Shown piece by piece: positions 1 through 64,000 of a DNA stretch of 64,000 nt (position 1 is its first letter; every line of letters begins with the position of its first letter). Below the pieces are notes generated by a model that searched no databases, was not told the DNA's origin, and saw nothing but the letters and a program-made list of their open reading frames with translations. Source of the DNA: Eledone cirrhosa (lineage: Eukaryota); NCBI GenBank assembly GCA_964016885.1, contig OZ024758.1:15872001-15936000 (forward strand), written 5' to 3'. Position numbers and translations under genes: made by a program.

Positions 1-475
1 ATCTCTCCCTCTATCTATCTAACTCTCCCATTCTCCCTCCTTCTATCTCTCTCTTCTCCCCCATCACTCTCTATCTATATATCACCATCTCTCTCTCTCG
101 ATTTCTCCCTATCTCTCTCTATCTACCCCCCTCCCCCTCTCTATATATCACTCTCAACCTTCGTTTATCGTCTGCTAAAACCGCATTGTCTATTACGTCA
201 GTCAGACATTAACCTATGGGCGAAAGCATTTATTGCAACTCATTCAGCCACCCGTTTCCCACCCTTTCCTAACAATTCCTCTCTGTTGATATATTTTAAT
301 CCCCTATTATTTTAATTTGTCTTCCTTTCCTCGGATATTCTATTTATTTCTATCACAGTGTGTGTGATTCTCAAACGGAATACATTTAGTTCCCAAAAGA
401 GAAATTTTAGTCGAAGGAGGAATTTAGGTGGATGGGGACCCATTTAATAAAGGAAAGAATATATATATATATATA

Positions 476-691
476 ACGATATTAACAAATGGAAACTATA
501 TTTATAAAACCATATTTATTTCATTATACATATTTCAAGGACACCAAGTTAAATTATGGTGTGCTTTCATCAGACAAAATATAATATAGATCAGTTTTAT
601 AAATAAATATTGACATACCCTTAAAAAAATGCAACCATTAGTGTTAGAAGCTCCCGGATAGTATAAAAATGTTTAAATTAAATATAACCTC

Positions 692-733
<42 letters not shown>

Positions 734-872
734 GAGGTTATATTTAATTTAAAAAAATTTATAACTGATATAAAGCACTCAACATGTTAGTGGAGTAAAT
801 ATACAATATATTAATAAATGGAAACTATATTTATAAAACCATATTTATTTTATTTTACATATTTCAAGGGCA
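476..872 (-). mobile_element. Non-autonomous Penelope-like (pLTR-type) repeat with a truncated second copy
   Basis: About 180 bp homologous to 45139-45320 and bounded by (TA)n. Partial copy at 805-872 stops inside hammerhead stem II. Further fragments near 27555-27600 and 31112-31144. Confidence 0.6.
517..581 (-). ncRNA. Type I hammerhead ribozyme (copy A) in a (TA)n-flanked PLE-derived repeat
   Basis: Reverse complement reads UAUUUUGU-CUGAUGA-AAGcACACCA-loop-UGGUGUcCUU-GAAA-UAUGUAUA/AUGAAAUA. The core and three stems are present, with an AUA cleavage triplet. Homologous copy at 45180-45244. Confidence 0.8.
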
Positions 873-887
873 ATATATATATATATA

Positions 888-1048
888 TAGCTTAAAATGG
901 AGTGAGAATAAGAAGAAATCAAGAACAGGGGGGTCCTCATCAGTTGTCTACTGGGGGTCTCGGATATTCCCCCAGAAGACAACTGATGAGGAAAACTCCA
1001 CCCCACCCCGTTCTTGCTTTCTTCTTATTCTCACTCCATTTTAAGCTA
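888..1048. repeat. Long imperfect inverted repeat (fold-back) abutting (TA)n
   Basis: TAGCTTAAAATGGAGTGAGAATAAGAAGAAA pairs with TTTCTTCTTATTCTCACTCCATTTTAAGCTA. Inner arms contain CTGATGAG and its complement. Confidence 0.85.
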
Positions 1049-1190
1049 CCTTAACTAGCAACTACACAGCCAATCCTATTCTCTCTCTCTATATATATAC
1101 ATACATACACACATACATATACATACATACATATACATACACACACATATATATATACATTCATACACATACATATATATATATATATAT

Positions 1191-1287
1191 ACAAGGTGTT
1201 ACCCCAAAATGTATACATACTTCAACAGCATTCTAATAAATATTGCCTGTATAGGTAATCAAAGTGTGTATACATTTTTGGGGACAC

Positions 1288-1290
<3 letters not shown>
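1191..1290. mobile_element. Tc1/mariner-type MITE (~100 bp)
   Basis: TIR-like ends resembling CAGGGTGTCCCCAAAA in TA context. Related copies at about 5018-5118, 22890-22945 and 25887-25970. Confidence 0.65.
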
Positions 1291-1386
<96 letters not shown>

Positions 1387-2077
1387 TCTGAGAAAATGTA
1401 GAAATCTCAAACGTAGAAAATAAATCACTGGAAACGAACCAGTTCTAATGTCACTCTCACTAATGTCAAACTCTTCAGAATATGAAGACTTTATTTTATT
1501 ATATTATGGTCTCACATTAAAAAACAAACTAGAAATAAAATACGCTTTTAATAATTTATGTTAATAATTCCAATTAGATTATAATTTAAACAGACATAGT
1601 TATGTATATAACTATATACATAACTGTTATACTTTGAGAGGGTCATGTTTGCTAATAAGAAACACACGCACCAGTTGCTTTCACTCTTTTCACTTTTCTT
1701 ATTGGCAACATGACCCTCCCAAAGTATAACAATATTGGTTTCAACACACGGTTTCAGATAAAGAATCTTGCTAAACAAATTCAGAAACGAAATATATACA
1801 TAACCATGTATGTTTAATTACCCTAACGTAAACACAAACTGACTCAAAAACAATGTTATCCACAAACTCAACAAATATTATTTATATACTCTCAGGTCTT
1901 GAATAATCGTTCCCCCACCCCTTGCTTATAAAATTTTGCTAATTTATCTCCGGCGAAATTTTATTGGAAGTGATTCTTATTGAAACAGCAGCTGGAGAAT
2001 CTAGGTTTTAAAAAAATGCCCTAGAAACGCTGTATGTCAATATGGCGCCCCTACGACTCCCCAGGAGTTACGGGTTC

Positions 2078-3927
2078 GTACCGTACTATACCATACCGCA
2101 CCACACCGTATCATACCATACCATACCGTATCATACCATACCATACCGTACCGTACCGTACCACACCATACCGTACCATACCATACCGTACCACACCATA
2201 CCGTACCATACCGTACCACACCATACCGTACCACACCATACCATACCGTACCGTACCACACCATACCGTACCACACCGTATCATACCATACCATACCGTA
2301 CCACACCATACCGTACCACACCATACCATACCGTACCGTACCACACCATACCGTACCACACCGTATCATACCATACCGTACCGTACCGTACCATACCATA
2401 CCGTACCACACCATACCATACCGTACCACACCATACCGTACCACACCATACCGTACCACACCGTATCATACCATACCATACCGTACCACACCATACCGTA
2501 CCACACCGTATCATACCATACCGTACCACACCATACCGTACCACACCATACCATACCGTACCGTACCGTACCACACCATACCATACCGTACCACACCATA
2601 CCGTACCACACCGTATCATACCATACCATACCGTACCACACCATACCGTACCACACCACACCGTATCATACCACACCATACCGTACCACACCATACCGTA
2701 CCACACCGTACCACACCATACCGTACCACACCATACCGTACCACACCATACCGTACCACACCGTATCATACCATACCATACCGTACCATACCATACCGTA
2801 CCACACCATACCGTACCACACCATACCGTACCACACCGTATCATACCATACCATACCGTACCATACCATACCGTACCACACCATACCGTACCACACCATA
2901 CCGTACCACACCGTATCATACCACACCATACCGTACCACACCATACCGTACCACACCGTATCATACCATACCATACCGTACCATACCATACCGTACCACA
3001 CCATACCGTACCACACCATACCGTACCACACCGTATCATACCACACCATACCGTACCACACCATACCGTACCACACCGTATCATACCATACCATACCGTA
3101 CCACACCATACCGTACCACACCGTATCATACCACACCATACCGTACCACACCATACCGTACCACACCATACCGTATCATACCATACCATACCGTACCATA
3201 CCGTACCACACCATACCGTACCACACCGTATCATACCACACCATACCGTACCACACCGTATCATACCACACCATACCGTACCACACCATACCGTACCACA
3301 CCATACCGTACCATACCATACCGTACCACACCACACCATACCGTACCACACCATACCGTACCATACCATACCGTACCACACCATACCGTACCATACCGTA
3401 CCACACCATACCGTACCACACCATACCGTACCATACCATACCGTACCACACCATACCGTACCACACCATACCGTACCATACCATACCGTACCACACCATA
3501 CCGTACCACACCATACCGTACCACACCATACCGTACCACACCACACCATACCACACCATACCGTACCACACCACACCATACCGCACCACACCGTACCGTA
3601 CCGTACCACACCGTACCACACCATACCGTACCATACCATACCGTACCACACCATACCACACCGTATCATACCATACCATACCGCACCACACCGTATCATA
3701 CCATACCATACCGTACCGTACCATACCGTACCATACCATACCGTACCACACCATACCACACCATACCGTACCATACCGTACCACACCATACCGTATCATA
3801 CCGTACCACACCATACCGTACCGTACCATACCATACCGTACCACACCGTACCGTACCACACTATACCGTACCACACCATACCGTACCGTACCACACCATA
3901 CCGTACCGTACCACACCACACCGTACC
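2078..3927. repeat. Pentanucleotide satellite (CCATA/CCGTA/CCACA/TCATA)n, ~1.85 kb
   Basis: Strict 5-bp periodicity read directly. It explains all the YHTIP/VWYGM ORFs. Confidence 0.97.
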
Positions 3928-5164
3928 ATGAAGGAACATCGGCAGTTTGTAAAATCACGTCCAGTCTGCTATAATATATAATACCATATATTGGTATTAT
4001 ATACCAATTGCTAATAACATATTATTGATTTCATTGAACCAGACACAAGGTCAATCTTTTTTTAAGGGATGCATATAGCCAAATAAATCTACTTACAGCA
4101 TTTTGTACTTATTTCATCGATCCCTGTGGGATGAAAGACATTATTGATCCCTGTAAAGCATTCAACTAATTTGTCTATTTCCTATCTCGAGATGAAAAGA
4201 TATAAAAACAACGAAAACAATATTCTTCTAAAGCATTTATGTTTTTTTTTTACACAAAGAGAAGCTAGAGATACACGAACAATATAGGTTGTTTAACCCT
4301 AGGTCAACACTGATCAAACAGCCTTATGCAAGGCCTCCAAAAGAAATTTTGCAAGGCGGTAGTACAAGACCCCTTTGGGGCCTGAAGGAGGCAAAGATTA
4401 TTCTCAAAATGGATGTTGCGTGGTTGCTGTGGGGCCTTTTTATCTCTTGGGCCCCGGAACAAAGAACCTGCTGGACCCCTTCTCATAGGCCCTGGCCTTA
4501 GGATCAAAATTATTCCAGTAATACCATTTTGTCTTTCTAAGAGTATTTATAAATATTTTATCTTAAGATGGTCGGGTGTGATTTTAGGGAGATTTCTAGC
4601 AATGGCCGGGAACCTTTTTTTTTTAGCATTAGAGATGACTTTGTATGTGTTTATGTATGTATGTATGTGTTGAGAAAAATAATGAATTTTTAATTTTATA
4701 GGTTTTTCATGAGGGCGCATAACCTAGTTGTTAGCGTGTTTGACTTGCGATCATAACGTTGTGAGTTCGATTCCTGAAAAGGCGGGATAGAGAACCTTTG
4801 AACATTATCTGTCAGAAATGAAATGTTGGAAATCCGAAAGATAATTACTAATACTAATATAGCGTAACTCATAAAAAATAGAGAGAAAAGAGATTATTAA
4901 AAAATATAATAATTATTATAAGATAAATCCCAGATGAACAGCTGCATGTATTTTGTTGATAACCCATGAAAAGTTGCTTTTTATGACTCTATTTTTTGTT
5001 TTAATTAAATAATTTATACAGGGTGTCTAAAAAAATGTATACACACTTCAACAGCATTTTACTAAATATTGCCTGTACATGTAATCAAAGTGTGTATACA
5101 GTTTTTGGGATACACTGTATATATTATTTAATATACTTGAATATGTTTTAAATATATACATAAA

Positions 5165-5360
5165 TAATTGTTTCTATTTTTGGCACAAGGCCAGCAATTA
5201 TTCCAGTGTATTACTGGTACTTTATTTTATCGACCCCGTAAGGATGAAAGGCAAGGTTAACCTCGGCGGCGGAATATGAACTCAGACCATAAAGGGCCGT
5301 AACTCTTTATTGCAAAGCATGGCGTCCGTCCTTCTACCGATACTGCCAATCAACCGCCCT
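5165..5360 (-). mobile_element. tRNA-derived SINE with Nin/Deu-like core (representative of >20 copies)
   Basis: A/B-box-like TGGCAGTATCGGTAGA...GAGTTCAAATC, core GCCTTTCATCCTTACGGGGTCGATAAAAT and tail AGAAACAATTATT. Other copies include 6244, 13728, 24528, 26555, 35418, 42160, 46740, 49917, 55580, 63230 and 63572. Confidence 0.85.
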
Positions 5361-6605
5361 AATATTACAAATAACATTATATTTAACTTTATATTACTTC
5401 AGAAAGTCCGAACCGTGAATAGAAATATTTGACCTAATTTCAAGCTAGATTAAACAGAAACAATATGGAAGAATGTAACATATATATATATAATCAAATT
5501 TTATTTTATCATGACGTCGTCCTTGTGGCTAAATTATTATTCAGTGTATATTTTTATATTTCTGTAAATAATTTAGCTAAATTATTTATGAAACCAAACA
5601 GTCAGTGTGTTTTACTATATTTTTCTGGCAATATTAGAACAACATGACCCTCCCCAAATATAACAATATGTTTCAACACACGATTTCATATTGTAAAAAA
5701 ACCCTTGCAAAACGAATCCATTAAACGGTCATTAAATGTTCACTGGTCCAAGGGAAGTAACTACAATAAAGACTAGTTTTCTTTATGTACAGGCACTGCC
5801 CAGACTGGGGTGTAGAGTCTGACACTCCCTCCCTTTCCTTTTATTGTTTGATTTTTTTTTGTTTTTCTTCTTTTCATTTTCTTTTTTATTCTCTTTAATA
5901 GTGTGTTTTTGTAATGTATAAAGATTGTATTCTTTCTCATATTTTTGTCGTGTCCTTACACACACAGTCGTATTCTTACACATATACTTACATACACACA
6001 CACCAACCACACAAACATCGATCGTTGCAAGAGTTTAAAGATAAAGAAAATATTTTATTACAGTTGCCTCCCTTGAATTTAAAAAATATTTATTATTTTA
6101 TTTTACAAAGCTGCTTATACAAAAATTAAAACACTAGTAACTAAAAAAAAAAGATAAAGAAGCAAGCAACGGAAGAAAAAGAGAGGTAGAGGGACAAGCA
6201 CTACATCCCAGTGTGAGTGGTGTTTACCTTGAATCGTCATTATTTGGCAGTATCGATAGAGGGTCGGACGCCATGCTTTGCAGCAAAGAGTTACGGCCCT
6301 TTATGGTCTGAGTTCAAATCCTGCCGAGGTTAGCTTTGCCTTTCATCCTCACAGGGGTCGATAAAATGAAGCACCAGTTACACACTGGGGTCGATTTAAT
6401 CGACTTCCTCCTCCCCCCAAAATTGCTGGCCTTGAGCCTAAATCAGAAACCATTATTATTATTTTCATGGCAGTATTGGTAGAGTGTTGGACAACATTCT
6501 TTGCGACATATAGTCCCGACCCTTTAGATTCTGAGTTCAAACTCTGCAAAGGTTAGCTTAGCAGACATGCAACCTCTAAAAACCCAAATAGGGAATACCA
6601 TGAAA

Positions 6606-6995
6606 AAAAGTGCCCAGAAATGGGGAGATTTTACATAATGAAAGCTATACCCATTTTCACAAAAAACAAGGAGACTAGGAGAAATGAGCCAAAACGGGGA
6701 GATGACCCCATCAGATGGGGAGAGTTGACAGGTCTGACCTTGCTTTTTGTCTTTATGAAGTTGATAAAATACAGTACCAGTGTTAGGTGATTTAATACAG
6801 TGATTTAAAAAGTGCCCAGAAATGGGGAGATTTTACATAATGAAAGCTATACCCATTTTCACAAAAAACAAGGAGACTAGGAGAAATGAGCCAAAACGGG
6901 GAGATGACCCCATCAGATGGGGAGAGTTGACAGGTCTGACCTTGCTTTTTGTCTTTATGAAGTTGATAAAATACAGTACCAGTGTTAGGTGATTT
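6606..6995. repeat. Recent direct tandem duplication (~190 bp x2) covering part of a DNA-transposon MITE
   Basis: 6606-6794 matches 6807-6995 by eye. The MITE is related to 21591-21770. Confidence 0.9.
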
Positions 6996-7598
6996 ATATT
7001 TCTGTAAATAATTTAGCTAAATTATTTATGAAACCAAACAGTCAAATATTCTATAATAAAGTAAGAAGCACAGGACTGCGTACGGTTTATAATTTTTTAT
7101 CCCATTAGTAAAATAAGTTGGATTACTTTGAATAAATAATGAATGAATATTACATAATTTATCTACTAAATTTCATGGCTGTTGATTAAATATATTTTGT
7201 TTATTTAAAGATTCACTTCTTTAAAATTTTTGAAATGTCAACACTTCCGGTGGCGATTGCTTAAATAAACATTAATTTTCTGTCACTAATTTTCTCCTAA
7301 TGCAGTTTATATATAATATCATCTTTTTTTTAATGTATCATGGATTACGTTACTGATTACATAAGACAGTGTAACACAGTCTTCGTTCAATTTCTGTGTA
7401 TATTGTCAATTACGATTTTATTTGATGTATCATATCTACATGTATATATACTTGCGTATAATATCAATATACACACTACACATGCTAGCAGAAAACCACC
7501 CGAAGGTTGGTTTTTCTGCTAGTAAATATAACCAAGTGTAGCGTGAAGATATGAAACTAAAGCAATTCAACTGATATTTTTACCAATTTCTTTTCTAG

Positions 7599-7821
7599 CG
7601 AGAATGTATCAGTATCCATGTTGGACAGGCTGGTGTTCAGATGGGCAACTCTTGCTGGGAGTTGTATTGTCTGGAACATGGGATTGAACCTGATGGGAAA
7701 AAAGCTGAAGACCCAAATGCTGAGCGTGTTGACAATTCTTGTAACACCTTCTTTTGTGAAACAGAGAAAAAAATGCATGTACCTCGTGCCGTATTCATTG
7801 ATCTTGAACCTACTGTGATTG
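7599..7821 (+). CDS. TUBA: Alpha-tubulin, coding exon 2 ([28 protein letters not shown]...[13 protein letters not shown])
   Basis: Acceptor ttttctag|CGA and donor G|gtaagt. Alpha-tubulin N-terminus begins at Arg2, consistent with the common metazoan intron directly after the ATG. Confidence 0.95.
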
Positions 7822-7924
7822 GTAAGTAACAGCCCTTGTTCTTTCTCATCATCATCATATCATTAAAATGAGTAACTAATTCTTTGTTCTTGCCGAATAC
7901 TTATTTGGTTCCATTACACATAGA

Positions 7925-8161
7925 CACACACACACACATATATATATATAGGTATATGTATAGGTATATATATAGGTGTATATATATATATAGGTATATA
8001 TATAGGTATACATCTATAGGTATATATATATATATATATAGGTATACATATAGGTATACATCTATAGGTATATATATATATATATATAGGTATACATATA
8101 GGTATACATCTATAGGTATATATATATATATATATAGGTATACATATAGGTATACATCTAT

Positions 8162-8192
<31 letters not shown>

Positions 8193-8599
8193 GGTATACA
8201 TATATAGGTATATATATATATATATATATATATAGGTATACATATATAGGTATATATACATATAGGTATAGATGTATATATATATATAGGTATATAGGTA
8301 TACATATATAGGTATATATATAGGTATATATATAGGTATATATGTATATATATATATATATAGGTATACATATATAGGTATATATATATATATAGGTATA
8401 TATATATATATAGGTATACATATATAGGTATAGGTATATATATATAGGTATATATGTATACATATATAGGTATATATGTATACATATATAGGTATACATG
8501 TATACATATATAGGTATACATATATACATATATAGGTATACATATATAGGTATACATATATAGGTATATATATATAGGTATATATGTATATACATATAT

Positions 8600-8648
<49 letters not shown>
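7925..8648. repeat. Compound (TA)n microsatellite with TATAGG interruptions
   Basis: Read directly. A similar array lies at 10322-10795. Confidence 0.95.
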
Positions 8649-8649
<1 letters not shown>

Positions 8650-10321
8650 CGTTTCTGAATTTGTTTAACAAGATTCTTTATCTGAAAACGTGTGTTGAAA
8701 CCGATATTGTTATACTTTGGCATGTTGGTAGAGTACAGATGATTCTTTACTATCTTGAAGGTCTCGCCAGTGTTCTTTATCAGTTCCCCTATACTACGAG
8801 CTGTCTCACCTATGTACACTATATTCTTATCTCTACATTGTCCTTCAGTACATCTTATGCTATATACTACATTTCTAGTTTTACAGTTAATATGGGGTCT
8901 TAATTTACAGATTATACATTTCTTATCTATACAGGGGAGGTATTTGAAAAGGGTATGTATTGCTAATAAGTATTTTTATGGAGGTACCTGGTCTTTCTAC
9001 TATCTTAATATTGAGTTTATGTTTATCTAGGGCCCTTCTAAATTTGTAAGCTAATTCACCTCTAGGGGTTGTATCGGTGAATATTACACTCTGGTATTTA
9101 TTGCTATCATACCATCAGTTTATTCTATTAACCTTATTCCTAGTTCTTTCTATTCTATTCCAAAATTTGCTCCTATACAAGGGGCAGGTCCCATTTGTGT
9201 CATTATTTACCATTTTTTCCCATTTGGTTCTGGCTCCTCTATACACTCTGATTTTATCTCTCTGATTGTAACCAGAGAACTGCATACGGTGGATGAAGTG
9301 TTGTATGTGTCTCTCTAGTTCTTTGGGGTTGCACATGCGGGACACGTTTCTCATCACCCGTACCAAATCTGCAATCAGTATGTTGATTTTGGTACGGTCC
9401 GAAACAGCTGAGTTTCGGTGGATCAGATATTTGGAAGTCATGGGTTTGGCATAATGGGAATGGAGGATTTGATTTTTGTTGTTAATGGTATCTAACCAGA
9501 GCTCTGTGTCTAGTACAGGTAATCGATGGTTGGGGTGTTTGCTTGGGTAGTCTATAGTAACTCTAATACTCTGGTGGATGGAGTTAGCTATTTGCTGGAT
9601 GCTTTCCATTGTTTTTCTCTAATTCCTGACTGTTCTCTAGTGGGGGTGTTTTTACTACGATGTTTATATCATCAACGTAGCGGGAGTACATTATCAGGGT
9701 TAAGGGGTCTTCTAATTGTTCTTTAAGTTTAAGTCTACTGTCCCACCATACCATGAATAGGTAACTATGTCGCCTGCAATGCTAACACCAATGGCTGCTC
9801 CCTCCTCTTGGGCATATGTTTTTCCATTAAATTTGAACATATGTTCCTTAAGGGTTAATTTTATGCTGGCCCCCACCGCATGTGCAATCATTTTCTTTAG
9901 TTCATCGTGGTTTTCGGGGGTCCGTATGGCTCTGGTCCACCCGTTCCATCTATCTGTGTGGATTTTCTTGGCCATTGAAGTAATGGTAGGTGGTCTGCCT
10001 CTTGCTGGTCTTGTAGGGCACAGGTTGCTAAGGCCATATGTGTCTAGATAATTATTACTATAGGTAAGTTTAAGTAGGAGTCCCAGCTCACTGGTATCAA
10101 TCCCATGGAATTCAACATTGCTCTCACTGATCATTTCTACGCATTTCTCCACAGCAAAATCCACGTCAATAGATGGATACAGGGATGCAACATCCATACT
10201 ACCTATTATGCAGTTTGTTAGGTCCCTAGATCGGTTACTCTCGCCGATTCTGCTGAGGAGGTCCTCCGTGCTGTCACATACATCTGGGGACATTTCAATG
10301 ATGGGGCGTATATTTCAATGA
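8649..10321 (-). mobile_element. Decayed, 5'-truncated Penelope-like retroelement (RT + C-terminal GIY-YIG), Naiad/Neptune-type, in the tubulin intron
   Basis: Minus-strand translation across frameshifts gives [40 protein letters not shown] (~9668-9685), [18 protein letters not shown] and [12 protein letters not shown]...C...YIGETARS...EH. At least three frameshifts and one in-frame TGA. Confidence 0.92.
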
Positions 10322-10323
10322 TA

Positions 10324-10357
<34 letters not shown>

Positions 10358-10476
10358 CATATATATAGGTATATATATAGGTGTATATATATATAGGCAT
10401 ATATATAGGTGTATATATATATAGGCATATATATAGGTGTATATATATATAGGCATATATATAGGTATATATATAG

Positions 10477-10553
<77 letters not shown>

Positions 10554-10740
10554 TATATATATATATATATATATATGCCTATATATATATATATATATAT
10601 AGGTACATATATATATATATATATGCCTATATATATATAGGTACATATATATATAGGTACGTATATATATATATATGCCTATATATATATAGGTACATAT
10701 ATATATAGGTACGTATATATATATAGGTACGTATATATAT

Positions 10741-10775
<35 letters not shown>

Positions 10776-10795
10776 TATATATATATATATATATC
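10322..10795. repeat. Compound (TA)n microsatellite with TAGG/GCCT interruptions
   Basis: Read directly. Flanks the 5' end of the PLE. Confidence 0.95.
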
Positions 10796-11232
10796 ATCAT
10801 TATCATCATCACCATTTTATGCCTACTTTTCAATGCTTGCATGGGTTAGACAGGTCGTCCGCATTGAGAGACAAGACTTCCCAGGATTCACCACGCCATA
10901 CTTTGCTCCGATGGGACTGTAAATTTGGCCGGGGGTTGAGCAAAATTGTTTCCTTGGTCCTATTTGACAAGGTCCACCCCACTTGGCAAGTGAATGAGGC
11001 CTGGGATTTTGTCAATCAATCGAGCAAGAGAGCAATTTCTCCTTTGCGTTATACCAACTTTCCCAGAACAATCATAATGGGTATCTTTATATTAGAGGCT
11101 GTATTTTAACTCTTATTATTCTGTAACCATTTAGTAGAAAATATTTAAAAACAATCATTAATTCAAATATTTTTAGTATATTATAACCACATATCTAATT
11201 TTATTTTATTTTATTTTATTTTATTTTCACAG

Positions 11233-12365
11233 ACGAAGTTCGCACTGGCATCTATTCCAAATTATTTCATCCAGAGCAACTGATAACAGGAAAGGAGGAT
11301 GCTGCTAACAACTATGCCAGAGGACACTATACAATTGGTAAAGAAATTGTGGATTCAGTATTAGAAAGGATTCGCAAACTGTCTGACCAATGTAATGGTC
11401 TGCAAGGATTTTTGATCTTCCATAGCTTTGGGGGTGGCACAGGTAGTGGCTTTACTTCTTTATTAATGGAACGCCTCAGTGTAGATTATGGTAAGAAATC
11501 TAAATTAGAATTTTCTATTTACCCAGCTCCACAAATCGCTACTGCTGTTGTTGAGCCATATAACTCTATCCTGACAACCCATACTACACTGGAACATTCT
11601 GATTGTTCATTTATGGTTGATAACGAAGCCATTTATGACATATGTAGGCGTAATTTAGATATCGATCGCCCCAGTTATACCAATCTAAACCGGTTGATTG
11701 CTCAAGTGGTCAGCTCCATCACAGCTTCCTTACGGTTTGATGGAGCCCTTAATGTTGATTTAACTGAATTCCAAACCAACCTTGTACCTTATCCAAGAAT
11801 CCACTTCCCATTGGTAACTTATGCTCCAATCTTATCTGTTGAAAAAGCCAATCATGAACAATTGACAGTGTCAGAGATTACCAATTCCTGTTTTGAACCC
11901 GCCAACCAGATGGTTAAATGTGATCCACGTCATGGGAAGTACATGGCCTGTTGCATGTTGTACCGTGGAGATGTAGTACCAAAAGACGTCAATGCAGCTA
12001 TTGCTACAATTAAAACCAAAAGGTCGATACAGTTTGTTGATTGGTGTCCGACCGGATATAAAGTTGGGATCAACTATCAACCACCGACAGCAGTACCTGG
12101 TGGAGATTTAGCTAAAGTACCACGAGCTGTGTGCCTCTTAAGCAACACAACAGCCATTGCTGAAGCTTGGGCCAGACTAGATTTTAAGTTTGACCTCATG
12201 TATGCCAAACGTGCGTTTGTACATTGGTATGTTGGTGAGGGTATGGAAGAAGGTGAATTTTCAGAAGCACGAGAGGATCTGGCTTCTTTGGAAAAAGACT
12301 ATGAAGAAGTTGGATTTGATACAGAAGATATTTATCCCGAAGAAGACGAACTAGAAGAATATTAA
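11233..12365 (+). CDS. TUBA: Alpha-tubulin, last coding exon (DEVRTG...GGGTGSG...EEY*)
   Basis: Acceptor ttttcacag|AC is in phase with exon 2 (G|AC = Asp76). Contains [19 protein letters not shown] and C-terminal EEY. The spliced ORF is 452 aa including Met1. Confidence 0.97.
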
Positions 12366-12447
12366 ATAGAATTTTTTTCTCCTCTGCAGCATTATCATTG
12401 CATAAGATATTATTCCGTGTTATTAATTAATTAAAATCAAATTTGGG

Positions 12448-12453
12448 AATAAA
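12448..12453 (+). promoter_or_regulatory. Candidate polyadenylation signal of alpha-tubulin
   Basis: AATAAA about 80 nt after the stop codon. Confidence 0.5.
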
Positions 12454-12806
12454 TTCAGCTTTGAAAAATGTTAAATATTATGTGATATTCAAAACTAAGA
12501 GTAATAACGATGATAGCTTCATTTAAATCTTGCAAACAAATTATTATTATTATTATTATTTTTTATTTAATTTCTTCTAAGGGGCCTTTTTTTTTCCTGG
12601 CAAACATTAATGATCTCTGTTTTTTTAAGTTCAGAAATGAACGTTTTTTTGTTTTTTTTAATGCAGAAATTTACAACCAAATGCTCTTCCTAAACACCAC
12701 TTCATCTATGATGCTCTTCCTAAACACCACTTCATTTATGATGTTTGTCTTCTCCCCAGCCAGCTTTTACACACACACAAATAACACAAGCAGGCAGCTT
12801 TATTAT

Positions 12807-12921
12807 TTAACTTTTAGCGCGCTAGTAAATTCATATGAGTTGTTCCCTTGACGCTGCATTATCTAGTGAGGGGAGATTACTCTATGGTGCCCCGTGTTGC
12901 CGACAGTGCGTTAAAAGTTAA
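12807..12921. mobile_element. TTAA-bounded MITE (piggyBac-like)
   Basis: Ends TTAACTTTTAGCGCGCT and AGTGCGTTAAAAGTTAA. Related inverted copy at about 60430-60544. Confidence 0.55.
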
Positions 12922-15900
12922 AAAGAAAAAGAAAGTATAACGCAGTGATAAAATAGATTAAACAAACAATTTATACCTGTTTAATCTAACAAAAGATACA
13001 TATATTTTCAGAGAAATTATTTAATCAATGCTTAATTTTTTTTTTAAATTCCTTAATTTTATTTTAATTTTATTTTATTTTATTTTATGACAAATCAAAA
13101 AGGCTAAAAGCTGCTATAGTTGTAAAATAATTGAGATTCTATAACAGAATATCAATATTGATGATTGAGGTTATTATTGGAGTCTAACAACTTACTTGAT
13201 ATTGTAACATATGTCACCTGTGATCTATAAGCTACTTACATTTTATACATTTCCTTTTAAAATTATATATACACTAGAATTTTTGTTCAACATGTTAACG
13301 CATGTGTGTATGTGCATATGCATACATTTATATGTATGAGTATATAAATATAAACGTGCAAACACAGACACACTTACAAAAATACACACTCACAGACATT
13401 CACACAAATACACATACATTCTTACAAACACACATACATACATTTACACAGCGTAGAAAATGGAATGCCAGCCGCTGTTTTGCTATAATTTTTTCCCCCC
13501 CCATCTCCTTCCTTCCTTTTACACACACATACATTCACACAAAAACACACACATTGTGGGACGGACGGACAGAAGTCGCTCAAATTTATAAATATATATA
13601 TCAAGGAAAATATATACAGCTTAAGGTTTTTAAAAAAAATACAAACTTAGGGAGATGTTTAAAATCTAATCACTGATTTCTCCATTGCTATAATGTAACT
13701 TCTGTATAGTTTATTATTTATCAGATATGGCGGTTGATTAGCAGTATCGGTAAAGCGTCGGAAAACATGCTTCGGAGTATAGTGTTACGGCCCTTTACGT
13801 TCTGAGTTCAAATCCCGCCGAGGTTAGCTTTGCCTTTCATCCTTATGAGGTTGATAAAATAAGCACCAGTAACATACTGGGGTTCATTTAATTGACTTTC
13901 CCTTCCCTCCAAAATTGTTGGCCTTGTGCCTAAAACCTTTGTTTATCACTGGTGAAAACTCAGTATGATTTTATATGTTACAAGGAACGATACACACACA
14001 AAACTTATGTGATTTGACCTGTTATAAGGTTCATTATTGGTATATTATTGACTATGGCTTTGACCTGCTGTAAGATTAGGGATTGACTTGTCAAGCAGTA
14101 TGGTTTCATGTCTTATAGAATTTGTTATCCTCATGTCATCAAGTGATATAATAATTCAACATGTTATGGTTGTCATGCCAACAGTATGGATTTTCTTGTT
14201 ACGAGGTTTACTGAATAGTAAACTGATTTGGGTTGATGTTCTTATCAGATTGTTTGTTATATTGTTTGTTATTGGCATGGCAACAAAGTATAACATGGGA
14301 TGGCATGACATGTTACAGTGTTATTTAGTATGGCAACTTAGTATGGCTTGGTGTCTTACAACCAGCTTCCAGATTTAGGGCAAATGTGGCCTTGTGTTAG
14401 TTAAGTTATGAGGCCCCTTACTTGGGCCCTGAAGAAGGTTATAAATTTTTTTGACAGGAAGATGGGCCTTCCTCTGGCCAACGGGGCGGGCCCTGTGTTT
14501 AAGAGCACATTAGCACAATGGTAAATCTGGCACTGCTTACAACTAGTATAATTCTATAGGATTTATGACATAGTATGTTTTGTTTGTGATGGTACCTCAT
14601 ATCATTCATATAACATGATTTATTACCAAGTTCTTATTGAGGTGTGAACCGATATTGTTCTAATATTGAATACAGGCCAACGACTTGTTTGAATATAATG
14701 TTTTCTTTATTAATAATAACGAACATTATTAACAAATTAATTAACTTATTTATTTATTCATTTATTTATGTATCTATTTATTTATAAGTAACAATGCAAC
14801 ACTAATATTAACAGATTAATATGAATGTATATGCTGTTTTGCTACACTTACTCTAGTTCTGCTAAAGTACAAGGATTATATGTTTAAACAAATTATCAAG
14901 CCTAGTGTATGTCGACCATTTTGACTTATTCAAATCAATGTCTAATTTGTCTATAAATTGATAAAGCTGTTTAATTTCATTTCAATTTTCAAAAAATTAC
15001 AAAATAAAAATGCTTCCAAGGAAATTATTTCCATAAAAGAATAAAACATAAATGTGAAATAAATGTTTTTTTTTAAACACTATAAAAGATGTTTTTGTTT
15101 CATTTCAATTTTTCTATTATCAAAAAAAAAAAAAAAAATTGCCGTAAGGTTTTAAACAGAAGAAAGGGAAGGGAAAGGAACTGATTCCTCCGCAAGATCG
15201 GAACATTGGCAGCAACCTATCTGAGCAAGGATCCCCAAGAAGTTGGGTGACTGTTGCAACGGGTCTCGGTGGCCATAGTCCACGGGAATGCTTTTGAGGT
15301 CTTGTCCCCCCTTCACCCTCCTCATTCTTCTGTGACAGTAGAACCCTTGCTTTATCCATTCCTTTTCCAGGTTTTTCTTTATATTTTCTTATTTTACATT
15401 CCGTTCTTTCTTCTCAATCTAAAATTTTTTTCTTTCTTTTTCTATTAAATTGTTTTTACTAAGATGGAAAAGAAAGGGAAAAAATGTAGTTTGCTTGAAG
15501 CATTGCATATAATATATAATTGTTTCTACTTTTGGCACAAGGCCAGCAATTATCCCAGTATATTACTGGTACTTTATTTGCAACAAGCAATAAACTTTAA
15601 GTTATTGTTATATGTTCTGTTTGTTAACAGCAGGACATAAAGTAAATGGCGACCATTTAACTGAACTGCAATTAATAGCAGATAAAGTCTGAGGTTATCA
15701 AAGCATGTTAGTACATGTAAAATATCATGGGAATTTATAATAAACTGTAAATGTGGTTGGCATTAGGAAGAGCATCCAGCTGTAGAAACCAAGCGAAAAT
15801 CAGTTCTGTGTGAGCGAAACACGGTCCTCCAACTTGATCTCTCACAAAGACAGCCAGTCCTACTCATGCTAGTGTGGAAAATGGACATTAAACGATGATG

Positions 15901-15936
15901 ATGATGATGATGATGAATACCACGTGAATATGGAAT

Positions 15937-16322
15937 TTAGTGGTTAGAGCATTGAGCTTGCAAACGAAAGGTTGTGAGTTCAATTCCCAGATCGGGTGAT
16001 GTGTTGTTTCCTTGAGCAAGACACTTTATTTCACATTGCTCCAGTTTACTCAGCTGTAGAAATGAGATGATAGGGACTGGGGTCCATATCATTCCACTGC
16101 AAAGTGGTCGTGGAGGTGCCACGGCAAAAAAGCAGCCAGCACTCGCTGTAAATGAGGTTGGTGTTAGGAAGGGCATCCAGCTGTAGAAATCAAGCCAGAA
16201 TCAGTTCCCGTATGAGCAAGACAAGGTCAGCCGACCGGACACTGCCCACAACAGGACAACCCGTCTAACCCATGCTAGCATTGAAGAACAGACATAAAAC
16301 AGTGATGATGATGATAATGATG
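15937..16322 (+). mobile_element. tRNA-derived SINE with CORE/Meta-like segments and (GAT)n tail (representative)
   Basis: TAGTGGTTAGAGC...GAGTTCAATTC, CCTTGAGCAAGACACTT, GGAAGGGCATCCAGCTGTAGAAA and (GAT)n. Copies at about 30785-31105, 39950-40390, 46298-46630, 53063-53406 and 61600-61880. Confidence 0.85.
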
Positions 16323-16767
16323 AACAGTACTCGCTGTAAATGAGGTTGGCATTAGGAAGGGCATCCAGTTCTGTAGAAAGCAACCTAAAATCAGTTCTGT
16401 ATGTGCAAGACATGGTCACCTGACCTAGCATTGCCCACAACAGGACAACTCGTCTAACCCATGCTAGCGTGGAAAAATTGACTTAAAATGTTGATGATGA
16501 TAATGATGAACAACAAGAACAACAAGCGTTTTAAGACCATTACTCCCAACAAACCAAGAGTTAGCATTGCAGGTCCAAAGACAGGTTTTCTATGCATCAT
16601 GAGATCATTTTTGAGACAATATTTTATGACTGGATGCCCATCCTCATGACAACTCTTTTAGTCACCTCTTATGACGTGCGGAGAGTATGTTCTCTTTCTC
16701 TTCCTTACATGAAAATAGAGAAAAAAAAAATATTGACCAGAATGTGTGGAGAGGTGATGCCTCTAAA

Positions 16768-17078
16768 CCAGGGGTGTGCAACATATTCCATTGGCAGGCC
16801 ACTTTTTGAATATTGGAACAACTATTAGGGCCATTAATATTTATTAAGCAATGTTCCAAAGATTCACCACAACTTCTTTCCATAACATGGAACTGGGAAA
16901 TTATAACACACATAACCCTATTAGTGAAGCCCTTTAGTATAGGTCAACTAACAGAAAATTGTGTTACGGTTATGAAAAATATTTTAAATAAGCCTACAAG
17001 GTAAGAATTAAAAACAGTCATCGCGGGCTGGTCTGGCGGGCCAGATTGTGGCCCACAGGCCACCCGTTGCACACCCTT
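16768..17078. mobile_element. hAT-like MITE
   Basis: TIRs CAGGGGTGTGCAAC / GTTGCACACCCTTG. Confidence 0.65.
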
Positions 17079-18151
17079 GCTCTAAGCCATGTCTACATGG
17101 AATCTCCACTCCTACCCACACTTTAAATATATACTACCATCACCACCACCAACACTACTACAACTATTACTACATTCATCCAGTTCTTTGTGGTGGCAGG
17201 ATAACAAACCTTTTTGCCTCTCATACGATTCAACATTAACTGCTTTAGTTCTTCACTGGATAATTCTGTATTTTTCTTAGTGATTCTCTTTAATGTCTTT
17301 CACATTAGGGGACTCCTATAGTAAAAGTTTTGTAGCAGGTTTGATTCCTCTTGTGAACACACAAAGAGATACCCACCCAAATATATTCTCCAATCAGACA
17401 AAGACAACCTAGTCTTCCTCAACAGCAAACAAACAAAAAACACGGTAGATTTCAAGGAAACAATATTCTACCCAGTGCCAGATTTACAATTGTGCTTAGG
17501 TGTCTTTAAGGGCCCCGTTGGCCAGGGGGCCTCATCTTGCTGCCAAAAAAATGTTTAACTCTTTCAGGGCCCAAGTAAGGGGCCTCATAACTTAACTAGC
17601 ACAGGGCCTCATTAACTTAACTAGCACAGGGCCTCATTGGTCCTAAATCTGTTACTGATTGTACCCCATCTACTGTAATTTTGTACAAGACACAATTAAA
17701 ACCACCAAGGTCACTATAAATATAATATCCTCCCAGTGCTGGGGGCCCTGTGCTAGTTAAGTTATGAGGCCCCTTGCTTGGGCCCTGAAGGCGGTAAAAC
17801 CATTTTTTGGCAGGAAGATGCCCCCCCACACACACACACACCTGGCAAACGGGGTCCTGTGCTTAAGCACATCTAAACACAATGGTAAATTCACCAGTCT
17901 CCTCCTTAATTACACACTACACCACAACAAGGAATGTTGCCCTCTAAACATGTTGAGGCAACCTAAAATACTCGCGATATTACTGCAGCTAGTCTTACTA
18001 AAGAACCAAGTAGGAGATGATGCTCACGAGGGTGCTTGGCTATTCCAGTGTCCCAGACTCGCTATCATTCGCGGTAATGCCGTGAGTAAAATGAAAGTGT
18101 CAGCCAAATACTGACGTGCATTAAATCAACTATAGCACCAAATAAAAAAAA

Positions 18152-18188
<37 letters not shown>

Positions 18189-18911
18189 AAGAGAAATCGC
18201 GACCTTGTGTCTGACATTGTTAGAAATCTTCTAATTCCATTATTTGATGTCATAATTGTTTCTACTTTAGGCACAAGGCCAATAATTTGAAGGGAAGCGG
18301 AAAGTCGATTAAATCGACCCCAGCGCCTTTATTTAATCCAATCCAGGGCCTTTTCACTCCTACTGGAGGAACCCCTCCTTGATTGACCTCCACCGTTTTC
18401 TGTTAGGTTTTGGTCATATCAGGGGGGTAGTCGTTCGTACCCGCCACATTTGGACAGGGTCGGTGAGGCTATTTAACCCATAGCTGGGTAAACTCATTTC
18501 TATAGCTGAGTGAACTGGAGCAACGTGGAATAAAGTGTTTTGCTCATGAACACCAACGCAAACCCCGGTCCGAGAATCGAACTCATAGTGCGTTACTGGT
18601 GCTTTATATTATCGACTACGTAAAGATGAAAGGCAAAGCTAACCTCGGCGGGATTTGATTTCATACTAAGCCCGTGTTAGCTGTTAGTAAGGAAAAAAAT
18701 CACAGACACTTTGTATACAGCCACTTAAAAATATCACAATGATTGACCTGGTTAGCACTTATCGGAATATATATATATGTAATTATATATATATTTCTTT
18801 TATTTTTACTCTGCTGTTATTTTATAAACACAGTGTATTGCGTTAAGTTGATAGCAGAGAGGCCAAACTGCAGAGACTATATCAGCTGATAGGGGTCGCT
18901 ATAATATAACT

Positions 18912-19035
18912 ATGGCGGCATCGCCTGACCCAGCATTTACAGTCTTCGACAGTCCCCTCTCACAGCTTGATTCGGACGGTAGGAGAAGGTGTACATCAAG
19001 ACTAAGTACCCTAAGTAACTGCTCAAATACTTCAG
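18912..19035 (+). CDS. Candidate first coding exon of TPC1 (MAASPDPAFTVFDSPLSQLDSDG...)
   Basis: Non-repetitive ORF start ACTATGGCG. Phase-1 donors at 18979 and 19036 (CAG|gtacgc) match the phase-1 acceptor at 36023. No homology support. Confidence 0.45.
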
Positions 19036-20032
19036 GTACGCCTGCTTTATTACTTTTTTTTTGTTTTTGGTGGCGCGGTGGGTCATTTAAGTTAAACACC
19101 AGAGCAACATTTTATTTCGTTTTGATTCATTTTCACTTATGTATTTACTTCAACACTTTACCTATTTTTCTAAGAGTTTATCTTCTTCTCCTCTCCTCTT
19201 TCTCTCTCATACATACACACATGTAAATGTAGGTATATATATTTTTCATAAATTATTACGAAAAACACCAACATAATCTTTATCGTTGCTAAAATAATTT
19301 CAATACAAAGATTACTATTTTTTTTTTAGTCACGATTTGCTTTTTATTCGGGCATGTTATCGTTGTGTAGTAGGCAGAGCTATCGATTATATAAACACAC
19401 TCACACCAATTTATATACATCAATAAGATTTCACATAAATATGTCAGTAAGCTAAACAGATTATAATATACAGCTTTAGTTTTTGTAGCCATCTCGCTTG
19501 TACTGAATCGCCTTGATCAAAGTGATAAAGTACAACAGGTAAGATACAATTAACAGTCAATCAGTCATATATATATACATACACACACACACACAGTGAC
19601 ATTCCGTTATAACGAAATTCACGGGATATAAAAAAAAAATTCGTTGTAACGAAAAATTCTTTATAACGACATCGACCTAACATAATTAGCGCCGTGACCT
19701 GGGATTGAAAAAATGTCGTTATACTGAAAAATATTCGTTATAACGGAATTTTACCTATACACAAACACACACACACATATATATATATACACACACACAC
19801 ACATCGGTTATATTATCACCTTTCACTACAATATGTTCATGTCAGATTTCATTGTTTGATACAAAATAACTCTCTTATCTCTCATACAAACTTGGTTTAA
19901 AGGGAGGCCGTGTTATTGACATGTAGAATAATAATTTATTCTGCAACTAACCCAGGCTCCGTTGCACTTCGGGCCGAGGAGGGTAAACTCTCCAAATATC
20001 GGTCGCTCTCCGACATGTTTGCGGTAGGAGCT

Positions 20033-20760
20033 CGTAGCAGTGGAGACTTCTGGTATCCTTGTCTCTAGAACCACCTCCCTACTCACCACCATGGCACGGA
20101 GTTGGTTTCCTGTAGCAGTGGAGACTTCTGGTGTCCTTAGCCCTAGGGCCACCTCCCTACTCACCACCATGGCACGGAGTTGGTTACCTGTAGCAGTGGA
20201 GACTTCTGGTGTCCTTAGCCCTAGGGCCACCTCCCTACTCACCACCATGGCACGGAGTTGGTTACCTGTAGCAGTGGAGACTTCTGGTGTCCTTAGCCCT
20301 AGGGCCACCTCCCTACTCACCACCATGGCACGGAGTTGGTTACCTGTAGCAGTGGAGACTTCTGGTGTCCTTAGCCCTAGGGCCACCTCCCTACTCACCA
20401 CCATCGGCACGGAGTTGGTTACCTGTAGCAGTGGAGACTTCTGGTGTCCTTAGCCCTAGGGCCACCTCCCTACTCACCACCATGGCACGGAGTTGGTTAC
20501 CTGTAGCAGTGGAGACTTCTGGTGTCCTTAGCCCTAGGGCCACCTCCCTACTCACCACCATCGGCACGGAGTTGGTTACCTGTAGCAGTGGAGACTTCTG
20601 GTGTCCTTAGCCCTAGGGCCACCTCCCTACCTCTACTCACCACCATCGGCACAGGGTTGGCTACCCGCAGTTGTGAGCCTCGCGAGCTGGAATGGCTCTA
20701 CCAGCGCGTCTCCCTCACCATCCTCCGGGGAAACGTCTTCTCTATTCTGTCAACCGGGCC
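20033..20760 (+). repeat. 78/79-bp tandem array (~8 units) derived from the 3' end of a CRE-like RLE non-LTR retrotransposon
   Basis: Unit encodes PVAVETSGVLSPRATSLLTT. The last unit runs into EPRELEWLYQRVSLTILRGNVFSIL. Single-copy relatives at about 15200-15310, 18010-18085 and 50520-50690. Confidence 0.8.
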
Positions 20761-21590
20761 GCAGGGACGCCAGTGCGTGAGCCCCCATTTGATCATAATA
20801 GTGAGAGATGGAGAGACGGAGGCAGTGACGATGGGAGTTTGGTTCTTTTGTGTTCGGACCTGGTGTATATATACATGTTTCACGGACACACAACCATACT
20901 CTACTGCCCCAAATATCGAGTACTCTTTGAGTAATGGTCTAACCAGTTTAACAACTATAAATGTATTATTTCATTGGTGCAAAATCAGTGTTCGATCAAA
21001 TTCCCCGTCTCATTACATACTAAGGGGGGAATATAACATGTTTCAAGTTAAATAAAACACACACACACAACACTTATAATTACATGCTACAACAGGGAAT
21101 AAATTTTGAAGCAAGCCAAGATGCTCACAGTATGGCCTTACTACAAGGATAAGGAGCTGGAATCAGGGCCTCCAAGAGAAATTTTGCAAGGCCGTACAAG
21201 ACTCCTTTGGGGCCCGAAGCAGGGAAATAATTTTCTCAAAATGGATATTACATGGTTTCTGTGGAACCTTCTTAGCTCTTGGGCCCCAGAACAAAGTACC
21301 CACTTGAACCACCGTCCTCTCATAGGCCCTGGCTGGAATAGCCAAGCACTCTCACGAACATCACCTGATATTTCAGTAAGGCGAGCCACCAACGATGACA
21401 GACACCTCGATGTCAGGGGTCCATCTCCCCCGAACATCTCGAATAAAACAAGCTGAAAAACATAGTTGACCGATAATTCTTAGTATTTTAGTAGTTTATA
21501 GTCTGTTTGGCTACGGATGCAGTGAGCCCCCCCCCTCCCTTCTCAATCATCTTCGCCGCAGCATCCAAGATGTGAGAAGCGACGAAAAAG

Positions 21591-21770
21591 CAGACCTGTC
21601 AACTCTCCCCGTCCGACGGGGAGAGCTCCCACCCACTTTGGGTGGGTGGGTGAGAGATGTCTTCTCTTGTGAAAATGTAAAGTCTCCCCATTCTGCCTCA
21701 TTTCTCCCCGTTTTGGGGCACTTTTTTTCATGGTTCTCCCCGTTTGGGTTTTTAGAGGTTGGCAAGTCTG
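21591..21770. mobile_element. Non-autonomous DNA transposon (MITE)
   Basis: Imperfect TIRs CAGACCTGTCAACTCT / AGAGGTTGGCAAGTCTG. Related to 6562-6736. Confidence 0.6.
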
Positions 21771-22384
21771 AAAGAGTCACTGACTGTGGGGTCCCATATA
21801 AAAAGCCTCTACCTCTAACCCGTAGACACATGACCGAAATGGTTAGGAAGTTCGTTTCGCAATCATTTGGTCCCGGATTCGATACTATTGCATGACATCC
21901 TGGACAAATTTCATTTACCGTAGCCTCGAGTCAACCCAGGCCTTGTCAATGAAACCGGGTAGACGGAAATTGCTTGCAAGGCTCGTCGGATGGACTGTGT
22001 CTGTAATTTAAAGGGACAGCCTTGTCACACACCGTCATGTTGAGTCTCCCTGAGATTTACATTTAGGGTGCACGTGTCTGTGGAATGCTCAGCCACTTAC
22101 TCGCTAGCGTCATTAGCAGGCTGTTCAGTTGATCGAACAATTGGAACAGTCATCGTTGAAAATACGGAGGTCCATTCAACCTCCTAACTCCCAAAAGCAA
22201 AGGTTAACTTCATTGGGCCTTGCGACATTCCAACTGGTTCCAGTTAAAATAAGATAAATATTCAAATATATTGTTATTAAGTACTGCAACAATATACAAT
22301 AGCTATAAAGTGATTTAACATATTTTATTCCACACCTCAAATTCAGCATCTTAAACTATGTCAAAATAAAAAAAATAAAAAAAT

Positions 22385-22692
22385 ACAGTGGAACCTCGGC
22401 TCACGAACGCCTCTCAGCACAAACAATTTTGTCCATACATAATATGTCTCGCTTCACGAACACAGCAAGCCGGTAACAACGGTTGGCAACAAGCTTGGAG
22501 TATTGACGGGAAAGCGTCACTTGCTATGTAGTTAGTTACTACGGTGATATCTATCTTTCTTTCACACAGTCTCTCTCTTTCTCTTTCTCTCACAACATTT
22601 CGTATGGGAAAAATAGTTTCAGTTTTAAGATATTTCGGGTGACGAACAACCCCCAGGAACGAATTAAGTTCGTAAACCTAGATTCTACTGTA
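22385..22692. mobile_element. pogo/Tigger-type MITE
   Basis: TA-CAGTGGAACCTCGG...ACGAAC and GTTCGTAAACCTAGATTCTACTG-TA. Similar element types at 19594-19757 and 61930-62242. Confidence 0.6.
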
Positions 22693-23877
22693 TTGCGTTT
22701 GCTATGAAAATAAATTGATAACGAGTCGATAATAATGTATTCATTAGAGTTTTGATAACTGAAATTTAATTGTAAAATACTTAAATATATTTTGATAAAG
22801 CATTGTACGGATTTTCTGTCATGTGTTGTGAGATAGTGTTCCAGTCGTTTCCATCTTATCTTTTTTGGAAGTGTGCCCCCCTCCCCCATGTATACACACT
22901 TTTATTAGTTGAAGTGTGTATACATTTTTGGGGGGATACCCTGTATATAATGTGACCTTTGGGAACATAATAGTGTTCTTTGAGAATATTTTAGCTGCTA
23001 TCTCTAGTCGGTAAAGCGACCATATAGAGGCGCCTTGTTAGTTAAGGTCTTTTACTTTCTGAGTTTAGATACAACTAGGATCGAGTTTATCCACCATTCT
23101 TCCAGGAGTCGATAATATAAAGGCACCAAACATTACATGGGGTTGACTATATTGGCTACATCTACTCCTTTTTTTAAGTTAATAATAGAGTTTTATTATT
23201 CACATTTATATAAATAATATTACAAATAATAATTTATATAAATAATATTACAAATAAAATAAAAAGTTTTGCAATGATGGAAATATGAAGAAGGAACGGG
23301 TGGAGAATTCGGCGGGCTAGCAGAAATTTTATTTGTCTAGTTCGTTATATTTATATATATATTATATATTTCTGGCATGACCCTCAACATGACCCGCCCC
23401 AAATATAACAAAGATATATATTATTGGAACTGATAAAAGTTTAAGCAAGCAGTTTGGTTATACTTTTAATATTTACTTTACGAGTTTATATAAACTTATA
23501 TATGTATATATATTCCACCTGTGTACATATTCTTCTATAGAATATGTATTTGGTATATATATAATATACGGTGTTTCTTAGACGATATATGATTCTTTCT
23601 CTATTTATATATACATAATATATCTTTTTCATTTGATTATTATGGCTCTAGATACAGTCTATTGAGCTTGCTTATTGAGAAACACAAAATTCTAAACATA
23701 TTTGATATGTTTTGAATCATTATACACACACACACACACACATATATATATGTAGGAGGTGAGTTTTATTGTAGTACAATAAAGCAATGCAGATATCGGA
23801 TAAAAAGCACTCTACAATTTGTAGGACTGGAGTATACATAATATATAAGATCAAAAGATGGTTAACCATCTTTTGAT

Positions 23878-23933
<56 letters not shown>

Positions 23934-26900
23934 AGTCATCTCTGGAATTTGGTCTTTGTATTTATTATTGCTAATATATATATATATGTTCACTACATAT
24001 GTATATATATCAAAAGTGGAAGTATACAATCAAATCTCAATAGAGAGTAGAGATAGACATATAGGTTATAATTGCCAGCCAGAGACAGAGGAGATTGCTC
24101 AAGGTTCATCTCATGCAAAACAACCATTGAGAGAAGAGTTAGCTTAGAGCATGGGAAAAGTTAGTGATGAATTTAGGAAACAAGCAGAGCTTGTAAATTC
24201 AAATGTATTTGAAGAAAATCAACCAACTTTCATTAAAAACTATTTAATTACTTACATTTGTTTCCGGCACATGACAGAGAATGCTGGTGTTGTCCTCCAA
24301 AAATGTCCGAGGCAAGTTAAGACCCTCACAGAATTACCCCGGGTAATGGCGAGGTTAAGGTGCCAGAATAATAAAGCACCCTAACAAGCGTCACCTAATA
24401 GATATTTCAGTAAGAAGATGAGTAGATATATCAGTAAAGTTATATTTTTCAGTTTTGGGGGGGCTTTTTTTAAAAAGACGTTTATGGGAGTTTGGAGGCC
24501 GTTGACAACGAAGTTTTTGTCATTATTAGGCGGTGGATTGGTAGTATCGGTAGAGGGTCGGACGCCATGTTTTGCAGCATAGAGTTACGTCCCTTTACTG
24601 TCTGAGTTCAAATCCCGCCGAGGTTAACTTTGCCTTTCATCCTTACGGGAGTCGATAAAATGATAAAATAAAGCACCAGTAATGCACTGGGGTCGATTTA
24701 ATCGACTTTCCCCCCTCCCCGAAAATTGCTGGCCTTGTGGCAAATGTAGAAACAATTATTAGCGGCTCGTCTTTATGAAATAACGGATGATACTCGTGAA
24801 GGTGGTATTACTGAGTCGCGAGTGTAATGGTTTGCCTAAAAAAATCTTTAGAGGACAACGCCAAATTATCCTATTGTAGTTTGTAATTTAGAGTATTTAG
24901 AATATATGAATTATCATAGTGTGTAGTTAACCCCTAAGACATGAGGTGTGGCCGATTGTCGCACTTAATGGTGAATTGCACCCCCACATCTTTTTTTTTT
25001 TTCCTTTATCAATGAATTATATTATTATATTTTTCTACATCTTGATAAAATAAAATGTTATTATCATATAACAAATATAAATAGAAGTGGATACTTATAA
25101 CCAATTAATTATTGATAGGAACCTTCTCCCTGGTGTGCAGCGTCAGTTGTCCGTAAGGAGGTAGTGATTCAACTATTATATTATTTTCTCTTCTTTTCCC
25201 ATATAATACACAAAATATATATAATCAAAGCGACAGAAGAATAAACAACAACTACGAATTTAATACTAAGTGCATCAGTCGGTCACGCACCACAAAAGTC
25301 ATCGGAATTTTTTTTAGATAAGCCAAACACACGGGTAGCATTAATACAGGTGATGGCGAGGCTAAGGCGCTGAAACAACCAAGCACCCTCACAGGCATCC
25401 GCTGATATCTCGGTAAGACAAGCCTCCACCGATGACAAGACCTTCGTAGTTTGGAATCAAGTGTACATAGCTTCTCTCCTTTACAAAATATTGGTTGATT
25501 GAGAGCTTGATCAATTTTAACAAAACGACAAATGCATTTAGCTTTATAGATATTTCGTCCAACTTGATAATGAGTAAGTAATATATATATTTTTTGTTTA
25601 TTAATTTTTTTCCACTTGACCTGATCATATACAGGCAGAGTAGGATTTACGTACAAGCTAAACAAGCTATAGCTTAGGGCCCCCACTTTCTTGGGGCCCC
25701 GAAAAAATTGAAAAAGCGGTGTGTACATTTCCAAAATATAAGATAAAAAGGAACTAAAATAATGCAATAGTTCTAAACAGTTTTCTGCTTTAATATTGAA
25801 CGTTTTGCAGTTTTTATAACATATAAAGGGCCCCATTATCTCAAATAGCTTAGGGCTTCATCAAATCTAAATCCTGCCCTGTAAAATACAGGGTGTCCCC
25901 AAAAGTGTATACACACTTCAACAGCATTCTAATAAATATGTCTACATTTTTTCGAGGGGGACACCCTGTATTTTTGTGTAATATTTATAAGATTCCTAGC
26001 AATAATTAATTGTTTTTATAGATATAAGAATCAGTTAAATAAATATTTGTTGGAGATAGCAATAAATACATAATAATAAAAAAAATGTTACCATCTTGGT
26101 TAAAACTAGATCAAGCATTTATCGAATGTCTTATTGGGTTCTCAACAATATAGGCCAGCTTGAACTTCTCACATAAAAAGATGCCCTTCTTGATTAAATA
26201 CTGGACACCGAGGTTAACTTTGCCTTTCATCCTTACGGGGGTCGATAAAATAAAGTACCAGTAATGCACTGGGTAATTGCTGGCCTTGTGCCAAAAGTAG
26301 AAACAATTATTTGAAGAATCGATAGAGCGTCTGACAACATGTTTAGCGGCATAGAGTTGCGGTCCTTTGCGTTTTGAGTTCAAATCTCGCCGAGGTTAAT
26401 TTTATCTTTCATTCTTACAGGGTCGATAAAATAAAGCACCAGTAATGCACTGAGGTCGTTTGAATTGAATTTCCCCCTCTCCCAAATCTACTGGCATTGT
26501 GTGTAATTTGTTTGTGCTTCGTTCTGTAAGCATTGTGTTATTATATCTCTTTTTAGGGCGGTGGATTGGCAGTATCGGTAGAGAGTCTCACAACATGCTT
26601 TGCAGCATAGAGTTACGACCCTTTACGGTCCTAGTTCAAATCCCGCCGAGGTTAACTTTGCCTTTCATCCTTACGGGCGTCGATAAAATAAAGTACCAGT
26701 AATACACTGGTTTAACTGCTGGCCTTGTGCCAAAAGTAGAAACAATTATTATATCTCTTTTTATACAACAGTGGATAAAATCAGGATACTTTAGTAGAAA
26801 CAATTATTGATAATAAATCTCGTCCAATTTACTGGATTCATTGCGTACATACACGTTAGGGTTAGTTAAGATATTGGTTCCTCCGTCGGTTCCTATGTTT

Positions 26901-27309
26901 GTGTGTACATATGAGTGGAGCTTGCGAAATAAATCCGGTGAATCAGATGAGATATTTTCAGTTTTCGTCAACGATACCCGGGCATATTCCTATTTTTATG
27001 TTCTATTAAAATAAAAAGTGAAATTTCCAGGCGAAAATACCAAAAACCAAAATGTAAACAAAGAAACATGTTTGCATTCTCTTTGTGTGGAAAGTACGAA
27101 ATGTGTTTATTATATATATATATATAATACAATAACAGAGAAAGCTTTAAGCTAAACTCTGACTGGCTACCATCTCACTCAACAAACATTAGGATATAGG
27201 TTAGTATAATCCCAATTTTGTGTTTGGGGTGCTAACTATATGTATTTTGTGGAAAGCCAGTTGTATTATTTTATATATATATAATATATATATATATATT
27301 ATATATATA

Positions 27310-27426
27310 TAGGAAAAGAGTCAGACCCCGACGGCTGAGCTCCGGCCGTTTCGACAGCTAGATCCGAACCAACCCAGCTGTCGAAACGGCCGGAGCTCAG
27401 CCGTCGAGGTCCTGACTCTTTTTCTA
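27310..27426. repeat. GC-rich fold-back with 31-bp perfect arms between (TA)n tracts
   Basis: 27329-27359 is the exact reverse complement of 27376-27406. Confidence 0.9.
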
Positions 27427-27501
27427 TTACACACTCTACTACTCTAAGTATCGAGTACTTTGGTGCGTTATGGTTCACCTGTTTTCTTACCGCACATTCT
27501 T

Positions 27502-27557
<56 letters not shown>

Positions 27558-28344
27558 ATTATGGTTTTATAAATATAGTTTCCATTTATTAATATATTGT
27601 ATATATATATATTTAATTGCTGCTACAAAAAATACCAAGAATCTGGCTTTCTGTTTGCGTAAATATGCTGCCAACTAAACAGAAATAACAAAATATGCTT
27701 ATTTTCTTAACATAGTTTGTTCTTTTTCTTTTATTTTATGTACAATTTTCATTTTTTTAAAGTTAGATTTTCACTTGTAGCAGAAACTAATTTCGTTCTG
27801 TCATTTGTATTTACGTTTCGGGTTTTGGTTTTTCCCCTGGAAGTTTCGCTTTCACTTCAATGGAATTCCCAAATAGGATTATACCAAATAAAGTACCACT
27901 CAAAAGTTGCGGTTGGTTTCATCACTGTTTAAGGTCCATTTTTCCACGCTAGCATGGGTTTGACGAGTTGTCCCGTTGTGAGACAAGTCTGATCAGATTA
28001 CCATATCTTGCTCATACAGAACTGTTTCTGGCTTGGTTTCTACGACTGGATGATATACATTTTTATAATTGTTTCTGCATTGGGCACAAGGTCAGCAATG
28101 TTATCGATCCCCTAAGGATGAAAGGCAAATCTAACCTCTGCGGAATTTGAACTCAGATGCTAAAGGGCCGTAACTCGATGCTGTAAAACGTTGTCCGACG
28201 CTCTACCTATGCTGCCAGCCCACCAGGCATTCTAATAAAAGTTAAGTGTATTGTTTTCTCCATTTCAACTAGGATGGTAGGGTGTGATTCTGAATGAGAC
28301 AAAGTATGTCAATATAAATTAATTGTCTTTATTTGAATGAGAAG

Positions 28345-28990
28345 AGGTTGTGGCCTAGTGGTTAGGCTGTTGGATTTACAATCATAATGTCGTGGAACTG
28401 GGTTGTGTATTGTGTTCTTGAGAAAAACACTTCATTTCACATTGCTCCAATATACTCAGCTGAAAATGGTTACCAACAATAGCTGGTAAGTCTTGTACTC
28501 TCAGTTGCTTAACACCACCGAAACTGGGTTGGTTACACATTGAGGCCTAATGAGCCTCTGTGCTCAAGACAGACTTTAACCCTGTGATGGATTGGTGTCC
28601 TATCCAGGGTGACGTCTTGTACTCTTAGTCGCTTCACACCATCGAAACCGGGATACAAATTGAGGCCTGATGAGCCTCTGGGCTTGAGACAAACTTTAAT
28701 CCTGTGATGGACTGGTGTCCAACCACATTGAGGCCTGGCTTAAGACAGACTTTAACCTTGTGATGGACTGGTGTCCTATCCAGGGTGAAGTATTGTGCTC
28801 TCAGTCACTTCACACCATGGAAACTGAGATAAGAATCAGCCTGATGTGCCTCTGGGCTCGAGACAGATTTTAATCCTGGTGTCCTATCCAGAGTGAAGTC
28901 TTGTACTATCAGTCGCTTCACACCATAGAAACCGAGATAAGCACTGGCCCCATGAGTCTACCTGCTCTTGACTGATTTTAGACTTTTTAT
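28345..28990 (+). mobile_element. tRNA-derived SINE with a tandemly amplified 3' module
   Basis: Head TGGCCTAGTGGTTAGG. Module GTACTCTCAGTCGCTTCACACC...GAAAC...AGACTTTA repeats about four times. Single-module copy at 51687-51975. Confidence 0.7.
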
Positions 28991-31194
28991 TTGAATGAGA
29001 GCTGGCATGCTTGGGATTGAGAAGTGTTATAAAGCTTGTTTGTTTAAACTGAAGCAGTTGTTTACAGTTTGTAGAGCATAATCAACCATATTTGTCAATG
29101 ATAGGAAGTAGGAAATAACTACTTGAGAAGGTTTCAATGTCTTTTGAAGCCACTATCAGAGTTGTCAGAACAATTTCATAAAATGCAGCCCAAAACTTTA
29201 AATAAGTAATAGATTATATTATAAAGTAGCTCAAAATAAAAAAAAAAACAAACAAAAACAATTGTTAGTAAATTAAAATAAAGTGGAACCTCAGTTCATG
29301 AATGTCTCTTATCATGAACAATTTTTCTAAACAAAACTTTTCTTAAGTTATGCTCCAAACATTGTCTTAACCCTTTAGCAATTAAACCGGCTGTATCTGG
29401 CCAGAATTCTTTCACCTCTTTCTGTTCAAACTGGCTGTAACTTGCCACTCATACTTATGTTAAGGTATTGTTCTCAAAGCAAATGATATCAAAATACAAT
29501 AGATTTGAAATTATGTGAGGGAAAGCCTTTACTGTGAAAATACAATAGTAAATATAGAGTAATGGAAATGCTAAAGAGTTAATAGGGAAAACCTTTTATT
29601 TTATTAAAACCCTCAAAATTTTTTATTATTTTTTATAATTAATTTCAATATGACTACCAAAAGGTTAAAGTGAACCTAATATTTTTAGCCGAGGCTGTAA
29701 GACTTTGACAAATGTAAACAAATATTGCTGTTATCTTTTCCGTGGATAGAAAAAGATTTTTCTTTTTGCAGAAGAGATAAGAGGTCATTTCTTTAGAGTT
29801 GATAGCAAATCAACTATTTACAGTTATTCATACATATGCACGCAGTAATACAGAGTACTCGACCTCCCATGGGTACATGCTGAAGCATATAAACAATATT
29901 CCCCCACACCCCCCACCGCAAGGTGGTCGTGGAGGTGCCACGGCAAAAAAGCACCCAGCCCACACTGTAAAGTGGACGTGTAGGCGCCACGAAAAAGCAC
30001 CCAGCACTCACTGTAAATGAGGTTGGTGTTAGGAAGGGCATCCAGCTGTAGAAATCAAGCCAGATCAGTTCCTGTATGAGCAAGGCATGGTCAGCCGACC
30101 AGACACTGCACACAACAGGACAACCCGTCTAACCCATGCTAGCGTGGAAGAACGGACGTAAAACGGTGATGATGATGATGATGATGCACTGTATTATAAC
30201 AATTCTAATCAGGTATTGGGCGTAATGCTTATGTATATTTTCACAAGGTGGCCAATTGGCAGAGTTGTTAGAACGTCAGATAGAATGCTTTGCAGTATTT
30301 GTTCAGGTTCTCTGCTCTCTGAGTTCAAATCCACCCGAGGTCAACTTTGCCTTTCATCCTTTTGAGGTTGATAAAAAAGTACTAGTCTAGCACTGGGGTC
30401 AATTCTTCTTCTATATTGCTTTCTCACTTCCTTTCTCTCACTCTTTCTATTTTTCTCTGGAAGAAATCTGCTGTATTCAGACCTGGAGAGGTTGATAAAA
30501 AAAAGTACCAGTCATGTACTGGAGTTGATTCTTCTTCTATATCTTTTTCTCACTTCCTTTCTCTCATTCTCTCTATCCTTCTTTGGAAGGAATCTGCTGT
30601 ACTCAGACCTGACGAGGGGATGGGCTCTACCAGGCTTAAAAATGGTTAAGAAACAGCACATGCCACTGTGGTATCTCTACGACTCCTTCAGGGGTTATGG
30701 AACCTTACCATACTATACCATAGAAAGAATTAGATACTGGGTGATTTTGTTCTCATGTTATACAAAACCAATTTGAAATATATATCATCATCATCATCAT
30801 CATTTTACGTCCACTTTTCCCTGCTTGCAAGGGTGGGACGGGAACTGATGCTGGCTTGATTTCTACAGCTGGCTGCCCTTCCTAACACCAACCTCATTTA
30901 CAGTGAGTGCTGGGTGCTTTTTTGCCGTGGCACCTCCACGACCACTTTACAGTGGAATGATATGGACCCCAGTCCCTATCATCTCATTTCTACAACTGAG
31001 TAAACTGGAGCAATGTGAAATAAAGTGTCTTGCTCAAGGAAACAACACATCACCCGGTCTGAGAATTGAACTCACAACCTTTCGATTGCAAGGCCAATGC
31101 TCTAATATCAATGATATTAATAAATGGAAACTATATTTATAAATATCTCTTTGCTTATCATCATCATCATTTTACGTCCGCTCTTCCCTGCTTG

Positions 31195-31508
31195 CAAGGG
31201 TGGGACGGGTCTTATTCAGCACGGCATCTCTCCACTTGTCACGGTCCTTCGTCATCTCCACCATGAGCTTCAGCGATCTGAGGTCTGTTCTCACCACCTC
31301 CGCCCATGTTTTTCGTGGTCTACCTCAGTCTCCTCTCTCGCACACTACATTCTATCCCTCTCAGACACAGTTTCTCTCTCAACACATTCATGCTGGGTCT
31401 TTCACGCACATTGACACTGCACATCCAACGGAGCATGCTTGCCTCATTTCTCTCCAGCCGTCGTATATCCTCTGCAGTTGCTGCCCATGTCTCACTACCA
31501 TGCAGCAT
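31195..31508 (-). mobile_element. RTE-clade LINE 3' fragment
   Basis: MLHGSETW...RRLERNEASMLRWMC...RERRLR, then RPRKTW and DRDKWR. Other 3' ends near 44110-44250, 57000-57170 and 62580-62700. Confidence 0.8.
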
Positions 31509-32199
31509 ATATATATATATGACATGGTCACCCGACCCAACTTGCCTCTAAATGAGACAAACCCGTCTAACCCATGCTAGTGTGCAAGATAGACGTTAAA
31601 TGATGATGATGATATATATATATGTATACATATATATATATAATGTATATATATATATAAATGCATACATGTATGTGTATATATATATATATACATATAT
31701 ATACATATATGTGTATATCATCATCATCATCGTTTAACATCTATCTTCTCCGCTAGCATGGCTTAGACGGGAATTGTCCCACTTGAGACAAGATTGATCG
31801 GGTGTCTTGCTCGTATAGGACTGTATCTGGTAGGTTTTCTACGGCCGGATGCCCTTCCTAACACCAACCACATTTACAGTGTGGACTGGGAGCCTTTTTA
31901 CCATGTCTCCTACAAAACCACTTTACAGCATGGATTGGGTGCTTTTTTGTTGTGACACGACCTCTTTAGTTTGGACTGGATGATCTGTGATACCAACATA
32001 ACTTTACAGATAAAGGGTGGTGTTAGTGGGAGTGTATATTTGGTTAAGAGGTGCCTACTGACTGTAGATTTAAAATTGTACGTAGGGAAGGAGGGTCTTC
32101 TGTATTACTGCGTAGCGCCAAAGGCCTCGATCCAGTTACATTGTCTTAGAGAGGTGTAAGTGTGCATGTGTATATATATATACACTCACACACACACAC

Positions 32200-32249
<50 letters not shown>

Positions 32250-35200
32250 CATGACTATTACTGTTAATGTAGTGTGTTTATGATGTATTACTTGGTCATA
32301 GGATTTAAGACTTATCTCATTTATCAATGAAATAAATAAGTAGTTATATTTGACTCTGGATATCTGATATTGGTGATGTTATGTGTAAGAATAGCCACTG
32401 TTACTCTCACAAATGGTGACATGCGGTGAACACGTATACACACATGCACACACACACACAAACACTCACACTCACCCTTTAGCATTTCCATTACTCTATA
32501 TTTACCATTGTATTTTTGTGGTAAAGGCTTTACCTCACATAATTATCTCACATAATATTGAATCTATGAGATTTTGATATTATTTACTTTGAGAACAATA
32601 CCTTAACATAAGCATGAGTGGCCAGATACAGCTGGTTTGAACAGAATTCTGGGCAGAAATGGCCGGTTTAAATGCTAAAGGGTTAATGTAAGGTCTAATA
32701 ACTTGATAAGACATGTCTTTTTAAAATATCACCAATAATTACCGAAAGACATTTTTCTTCATAACTATTTTCATATTATTTACATGACTAATATTTATAA
32801 ATGTTGACATATACCAGTTTAACGTTGTTCCCAATACCTTAACATCAATATGAGTGGCCAGTTACAGCCGGTTTGAACAGAAAGAGGGGAAAGAATTCTG
32901 GTCGGATATGGCTAAAGGGTTTAAACCAGTCATTGGCAACCTGCAGCCCGCGAAGCTTTCTGAATGGCTCGCCTAAGTCACCTAAGTGAAATCTTTCTGA
33001 TTTTTTTTTACCCCAACTTTTCAGTTGTAATTTATCTTTCTATCATTTTTACGATCGAGGAAAACATGTATGAATTCTGAAGAAACAAATCAAAACAACC
33101 TGAGTTACCGCCCATTTTTTTAAAGTGGGCACGAATGTAAATTAGCGTTTGTGGTCCGCCTGATGATGAACCATATTTCATGCGGCCCACTTCTCGAAAA
33201 AGGTATAAAAGTAGAGTACAAGTGATATGAGAACAGCTGGTCATTAAAAGTATGAAGTGATGTATGCTGAAGATATAGGTTTTCAGATGTAAATAGGTAA
33301 TAAATGATAAGGCACACAAATTGACAGAGTCGTTAGAACATCAGATAGAATCATCATCATCATCATCATATATCTATTTTCCATATTAGCTTGGGTTAGA
33401 CAGATATAAAGTTGACCTCGGTGGGATTTGAACTCAGAGAGCCGGAACGAATACCATAAAGCATTCTATCCAACATTCTAACGACTCTGCCAATTCACTA
33501 CCTTAGTTTTCATCTTATTGTTTTTGTATTTCTAAACCCACCTTCCCAATTACCCTTCCATCCACTCACCCACCCAGTCTCATTGTATTTTATCAATATA
33601 AGGGTGTGTAGTAAGCTACTTTCCTTTGGCGCATTGATACCCTGTCCGCGCGTGATTTGGCTAAGTTAGGCCAATCGCTATCCGCGGATGGATATGTATT
33701 TTCAACCTCCGCCCAAACCGAGACTTTCCCCGCGACTTTTAATAAACTAATCCTCTTTGACTTCGACTGTGGTAAGGTAAACAACCATTTTGCTTTCGCT
33801 CCGCAACCATTAACCAAAATGTAACACAACAATTTAACCACGGCCTGGCTAACACTTCAGCCAGTAGACCGTGCCTTCAGAAAACTTAATTTTGTTCGTT
33901 TCATTTATTTTGGCATGCCAGCCCAGCTTAATCCAGCTCTTCTCACCTTTGTTAATAAATCATGTAAAAACCTGTTACAACAAACTACAAATTGTCGTCG
34001 ACATGATTTTACATATTGATATTATTATTACATGGCATAATATTATTTAACAGCTAAACTGGTTACTATTACTTACTGCTATACTGGTGACCTGTTGATA
34101 CAAAAGATACAAACAATACAATACTAAATATTATCATTTTAAATACTTCTAAAGGTGTCCAAGTTAGGAACAAGGCCAGTAATTTAAGGGAGGAAAGTTG
34201 GAGGGGTAGTTTTATATAACTTTGATAGGTTTCAGCCATTATTGGCCCAAGTCATCATCATCATCATCATCGTTTAACGTCTATCTTCCACGCTAGCATG
34301 GGTTAGACAGGAATTTTCCCACTTGAAGCAAGATTAATCGGGTGACCATGTCTTGCTCATATAGGACTGTATCTGGCAGGTTTTCTACAGCTGGATGCCT
34401 TTCCTAACACCAACCACATTTACAGTGTGGACTGAGAGCCTTTTTACCATGTCTCCTATATGACCACTTTACAGCGTGGACTGGGTGTTTTTTTGTTGTG
34501 ACACCTACATGACCTCTTTAGTGTGGACTGGATGTTCTGTGGCACCAACATAACTTTACAGAGAAAGGGTGGTGTTGGTGGGAGTGGGAGGATGGAGTAG
34601 GGGTAATAGGTTGGGGTGTATATTTGGTTAAGAGGTGCCTACTGACTGAATTTAATAGCACCACCTGGTATAGACTACTCCTGTCCTGCTACCTTTACTG
34701 GTACTCCATATTATCGATCATAGAAGGATGAAAAGGAAAGTTGACCCAGGTGAGATTTGAACTCAGAACATAAAAAGCTGGAACAGGTACCATACCATGA
34801 CGTAGTCTGTCCTCAAGATTATTTTCTTTCCACTATATAGTTATGTCATATGTTCAAATCCTGTCAGTAAATAAAGTACCAGTAACACACTATCAACTGA
34901 TCTATCGAGTCTGCCATTTTTCCATTCTAGCATGGGTCACTTTGTGGTATTTTGTTTTGGCTCTCTGCTCTCTCAATTCAAGACCCAACTCAACATTCAT
35001 TCCATACACACCTTGCAGTTTCTCCATACACGCCTTACACTTAAATTTAGCTGCCACATTATTTGGTAATTCTCTCACACCATTAAAACATCTGGGATAA
35101 AAAATAAAAAATATTTATATTCAGACTAAACTGACTGTTCTAATTTATATTTTGAAAACCTAGAAATACAATATATACTTTACATTTTACACCACTGTGT

Positions 35201-35615
35201 CAAGTTATTACTTCAACAAACATTGCTCTGCCCTTGAGTTATTCAACTAAAACTTGCTCTATTGATAGACCTAAGTCTTATTTGGTTTTTGGTAGCATAT
35301 TGTTACACTAAATAAAGGGGATTAAAATTATACTGACAAAAGAATTAGGTTATTTCTTCCAGCTAAATCTCTCAGGATTAAAAGTTACAGCATCTTGTAA
35401 ATTAGCATTTGGCATAGGGTGGTGGATTGACAGTATCAGTAGAGGGTTGGATGCTATGCTTTGCAGCACAGAGTTACGTCCCTTTACGGACTGAGTTCCA
35501 ATCCCGCCAATGTTAACTTTGCCTTCCATCCTTATGGGGTTGATAAAAATAAAGTACCAGTAATGTACTGGGTAATTGCTGGCCTTGTGCCAAAAGTAGA
35601 AACAATTGACACAAC

Positions 35616-35866
35616 AAAAAGCACCCAATCCACACTGTAAAGTGGTTGTGTAAGAGACATGGTAAAAAGGCTCCCAGTCCTCACTGTAAAGTGGTTGTGT
35701 AAGAGACATGGTAAAAAGGCTCCCAGTCCTCACTGTAAAGTGGTTGTGTAAGAGGCATGGTAAAAAGGCTCCCAGTCCACACTGTAAAGTGGTTGTGTAA
35801 GAGGCATGGTAAAAAGGCTCCCAGTCCACACTGTAAAGTGGTTGTGTAAGAGACATGGTAAAAAGG
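35616..35866. repeat. 49-bp minisatellite (~5 units) from a SINE internal module
   Basis: Unit AAAAAGGCTCCCAGTCCACACTGTAAAGTGGTTGTGTAAGAGACATGGT. Confidence 0.9.
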
Positions 35867-36022
35867 ATGGAGGCTTCAATGGATGTATACTTCAGCCTGA
35901 CCTCATGGGAGTGGCCGAGTGGGGTGGGGCATATTATATAAATGCTTCAGCTTTAACCTGTGGCCCGTGGGAAAACGGGCTTTCTGTATTACTGTATTGT
36001 TTATCTCCATTTGCCATTTCAG

Positions 36023-36327
36023 ATGTTGATGGCTGCAACTTTGAAGGAGATCTGGTGTCTATTATTAACCCTACCAGTTTCCCAGACAACCATTTGGTGT
36101 CAAAATACAAGTGGGCCCTTAATTATCAAGAAGCAGCTGTCTATCTCCAGGAAGGTGAAAACAATGATAAATATGATACACATCCTTCAAATTATGAAGC
36201 CCTTCCAGCTTACCAAATAGCCCACAACTACTGGTTTCACCTGCTTGATCTTGTTGCTTCGATTCTGCTCCTTTCATTAGCTCTGTTTGAGAGTCCCGCA
36301 GTTACTGACATGGCATTTCCTGTTGGG
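36023..36327 (+). CDS. TPCN1: TPC1 exon (N-terminus, IS1)
   Basis: tttcag|AT...WALNYQEAAVYLQEGENNDKYDTHP...FPVG|gtaggt. Confidence 0.93.
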
Positions 36328-36400
36328 GTAGGTAGCTTTATTTTTCTAGTCCTTTCATTACCCGTTTATTATCGCCACCTATTTTTTTTTTTTTTTTTGT

Positions 36401-37992
36401 CATGACACCTACAGAACCACTTTGTGGACTGGGTGCCTTTTGTTGTGACACCTACATGACCATTTTACAGTGAATACCAGGTGCTTTTTGTTGTGACACC
36501 TACACTACTGCTTTACAGTGTGGACTTGGTGCTTTTTGTCGTGACACCTACACTACCACTTCACAGTGTGGACTGGGTGCTTTTTGTCATGACACCTACA
36601 AGACTACTTTACAGTGGGGGCTGGGTGATTTTTGTTGTGACACCTACAAGACTACTTTACAGTGGGGGCTGGGTGCTTTTTGTCGTGACACCTACACTAC
36701 CACTTCACAGTGTGGACTGGGTGCTTTTTGTCATGACACCTACATGACCACTTTACAGTGGGGGCTGGGTGCTTTTTGTTGTGACACCTACACTACTGCT
36801 TTACAGTGTGGATTTGGTGCTTTTTGTCATGACACCTACAAGACTACTTTACAGAGGGGGCTGGGTGCTTTTTGTTATGACACCTACTTTACAGTGTGGA
36901 TTTGGTGCTTTTTGTCATGACACCTACAGAACCACTTTGTGGACTGGGTGCCTTTTGTTGTGACACCTACATGACCATTTTACAGTGAATACCAGGTGCT
37001 TTTTGTTGTGACACCTACACTACTGCTTTACAGTGTGGACTTGGTGCTTTTTGTCGTGACACCTACACTACCACTTCACAGTGTGGACTGGGTGCTTTTT
37101 GTCGTGACACCTACACTACCACTTCACAGTGTGGACTGGGTGCTTTTTGTCATGACACCTACAAGACTACTTTACAGTGGGGGCTGGGTGCTTTTTGTCG
37201 TGACACCTACACTACCACTTCACAGTGTGGACTGGGTGCTTTTTGTCGTGACACCTACATGACCATTTTACAGTGAATACTGGGTGCCTTTTGTCATGAC
37301 ACCTACATGACCATTTTACAGTGAATACCAGGTGCTTTTTGTTGTGACACCTACACTACTGCTTTACAGTGTGGACTTGGTGCTTTTTGTCGTGACACCT
37401 ACACTACCACTTCACAGTGTGGACTGGGTGCTTTTTGTCGTGACACCTACACTACCACTTCACAGTGTGGACTGGGTGCTTTTTGTCATGACAGCTACAA
37501 GACTACTTTACAGTGGGGGCTGGGTGATTTTTGTTGTGACACCTACAAGACTACTTTACAGTGGGGGCTGGGTGCTTTTTGTCGTGACACCTACACTACC
37601 ACTTCACAGTGTGGACTGGGTGCTTTTTGTCATGACACCTACATGACCACTTTACAGTGGGGGCTAGGTGCTTTTTGTTGTGACACCTACACTACTGCTT
37701 TACAGTGTGGATTTGGTGCTTTTTGTCATGACACCTACAAGACTACTTTACAGAGGGGGCTGGGTGCTTTTTGTTATGACACCTACTTTACAGTGTGGAT
37801 TTGGTGCTTTTTATCATGACACCTACAAGACTACTTTACAGAGGGGGCTGGGTGCTTTTTGTTGTGACATCTACACTACTGCTTTACAGTGTGGATTTGG
37901 TGCTTTTTGTCATGATGCCTACACAACCACTTTACAGTGTGGACTTGGTGCTTTTTGTCATGACACCTACATGACCACTTTACAGTGTGCAC
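36401..37992. repeat. 48-bp minisatellite (~33 units) with a ~515-bp higher-order duplication
   Basis: Unit GTGCTTTTTGTCGTGACACCTACACTACCACTTCACAGTGTGGACTGG. The block starting at 36401 recurs at 36916. Confidence 0.92.
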
Positions 37993-38124
37993 TGGAAACT
38001 TCACTGGATGTATGCTTCAGCCTGCCCTCATGGGAGTGGGTGAGTGGGGTGGTGTATTAATATAAATATTAATACAATATCTACATTTAAGATATCTAAT
38101 ATTCAGTTTATATCTCATTTTCAG

Positions 38125-38238
38125 GTGCATAGTTCTCTGGAGCTCTTTTGTTTATTAATTTTGGCACTAATACTTGCAATTCGTTTGAAATGGTTAAAAT
38201 ATAGAACATTCTTCAAACATAAACGAACAGTATTAAAG
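38125..38238 (+). CDS. TPCN1: TPC1 exon (IS2)
   Basis: tcag|VHSSLELFCL...FFKHKRTVLK|gttagt. Confidence 0.93.
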
Positions 38239-38548
38239 GTTAGTATATTCTTTAATTCTCTTGTTCTCAGTTTTCCTTCAAATCATGTTTTACCATGCTA
38301 TAATGAGAAATACCTTTTTTTTTCTTTATTAATATGGCTGTGTAGTTAAGGAGTTCACTTTGTAATGAAGAGGTTTGGGGGTTAGTCCCATTACTATAGC
38401 TTTGGGTTGGCTAATACTAGCTAATCACTGTATGTAAATAAGCTTTCAACAAGAATAGTTTGTTTATAAAATTTAGAAGACTTTCTAGTCTTTCATAGTT
38501 TAGTATCTCAACTTAAATAAGCATTGCTAATGATGGATAATAATCCTG

Positions 38549-38618
<70 letters not shown>

Positions 38619-39118
38619 GTTATTGGGGTAGCTGTGAACATGATCACAGCTTAAAATACTCACAGTGAGATTATATGTATACTTATTATACACGCACATA
38701 TTGTATATGACTCCATATATACACCTTTATCTATTAGTTATATAGTTTATACAGTGTTTAAATTTTTGTCTACACACTCTGTTTTTTCAACCATCAACTA
38801 AGCAAGATGGTTGGATAAGATCCATGAGTTTGGCTGGTCATGCCTGGGGATCTAGCCGGATCTGTTGGAGACGGCGGCTTCTGACAGGACCCGCTGGAAG
38901 GAGTCTTTGAGGACTCTGCCCCTACAACCCTCTCAGGAATAAGTGGGCGAAGAAGGAGAAGGGAGAGGAGAAGGAGGAGGAGGAAGAGAAGAAGAAGAAG
39001 ACTTTATTAGGAAATATTATTGAGAGAATTTAAACCCTTGAATTAAAAGAATAAAAATATTAAACTTAATGTTTGAAATTTTGCCTATAATGAAATACAT
39101 GTTTTTTGTTATTTTCAG

Positions 39119-39249
39119 ATGTTTCTGTTGTTAGTGATGGGTATAGAAGCCATTGTAATGATATGTCGCCAGAAGAACCATTTTAGAATAACTAGAGCTG
39201 TGAGGCCATTTTTTCTCATGGATTCCTATTACTGTAAAGGAGTTCGCAG
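39119..39249 (+). CDS. TPCN1: TPC1 exon (IS3-IS4)
   Basis: tcag|MFLLLVMGIEAIV...HFRITRAVRPFFLMDSYYCKGVR-AG|gttagc. Confidence 0.93.
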
Positions 39250-39803
39250 GTTAGCTATTCTTTTGTAGTTTATATGTTTTCCAGACAAGCTGAAGAAGCC
39301 ATATTGCACATACATAAATATTACACATCATCAGATGATGTCTGATCTTAATTTATGTCCACTAACTTTAACTGTGTTCTGTGGGAAATATAATCTCATC
39401 GGTGAATTGGCAGTATCGGTAGAGGGTCGGACGCCATGCTTTGACGCATAGAGTTACGGCCCTTGCCATTCTGAGCTCAAATCCCTACGGGGTCGATAAA
39501 ATAAAGTACCAGTAATGTACTGGGTAATTGCAAGCCTTGTGCCAAAAGTAGAAACAATTATTCTAAATATCAAAAGTTACAATTTATATGAAGTATTATG
39601 AAATATGTGGTCAGGATTGTTTTGAGGAAAGCTAGTACAGGAGTGAAAACTAGAGTAAAATAAGAATACATTGCTCTGAATGACAGTGAGGGAGACGTGC
39701 TAGGACAGCCACTACACCTCTATTGACAGAATAAATATTTAGAGAAAAAAATAAGACCAATGGCTTGAAATATAAATAAATAAATTTCTGTATCTTTTTT
39801 CAG

Positions 39804-39892
39804 ATTTTCACGTCAAATCTTTCAATCTCTGCGACCAATTTTTGATATGCTTCTCTTGCTGCTATTTTTTATGTTGATATTCTCTATCTTAG
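39804..39892 (+). CDS. TPCN1: TPC1 exon (IS4-S5 linker, IS5)
   Basis: cag|FSRQIFQSLRPIFDMLLLLLFFMLIFSIL-G|gtcagt. Confidence 0.93.
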
Positions 39893-39914
39893 GTCAGTAC
39901 TCTCTCTCTCTCTC

Positions 39915-39952
<38 letters not shown>

Positions 39953-40957
39953 TTATCATCACTGTTTTACGTCCGTTCTTCCACGCTAGCATGGGTTAGA
40001 CGGGTTGTCCTGTTGTGGGCAGTGTCCAGTCGGCTGACCTTGTCTTGCTCATACGGGAACTGATTCTGGCTTGATTTCTACAGCTGGATGCCCTTGCTAA
40101 CACCAACCTCATTTACAGTGAGTGCTGGGTGCTTTTTTGGCGTGGCACCTCCACATCCACTTTACAGTGTGGGCTGGATGCTTTGTTTGCCGTGGCACCT
40201 CCACGACCACTTTGCAGTGGAATGATAGGGACCCCAGTCCCTATCATCTCATTTCTACAGCTGAGTAAACTGGAGCAATGTGAAATAAAGTGTCTTGTTC
40301 AAGGAAACAACACATCACCCGGTCTGAGAATTGAACTCACAACATTTCAATTGCAAGGCCAATGCTCTAACCACTAAGCCATGTACCTCCATTTCAATTA
40401 ATTAATGAAGAATTTTGAGGTTGTTTACTAAAATTATGATTTCATTACTAAGTTAGTGCCTTAATGTAAAGTTCTTATATAAAATTACATTGGAAGATTT
40501 TAATTTAAATTGGAAACCTTTAAAATGGGTGGTTTTGTTTCATAGAACAAGAGCCAGTTTTAAAGGGTTAAAAACTCAAAATAGTCTTTTACAATTAAAT
40601 AGCTCAAAGAAGGGAATCTTTCCGAGCCATGTAATATAATTGGATATATTCCTGGATACCCGCAGAAGAGCACAGGAATTCTAGCTTTCACTTAATAATT
40701 CTTGTGAAACAGATTCATGTCTGTCCGGGTATCATAGGCTATTTGCCTGATATAGGTTTGTTATTGTTATTGATTTATGTTAAATCGAGTCAGGCAAACC
40801 ATATTGTTTTAAATTAGTATTTTTCAATCTAGCTAACTTGGTCATTTGCAATTGGAACACATGTATAGTTATATCTGTGTTCATCCTTCTCATATATCCA
40901 AGTATATATCTTTATAAGTATTTTTAATTATTTCATTTTATTTCTCTCTTTTGAAAG

Positions 40958-40992
40958 GATTCTATCTATTTTCTGACATAAACGGTTACACT
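40958..40992 (+). CDS. TPCN1: TPC1 35-nt exon
   Basis: aaag|(G)FYLFSDINGYT|gtaagt, in phase with both neighbours. Confidence 0.88.
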
Positions 40993-42364
40993 GTAAGTAT
41001 ATATTTTGTATTACTATTATGGCAGTATCGATAGAGCGTCGGACACCATGCTTCATGGCATAGAGTTATGACACTTTACGTTCTGATTTCAAATCCTGCC
41101 ATGGTTATCTTTGCCTTTCATCCTTACAGGGTCAATAAAATAAAGTACCAGTAATGTACTGGGGTCAATTTAATTGACCCCCCCCCCCAATAATTATTGG
41201 TCTTGTGCCTAAATCGGAAACCATTATTATGTGAATTGGCAGTATCAGTAGAGGGTCGGATGTCATGCTTTGACACATAGAGTTAGGGCTCTTGCCATTC
41301 TGAGTTCAAATCCCGTCGAGGTTAGCTTTGCCTTTAATCCTTACAGGGTCGATAAAATAAAGTACCAGTAATGTACTGGTTAATTGCTGGCCTTGTGCCA
41401 AAAGTAGAAACAATTATTATAACTAAGGATTGGCAGTGCCGTTGGAGCGACAGACATCATGGTTTGTGACAGAGAAAAAGAAAGATTGGTTGATAGAGAG
41501 GTAGGTAGTTAGATAGAGAGAGGTAGATAGCTAGATTTATAGAGAGAATGGTTGATAGAGAGAGAGAGAGAGAGGTAGATAGATAGATGTAGATAGAGAG
41601 ACAGAGAGAGAGAGGGGTAGATAGCTAAATAGGGAGAAAGAGATAGATAGATAGATATAGAAAGAGAGAGAGGTAGATAGATGTATATAGATAAATGTCG
41701 ATAGAGAGAGAGAGGTAGATAGAAAGAAAGAGAGAGATAGATGTAGATAGATAGACAGTACATCCATTATGCTGGCATATCAAATTTATTATGGGGAAAA
41801 AAAAAAAAAAAATAAAAAATAAATAAATAAAAAAAAAAAAAATAAATAAAAAAAAATTTTAGCTTGTCTTCTTTCCAGATTACAGTTGTCATAATGTCTG
41901 GGATATGAAGATCAAAAGATTAAAATACTGAGTGTAACCAAATACTATCAATAACATTACTTTTTGGCCTTGGGTTAAAAGTACAATGCTAAAATTTGTT
42001 CTAACCAAAACTTTGGTAAAAGCATAATTAATATTCTTGCTGTATTTTAAGTTTGTGTGCCTAGTTGTGGAGTTTTAATTAAGCTGTTACCTAGGCACAT
42101 GGTTTAGTGGTTAGAGCATTGGGCTTGCAATCGAAAGGTTGTGAGTTCGATTCTGTAGTAATAATTGTTTCTACTTTAGGCACAAGGCCAGCAATTATCC
42201 CAGTGCATTACTGGTACTTTATTTTATCGACCCCGTAAGGATGAAAGGCAAAGTCAACCTCGGCGGGATTTGAACTCAGATCATAAAGGGACGTAACTAT
42301 GCTGGAAAGCATGGCGTCCGACCCTCTACCGATACTGCCAATCCATCGCCCTCGATTCTGTAAT

Positions 42365-42745
42365 AATAATAATAATGAAAATATTGTGTACAGTGCTCAG
42401 GTGCACTACAACTCATCAAAAGTGTATGTATAGTACATAGGGTAATGTATAAACATCAGGAAAATGAACAGTGCATAAGTCATGATATACACATGTGTGC
42501 ATGTGTATGGAAGGGGGACATCAGATGTAGTTTTGGCGAATTTCGGGAAGCATGAGGGTTTTAAAGGATGCAGTGTCTCAGCAGCCAACAACTGACGCAG
42601 GCAGTTTGTTCCATGCTTCAGCAACTCTGAGCGTGAAAAAGTGCCTCCGAAAGTCATAGGAGCTGTGCTGTTTTCTGACTTTGTAGGCATGTCCACGTGT
42701 GTTAGACACATGGAGATAAAAAAGGTGCTAAGGCTCTTGTAACTT
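42365..42745 (-). mobile_element. CR1-clade LINE 3' fragment
   Basis: Minus strand reads FFTLRVAEAWNKLPASVV...DTASFK, followed by a 3' UTR and (ATT)n tail. UTR copies at 62250-62555. Confidence 0.7.
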
Positions 42746-43207
42746 ACCAAAAATAAATATAAATACTTTATTACTGTGTCTACCCTCCCACCCCTAATGT
42801 TACTGTTCTTATTAATATTGTTGTTGTTATTATTATTATAGGGGCAGTGGATAGGTAGAATAGCTAGAACATCGGACAACATGCTTCGCGGCATAGAGTT
42901 ACGGCCCTTTATGTTCTGAGTTCAAATCCTGCCGAGGTTAACTTTGCCTGTCAACCATACGTGGTTGATAAAATAAAGTACCAGTAATGCACTGGGGTTG
43001 ATTTAATCTACTTTCCCTTTCCCTCAAAATTGTTGACCTTGTGTCTAAATCAGAAACCATTATTTGTGAGTACAAGTCCTGCTAAGGTTAGCTTTGCTTT
43101 TGATCCTTCCGGGGTCGATAATATAAAGTATCAGTCACATACTGGGGTCATTGTAATGACCTTTCGCCTTCCCCACAAATTGCTGGCCTTGTGCCTAAAT
43201 CAGAAAC

Positions 43208-43250
<43 letters not shown>

Positions 43251-43439
43251 GTTGTTATTATTATTATGGCTTTTTTAATGGGCTTTCTCCACAAGTGACC
43301 CTTTGAAGTCTTGGGAAATTTTCCTTTGTTTCTTTTTTGTCATTTCCTTTGTTTTTTTTCTTTACACGCAGAAATGCCCATTTGTACCATCTTGTGCTGT
43401 CCTTAATGTTATAATTTATGTCAACCCTCGTTGAAAACA

Positions 43440-43835
43440 TTATTATTATTATTATTATTGTTATTCTTTGAGTCTCAGCCATTGATGTTATTCAACTGGA
43501 AAGTTTGTTGAAATGAACATCAAGCCGCTACCTGCAGCCTCAGACCTTCAGGATGTATCAGAGGGTTCTTGCTGTTCCCAGCAAGCATGCCTTTTAAAGT
43601 GTTCCAAAGAAGGGGGCTGGTCTAATCTTCTTTAACCCTCCTTGGAAACTCTTTGAGATAGTACCTAGTGCACCTATGACAATCAGGATGACCTTGATTT
43701 CATGGCAGTTCCAAAACCTTTTTAACTCCCACTTTAAATCCTGGTATCGGTTAATTTCTCCCTCTCCTTTTCTTGCACTCTTGTGCCAAAGGGGCAGGCC
43801 TATTGTGTTCTAATTTCTTGTCCGTCTGTATCCTA
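43440..43835 (-). mobile_element. RLE-type non-LTR retrotransposon 3' fragment (R4/NeSL-like)
   Basis: Minus strand reads YQDLKWELKRFW...IVIGALGTISK...KACLLGTARTL, with an (AAT)n tail. Confidence 0.75.
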
Positions 43836-43836
43836 A

Positions 43837-43873
<37 letters not shown>

Positions 43874-43880
43874 TCTTCAG

Positions 43881-43939
43881 TATTTCAGTACAATCCAGGA
43901 CTCTTTTGTTAGTCTTTTTGTTCTACTAACCACTGCTAA
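43881..43939 (+). CDS. TPCN1: TPC1 exon (pore helix I)
   Basis: ttcag|YFSTIQDSFVSLFVLLTTA-AA|gtaagt. Confidence 0.93.
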
Positions 43940-44972
43940 GTAAGTATAGTAACATTTTTCTTAACTAGTATTTTTTTTATTGTCTTTTCTGTAAGGAATG
44001 TACATTGAAAGTTCAGCGTCTAAATACATTGGTCTTATGTTCAGTTGTGATAGTACAAAGGTAGGCTAAGATGTTCATAAGCTGACTATGAAGGAGTGAT
44101 GCTAGAGCTGTAAAATCTTACATGCACTAGAAGTCAATGGAAACCGCGGAGTGGGGAGACCGAAGAAGACTTGGGATGAGGTGATAAAAGCCGACCTTAC
44201 CCAATTACACCTCTCAAAGGCGATGACACACGACCGTGACCTCTGGCATCACACAGTAATACAGAGTACCCGATAGGTACAAGCCGAAGCTGAAGCATAT
44301 AGACAATATACCCCCACACCCTGCCACTGCAAAGTGGTCGTGGAGGTGCCATGGGAAAAAAGCACCCAGCCCACACTGTAAAGTGGACGTGTAGGCGACT
44401 CAGAAAAAAAGTACCCAGCACTCACTGTAAATAAGGCTGGTGTTAGGAAGGGCATCCAGCTGTAGAAATCAAGCCAGAATCAGTTCCTGTATGAGCAAGG
44501 CATGGTCAGCCAACCGGACACTGCCCACAACAGGACAACCCGTCTAACCCATGCTAGCGTGGAAGAACGGACATAAAACGGTGATGATGATGATGATGAT
44601 GATATATTTCTGTCAGGTGTTGCAACCAATAGACGGTATCAGCAATGAAAAGACGTATGGAAACATTATTTCCTTGGTTCAATTTGATGAGTTTTGAAGG
44701 ATGCAGTGTCCCGACAGCTATAGTTAAAGCAAACAGTTGAATATCATAGAAACAGGGGTGGTTTCAAGATGGTATAAAAATGGTAAAGGGTTCTTTATTA
44801 GTCCCTCTGTGATTTCAGGGGTGTTGGGTGGTAGAGGTTATAATGTGAAAACAAAGGGTTATAGAATACTGACCTAGACAACAACATATAAGTATTTCAG
44901 TTTATTTGATCAACAGAACAACTTGCTTTCGAAATTTATATCAATGGTATGTTTGTCTTGTTCTCACAATAG

Positions 44973-45072
44973 CTACCCTGATGTCATGATGCCTGCTTAT
45001 AATGAATCACGGTTTTTTGTTGCATTCTTTATTGTCTACCTCAGTCTGGAATTATTTTTCCTCATGAACCTG
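44973..45072 (+). CDS. TPCN1: TPC1 exon (filter I, IS6)
   Basis: tag|(N)YPDVMMPAYNESRFFVAFFIVYLSLELFFLMNL|gtaagt. Confidence 0.95.
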
Positions 45073-45179
45073 GTAAGTACATCCTTGTTATGTTAATAGT
45101 GTGTCGTTAAATATGTGTATATATATATATATATATATACGATATTAACAAATGGAAACTATATTTATAAAACCATATC

Positions 45180-45244
45180 TATTTTATTATACATATTTCA
45201 AGGATACCATGTTAAATTATGGTATGCTTTCATCAGACAAAATA
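45180..45244 (-). ncRNA. Type I hammerhead ribozyme (copy B, same family as A)
   Basis: UAUUUUGU-CUGAUGA-AAGcAUACCAU-loop-AUGGUAUcCUU-GAAA-UAUGUAUA/AUAAAAUA. Compensatory change in stem II relative to copy A. Confidence 0.85.
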
Positions 45245-45317
45245 CAATATATACCAGTTTTATAAATAAATATTGACATACCCTTTCAAAATGCAACCGT
45301 TACTTTTGGAAGACATC

Positions 45318-45361
<44 letters not shown>

Positions 45362-45365
<4 letters not shown>

Positions 45366-45689
45366 GGAGGTGAGTTTTATTGTAGCACACTAGAGCAATG
45401 CAAATATCGGATAAGTAGCACTCTACAGTTTGTAGGACTGGAGTATAAATAATATAAGATCAAAAGATGGTTAAAAGAGTTCCAAGTATTTTATTATGCT
45501 CATTTCAAAAACAAATATCATCATGGGATGATATCTGCGTTTTCATCAGATAAAATAGGGAAACATGATATGAAGGTTAAAAAACACTTGTGAATAAGTG
45601 AAGTTTTAAATCAACATATCATATGTTGATTTGTTTTTGAAATGAGCATAATAAAATACTTGGAACTCTTTTAACCATCTTTTGATCTT

Positions 45690-45694
<5 letters not shown>
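45362..45694 (-). mobile_element. Non-autonomous PLE-type element with an inverted partial pLTR, between (TA)n tracts
   Basis: 45451-45516 is the reverse complement of 45629-45694. 45362-45475 is homologous to 23751-23865. Confidence 0.7.
45487..45557 (-). ncRNA. Type I hammerhead ribozyme (copy C, second family)
   Basis: UAUUUUAU-CUGAUGA-AAAcGCAGAUAUCAUC-ccau-GAUGAUAUUUGUuUUU-GAAA-UGAGCAUA/AUAAAAUA. Perfect 8-bp stem I, long stem II and short stem III. Confidence 0.88.
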
Positions 45695-45725
<31 letters not shown>

Positions 45726-45819
45726 TATATATATATATACTCTCTCACACACATACATATATATGTGTGTGTGTGTGTGTGTATATGTATGTGTGTGTGT
45801 GTATATATGTGTGTGTGTG

Positions 45820-45850
<31 letters not shown>

Positions 45851-47509
45851 ATGTGTGTGTGTGTGTGTATACGTGTGTGTGTATATATGTGTGTGTGTAT
45901 ATATGTGTGTGTGTGTATATATATATATAATATGTGTGTGTGTATATATATATATAATATGTGTGTGTGTGTGTATATATATATATGTGTGCATATATAT
46001 ATATATATATATTATATATGTATATTTATGTATGTGTGTGTTTGTGTGTGTGTGTTTGGGTGAGTGGTTAGAGAATTGGATTCACAATCTTGAGGTTGTG
46101 AGTTCGATTCCTGGACCGGGCGATGCGTTATGTCCTTGAGCAAGACACTTTATTTCACGTTGCTCCTTCTACCTGGAGTTGCGCCCGATAGATAGTATTA
46201 GCAACTGGAAAGACTGACTAAAACATTGTTTCCTAGTTCCGATTTGATGAAAGTCGATCGATCCTTTTATATATACATGTATATACATGTATATACATGG
46301 CTTAGTGGTTAGTGCATTGGCCTTGCAATCGAAAGGTTGTGAGTTCTATTCTCAGACCGGGTGATGTGTTGTTTCCTTGAGCAAGACACTTTATTTCACA
46401 TTGCTCCAGTTTACTCAGCTGTAGAAATGAGATGATAGGGTCTGGGGTCCCTATCATTCCACTGTAAAATGGTCGTGGAGGTGCCACAGCAAAAAAGCAC
46501 CCAGCACTCACTGTAAATGAGGTTGGTGTTAGGAAGGGCATCCAGCTGTAGAAATCAAGCCAGAATCAGTTCCCGTCCCACCCTTGCAAGCAGGGAAAAG
46601 CAGACGTAAAATGATGATGATGATGATGATATAACCCATGCTAGGGTGGAAGGTGGATGTTAAACAACGATGATCACGATGATCACGATGATATATATAT
46701 AGCTTGATTTACGTTTTTGTAACATTGTCATTAATAGATAATTGTTTCTACTTTTTGGCACAAGGCCAGCAATTATCCCAGTGTATTACTGGTACTTTAT
46801 TTTATCGACCCCGTAAGGATGAAAGGCAAAGTTAACCTCGGCGAGATTTGAACTCAGAATGGCAAGGGCCGTAACTCTATGCGTCAAAGCATGGCGTCCG
46901 ACCCTCTACCGATACAGCCATCCACCGCCCTCACGGTTATATAATAATAATAATAATAATAATAATTGTTTCTACTTTTGGCACAAGGCCAGCAATTATA
47001 CCAGTGTATTACTGGTACTTTATTTTATCGACCCCGTAAGGATGAAAGGCAAAGCTAACCTCGGCGGGATTCGAACTCAGAATGGCAAGGGCCGTAACTC
47101 TATGCGTCAAAGCATGGTGTCCGACTCTAATGAATGTATGTAATTTGGATAAGCTTGATATAAACATGTAGCAGCAATAATTGTTTCTACTTTAGGCACA
47201 AGGCCAGCAATTACCCAGTGCATTACTGGTACTTTGTTTTATCGACCCCGTAAGGATGAAAGGCAAAGTCAACCTCGGCGGGATTTGAACTCAGATCGTA
47301 AAGGGACGTAACTATGCTGGAAAGCATGGCGTCCGACATGTAGCAGCAATAATGAGAGGAATGGTGAATTGTTTAACAGTAAAAACTGATAAGGGTGACA
47401 TTGAGAAGTAGTGGCTTAATGTGTTGTAATATAGAAACATTAGTGAAATATAGGGATTAGCTAGAGTTGGTGTACTTTAAGCTGACTGTATTATCTGTTG
47501 CTATTATAT

Positions 47510-48060
47510 TTCATGATGGTGATGACGGTGGATGGTGGTGGTGGTGGTGGGGATGATGATGGTGGTGGTGGTGATAGTAGTGGTGGTGGTGGTGGTGGTC
47601 GTGATGGTAGTGGTGATGACGGTGGTGGGGTAACGATGGTGGTGGTGCGGGTTATGATGGCAGTGGTGGTGATAGTGGTGGTGGTGGTGGTGGTCGTGAT
47701 GGTGGTGGGGAAACGATGGTGGTGGGGTAACGATGGTGGTGGTGGGGATTATGATGGTGGTGGTGATAGTAGTGGTGGTGGTGATAGTAGTGGTGGTGGT
47801 CGTTGTGGTAGTCGTGATGGTGGTGGTGGTGGGGATTATGATGACGGCGGTGGTCGCTATGGTGACACTGGTCGTTGTGGTGACAGTGATGGTGGTGGTT
47901 GTGGTGGGGAGGATTTTGGTGGTCATGATGATGGTGTGGTGGTGGTAGCGATGATGGTGGTGACATTGATGATGGCGGCGGTGACAGTGATGGTGGTGAT
48001 GACAGTAATGATGGTGATGATGATGACAGTAATGATGGTAATGATGATGATGATGATGAT
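47510..48060. repeat. (GGT/GAT)n low-complexity trinucleotide tract
   Basis: Read directly. Intronic, ending about 40 nt before an acceptor. Confidence 0.92.
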
Positions 48061-48098
48061 TTATTATTGTTTGTTGTTTTTCCTCTTTTGTTGTTTAG

Positions 48099-48215
48099 CT
48101 TCTTGCTGTCGTCTACGACAAATTTTCTTCATTGGAGAAAGAAAAACTGAGGAAGTTATTCTTTCACAAAAGACTTGGATGTCGTTACGCCTTTCAGTTA
48201 CTAGTCAGTAGACAG
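48099..48215 (+). CDS. TPCN1: TPC1 exon (end of IS6, linker)
   Basis: ttag|LLAVVYDKFSSLEKEKLRKLFFHKRLGCRYAFQLLVSRQ|gtaggt. Confidence 0.93.
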
Positions 48216-49260
48216 GTAGGTGACATCATTTCTATATTTGGAGAGGGTCATCCTGTTCTAATATTGCCAGAAAAATATAGTAAAATATAGTAAAACACAC
48301 TGACTGTTTGGTTTGATTTTCGCTTCAGTTTCAGTATTTTTTTTATATTTGTATAAATAATTTAGCTGGCAATCAATATTTATCATTGATTGACCAACAG
48401 TTAAAAAATATAAACATTTTTGTATTTACAATCCATTATCAAAAGAATTTGTGTGTAGGTGTTTAATTAATGGTGAATCCGAAAATATTTGAGATCAATA
48501 AAATTGCTATGGTAAAATTCTACTTTTCTCAATCTTTTCTCAGTCCTTTTATTCTCTATAACTCCTATTTCCTTGGCACTTTTTATCTTGCACGCATTGT
48601 CAGCCTTCCAAATATTTAACCCTTTAGCATTTAAACCGGCCATATCCGGCCAGAATTCTTTCACTTCGTTCTGTTTAAACTGGCTTACCGGCTGCTCATA
48701 CTTATGTTAAGGTATTGTTCTCAAAATAAATAATATCAAAGTCTGGTAGATTCAATATTATGCGAGAAAATTGTGAGATAAAGTGTTTACCGTGAAAATA
48801 CAATAGTAAATATAGATTAACCCTTTAGCATTTACATTACTCTATATATACTATTATATTTTTGTGTTAAAGGCTTTACCTCACATAATTATCTCACATA
48901 ATATGGAATCTATGTTATTTTGATATTATTTAAATCCCGCTGAGGTTGACTTTGCCTTTCATCCTTACGGGGTCGATAAAATAAAGTACCAGTAATGCAA
49001 TGGGTAATTGCTGGCCTTGTGCCTAAAGTAGAAACAATTATTTATTTTGAGAACAATACCTTTACATCAGTATGAGTCACTAGTTATGGCCAGTTTGAAC
49101 AGAAAAAGGTGAGGGAATTCTGGCTGGATATGGCTGGTTCAAATGCTAAAGGGTTAATGTAAATGCTAAAGAGTTAACAAACTTATTTAAATTTGTATTT
49201 CTTATTCCACAATACTTCAAGAAAACTACAACACAATAAAGAAAATTTGTTATTTTTCAG

Positions 49261-49324
49261 AATCCAACAAAGGTTCAACTGAAACATTTTCAAGGAATGA
49301 TGGAATATTTAAAACCTAAAATGA
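49261..49324 (+). CDS. TPCN1: TPC1 exon (EF-like linker)
   Basis: tcag|NPTKVQLKHFQGMMEYLKPKM-A|gtatgt. Confidence 0.9.
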
Positions 49325-51496
49325 GTATGTATCTCTGTTATTGTGGTAATTCTGTAAAATATATTTCTATTTCTAAGATATAGTAAAATCTAATTTTATA
49401 TTCTGTGTATAAGCAGAGAAATATGTGATTAAAAAGTTGCTGATAAAATGAGGTGGGGTCAGTTAGACTTATATTCAAGGTCAGTTATTTTGTTTTTGAA
49501 CTGTTTCTGCTTTACATTTGAAAAGGGGGTATTAACCTTGAAATATTGTGTAAAAATATATTGGGTAAAACATTACTTTGTTTTATTTGTCATCCTTTGC
49601 CCTTTATATATTTCTACCACATTGTACTGGCTTTTTGAAACTTATCGGTCTTAAGGGGTCGATAAAATAAAGTACCAGTAACGCACTGGGGTAATTGCTG
49701 GCCTTGTGCTAACAGTAGAAACAGTTATTATTGTAATTGTTGTGGTGGTATTTGGCCCTAGGTCAGCCCTGATCAAATAGACAAGTAATCAAAGTATTCT
49801 AGCAATGACCATCTCATCTTTTTTGTATAATAGGGACTAAATTGTTCAACATTGTTCTTTAAGTTAGTAAGGATAAGATTAACCCTTTAGCATTTACATT
49901 ACTCTATATTTACTATGGGCGGTGGATTGGCAGTATCGGTAGAGGGTCGGACGCCATGCTTTGCAGCAAAGACTTACGGCCCTTTATGGTCTGAGTTCAA
50001 ATCCCGCTGAGGTTAACTTTGCCTTTCATCCTTACGGGGTCGATAAAATAAAGTACCAGTAATGCAATGGGTAATTGCTGGCCTTGTGCCAAAAGTAGAA
50101 ACAATTACTCTATATTTACTATTGTAGTTTCACAGTAAACACTTTATTTCACATCATTATCTCACATAATGTTGAAGCTGCAAGATTTTGATGTTATTTA
50201 TTTTGAGAGCAATACCTTAACATTGGTATAAGTGGCCAGTTATGACTGGTTTAAACAGGAAAAGGTGAGAGAATTCTGGCCGCATACGGCCAGTTTAAAT
50301 GCAGATTGAGCAAGCATGTAAAAGCTTCTTCATTGCTTGTTTGTAGTTTATGTAGGTTATTTGGAAATTATTAGTTATTGCAGTTATCAGCAGATAATAA
50401 ATAAATGGAGCTTGTTTATATTTTCATGTCAGATATGTTAATAAATAATTTTAGACTGTGAAAGATTATGTATGCTTGAAAATTTGTAAAAAAAAAAAAA
50501 AAATTATAAATGTGAAATTATGGAGACTTCCGGCATTCTTGGCCCCTGGACCATATCCCTGCTGACTGATATTGGAGCAGAGCTGGCTGCCCACAAGTGT
50601 GAGCCTCGTGAAGTGGAGTGGCTGTTCCACAGCAGCCCCCTCGTCGTTCTCCAGAGCAATGTCTTCTTTATCCTGTCAGCCAGGACCACAAGGTGGTCTG
50701 ACCCTTAACCCTGTAGCATTTAAACCGGCTATATCCAGCCAGAATTCTCTCACCTCTTTCTGTTCAAACCGGTCATAACTGGCCACTCATACTGACATTA
50801 AAGTATTGTTCTCAAAATAAATAATATCCTCATCAAAATCTCATAGATAATACAATAGTATATATAGAGTAATATAAATGGAAAAGGGTTAAGTTTCATT
50901 TATGGTGGTGGCATGTGGATTAGCTTTACTTCCATAACCATGATTAGTAAGAAAGTGAAAACATTTAATAGTAACTGCATTGTTGAAAAATAACCCTCAT
51001 CTGGTCATTCCATGAGAGTATCTTGGTTAGCCTATGAACTTTTCAGCCGGCTCTCGTCAAAATGTTTTGTAAAATTTAGTTACGTCCCTTTACATTCTGA
51101 GTTCAAATTCCACCAAGGTGAGCTTTACCTTTCATCCTTATGGGATTGATGAAATAAAGTACCAGTAATGAATTGAGGTCGATTTAACTCTTTTATAGCT
51201 GTATTACTAACGAAACACATTCAATGAAGAAATTTGAGAGATTTACTAAAATTATTAATTATTTCATTACTAAGATAGTAACTTAATGTAAGGTTCTTAT
51301 ATAAAATTATGCTGGAAGATTTTAATTTAAATTAGAAACCTTTAAAATGGGTGATTTTATTTCATAGGATCAAAACCAGTTTCGACTGGGGTTGGTAACT
51401 AAAGGGTTAATCGACTTTCCCCTCCTTCCAAAATTGTTGGTCTTGTGTCTGAATCAGATGCCATTATGTTAACATATGTCTAAATTTGTTTTCTAG

Positions 51497-51606
51497 GTCG
51501 GAAAGATGTCTACCTAACATTTAAAAGGATGGATGAGTTATCCACTGGTTCATTGTCACTCACTGATTTCTTTGGCGTGTATGGATGCAGCAAGTTAAAA
51601 TGGAGC
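51497..51606 (+). CDS. TPCN1: TPC1 exon (EF-like linker)
   Basis: ctag|(S)RKDVYLTFKRMDELSTGSLSLTDFFGVYGCSKLKWS|gtatgt. Confidence 0.9.
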
Positions 51607-51646
51607 GTATGTAATATTTTATATCAACCAGCCTCTGATAGATAGG

Positions 51647-52176
51647 TTTAACCCATTAGCATTTACATTACTCTATATTTACTATTGTGGCAGTATGTGG
51701 CCTAGTGGTAAGGGTGTTGGACTTACGATCATAATGTCGTGGGTTCGATTCCTGGGTTGCGTGTTGTGTTCTTGAGCAAAACACTTCATTTCACGTTGCT
51801 CCAGTATACTCAGCTGAAAATGAGTATCAACAATAGCTGGGGGTTTAACCCTACGATGGACTGGCATCCTGTCCAGAGGGAAGTCTTGTACTCTCAGTCG
51901 CTTCACGCTATGTAACCAGGATAAGCACTGGCCAAATGAGCCTTCTGGCTTAAGACAGACTTTAGACTTTTTAGATATTTACTATTATATTTTCATAGTA
52001 AAGGTTTTACCTCACATAATTATCTCACACAATATTGAATCTATAAGATTTTGATATTATTTATTTTGAGAACAACAATACCTTAACATCAGGATAAGCG
52101 GCCAGTTACAGCTGGTTTGAACAGACAGATGAGAGAATTCTTGCCGGATACGGCCGGTTTAAATACTAAAGGGTTA
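51647..52176. mobile_element. TTAA-bounded piggyBac-like MITE with a nested SINE (representative)
   Basis: Consensus TIR TTAACCCTTTAGCATT...AATGCTAAAGGGTTAA. Copies at about 29367, 32475, 48616, 48817, 49879 and 50705. Confidence 0.75.
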
Positions 52177-52724
52177 AGAAACATCATCAACATACTTACC
52201 AAATGGTGACCTTATCTATGATCTTATCTGCATTTATAGGAATGGACTTTTATTGGTCTCGATGATGAGTGTTTGGAACAGCTTGCTCATGAATTTAGCA
52301 TGTAAATGACCGAACATTCCACAGACACAGTTACCTTTAATGTAATCCTCAGGGAGATCCATCATTACACACTATGTGACAAGGTTGTCCCTTTGAATTA
52401 CTGATATAGTCTATCCAAAGAGCTTCCAAACAGTTTCCATGTACCCAGTTTCACTCCCAAGATATGGGTCCCTGTAAAGCTATGGTAAATGACACTTGCC
52501 CAAGATGTCATGCAGAAGGATTGAACCTAGGACTTAACAATAATTGTGAAGCGAACTTCTTAACAATTCAGCCACCTACATTTATATAACATCATCATCG
52601 TCATCATCATCATTGTCATTTTACATCCATTTTTCCATACTTGTATAGGTTGGATGGGACTTTTTCAGTAGAGCTTGCCTCCATTTACTGCATTCCTAAA
52701 TCATAACCTCTTTTTTCATTTCAG

Positions 52725-52788
52725 CCTAAAAATGTCTCAACTATTTGGTCAGAAAATTTCAGATATCCTTTTAATTTCATTTTCCGAG
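52725..52788 (+). CDS. TPCN1: TPC1 exon
   Basis: tcag|PKNVSTIWSENFRYPFNFIFR-G|gtaagt. Confidence 0.85.
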
Positions 52789-52998
52789 GTAAGTAATTTA
52801 TTCGGATTTCATATAATGTATATACTTGAATATAAACCTAGGAATATGTACCACACACACACACACCAAAAAGTCGATGGTAGAAGTGGGTGGGGGTGGG
52901 GCGACTTATATTCAAGGTCAAAATTTTAACTGTATCTTTAGTCATATATATAACAGCTTCAACTATATTTGATCCTTTTATTGTCTTTTTCTCTACAG

Positions 52999-53043
52999 TT
53001 CTGTATCGTATTGTTACCCACAAGTGCTTTGAATACTATATAT
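52999..53043 (+). CDS. TPCN1: TPC1 exon (pre-IIS1)
   Basis: acag|(V)LYRIVTHKCFEYYI-T|gtaagt. Confidence 0.88.
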
Positions 53044-54073
53044 GTAAGTTGATTGATTTCTTTCATCATCATCATCATTTCATTTTACGTCTGCTTTTTC
53101 CCTGCTTGCAAGGGTGGGACGGGAACTGATTCTGGCTTGATTTCTACAGCTGGATGCCCTTCCTAACACCAACCCCATTTACAGTGAGTGCTGGGGCTTT
53201 TTTACCATGGCACCTCCACGACCACTTTGCAGTGGAATGATAGGGACCGCAGTCCCTATCATCTCATTTCTACAGCTGAGTAAACTGGAGCAATGTGAAA
53301 TAAAGTGTCTTGCTCAGAGAAACAACACATCACTCAGTCTGAGAATTGAACTCACAGCCTTTCGATTGCAAGCCCAATGCTCTAACCACTAAGCCATGTG
53401 CCTCCATGCTCAGTTATGTAGGTAAAAGGAGCGTGAGTTTGCTTCATGGTCATAAATAATAGGTTAAATTCTCAAGCCTAGTGTTATACTGTTTCATTGA
53501 GCAAGGCCTTTCATTTCACGTTGCTCAAATCTAATCAGCTTAAAATAACTGAAGCGGACAGGCCTCCTCACATTACTGAACAGTTATTTACATTTGCGAG
53601 ATGTGGATTTAAACCATCGACAGGTGCAGGTCATCATTCTAAGTTCAAATTGTGCTTTATCAATATTAATTCCTTACAAACAGTACAATCTATTGTCTTT
53701 CGTCTTTTTAGTCCAGAAATGGTGGATTGGTAGAATTGTGAAACAGTTGAACTATATACTTCGGTTTCATAACAGGTTGATGGTTCTTCTGGGTGGATTG
53801 TTGGCCTTCCTCAGAATAGTTGGATGATGGGGCTGCCGCCTTGGTGGCGAGCCGACACGCTGCGGGTCACTGTTGGTCTGGAACCTCCCACTTTTACAAG
53901 AAGGGGTTAAAAGGGTTGGCATTATGAATGACATCCGGCTGTAAAACATTCACAAAATATTCTGTCCGACCCATGCCAACATGGAAAATTTGATGTAAAA
54001 ATGATGATGATGTTTTCTATATTTTACTTCTTCATTTATTGTATTTCATTCAAGAGATTTTTGTATTTTATAG

Positions 54074-54130
54074 ATTTGACAATAGCAGCAAATTTCACCT
54101 GGATTGTAATTGAAACTGTACAGATGTCAG
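54074..54130 (+). CDS. TPCN1: TPC1 exon (IIS1)
   Basis: atag|(Y)LTIAANFTWIVIETVQMS-G|gtgtgt. Confidence 0.88.
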
Positions 54131-54788
54131 GTGTGTGAAATTTCATCAGTATTAAATGTTTTTTTTTTGTAATCCTTTTTAGATTAGGCGACGAATTGCC
54201 GAGTCATTAAGATATCAGATAGAATGCTTTACGGTATTCGTCCCACCTCATTACGTGCTCTGAATTCAAATTCCGCGACGGTCAACTTTGCCTTTCGTTT
54301 TTTTGAGGTCGATAAAAAAAAGTACCAGTCCAGTACTGGTGTTGATTCTTCCTTTATAGAAAATATCGGCTGTGTTCATACCTGGAGAGGGTTGGGCTCC
54401 GCTGGTTTAAAAGTGCCCTAGACATGCCATAAGACAGTGCCTCTACGACTCCACAAGGAGTTATGGGATCTTTATCCTTATCCTTTTGGAATCCTTTTGA
54501 TACCAAACTGCCCCTGGTTCCATGATATAAATCTGTTAGTTTTAAAGTGTTAATATTTATATTTAAAAAAAATTCCATCATAATTTTATGTAAAAACCTC
54601 TGTTAAGTTATGCTCTAAACACCAGATTTATAATAAGGAAGTTAATAATATTGATGAATTTCTCTAAATTCTTGATTATTTTCAAAATTATTTGAAAAAA
54701 TTTTAAGCATTGTCTTTCTGAGTTAAAATCCTCCTGAAGTTTACCTGTAAATATTGGGATCAATTTTACCAACAACTATATATACTCA

Positions 54789-55115
54789 AATATAAGATGA
54801 TCTGAATATAAGATGATCTGAATATAAGATGATCTGAATATAAGATGATCTGATTATAAGATGATCTGAATATAAGATGATCTGAATATAAGATGATCTG
54901 AATATAAGATGATCTGAATATAAGATGATCTGAATATAAGATGATCTGAATATAAGATGATCTGATTATAAGATGATCTGAATATAAGATGATCTGATTA
55001 TAAGATGATCTGAATATAAGATGATCTGAATATAAGATGATCTGATTATAAGATGATCTGAATATAAGATGATCTGATTATAAGATGATCTGAATATAAG
55101 ATGATCTGAATATAA
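54789..55115. repeat. 16-bp minisatellite (AATATAAGATGATCTG)x~20
   Basis: Read directly, with A/T variants at one position. Confidence 0.95.
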
Positions 55116-55119
55116 GCTG

Positions 55120-55400
55120 TGTGGAAATGTCTCAACAGACTAAGATCTGGTGTTGGTCATGCAAAACCCAATCTGGCAAAATGGGGATATTTAAAGGATG
55201 GGGGACATTGTGTGTGACTGTGGCATCGAACCACAGATTATGCAGCACCTCCTGATATGTCCCCTGCTGGAACAACCCTGCACAGTATTGGACTTGGCAG
55301 AGTTTAATGAGAAAGGACAGCAATGTGTTCAGCTGTGGCAGAACCTCATTTAACCTAGCTTTGTAGCTGACACTCTTATGGACACGATAAGAAGAAGAAG
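55120..55400 (+). mobile_element. LINE 3' fragment with a CxC-H-C zinc knuckle and (AAG)n tail
   Basis: NLAKWGYL...CDCGIEPQIMQHLLICP. Flanked by the direct repeat GAATATAAGCTG. Confidence 0.7.
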
Positions 55401-55541
55401 AATATAAGCTGATCTCCTTAATCCATGTATGAGAAATGAGTAAAAATCCAAACCCTGTTTATAAGCCGGTGTTTTTCCTCTTCCTTCAGTTTTGTTTCCA
55501 TTTCTTGCCGAGTGTCTTCCTGATACTTTGTTGTTGTTGTA

Positions 55542-55580
<39 letters not shown>

Positions 55581-56075
55581 GGTGGTTTGACAGTATCGGT
55601 AGAGCATCAGGCACCATGCTTTGCAGCATAGAGTTATGGCCCTTTACGGTCCGAGTTCAAATCCCGCCGAGGTTAACTTTGCCTTTCATCCTTACGGGGT
55701 CGATAAAATAAAGTACCAGTAATGCACTGGGTAATTGCTGGCCTTGTGCCAAAAAGTAGAAACAATTATTATTATTATTATTATTATTTTTTGTTGTTTG
55801 AATTATTTTGATATTTCTATCTTCTTGTTATAACTTTTTTTTACACGGCCAAAACCCACTTTGTATCGTTCTGTGCCGTCTGTAATGTTTTTCTTCATGT
55901 TAGTCCTTGTGGCCAATAAAGAAACCATTATTATTATTATTATTATTATTATTTTATCGACCCCCGTAAGGATGAAAGGCGAGGTTAACTTTGCCTTTCA
56001 TCCTAACAGGTTCGATAAAATAAAGTACCGGTAATACACTGGGTAATTGCTGGCCTTGTGCCAAAAGTAGAAACA

Positions 56076-56108
<33 letters not shown>

Positions 56109-56130
56109 GTTGTTATTATTGTTATTTCAG

Positions 56131-56196
56131 TTCAACATATAAGTGTGAAGAAGTATAACTTCACTGCTACAGGAATAAGTGTATTCTTTATTTATA
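56131..56196 (+). CDS. TPCN1: TPC1 exon (IIS1-S2)
   Basis: tcag|(V)QHISVKKYNFTATGISVFFIY-A|gtaagt. Phase fits but conservation is low. Confidence 0.8.
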
Positions 56197-56581
56197 GTAA
56201 GTACATTTACATTATATTATCTTAATCTGAAAAATCTGAATATACTTAGTTGAAAATGAGGATCAGCAGTAGCTGGGGATTTAACCTTGCGATGGGCTGG
56301 CATCCTGTCCAGGTGGAAGTCTTGTACTCTCAATCGCTTCCCGACATGGACACTCGATTAAGCACCAGACTTATGAGCTTCCGGGCTTGAGAGACTGGAG
56401 TGTCGTAGAATGAAGTGTTTTGCTCAAGAACACAACACACAGTCCTTTCGGTTGGTTTTTGCCCATAAATTGTTTTATATCAATGAGAAAAAAATTCTTT
56501 GCAGCTTATGTTAGAATCTGTTTTTGTCTATATCACTGATCAGCTTGTCTAATATTTCGATATTTTGTGCGTCTTTTACAG

Positions 56582-56654
56582 TATATGTCATTGAAGCATG
56601 TCTGAAAATTCTTGGTAAAGGTCCAAGAGAATATTTTACAACTGGCTGGGATCT
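56582..56654 (+). CDS. TPCN1: TPC1 exon (IIS2)
   Basis: acag|(I)YVIEACLKILGKGPREYFTTGWD-CT|gtaagt. Confidence 0.93.
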
Positions 56655-56813
56655 GTAAGTTAAATATTCTTTCTTTGTAGAAATATATATTATATACACT
56701 GTATAAAAAAAGTGCATCTAGGCTAATTTTTCGTTGATCTACACTAATTTTTCTTTAATTTTACTATTATTACATTTTCAATGAAATCTATTATTTTTTT
56801 GCTATATTTTCAG

Positions 56814-56918
56814 GTTTGACTTTTTTGTTACCTTAGTAAGCATTATTGGTTTACTTGGTGAGCTTGTCAATAACAATTTCTACTACATCATGGTTCTTCG
56901 ACCTTTCAGGCTTCTCAG
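56814..56918 (+). CDS. TPCN1: TPC1 exon (IIS3-IIS4)
   Basis: tcag|FDFFVTLVSIIGLLGELVNNNFYYIMVLRPFRLL-AG|gtttgt. Confidence 0.93.
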
Positions 56919-57586
56919 GTTTGTCTTTTTCTGCTATTGAAACTGCTGTTACCATTCTATTACTTAATATGTCTATATGTATATATATATAGAAATTCCA
57001 CCAAGTGTAGGGCGATCAAAATTGATGGAAATTACGGAGTAGGTAGACCCAGAAAAACCTGGGACGATTTGATAAATTCCGACCTTACACACTTGCACAT
57101 CTCTAAGATAATGTCAACGGACCGAGATCTTTGGCGCCACACAGTAATACAGAAGACCCGCCTTGCCTATGTACAAAGCAAAACCTACAGTCAGTCAGGC
57201 ACCTCTTAACCAAATATACACCCCAACCCACTACCCCTACTCCATCCCCCCACTCCCACCAACACCACCCTTTCTCTGTAAAGTTGGTACCACAACATCC
57301 AGTCCCAATTAATGAGATAATGAGATCGCGATTGAGATCGTGTAGGTGTCACAACAAAGAAACACACAGTCCACGCTGTAATGTGGCCATGTAAGTAACA
57401 TGGTAATGTTCCCAGTCCACGCTGTAAATGTGGTTGGTGTTCGGAAGGGCATCCAGCTGTAGAAAACATGCCAGATAGACCTATATGAGCGAGACACGGT
57501 TACCCGACCAATCTTGCCTCAAATAGGACAACTCCCGTCTAACCCATGTAAGCATGGAAGATAGACGTTAAATGATGATGATGATG

Positions 57587-57631
<45 letters not shown>

Positions 57632-57634
<3 letters not shown>

Positions 57635-58745
57635 GAAAGAAGAGTGACACGGTTTGCTATACAAAAAAGGTTTTTAATCTCATTGCTGACAATTGTTTCT
57701 CTGAACTGGTAGGTCTAGAGATCGCTACCCGCTTATTTTCACGTTACTTGATCACCAATACAAAGTTATAACCAGTCAATTCATCGGAGCTTGTGAGAAT
57801 GAAAAGAATATACAGGCATGGCTACTATATATAGTAGTAATGGCATTCAATCAGAACAATAACAACAATACTAACAATGCTAGCAATAAATTATTTGAAA
57901 TTATCGCAGCATCAATCTAGGTGGGAAGTATAGTATATCTACGATTTTAGCGTGTAAAACTAGCTGACATGAGGTAGATGTATAAAATTGACATGGAAAA
58001 GCTGTCGTGGGGTGTATTATATCTAGTGTAAAGATAAGCCGGTGTCTTTAAACAATATGCGTCAGGTGGCCATAAGAGTCGGTTATTATCTGACAGATGG
58101 AGAATTTATCACTGTAGTGAGATTTGTGTGGTCTATATTAAATGAAAGGGTTGTCTAGCTTTCTCATCATCAATAACATACATGTATAAGACAACATTAA
58201 CAGAGTAGCAATATAATGGGCAAGTTAATACAGAGGTTAAGGAGGCAATATATATATATATACACACATGCACACAAACATATATATATATACATACACA
58301 TATAAAGAGAAAACATGCTGACTATAATTATAACAGGAGGAAGGTAAAGTTCTGTTGTAGTAGTATTTTGAAATGTTCTTGGATTTAGGATCAAGTGCTG
58401 ACAGCAGCTGAGAAGAGATATGCTTATGGGTTGATGAGGTACTTACAGACATTAGTGTGGTATAGAATTAAGAAGGCTAGAATGTACTTTATGATTATAT
58501 TTCTGTGGTGGTTCGTGCAGTGTAGTGGGTATTCTAAGTTAAAAGCTAGGTTACGTCGGTTCAATTCACGGAGGTTTAAATCTTATGAATTTAGTGGCGA
58601 TCCTGTGCCTGCAGAAGATAGATCTTTCTAACTTGCTGTTAAGTAGCCTTTTTACATTTCTAAGGATATACAGTAATTCTAGATGACATAGCCTACAGTG
58701 GGACATACCGGTACTGTAGGTCTTTGCGGCCGACAACCTCGACCA
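57632..58745 (-). mobile_element. Highly decayed PLE 3' region between (TA)n tracts
   Basis: Contains hammerhead D and weak remnants such as RLIFTLDIIHP resembling the PLE endonuclease C-terminus. Confidence 0.4.
57678..57798 (-). ncRNA. Degenerate type I hammerhead (copy D, third family)
   Basis: UCUCAcaaGCU-CCGAUGA-...CUGGU-long loop-ACCAG...-GAAAC-AAUU-GUC/AGCaaUGAGA. U4 is replaced by C and the base of stem II is mismatched. Confidence 0.6.
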
Positions 58746-59247
58746 GTATATATATATATAGGTGTATATGTGTATGTGTGTGTGTCTTCTCTTCAGATCC
58801 ATTTCCATGACTAAAACTTCTGGTCCATCTCTCTCTCCCCTTCTTTCCTCTTTACCAAGCAACATGTTGCTGCCAGTGTCACCTGTTATTATATTTACCT
58901 GTGCTAATATTTCGAGTCTAAAAACCCTTTGTCGGAAGACTATAATGAGAAACTGTCTTAGAGTTCATACTTTTGTTGTTTAAAGGCTTACCATTTTTTT
59001 CCCCCTAAAAACTTTACACCATAAAAAGCACCCAGTCCACCCTGCAATGTAGTTAGATTAAAACGGGCCTCCAGTCGTAGAAAACCAAGCCCCAAATGGA
59101 TTGTATGAGCAAGACTAGCCTGACAACAGAACCTGAGAGCCTGTCTAACCTATGGAAGCATGGAAAATAGATGCTAAATAATAATAGTAATGGTGATTAT
59201 GATATATAAGATATTGACCCTTGCTTTTGGTATTGTCTATTTTGCAG

Positions 59248-59319
59248 ATTATTCAAGATCAATCGACGATATCGAGATGTATTGGGAACATTCTTTGTTA
59301 TTTTCTCCCGTCTTGTCAG
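59248..59319 (+). CDS. TPCN1: TPC1 exon (IIS4-S5 linker)
   Basis: gcag|(R)LFKINRRYRDVLGTFFVIFSRLV-AG|gtaatg. Confidence 0.92.
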
Positions 59320-59554
59320 GTAATGAGACATCTTTTAGTGTTTTCCTTGTTTTCTCAGACATTTTTTCCCATTCCTTTTGTTATTGAAATCGTTATTCCT
59401 GTTGTTGAAACACTTTTTAATGTATAAATATATGTAGACCCATCCAACCCTTGCTAGCAGGGAAAGTGGACATTAAATGACGACAATGATAATGATGGTT
59501 TTGTTTATACTGTATTTTTTGTGCTGTGTTTATCATAATCACCACCATCGCCAT

Positions 59555-60145
59555 CACTTTACAGAGTGTACTGGGTGCATTTTATCATGGCATCAGTGCT
59601 ACTTCTTTACAGGGTGTACTGGGTGTTTTTATCATGGCATCAGTGCTACCTCTTTACAGAATGTACTGGGTGCATTTTTATCATAGCATCAGTGCTACCT
59701 CTTTACAGAGTGTACTGGGCGTATTTTATCATAACATCAGTGCCACCTCTTTACAGAGTGTACTGGATGTATTTTATCATAGCATCAGTGCCACTTCTTT
59801 ACAGAGTATACTGGGTGTATTTTATCTTGGAATCAGTGCTACCTCTTTTAAGAGTGTACTGGATATATTTTATCTTGGCCTCAGTGCTACCTCTTTACAG
59901 AGTGACCTGGGTGTATTTTATCATAGCATCAGTGCTACCTCTTTACAGAGTGTACTGGGTGCATTTTTATCATAGCATCAGTGCTACCTCTTTACAGAGT
60001 GTACTGGGTGCATTTTATCTTGGCCTCAGTGCTACCTCTTTACAGAGTGTACTGGGTGTATTTTATCTTGGCATCAGTGCCACCTCTTTACAGAGTGTAC
60101 TGGATGTATTTTATCATAGCATCAGTGCCACTCTTTACAGAGTGC
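59555..60145. repeat. 48-bp minisatellite (~12 units), SINE-module derived
   Basis: Unit CTCTTTACAGAGTGTACTGGGTGTATTTTATCATAGCATCAGTGCTAC. Confidence 0.9.
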
Positions 60146-60241
60146 ATTAGAGATGTTGTGACTAGAGAAGTGATTCTAATGCTAATTAAAGCTACTATGT
60201 CTTTACCAAATTAATTTTTACTGTTTATTTATTTTTTTCAG

Positions 60242-60331
60242 CATTGCTTTAACTATTATGATGTTATATTATTTCTTTGGTATTATTGGAATGGAACTTA
60301 TTGGGGATGTTAATCTCACCAATTGTTGCCA
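60242..60331 (+). CDS. TPCN1: TPC1 exon (IIS5)
   Basis: tcag|(S)IALTIMMLYYFFGIIGMELIGDVNLTNCC-CA|gtaagt. Confidence 0.93.
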
Positions 60332-61447
60332 GTAAGTTTTGTTACATTTCTTCAATTATTCATTCAGATAATTTACTGTAAACATGTTCACAGACGTCCA
60401 TATCTTTTTCTTCACTGAACTTTTAACTCTTAATCTTTAGCGCGCTGTTGGCGACTTAATGCACCATAGCGTCATCTCCCCTTAATAAATAATGCAGTGT
60501 CAAGGGAAACAATTCTTTAAAATTACTAGCATGCTAAAGGTTAACATCTTCTGTACCACATACTACATGAGCTCATATTAGGAAGACATTCTTGAAAAAT
60601 ACAATACAGCACTATGGCTGCATCATATTAGACATTAAAATAATTGTTTCTACTTTTGGCACAAGGCCAGCAATTACCCAGTACATTACTGGTACTTTAT
60701 TTTATCGACCCCGTAAGGATGAAAGGCAAAGTCAACCTCGGCGGGATTTGAACTCAGATCGTAAAGGGACGTAACTATGCTGGAAAGCATGGCGTCTGAT
60801 AATAATGATGATTTCTAGTATAAGCACAAGGCCAGTAATTTGGGGGAGGGGAAAGTTGATGAAATCAACCCCAGTACATTACTGGTACTTTATTTTATCG
60901 ACCCCGTAAGGATGAAAGGCAAAGTTAACCTCGGTGAGATTTGAACTTAGATCATGCAAAGCATGACGTCCGACTCTCTACTGATACTGCCAATCCATCG
61001 CCCTCATATATAATAATAATAATGATAATAATAATAATAATGTCACAAAAGATTGAAATGTGAATGGAATATACCTTGATGAGCAATGAAAAGATGGCTC
61101 TGGACTGCACTTATTTGTTAGTTTATATTGCTAGTGTACCCCTGGCCAGTTTTGAGACTCAATTCACTTTTACATATGGTTGTGAAAAACTCTTCTCTGA
61201 TTGCTATTTGGAAGGGATTATTAAATTTGCTAAGGTTAAATTCTACCGTTGTCACTCTTTACTCAGTTCTTTTGTCCTATTTCCTTTAATTCATATTATC
61301 TTGGCACTTATAATCTCACACACATTGTTAGGCTTCCAAATAATTAAACTTATTTCCTAGTTATATTTGTATTTCTTATAACACAATGCTTCTAGCAAAC
61401 TACAACATTTTGTTAATGATATTTCTGATTGTGTTGTTGTTTTGAAG

Positions 61448-61545
61448 GAACACTAGTGTTGCAGACTTCTACCGACAAGATAACAGCACCAATATCCAAG
61501 GCTTATATTATTTAAATAATTTTAAAAATATACTTTACAGCGGAG
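61448..61545 (+). CDS. TPCN1: TPC1 exon (luminal turret II)
   Basis: gaag|NTSVADFYRQDNSTNIQGLYYLNNFKNILYSG-G|gtaaga. Confidence 0.93.
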
Positions 61546-62753
61546 GTAAGAAATTTAACTTCGATTCACAAACTTCAAATACCACTGACAATTTTTATAC
61601 TTGCAGACCGGGTGATGTGTTGTTTCCTTGAGCAATACACTTTATTTCACATTGCTCCAGTTTACTCAGCTGTAGAAATGAGATGATAGGGACTGGGCTC
61701 CATATCATTCCACTGCAAAGTTGTCGTGGAGTTGCCATGGCAAAAAAGCACCTAGCACTCACTGTAAATGAGGTTGGTGTTAGGAAGGGCATCCAGCAGT
61801 AGAAATCAAGCCAGAATGAGTTCCTGATCCACCCTTGCAAGCAGGGAAAAGCGGACGTAAAATGATGATAATGATGATCCTTTAAATTTAACCCTTTTAA
61901 GATACAAGTAATTATATATATATATATATACAGTTGTCCTCTGGTATTCGTGAGGGTTACGTTTCTAGAACACCCGCGAAGAGTGAAAAGCTGCGAATAT
62001 TGGGCGTGGTTCATAAAAATCAAAAACAACATAAAACATAGGCCAGCAAATACGGTATATTGTTATTAATAATTTAGCGTTAAAAAGCATAGAAAAAATA
62101 TATATTGCCACGAAAAAAAAAACATTAAAAAATCGCAGAAGATATTTACAATTCCGCGAATATGTGGTGGTTTCACAAACAATTAGTTAGGTTCTAAGGA
62201 AAATTCTGCGAATAACTGGGACCGCGAATGCCGAGGATGCACTATATGTATAATAATAATAATGAAATTATTGTGTACAGTGCTCAGGTGCACTACAACT
62301 CATCAAAGGTGCATGTATAGTACATAGAATAATGTACAAATGTCAGGAAAATGAACAGTGCACGAGTCATGATATAATAACAATAACAATAATGAAATAT
62401 TGTGTACAGTGCCCAGGTGCACCACAACTCATCAAAAAAGTGCATGTACAGTACATTAGGGCAATGCACAAACATCAGTAAAATGAACAGTGCACGAGTC
62501 ATGATACACACATGTGTGCATGTGTATGGAAGGGGTACATCAGGTGTAGTTTTGATAAACTATTAATATATATATTATCTGTGGGTAGAGCAGACCTCAG
62601 ATCACTGAAACTCACAGAGGAGATGACGAAGGACCGTGACAAGTGGAGAGATGCTGTGCCGAATAGGACCCGTCCAACCCTTGCAAGCAGGGAAAAGCGG
62701 ACGTAAAATAATGAAGATGATGACGATGATGATGATTTTTCTGTTTATTTCAG

Positions 62754-62800
62754 TGACTCTATTTGAGCTGACCATTGTTAATAACTGGTTTATCATCATG
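62754..62800 (+). CDS. TPCN1: TPC1 exon (filter II)
   Basis: tcag|(V)TLFELTIVNNWFIIM|gtgagt. Confidence 0.95.
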
Positions 62801-63137
62801 GTGAGTACATTCTACTATTTAAAACAATTTATTTACTGGTTTCAGTCATTAGATCATGGCCATGCTGCAGCACCATTTTGAAAGGGTAGATCATAGCCAT
62901 GCTGCGGCACCACTTTGAAAGGATAGATCATGGTCATGCTGTGGCACCACTTTGAAGGGGTTTAGTTAATGTTATTGACAACAGTACCCACTATTAGTTT
63001 TCTGATTCAGAGCGTGGAAAATGGACGTTAAGTGATGATGACAACACTACTACAATGTTATTTGTGGTCAGCAAATGTAATAACAGCTCCTTATTCTGTA
63101 TGTCTTCTAAAATGTATCTTTTGTATTATTTATACAG

Positions 63138-63206
63138 GAAGGTTATGCTAACACAGTCAGTGAATGGGTTCGACTCTACTTCATGATGTTCTACATTGTA
63201 TCTATG
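63138..63206 (+). CDS. TPCN1: TPC1 exon (IIS6 start)
   Basis: acag|EGYANTVSEWVRLYFMMFYIVSM|gtatgt. Confidence 0.94.
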
Positions 63207-63977
63207 GTATGTCATCATTTTCCTAATTAATAATTGTTTCTACTTTAGGCACAAGGCCAGCAATTACCCAGTGCATTACTGGTACTTTATTTTATCGACC
63301 TCGTAAGGATGAAAGGGAAAGTCAACCTCGGCGGGATTTGAACTCAGATCATAAAGGGACGTAACTATGCTGGAAAGCATGGCGTCCGATCCTCTACCGA
63401 TACTGCCAATCCACCGCCTTATCCATTTTCCTCATTATCTATCATATTTTTAATGAAAAGTATTGTCTATGGTTTTTAAATAATTTTGAAAATAATCAAG
63501 AATCTAGAGGGATTTAGTAATATAACTGATTCTCATTATTCATCTGGTGTTTGGAACATGACTTAACATGATTGGATTGGCAGTATCGGTAGAGGGTCGG
63601 ACGCCATGCTTTGACGTATAGAGTTACGGTCCTTGCCATTCTGAGTTCAAATCCCGCCGAGGTTAACTTTGCCTTTCATCCTTACGGAGTCGATAAAATA
63701 AAGTACCAGTAATGCACTGGGTAATTGCTGGCCTTGTGCCCTAAAAATAGAAACAATTATTCATCCGGTGTTTGGAACATAACTTAACAAAGGTTCTTAC
63801 ATAGAACTATGATGGAAGGTTACAGGATAAATGTAAATATAAATACTTTAAAATAAAGTTTGCTATTGTGGAAAAGAAATTTTCAAAAATTTAAAAACTG
63901 AATTATAATCTTGTATATGTATAAATAATGTAAAAAATAAAATATTAGACATTAAATTTTCTTTCATATCGTTTTAG

Positions 63978-64000
63978 GTTGTGATGAATATTGTTGTGGC
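63978..64000 (+). CDS. TPCN1: TPC1 exon (IIS6), cut by the window end
   Basis: ttag|VVMNIVVA. Confidence 0.88.

Follow-up and report, generated by a model that had tools for sequence, protein, structure and literature searches.

The closest described relatives of the element analysed here are the Penelope-like elements (PLEs) of the Hydra clade (Craig et al. 2021, PMC8557442; Penelope-13_HM, Hydra-1_Obim), which share with it a reverse transcriptase (RT) and, behind it at the C-terminus, a GIY-YIG endonuclease (EN), the DKT and CxCX5C motifs, CxxC and CxH motifs near the end of the EN, a (TA)n target and a 3' type I hammerhead. Among the 25 Hydra-clade families listed there, 12 have A at the cleavage site and many are without G-C at the base of stem II, and the entry for Penelope-13_HM gives an inverted copy that is truncated at its 5' end, with hammerheads on both strands. 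An inverted 5'-truncated copy with a one-sided tail has accordingly been published already (PMC8557442, including its File S1; PMC3846280), and opposite-strand hammerheads 100-700 bp apart are given in PMC4209133. The dimeric PLE hammerheads (Cervera and de la Pena 2014, PMC4209133) likewise lie in pLTRs, have a short palindromic helix III and depend on dimers; PLE hammerheads with a very short helix III have been reported to be active only as dimers, and weakly. Frangieh et al. 2024 (PMC11167929) describe PAc, a Poseidon element of Anolis, whose tail is set by two internal sites of RT initiation; its targets are AT-rich, the template is unprocessed RNA, both target strands are cut and extended, and hammerhead cleavage is not required for insertion in vitro. 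PAc belongs to another clade and its hammerhead overlaps the ORF start, whereas ours lies upstream of the tail. The non-LTR retrozymes (PMC7229834; bioRxiv 10.64898/2026.07.22.740005) also contain high-copy, pLTR-related animal type I hammerheads, but they form short head-to-tail tandems (PMC7229834), unlike the dispersed head-to-head truncation product of an ORF-bearing element described below.

The stretch analysed is a 64-kb window of Eledone cirrhosa DNA, and the insertion in question occupies positions 45363-45696. We consider it very probable that this is a 5'-truncated Hydra-clade PLE insertion in (TA)n, and that the inverted arm, rather than an evolved regulator, is most likely another cDNA, shorter than the first and linked to it head-to-head. 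Positions called 'unit' run along the minus strand, with 45621 as unit 1. The features are as follows.

44973..45072, plus strand: exon of the host two-pore calcium channel gene, with AG/GT borders and a TPC1 match (E=4.3e-7)
45130..45320, minus strand: solitary pLTR of sister family B, lacking a tail but with a hammerhead (C3 45236, A17 45188)
45321..45362, no strand: (TA)n target on the tailed side, from the tandem-repeat listing
45363..45619, minus strand: main arm, the 3' end of a Hydra-clade PLE (pLTR unit 3-173 plus tail), 5'-truncated at the family hotspot
45363..45448, minus strand: 86-nt PLE tail, in the main arm only; tandem copies (L063, L107, L111) continue into the 5' end of the next unit
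45487..45557, minus strand: predicted type I hammerhead motif C, from sequence scan and folding
45496..45503, minus strand: helix III octamer AUGAGCAU, in which A at 45500 makes a rare variant of the self-complementary family form AUGCGCAU
45608..45632, no strand: 12-bp palindrome around 45620, the head-to-head arm junction, from the sequence
45621..45696, plus strand: second copy, inverted, 5'-truncated and tail-less, without the CUGAUGA core (unit 3-14 joined through ATTT to unit 106-173)
45697..46033, no strand: (TA)n/(TG)n microsatellite next to the tail-less arm, from the tandem-repeat listing

The whole insertion corresponds to the 3' end of the element, that is, pLTR and 86-nt tail, and copies of the main arm are 96-98% identical genome-wide. 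The perfect 66-bp inverted copy of the 3' half of the hammerhead that the first-pass annotation had pointed out was recovered exactly: 45451-45516 and 45629-45694 are reverse complements at 66 of 66 positions, or 68 counting the flanking TA. That description is corrected in three respects, the third of which concerns helix III and is given below. First, the element extends 86 nt past the partner of the arm, to 45363. Second, the inverted arm opens with 12 inverted nucleotides of the pLTR start (45621-45632), followed by a 4-nt ATTT microhomology joint; because unit 3-14 is joined there to unit 106-173, the catalytic core has been lost from this arm. The same ATTT joint is present in L011 and L015, which come from more distant subfamilies.

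Motif C has the parts of a type I hammerhead, namely the CUGANGA and GAAA core, an NUH triplet, three helices and an open stem I. Stem I comprises 8 bp (45557-45550/45494-45487, minus strand), the core reads CUGAUGA at 45549-45543 and GAAA at 45506-45503 (both minus strand), and C3 and A17 fall at 45549 and 45495. Stem II has 15 pairs (45542-45527/45522-45507, minus strand), with A-U at 10.1-11.1 and a C.U mismatch at position 4 (45539/45510); the triplet is A-U-A, after whose last letter, A17, the cut is predicted, and helix III consists of only 2 bp. In isolation, the motif is predicted to fold cleanly (stem I pairing 0.89-0.99). The scanner found three hammerheads in the window, whereas all 50 Markov-resampled windows were free of them. 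The other two, with C3 at 45236 (family B) and at 573 (family A), have the A-U pair, a C.C mismatch at position 4, the AUA triplet and a U/A stem I, so the features said at first to be common to the three motifs are indeed common to them. Rfam gave no hammerhead match at E<=1 over the whole window or at E<=10 over 45130-45690, and, the tRNA match given further below aside, its matches were microsatellite-driven miRNA only. Family A is represented at 470-900 (minus strand) by a hammerhead pLTR in which a short inverted tail piece faces the tail of another copy across (AT)18 (695-730); a hairpin of 138-bp scale lies near it, at about 899-1037.

Helix III deserves separate consideration. In the family it is self-complementary: the AUGCGCAU form has 16,733 exact matches genome-wide, the AUGAGCAU form 66, and the rare variant was found in 5 of 247 sampled arms. 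The tandem A.G breaks the palindrome in the 45496..45503 copy, and the predicted self-duplex is weakened from -10.5 kcal/mol for AUGCGCAU to -2.6 kcal/mol for AUGAGCAU. The letter at 45500 is the minority letter in three further contig runs too. In the families with AUAUGUAU and AUAUAUAU the predicted octamer duplexes are equally weak (-2.2 and -3.2), and, given such weak octamers elsewhere, the AUGAGCAU change is predicted to lower activity without excluding it. Calling the hammerhead intact was therefore an overstatement: no part of the core is missing, yet the fold departs from the norm of the family, and a rare stem III change disrupts the palindrome through which the family would dimerize.

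Truncated copies of this element end number in the tens of thousands; a 26-nt piece of it has 7,234 exact matches in the 3.0-Gb assembly, and longer copies reveal to what it belongs. A search with the arm-less unit gave 29 other loci, among which 14 share an upstream body encoding RT and GIY-YIG endonuclease. The two domains follow in this order, EN at the C-terminus, in L061 and L063; the copies examined are interrupted, and no intact ORF was seen among the longer ones. DKT replaces DKG (HSDKTNN in L055, L107, L111, L132, L153 and L155; HSDKTNK in L205), and the EN region has CNCPVRTKC as the CxCX5C linker, CNLC or CNIC as CxxC, and CLH as CxH; by eye, no CCHH motif was seen in the long copies. 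The flanks of the sampled loci are (TA)n. Two deviations from the Hydra clade (PMC8557442) are noted. First, the RWK position reads RRLRWIA in six long copies, with RW retained and K replaced by I; second, the unit is about 4 kb, the tandem period being ~4.0 kb in L063 and ~3.7 kb in L106/L107, which exceeds the Hydra norm of <3 kb, a length that is a tendency and not a rule in the part of PMC8557442 concerned. The 86-nt tail is also longer than the 30-40 nt given for PLEs in general, and the hammerhead sequence is unlike that of Hydra-1_Obim. Judged by the motifs in section 11 of that paper, with published proteins compared by eye, the element is very probably a Hydra-clade PLE, a confidence held jointly with the account of the insertion given above. 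Pfam gave no match for the four window fragments or for two fragments of family C, and a protein search restricted to longer proteins returned two unnamed matches. For relatives in other animals, a metagenome scan gave 197 pattern matches, of which none was confirmed.

The architecture is that of PLE insertions, with partial tandems, an inverted 5'-truncated copy and a tail on one side. L063 holds a direct partial tandem of ~4 kb in which the tail runs into the 5' end of the next unit, and three of six longer stretches have a 5' inverted tail-less copy (1,300, 367 and 120 nt). With an RT/EN body in the longer copies and abutting arms common, the proposal of a PLE insertion carrying an inverted partial pLTR was borne out. 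Three other assignments were dropped: a Nematis label, as the motifs fit the Hydra-clade definition instead; the degraded RT/EN element at 8658-10314 as the source, as the scanner found no hammerhead there; and a non-LTR retrozyme, as the copies are dispersed head-to-head and contiguous with an RT/EN body.

It had also been proposed that the A-U pair at the base of stem II and the C mismatch at position 4 define a distinct hammerhead subtype, and these two characters fared differently. A relaxed motif pattern has 56,683 matches genome-wide (reversed control 0), of which 32,030 have AA/UU at the stem II base and 3,864 have G10.1-C11.1 (reversed controls 0). We compared 258 distinct motifs, from loci enriched for families C and B, by anchored pair counts; they form seven clusters with at least four members, in which 10.1-11.1 is A-U in three, G-C in three and G.U in one, and A.C also occurs among sister families. 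A midpoint-rooted tree of 11 endonuclease rows places one G-C family inside the C group and a second as sister of the B group, each split with support of 100/99 and the G-C row L190 being long-branched; since A-U and G-C families are interleaved, A-U is no mark of lineage. The pair, like A17, is moreover already on record for PLE hammerheads: by our count, 3 of the 56 motifs in Fig. S3 of PMC4209133 have A10.1-U11.1, and the D. willistoni motif there combines it with AUA, as in motif C. Non-G-C stem II bases appear in many Hydra rows of File S2 of PMC8557442, and U.U is tolerated at 10.1-11.1 according to PMC3088659. The A-U pair thus does not hold as a subtype mark.

The C at position 4, by contrast with the pairs around it, is conserved as a mismatch across families, standing opposite U, C or A in all seven clusters with at least four members. 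It is the one unusual feature of the insertion. Position 4 is paired in 3% of 162 motifs, whereas positions 1-3 and 5-7 are paired in 94-98% with changes on both sides; genome-wide, 184 motifs have G opposite the C, against 58,470 with some other base. As the copies are not independent, the weight of this result lies on the seven clusters, and the constancy of stem I, of the helix III ends and of AUA is built in, being imposed by the search patterns. That the mismatch is kept while neighbouring pairs covary and the ENs are only 38-63% identical points, at the level of sequence, to a structural role, which would be notable in a ribozyme class thought to be without tertiary contacts; by analogy with known stem II/stem I contacts (PMC3088659), the C may have such a tertiary role. 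The combination of 3 bp, a C.N mismatch and a long distal stem II is absent among the Hydra rows of File S2 of PMC8557442. Compared with the motifs of PMC4209133, ours have no extra base between A9 and 10.1, an 8-bp A/U stem I, the conserved position-4 mismatch and a stem II of up to 15 bp. In the portions of the literature searched, which did not extend to Lunse et al. 2017, a possible source, we found no earlier account of octopus pLTR hammerheads that have a mismatch at position 4 or are locked by an antisense arm. A sister family (L165, L168-L170, L189, L191) has a compact 20-nt stem II with a G-C base, a C.A mismatch and a 4-bp hairpin, and L090 contains a divergent hammerhead with a CUGAAGA core, a 41-nt stem II and U.C, not C.N, at position 4.

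To place the locus among its relatives, the 7,234 seed matches were ordered along contig C1 and the leading 100 taken; the sample is biased to copies retaining the 26-mer, and with a chaining heuristic it gave 85 insertions, 83 of them resolved. An abutting inverted arm is present in 52 of the 83 (51 of 82 if L230, counted twice, is corrected), and these 52 show 46 different junction pairs; in 40 of them a tailed arm is paired with a tail-less one. Most arms end at two fixed 3' ends ~86 nt apart (unit ~173 and ~259), each with TA-like microhomology to the target; BLAST ends at unit 177/178 overshoot into TA, and the true match at our locus stops at unit 173. At the other side, 36 of 135 arm 5' ends fall at unit 0-5, against 3 at unit 124-131, where the cut site lies. 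This suggests that the RNA starts, or has a strong stop, at unit 3 and that the template was not cleaved. The arms of L101 and L249 start at unit 127, by the predicted cut; they are possibly rare copies of cleaved RNA or the result of microhomology.

The formation of the insertion is reconstructed by analogy with PAc (PMC11167929). The element endonuclease would nick both strands of a TA tract, and reverse transcription would start internally at two sites (unit ~259 and ~173) on uncleaved RNA. Two cDNAs, one per target end, would then run toward the RNA 5' end, with unit 3 as the likely start or strong stop, and be joined head-to-head through short homologies. At our locus unit 15-109 would be missing from one arm owing to a template jump at ATTT or to a deletion there afterwards. 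Tandem transcripts of source elements are probably cleaved by the hammerhead acting as a helix-III dimer, and stem I may serve as a docking site for the conserved unpaired C10.4.

The most serious competitor differs from two primings only in the origin of the arm. It holds that the palindrome at the pLTR start let the first cDNA fold back on itself, after which it was copied, or, as a variant, that a full palindrome formed first, lost unit 15-109 later and was homogenised by conversion. Self-priming has been proposed in PMC3846280; a 12-bp palindrome lies at the junction, the class seen most often is that of full palindromes with their centre at unit 2-3, and L011 and L015 carry the identical ATTT joint. 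Furthermore, both arms at the locus share the rare stem III variant, a pairing seen twice among the 66 matches, so that fold-back copying or gene conversion fits at least as well as two primings here. Minority letters common to both arms also count against two primings, with 1.0 per short-gap pair and 0.32 per long-gap pair. On the other hand, in L202, L248 and L100 a long tail-less arm is combined with a short tailed arm, neither nested in the other; a simple fold-back cannot make such pairs and two primings are needed. Long inverted arms, too, have diverged like any two copies (95-98%). Taken jointly, the self-priming variants have a real chance of being right, though we lean against them, and they can coexist with two primings, which we prefer.

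A more speculative proposal joins both lines of evidence, and as a whole we regard it as tentative and rather unlikely to hold: the Hydra-clade radiation of this genome would carry an undescribed type I architecture in which a never-paired C, located 3 bp up stem II, contacts an A/U-rich stem I and speeds dimeric cleavage, and its two-arm insertions, numbering tens of thousands, would record twin internal priming on uncleaved RNA with its 5' end at unit 3. The origin of PLE inverted repeats is stated to be open in the relevant part of PMC8557442, a question for which this family provides junctions by the thousand, with both 3' ends fixed, 5' ends concentrated at a hotspot and hardly any signal at the cut site.

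The claim that the arm is a built-in antisense lock has to be divided. According to the folding, the arm-less unit has stem I pairing of ~0.3 and the hammerhead fold costs 0.7 kcal/mol, whereas inclusion of the arm brings stem I pairing to 0.00 and raises the cost of the hammerhead fold to 32.5 kcal/mol. The part of the claim that stands is hence the predicted loss of the fold in read-through RNA; that the lock is built in or evolved is not supported. A lock selected against the cutting of read-through transcripts, either designed into the element or kept by the host on intronic copies, would profit from this 32.5 kcal/mol penalty and from the arm being transcribed first, and 29 of the 75 sampled insertions with a complete hammerhead are covered by an antisense arm of at least 20 nt (23 have two complete hammerheads). 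The remaining 46 of 75 are without antisense cover, arm length and junction differ from copy to copy, and the long ORF-bearing copies have variable or absent arms. Coverage, where it exists, is automatic, as nearly all arms end at unit ~173 or ~259, directly downstream of the ribozyme, and the host transcript is of the opposite strand, without a ribozyme core. The perfection of the match does not set the locus apart either: of the 76 head-to-head pairs taken from all loci sampled, 21 have no difference between the arms over 64 columns (with junction alignment noise in some rows, that of our locus included), so a perfect arm match is common. We consider a selected lock very unlikely; most likely, PLE insertion produces such an inverted arm as a routine side product, and the lock in itself matters little, since the published insertion pattern explains it.

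The weakest reading, a MITE-like or retrozyme-like non-autonomous unit of fixed form spreading with its inverted repeats, can point to the 28 loci that matched most of the two-arm query in the first search, but it is barely credible, as those loci differ in junctions and in which arm is tailed, short tandem arrays did not turn up, longer copies are contiguous with an RT/EN body, and a MITE with constant TIRs and interior was rejected on the 46 junction pairs in 52 two-arm insertions.

Upstream of the exon listed above, a further two-pore channel exon lies at 36031-36402 (plus strand, E=1.1e-21), and the insertions of families B and C follow shortly after the splice donor of the exon at 44973..45072 on the plus strand, which makes their ribozymes antisense to the host transcript. 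The copy at 45363-45696 is probably silent: besides its antisense orientation to the host gene, it is without a sense partner from its own family, its helix III is weakened, and in read-through RNA it would form a 66-bp helix. The EN of family B is 43-47% identical to that of family C and the element layout is alike; ends of the two families adjoin across one TA tract (45130-45362, and also in L089 and L094), a case of repeated insertion into the same microsatellite. The intron RNA of the two-pore channel would contain the 66-bp hairpin ~380 nt past the splice donor (plus-strand fold -120.9 kcal/mol), a possible substrate for editing or small RNAs. As a side effect of such insertions, many long perfect hairpins lie within introns, on both strands.

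The window holds several further features. The degraded Penelope-like RT and GIY-YIG element at 8658-10314 (minus strand) has CxxC and CCHH-type motifs and (TA)n cuts on both sides, and we take it to be Neptune- or Nematis-like; L062 contains an open frame of 661 residues from this family that gave weak Pfam matches to RVT_1 and GIY-YIG. At 11199-12365 (plus strand) a 388-residue open frame reads, by eye, as an alpha-tubulin exon, and at 53335-53398 (minus strand) there is a partial tRNA match (33 bits, above the Rfam gathering score), possibly a SINE head. Tandem arrays lie at 6605-6996, 20034-20630, 35616-37995 and 59557-60144, with units of 202 nt (a 100% identical pair), 78 nt and 48-49 nt.
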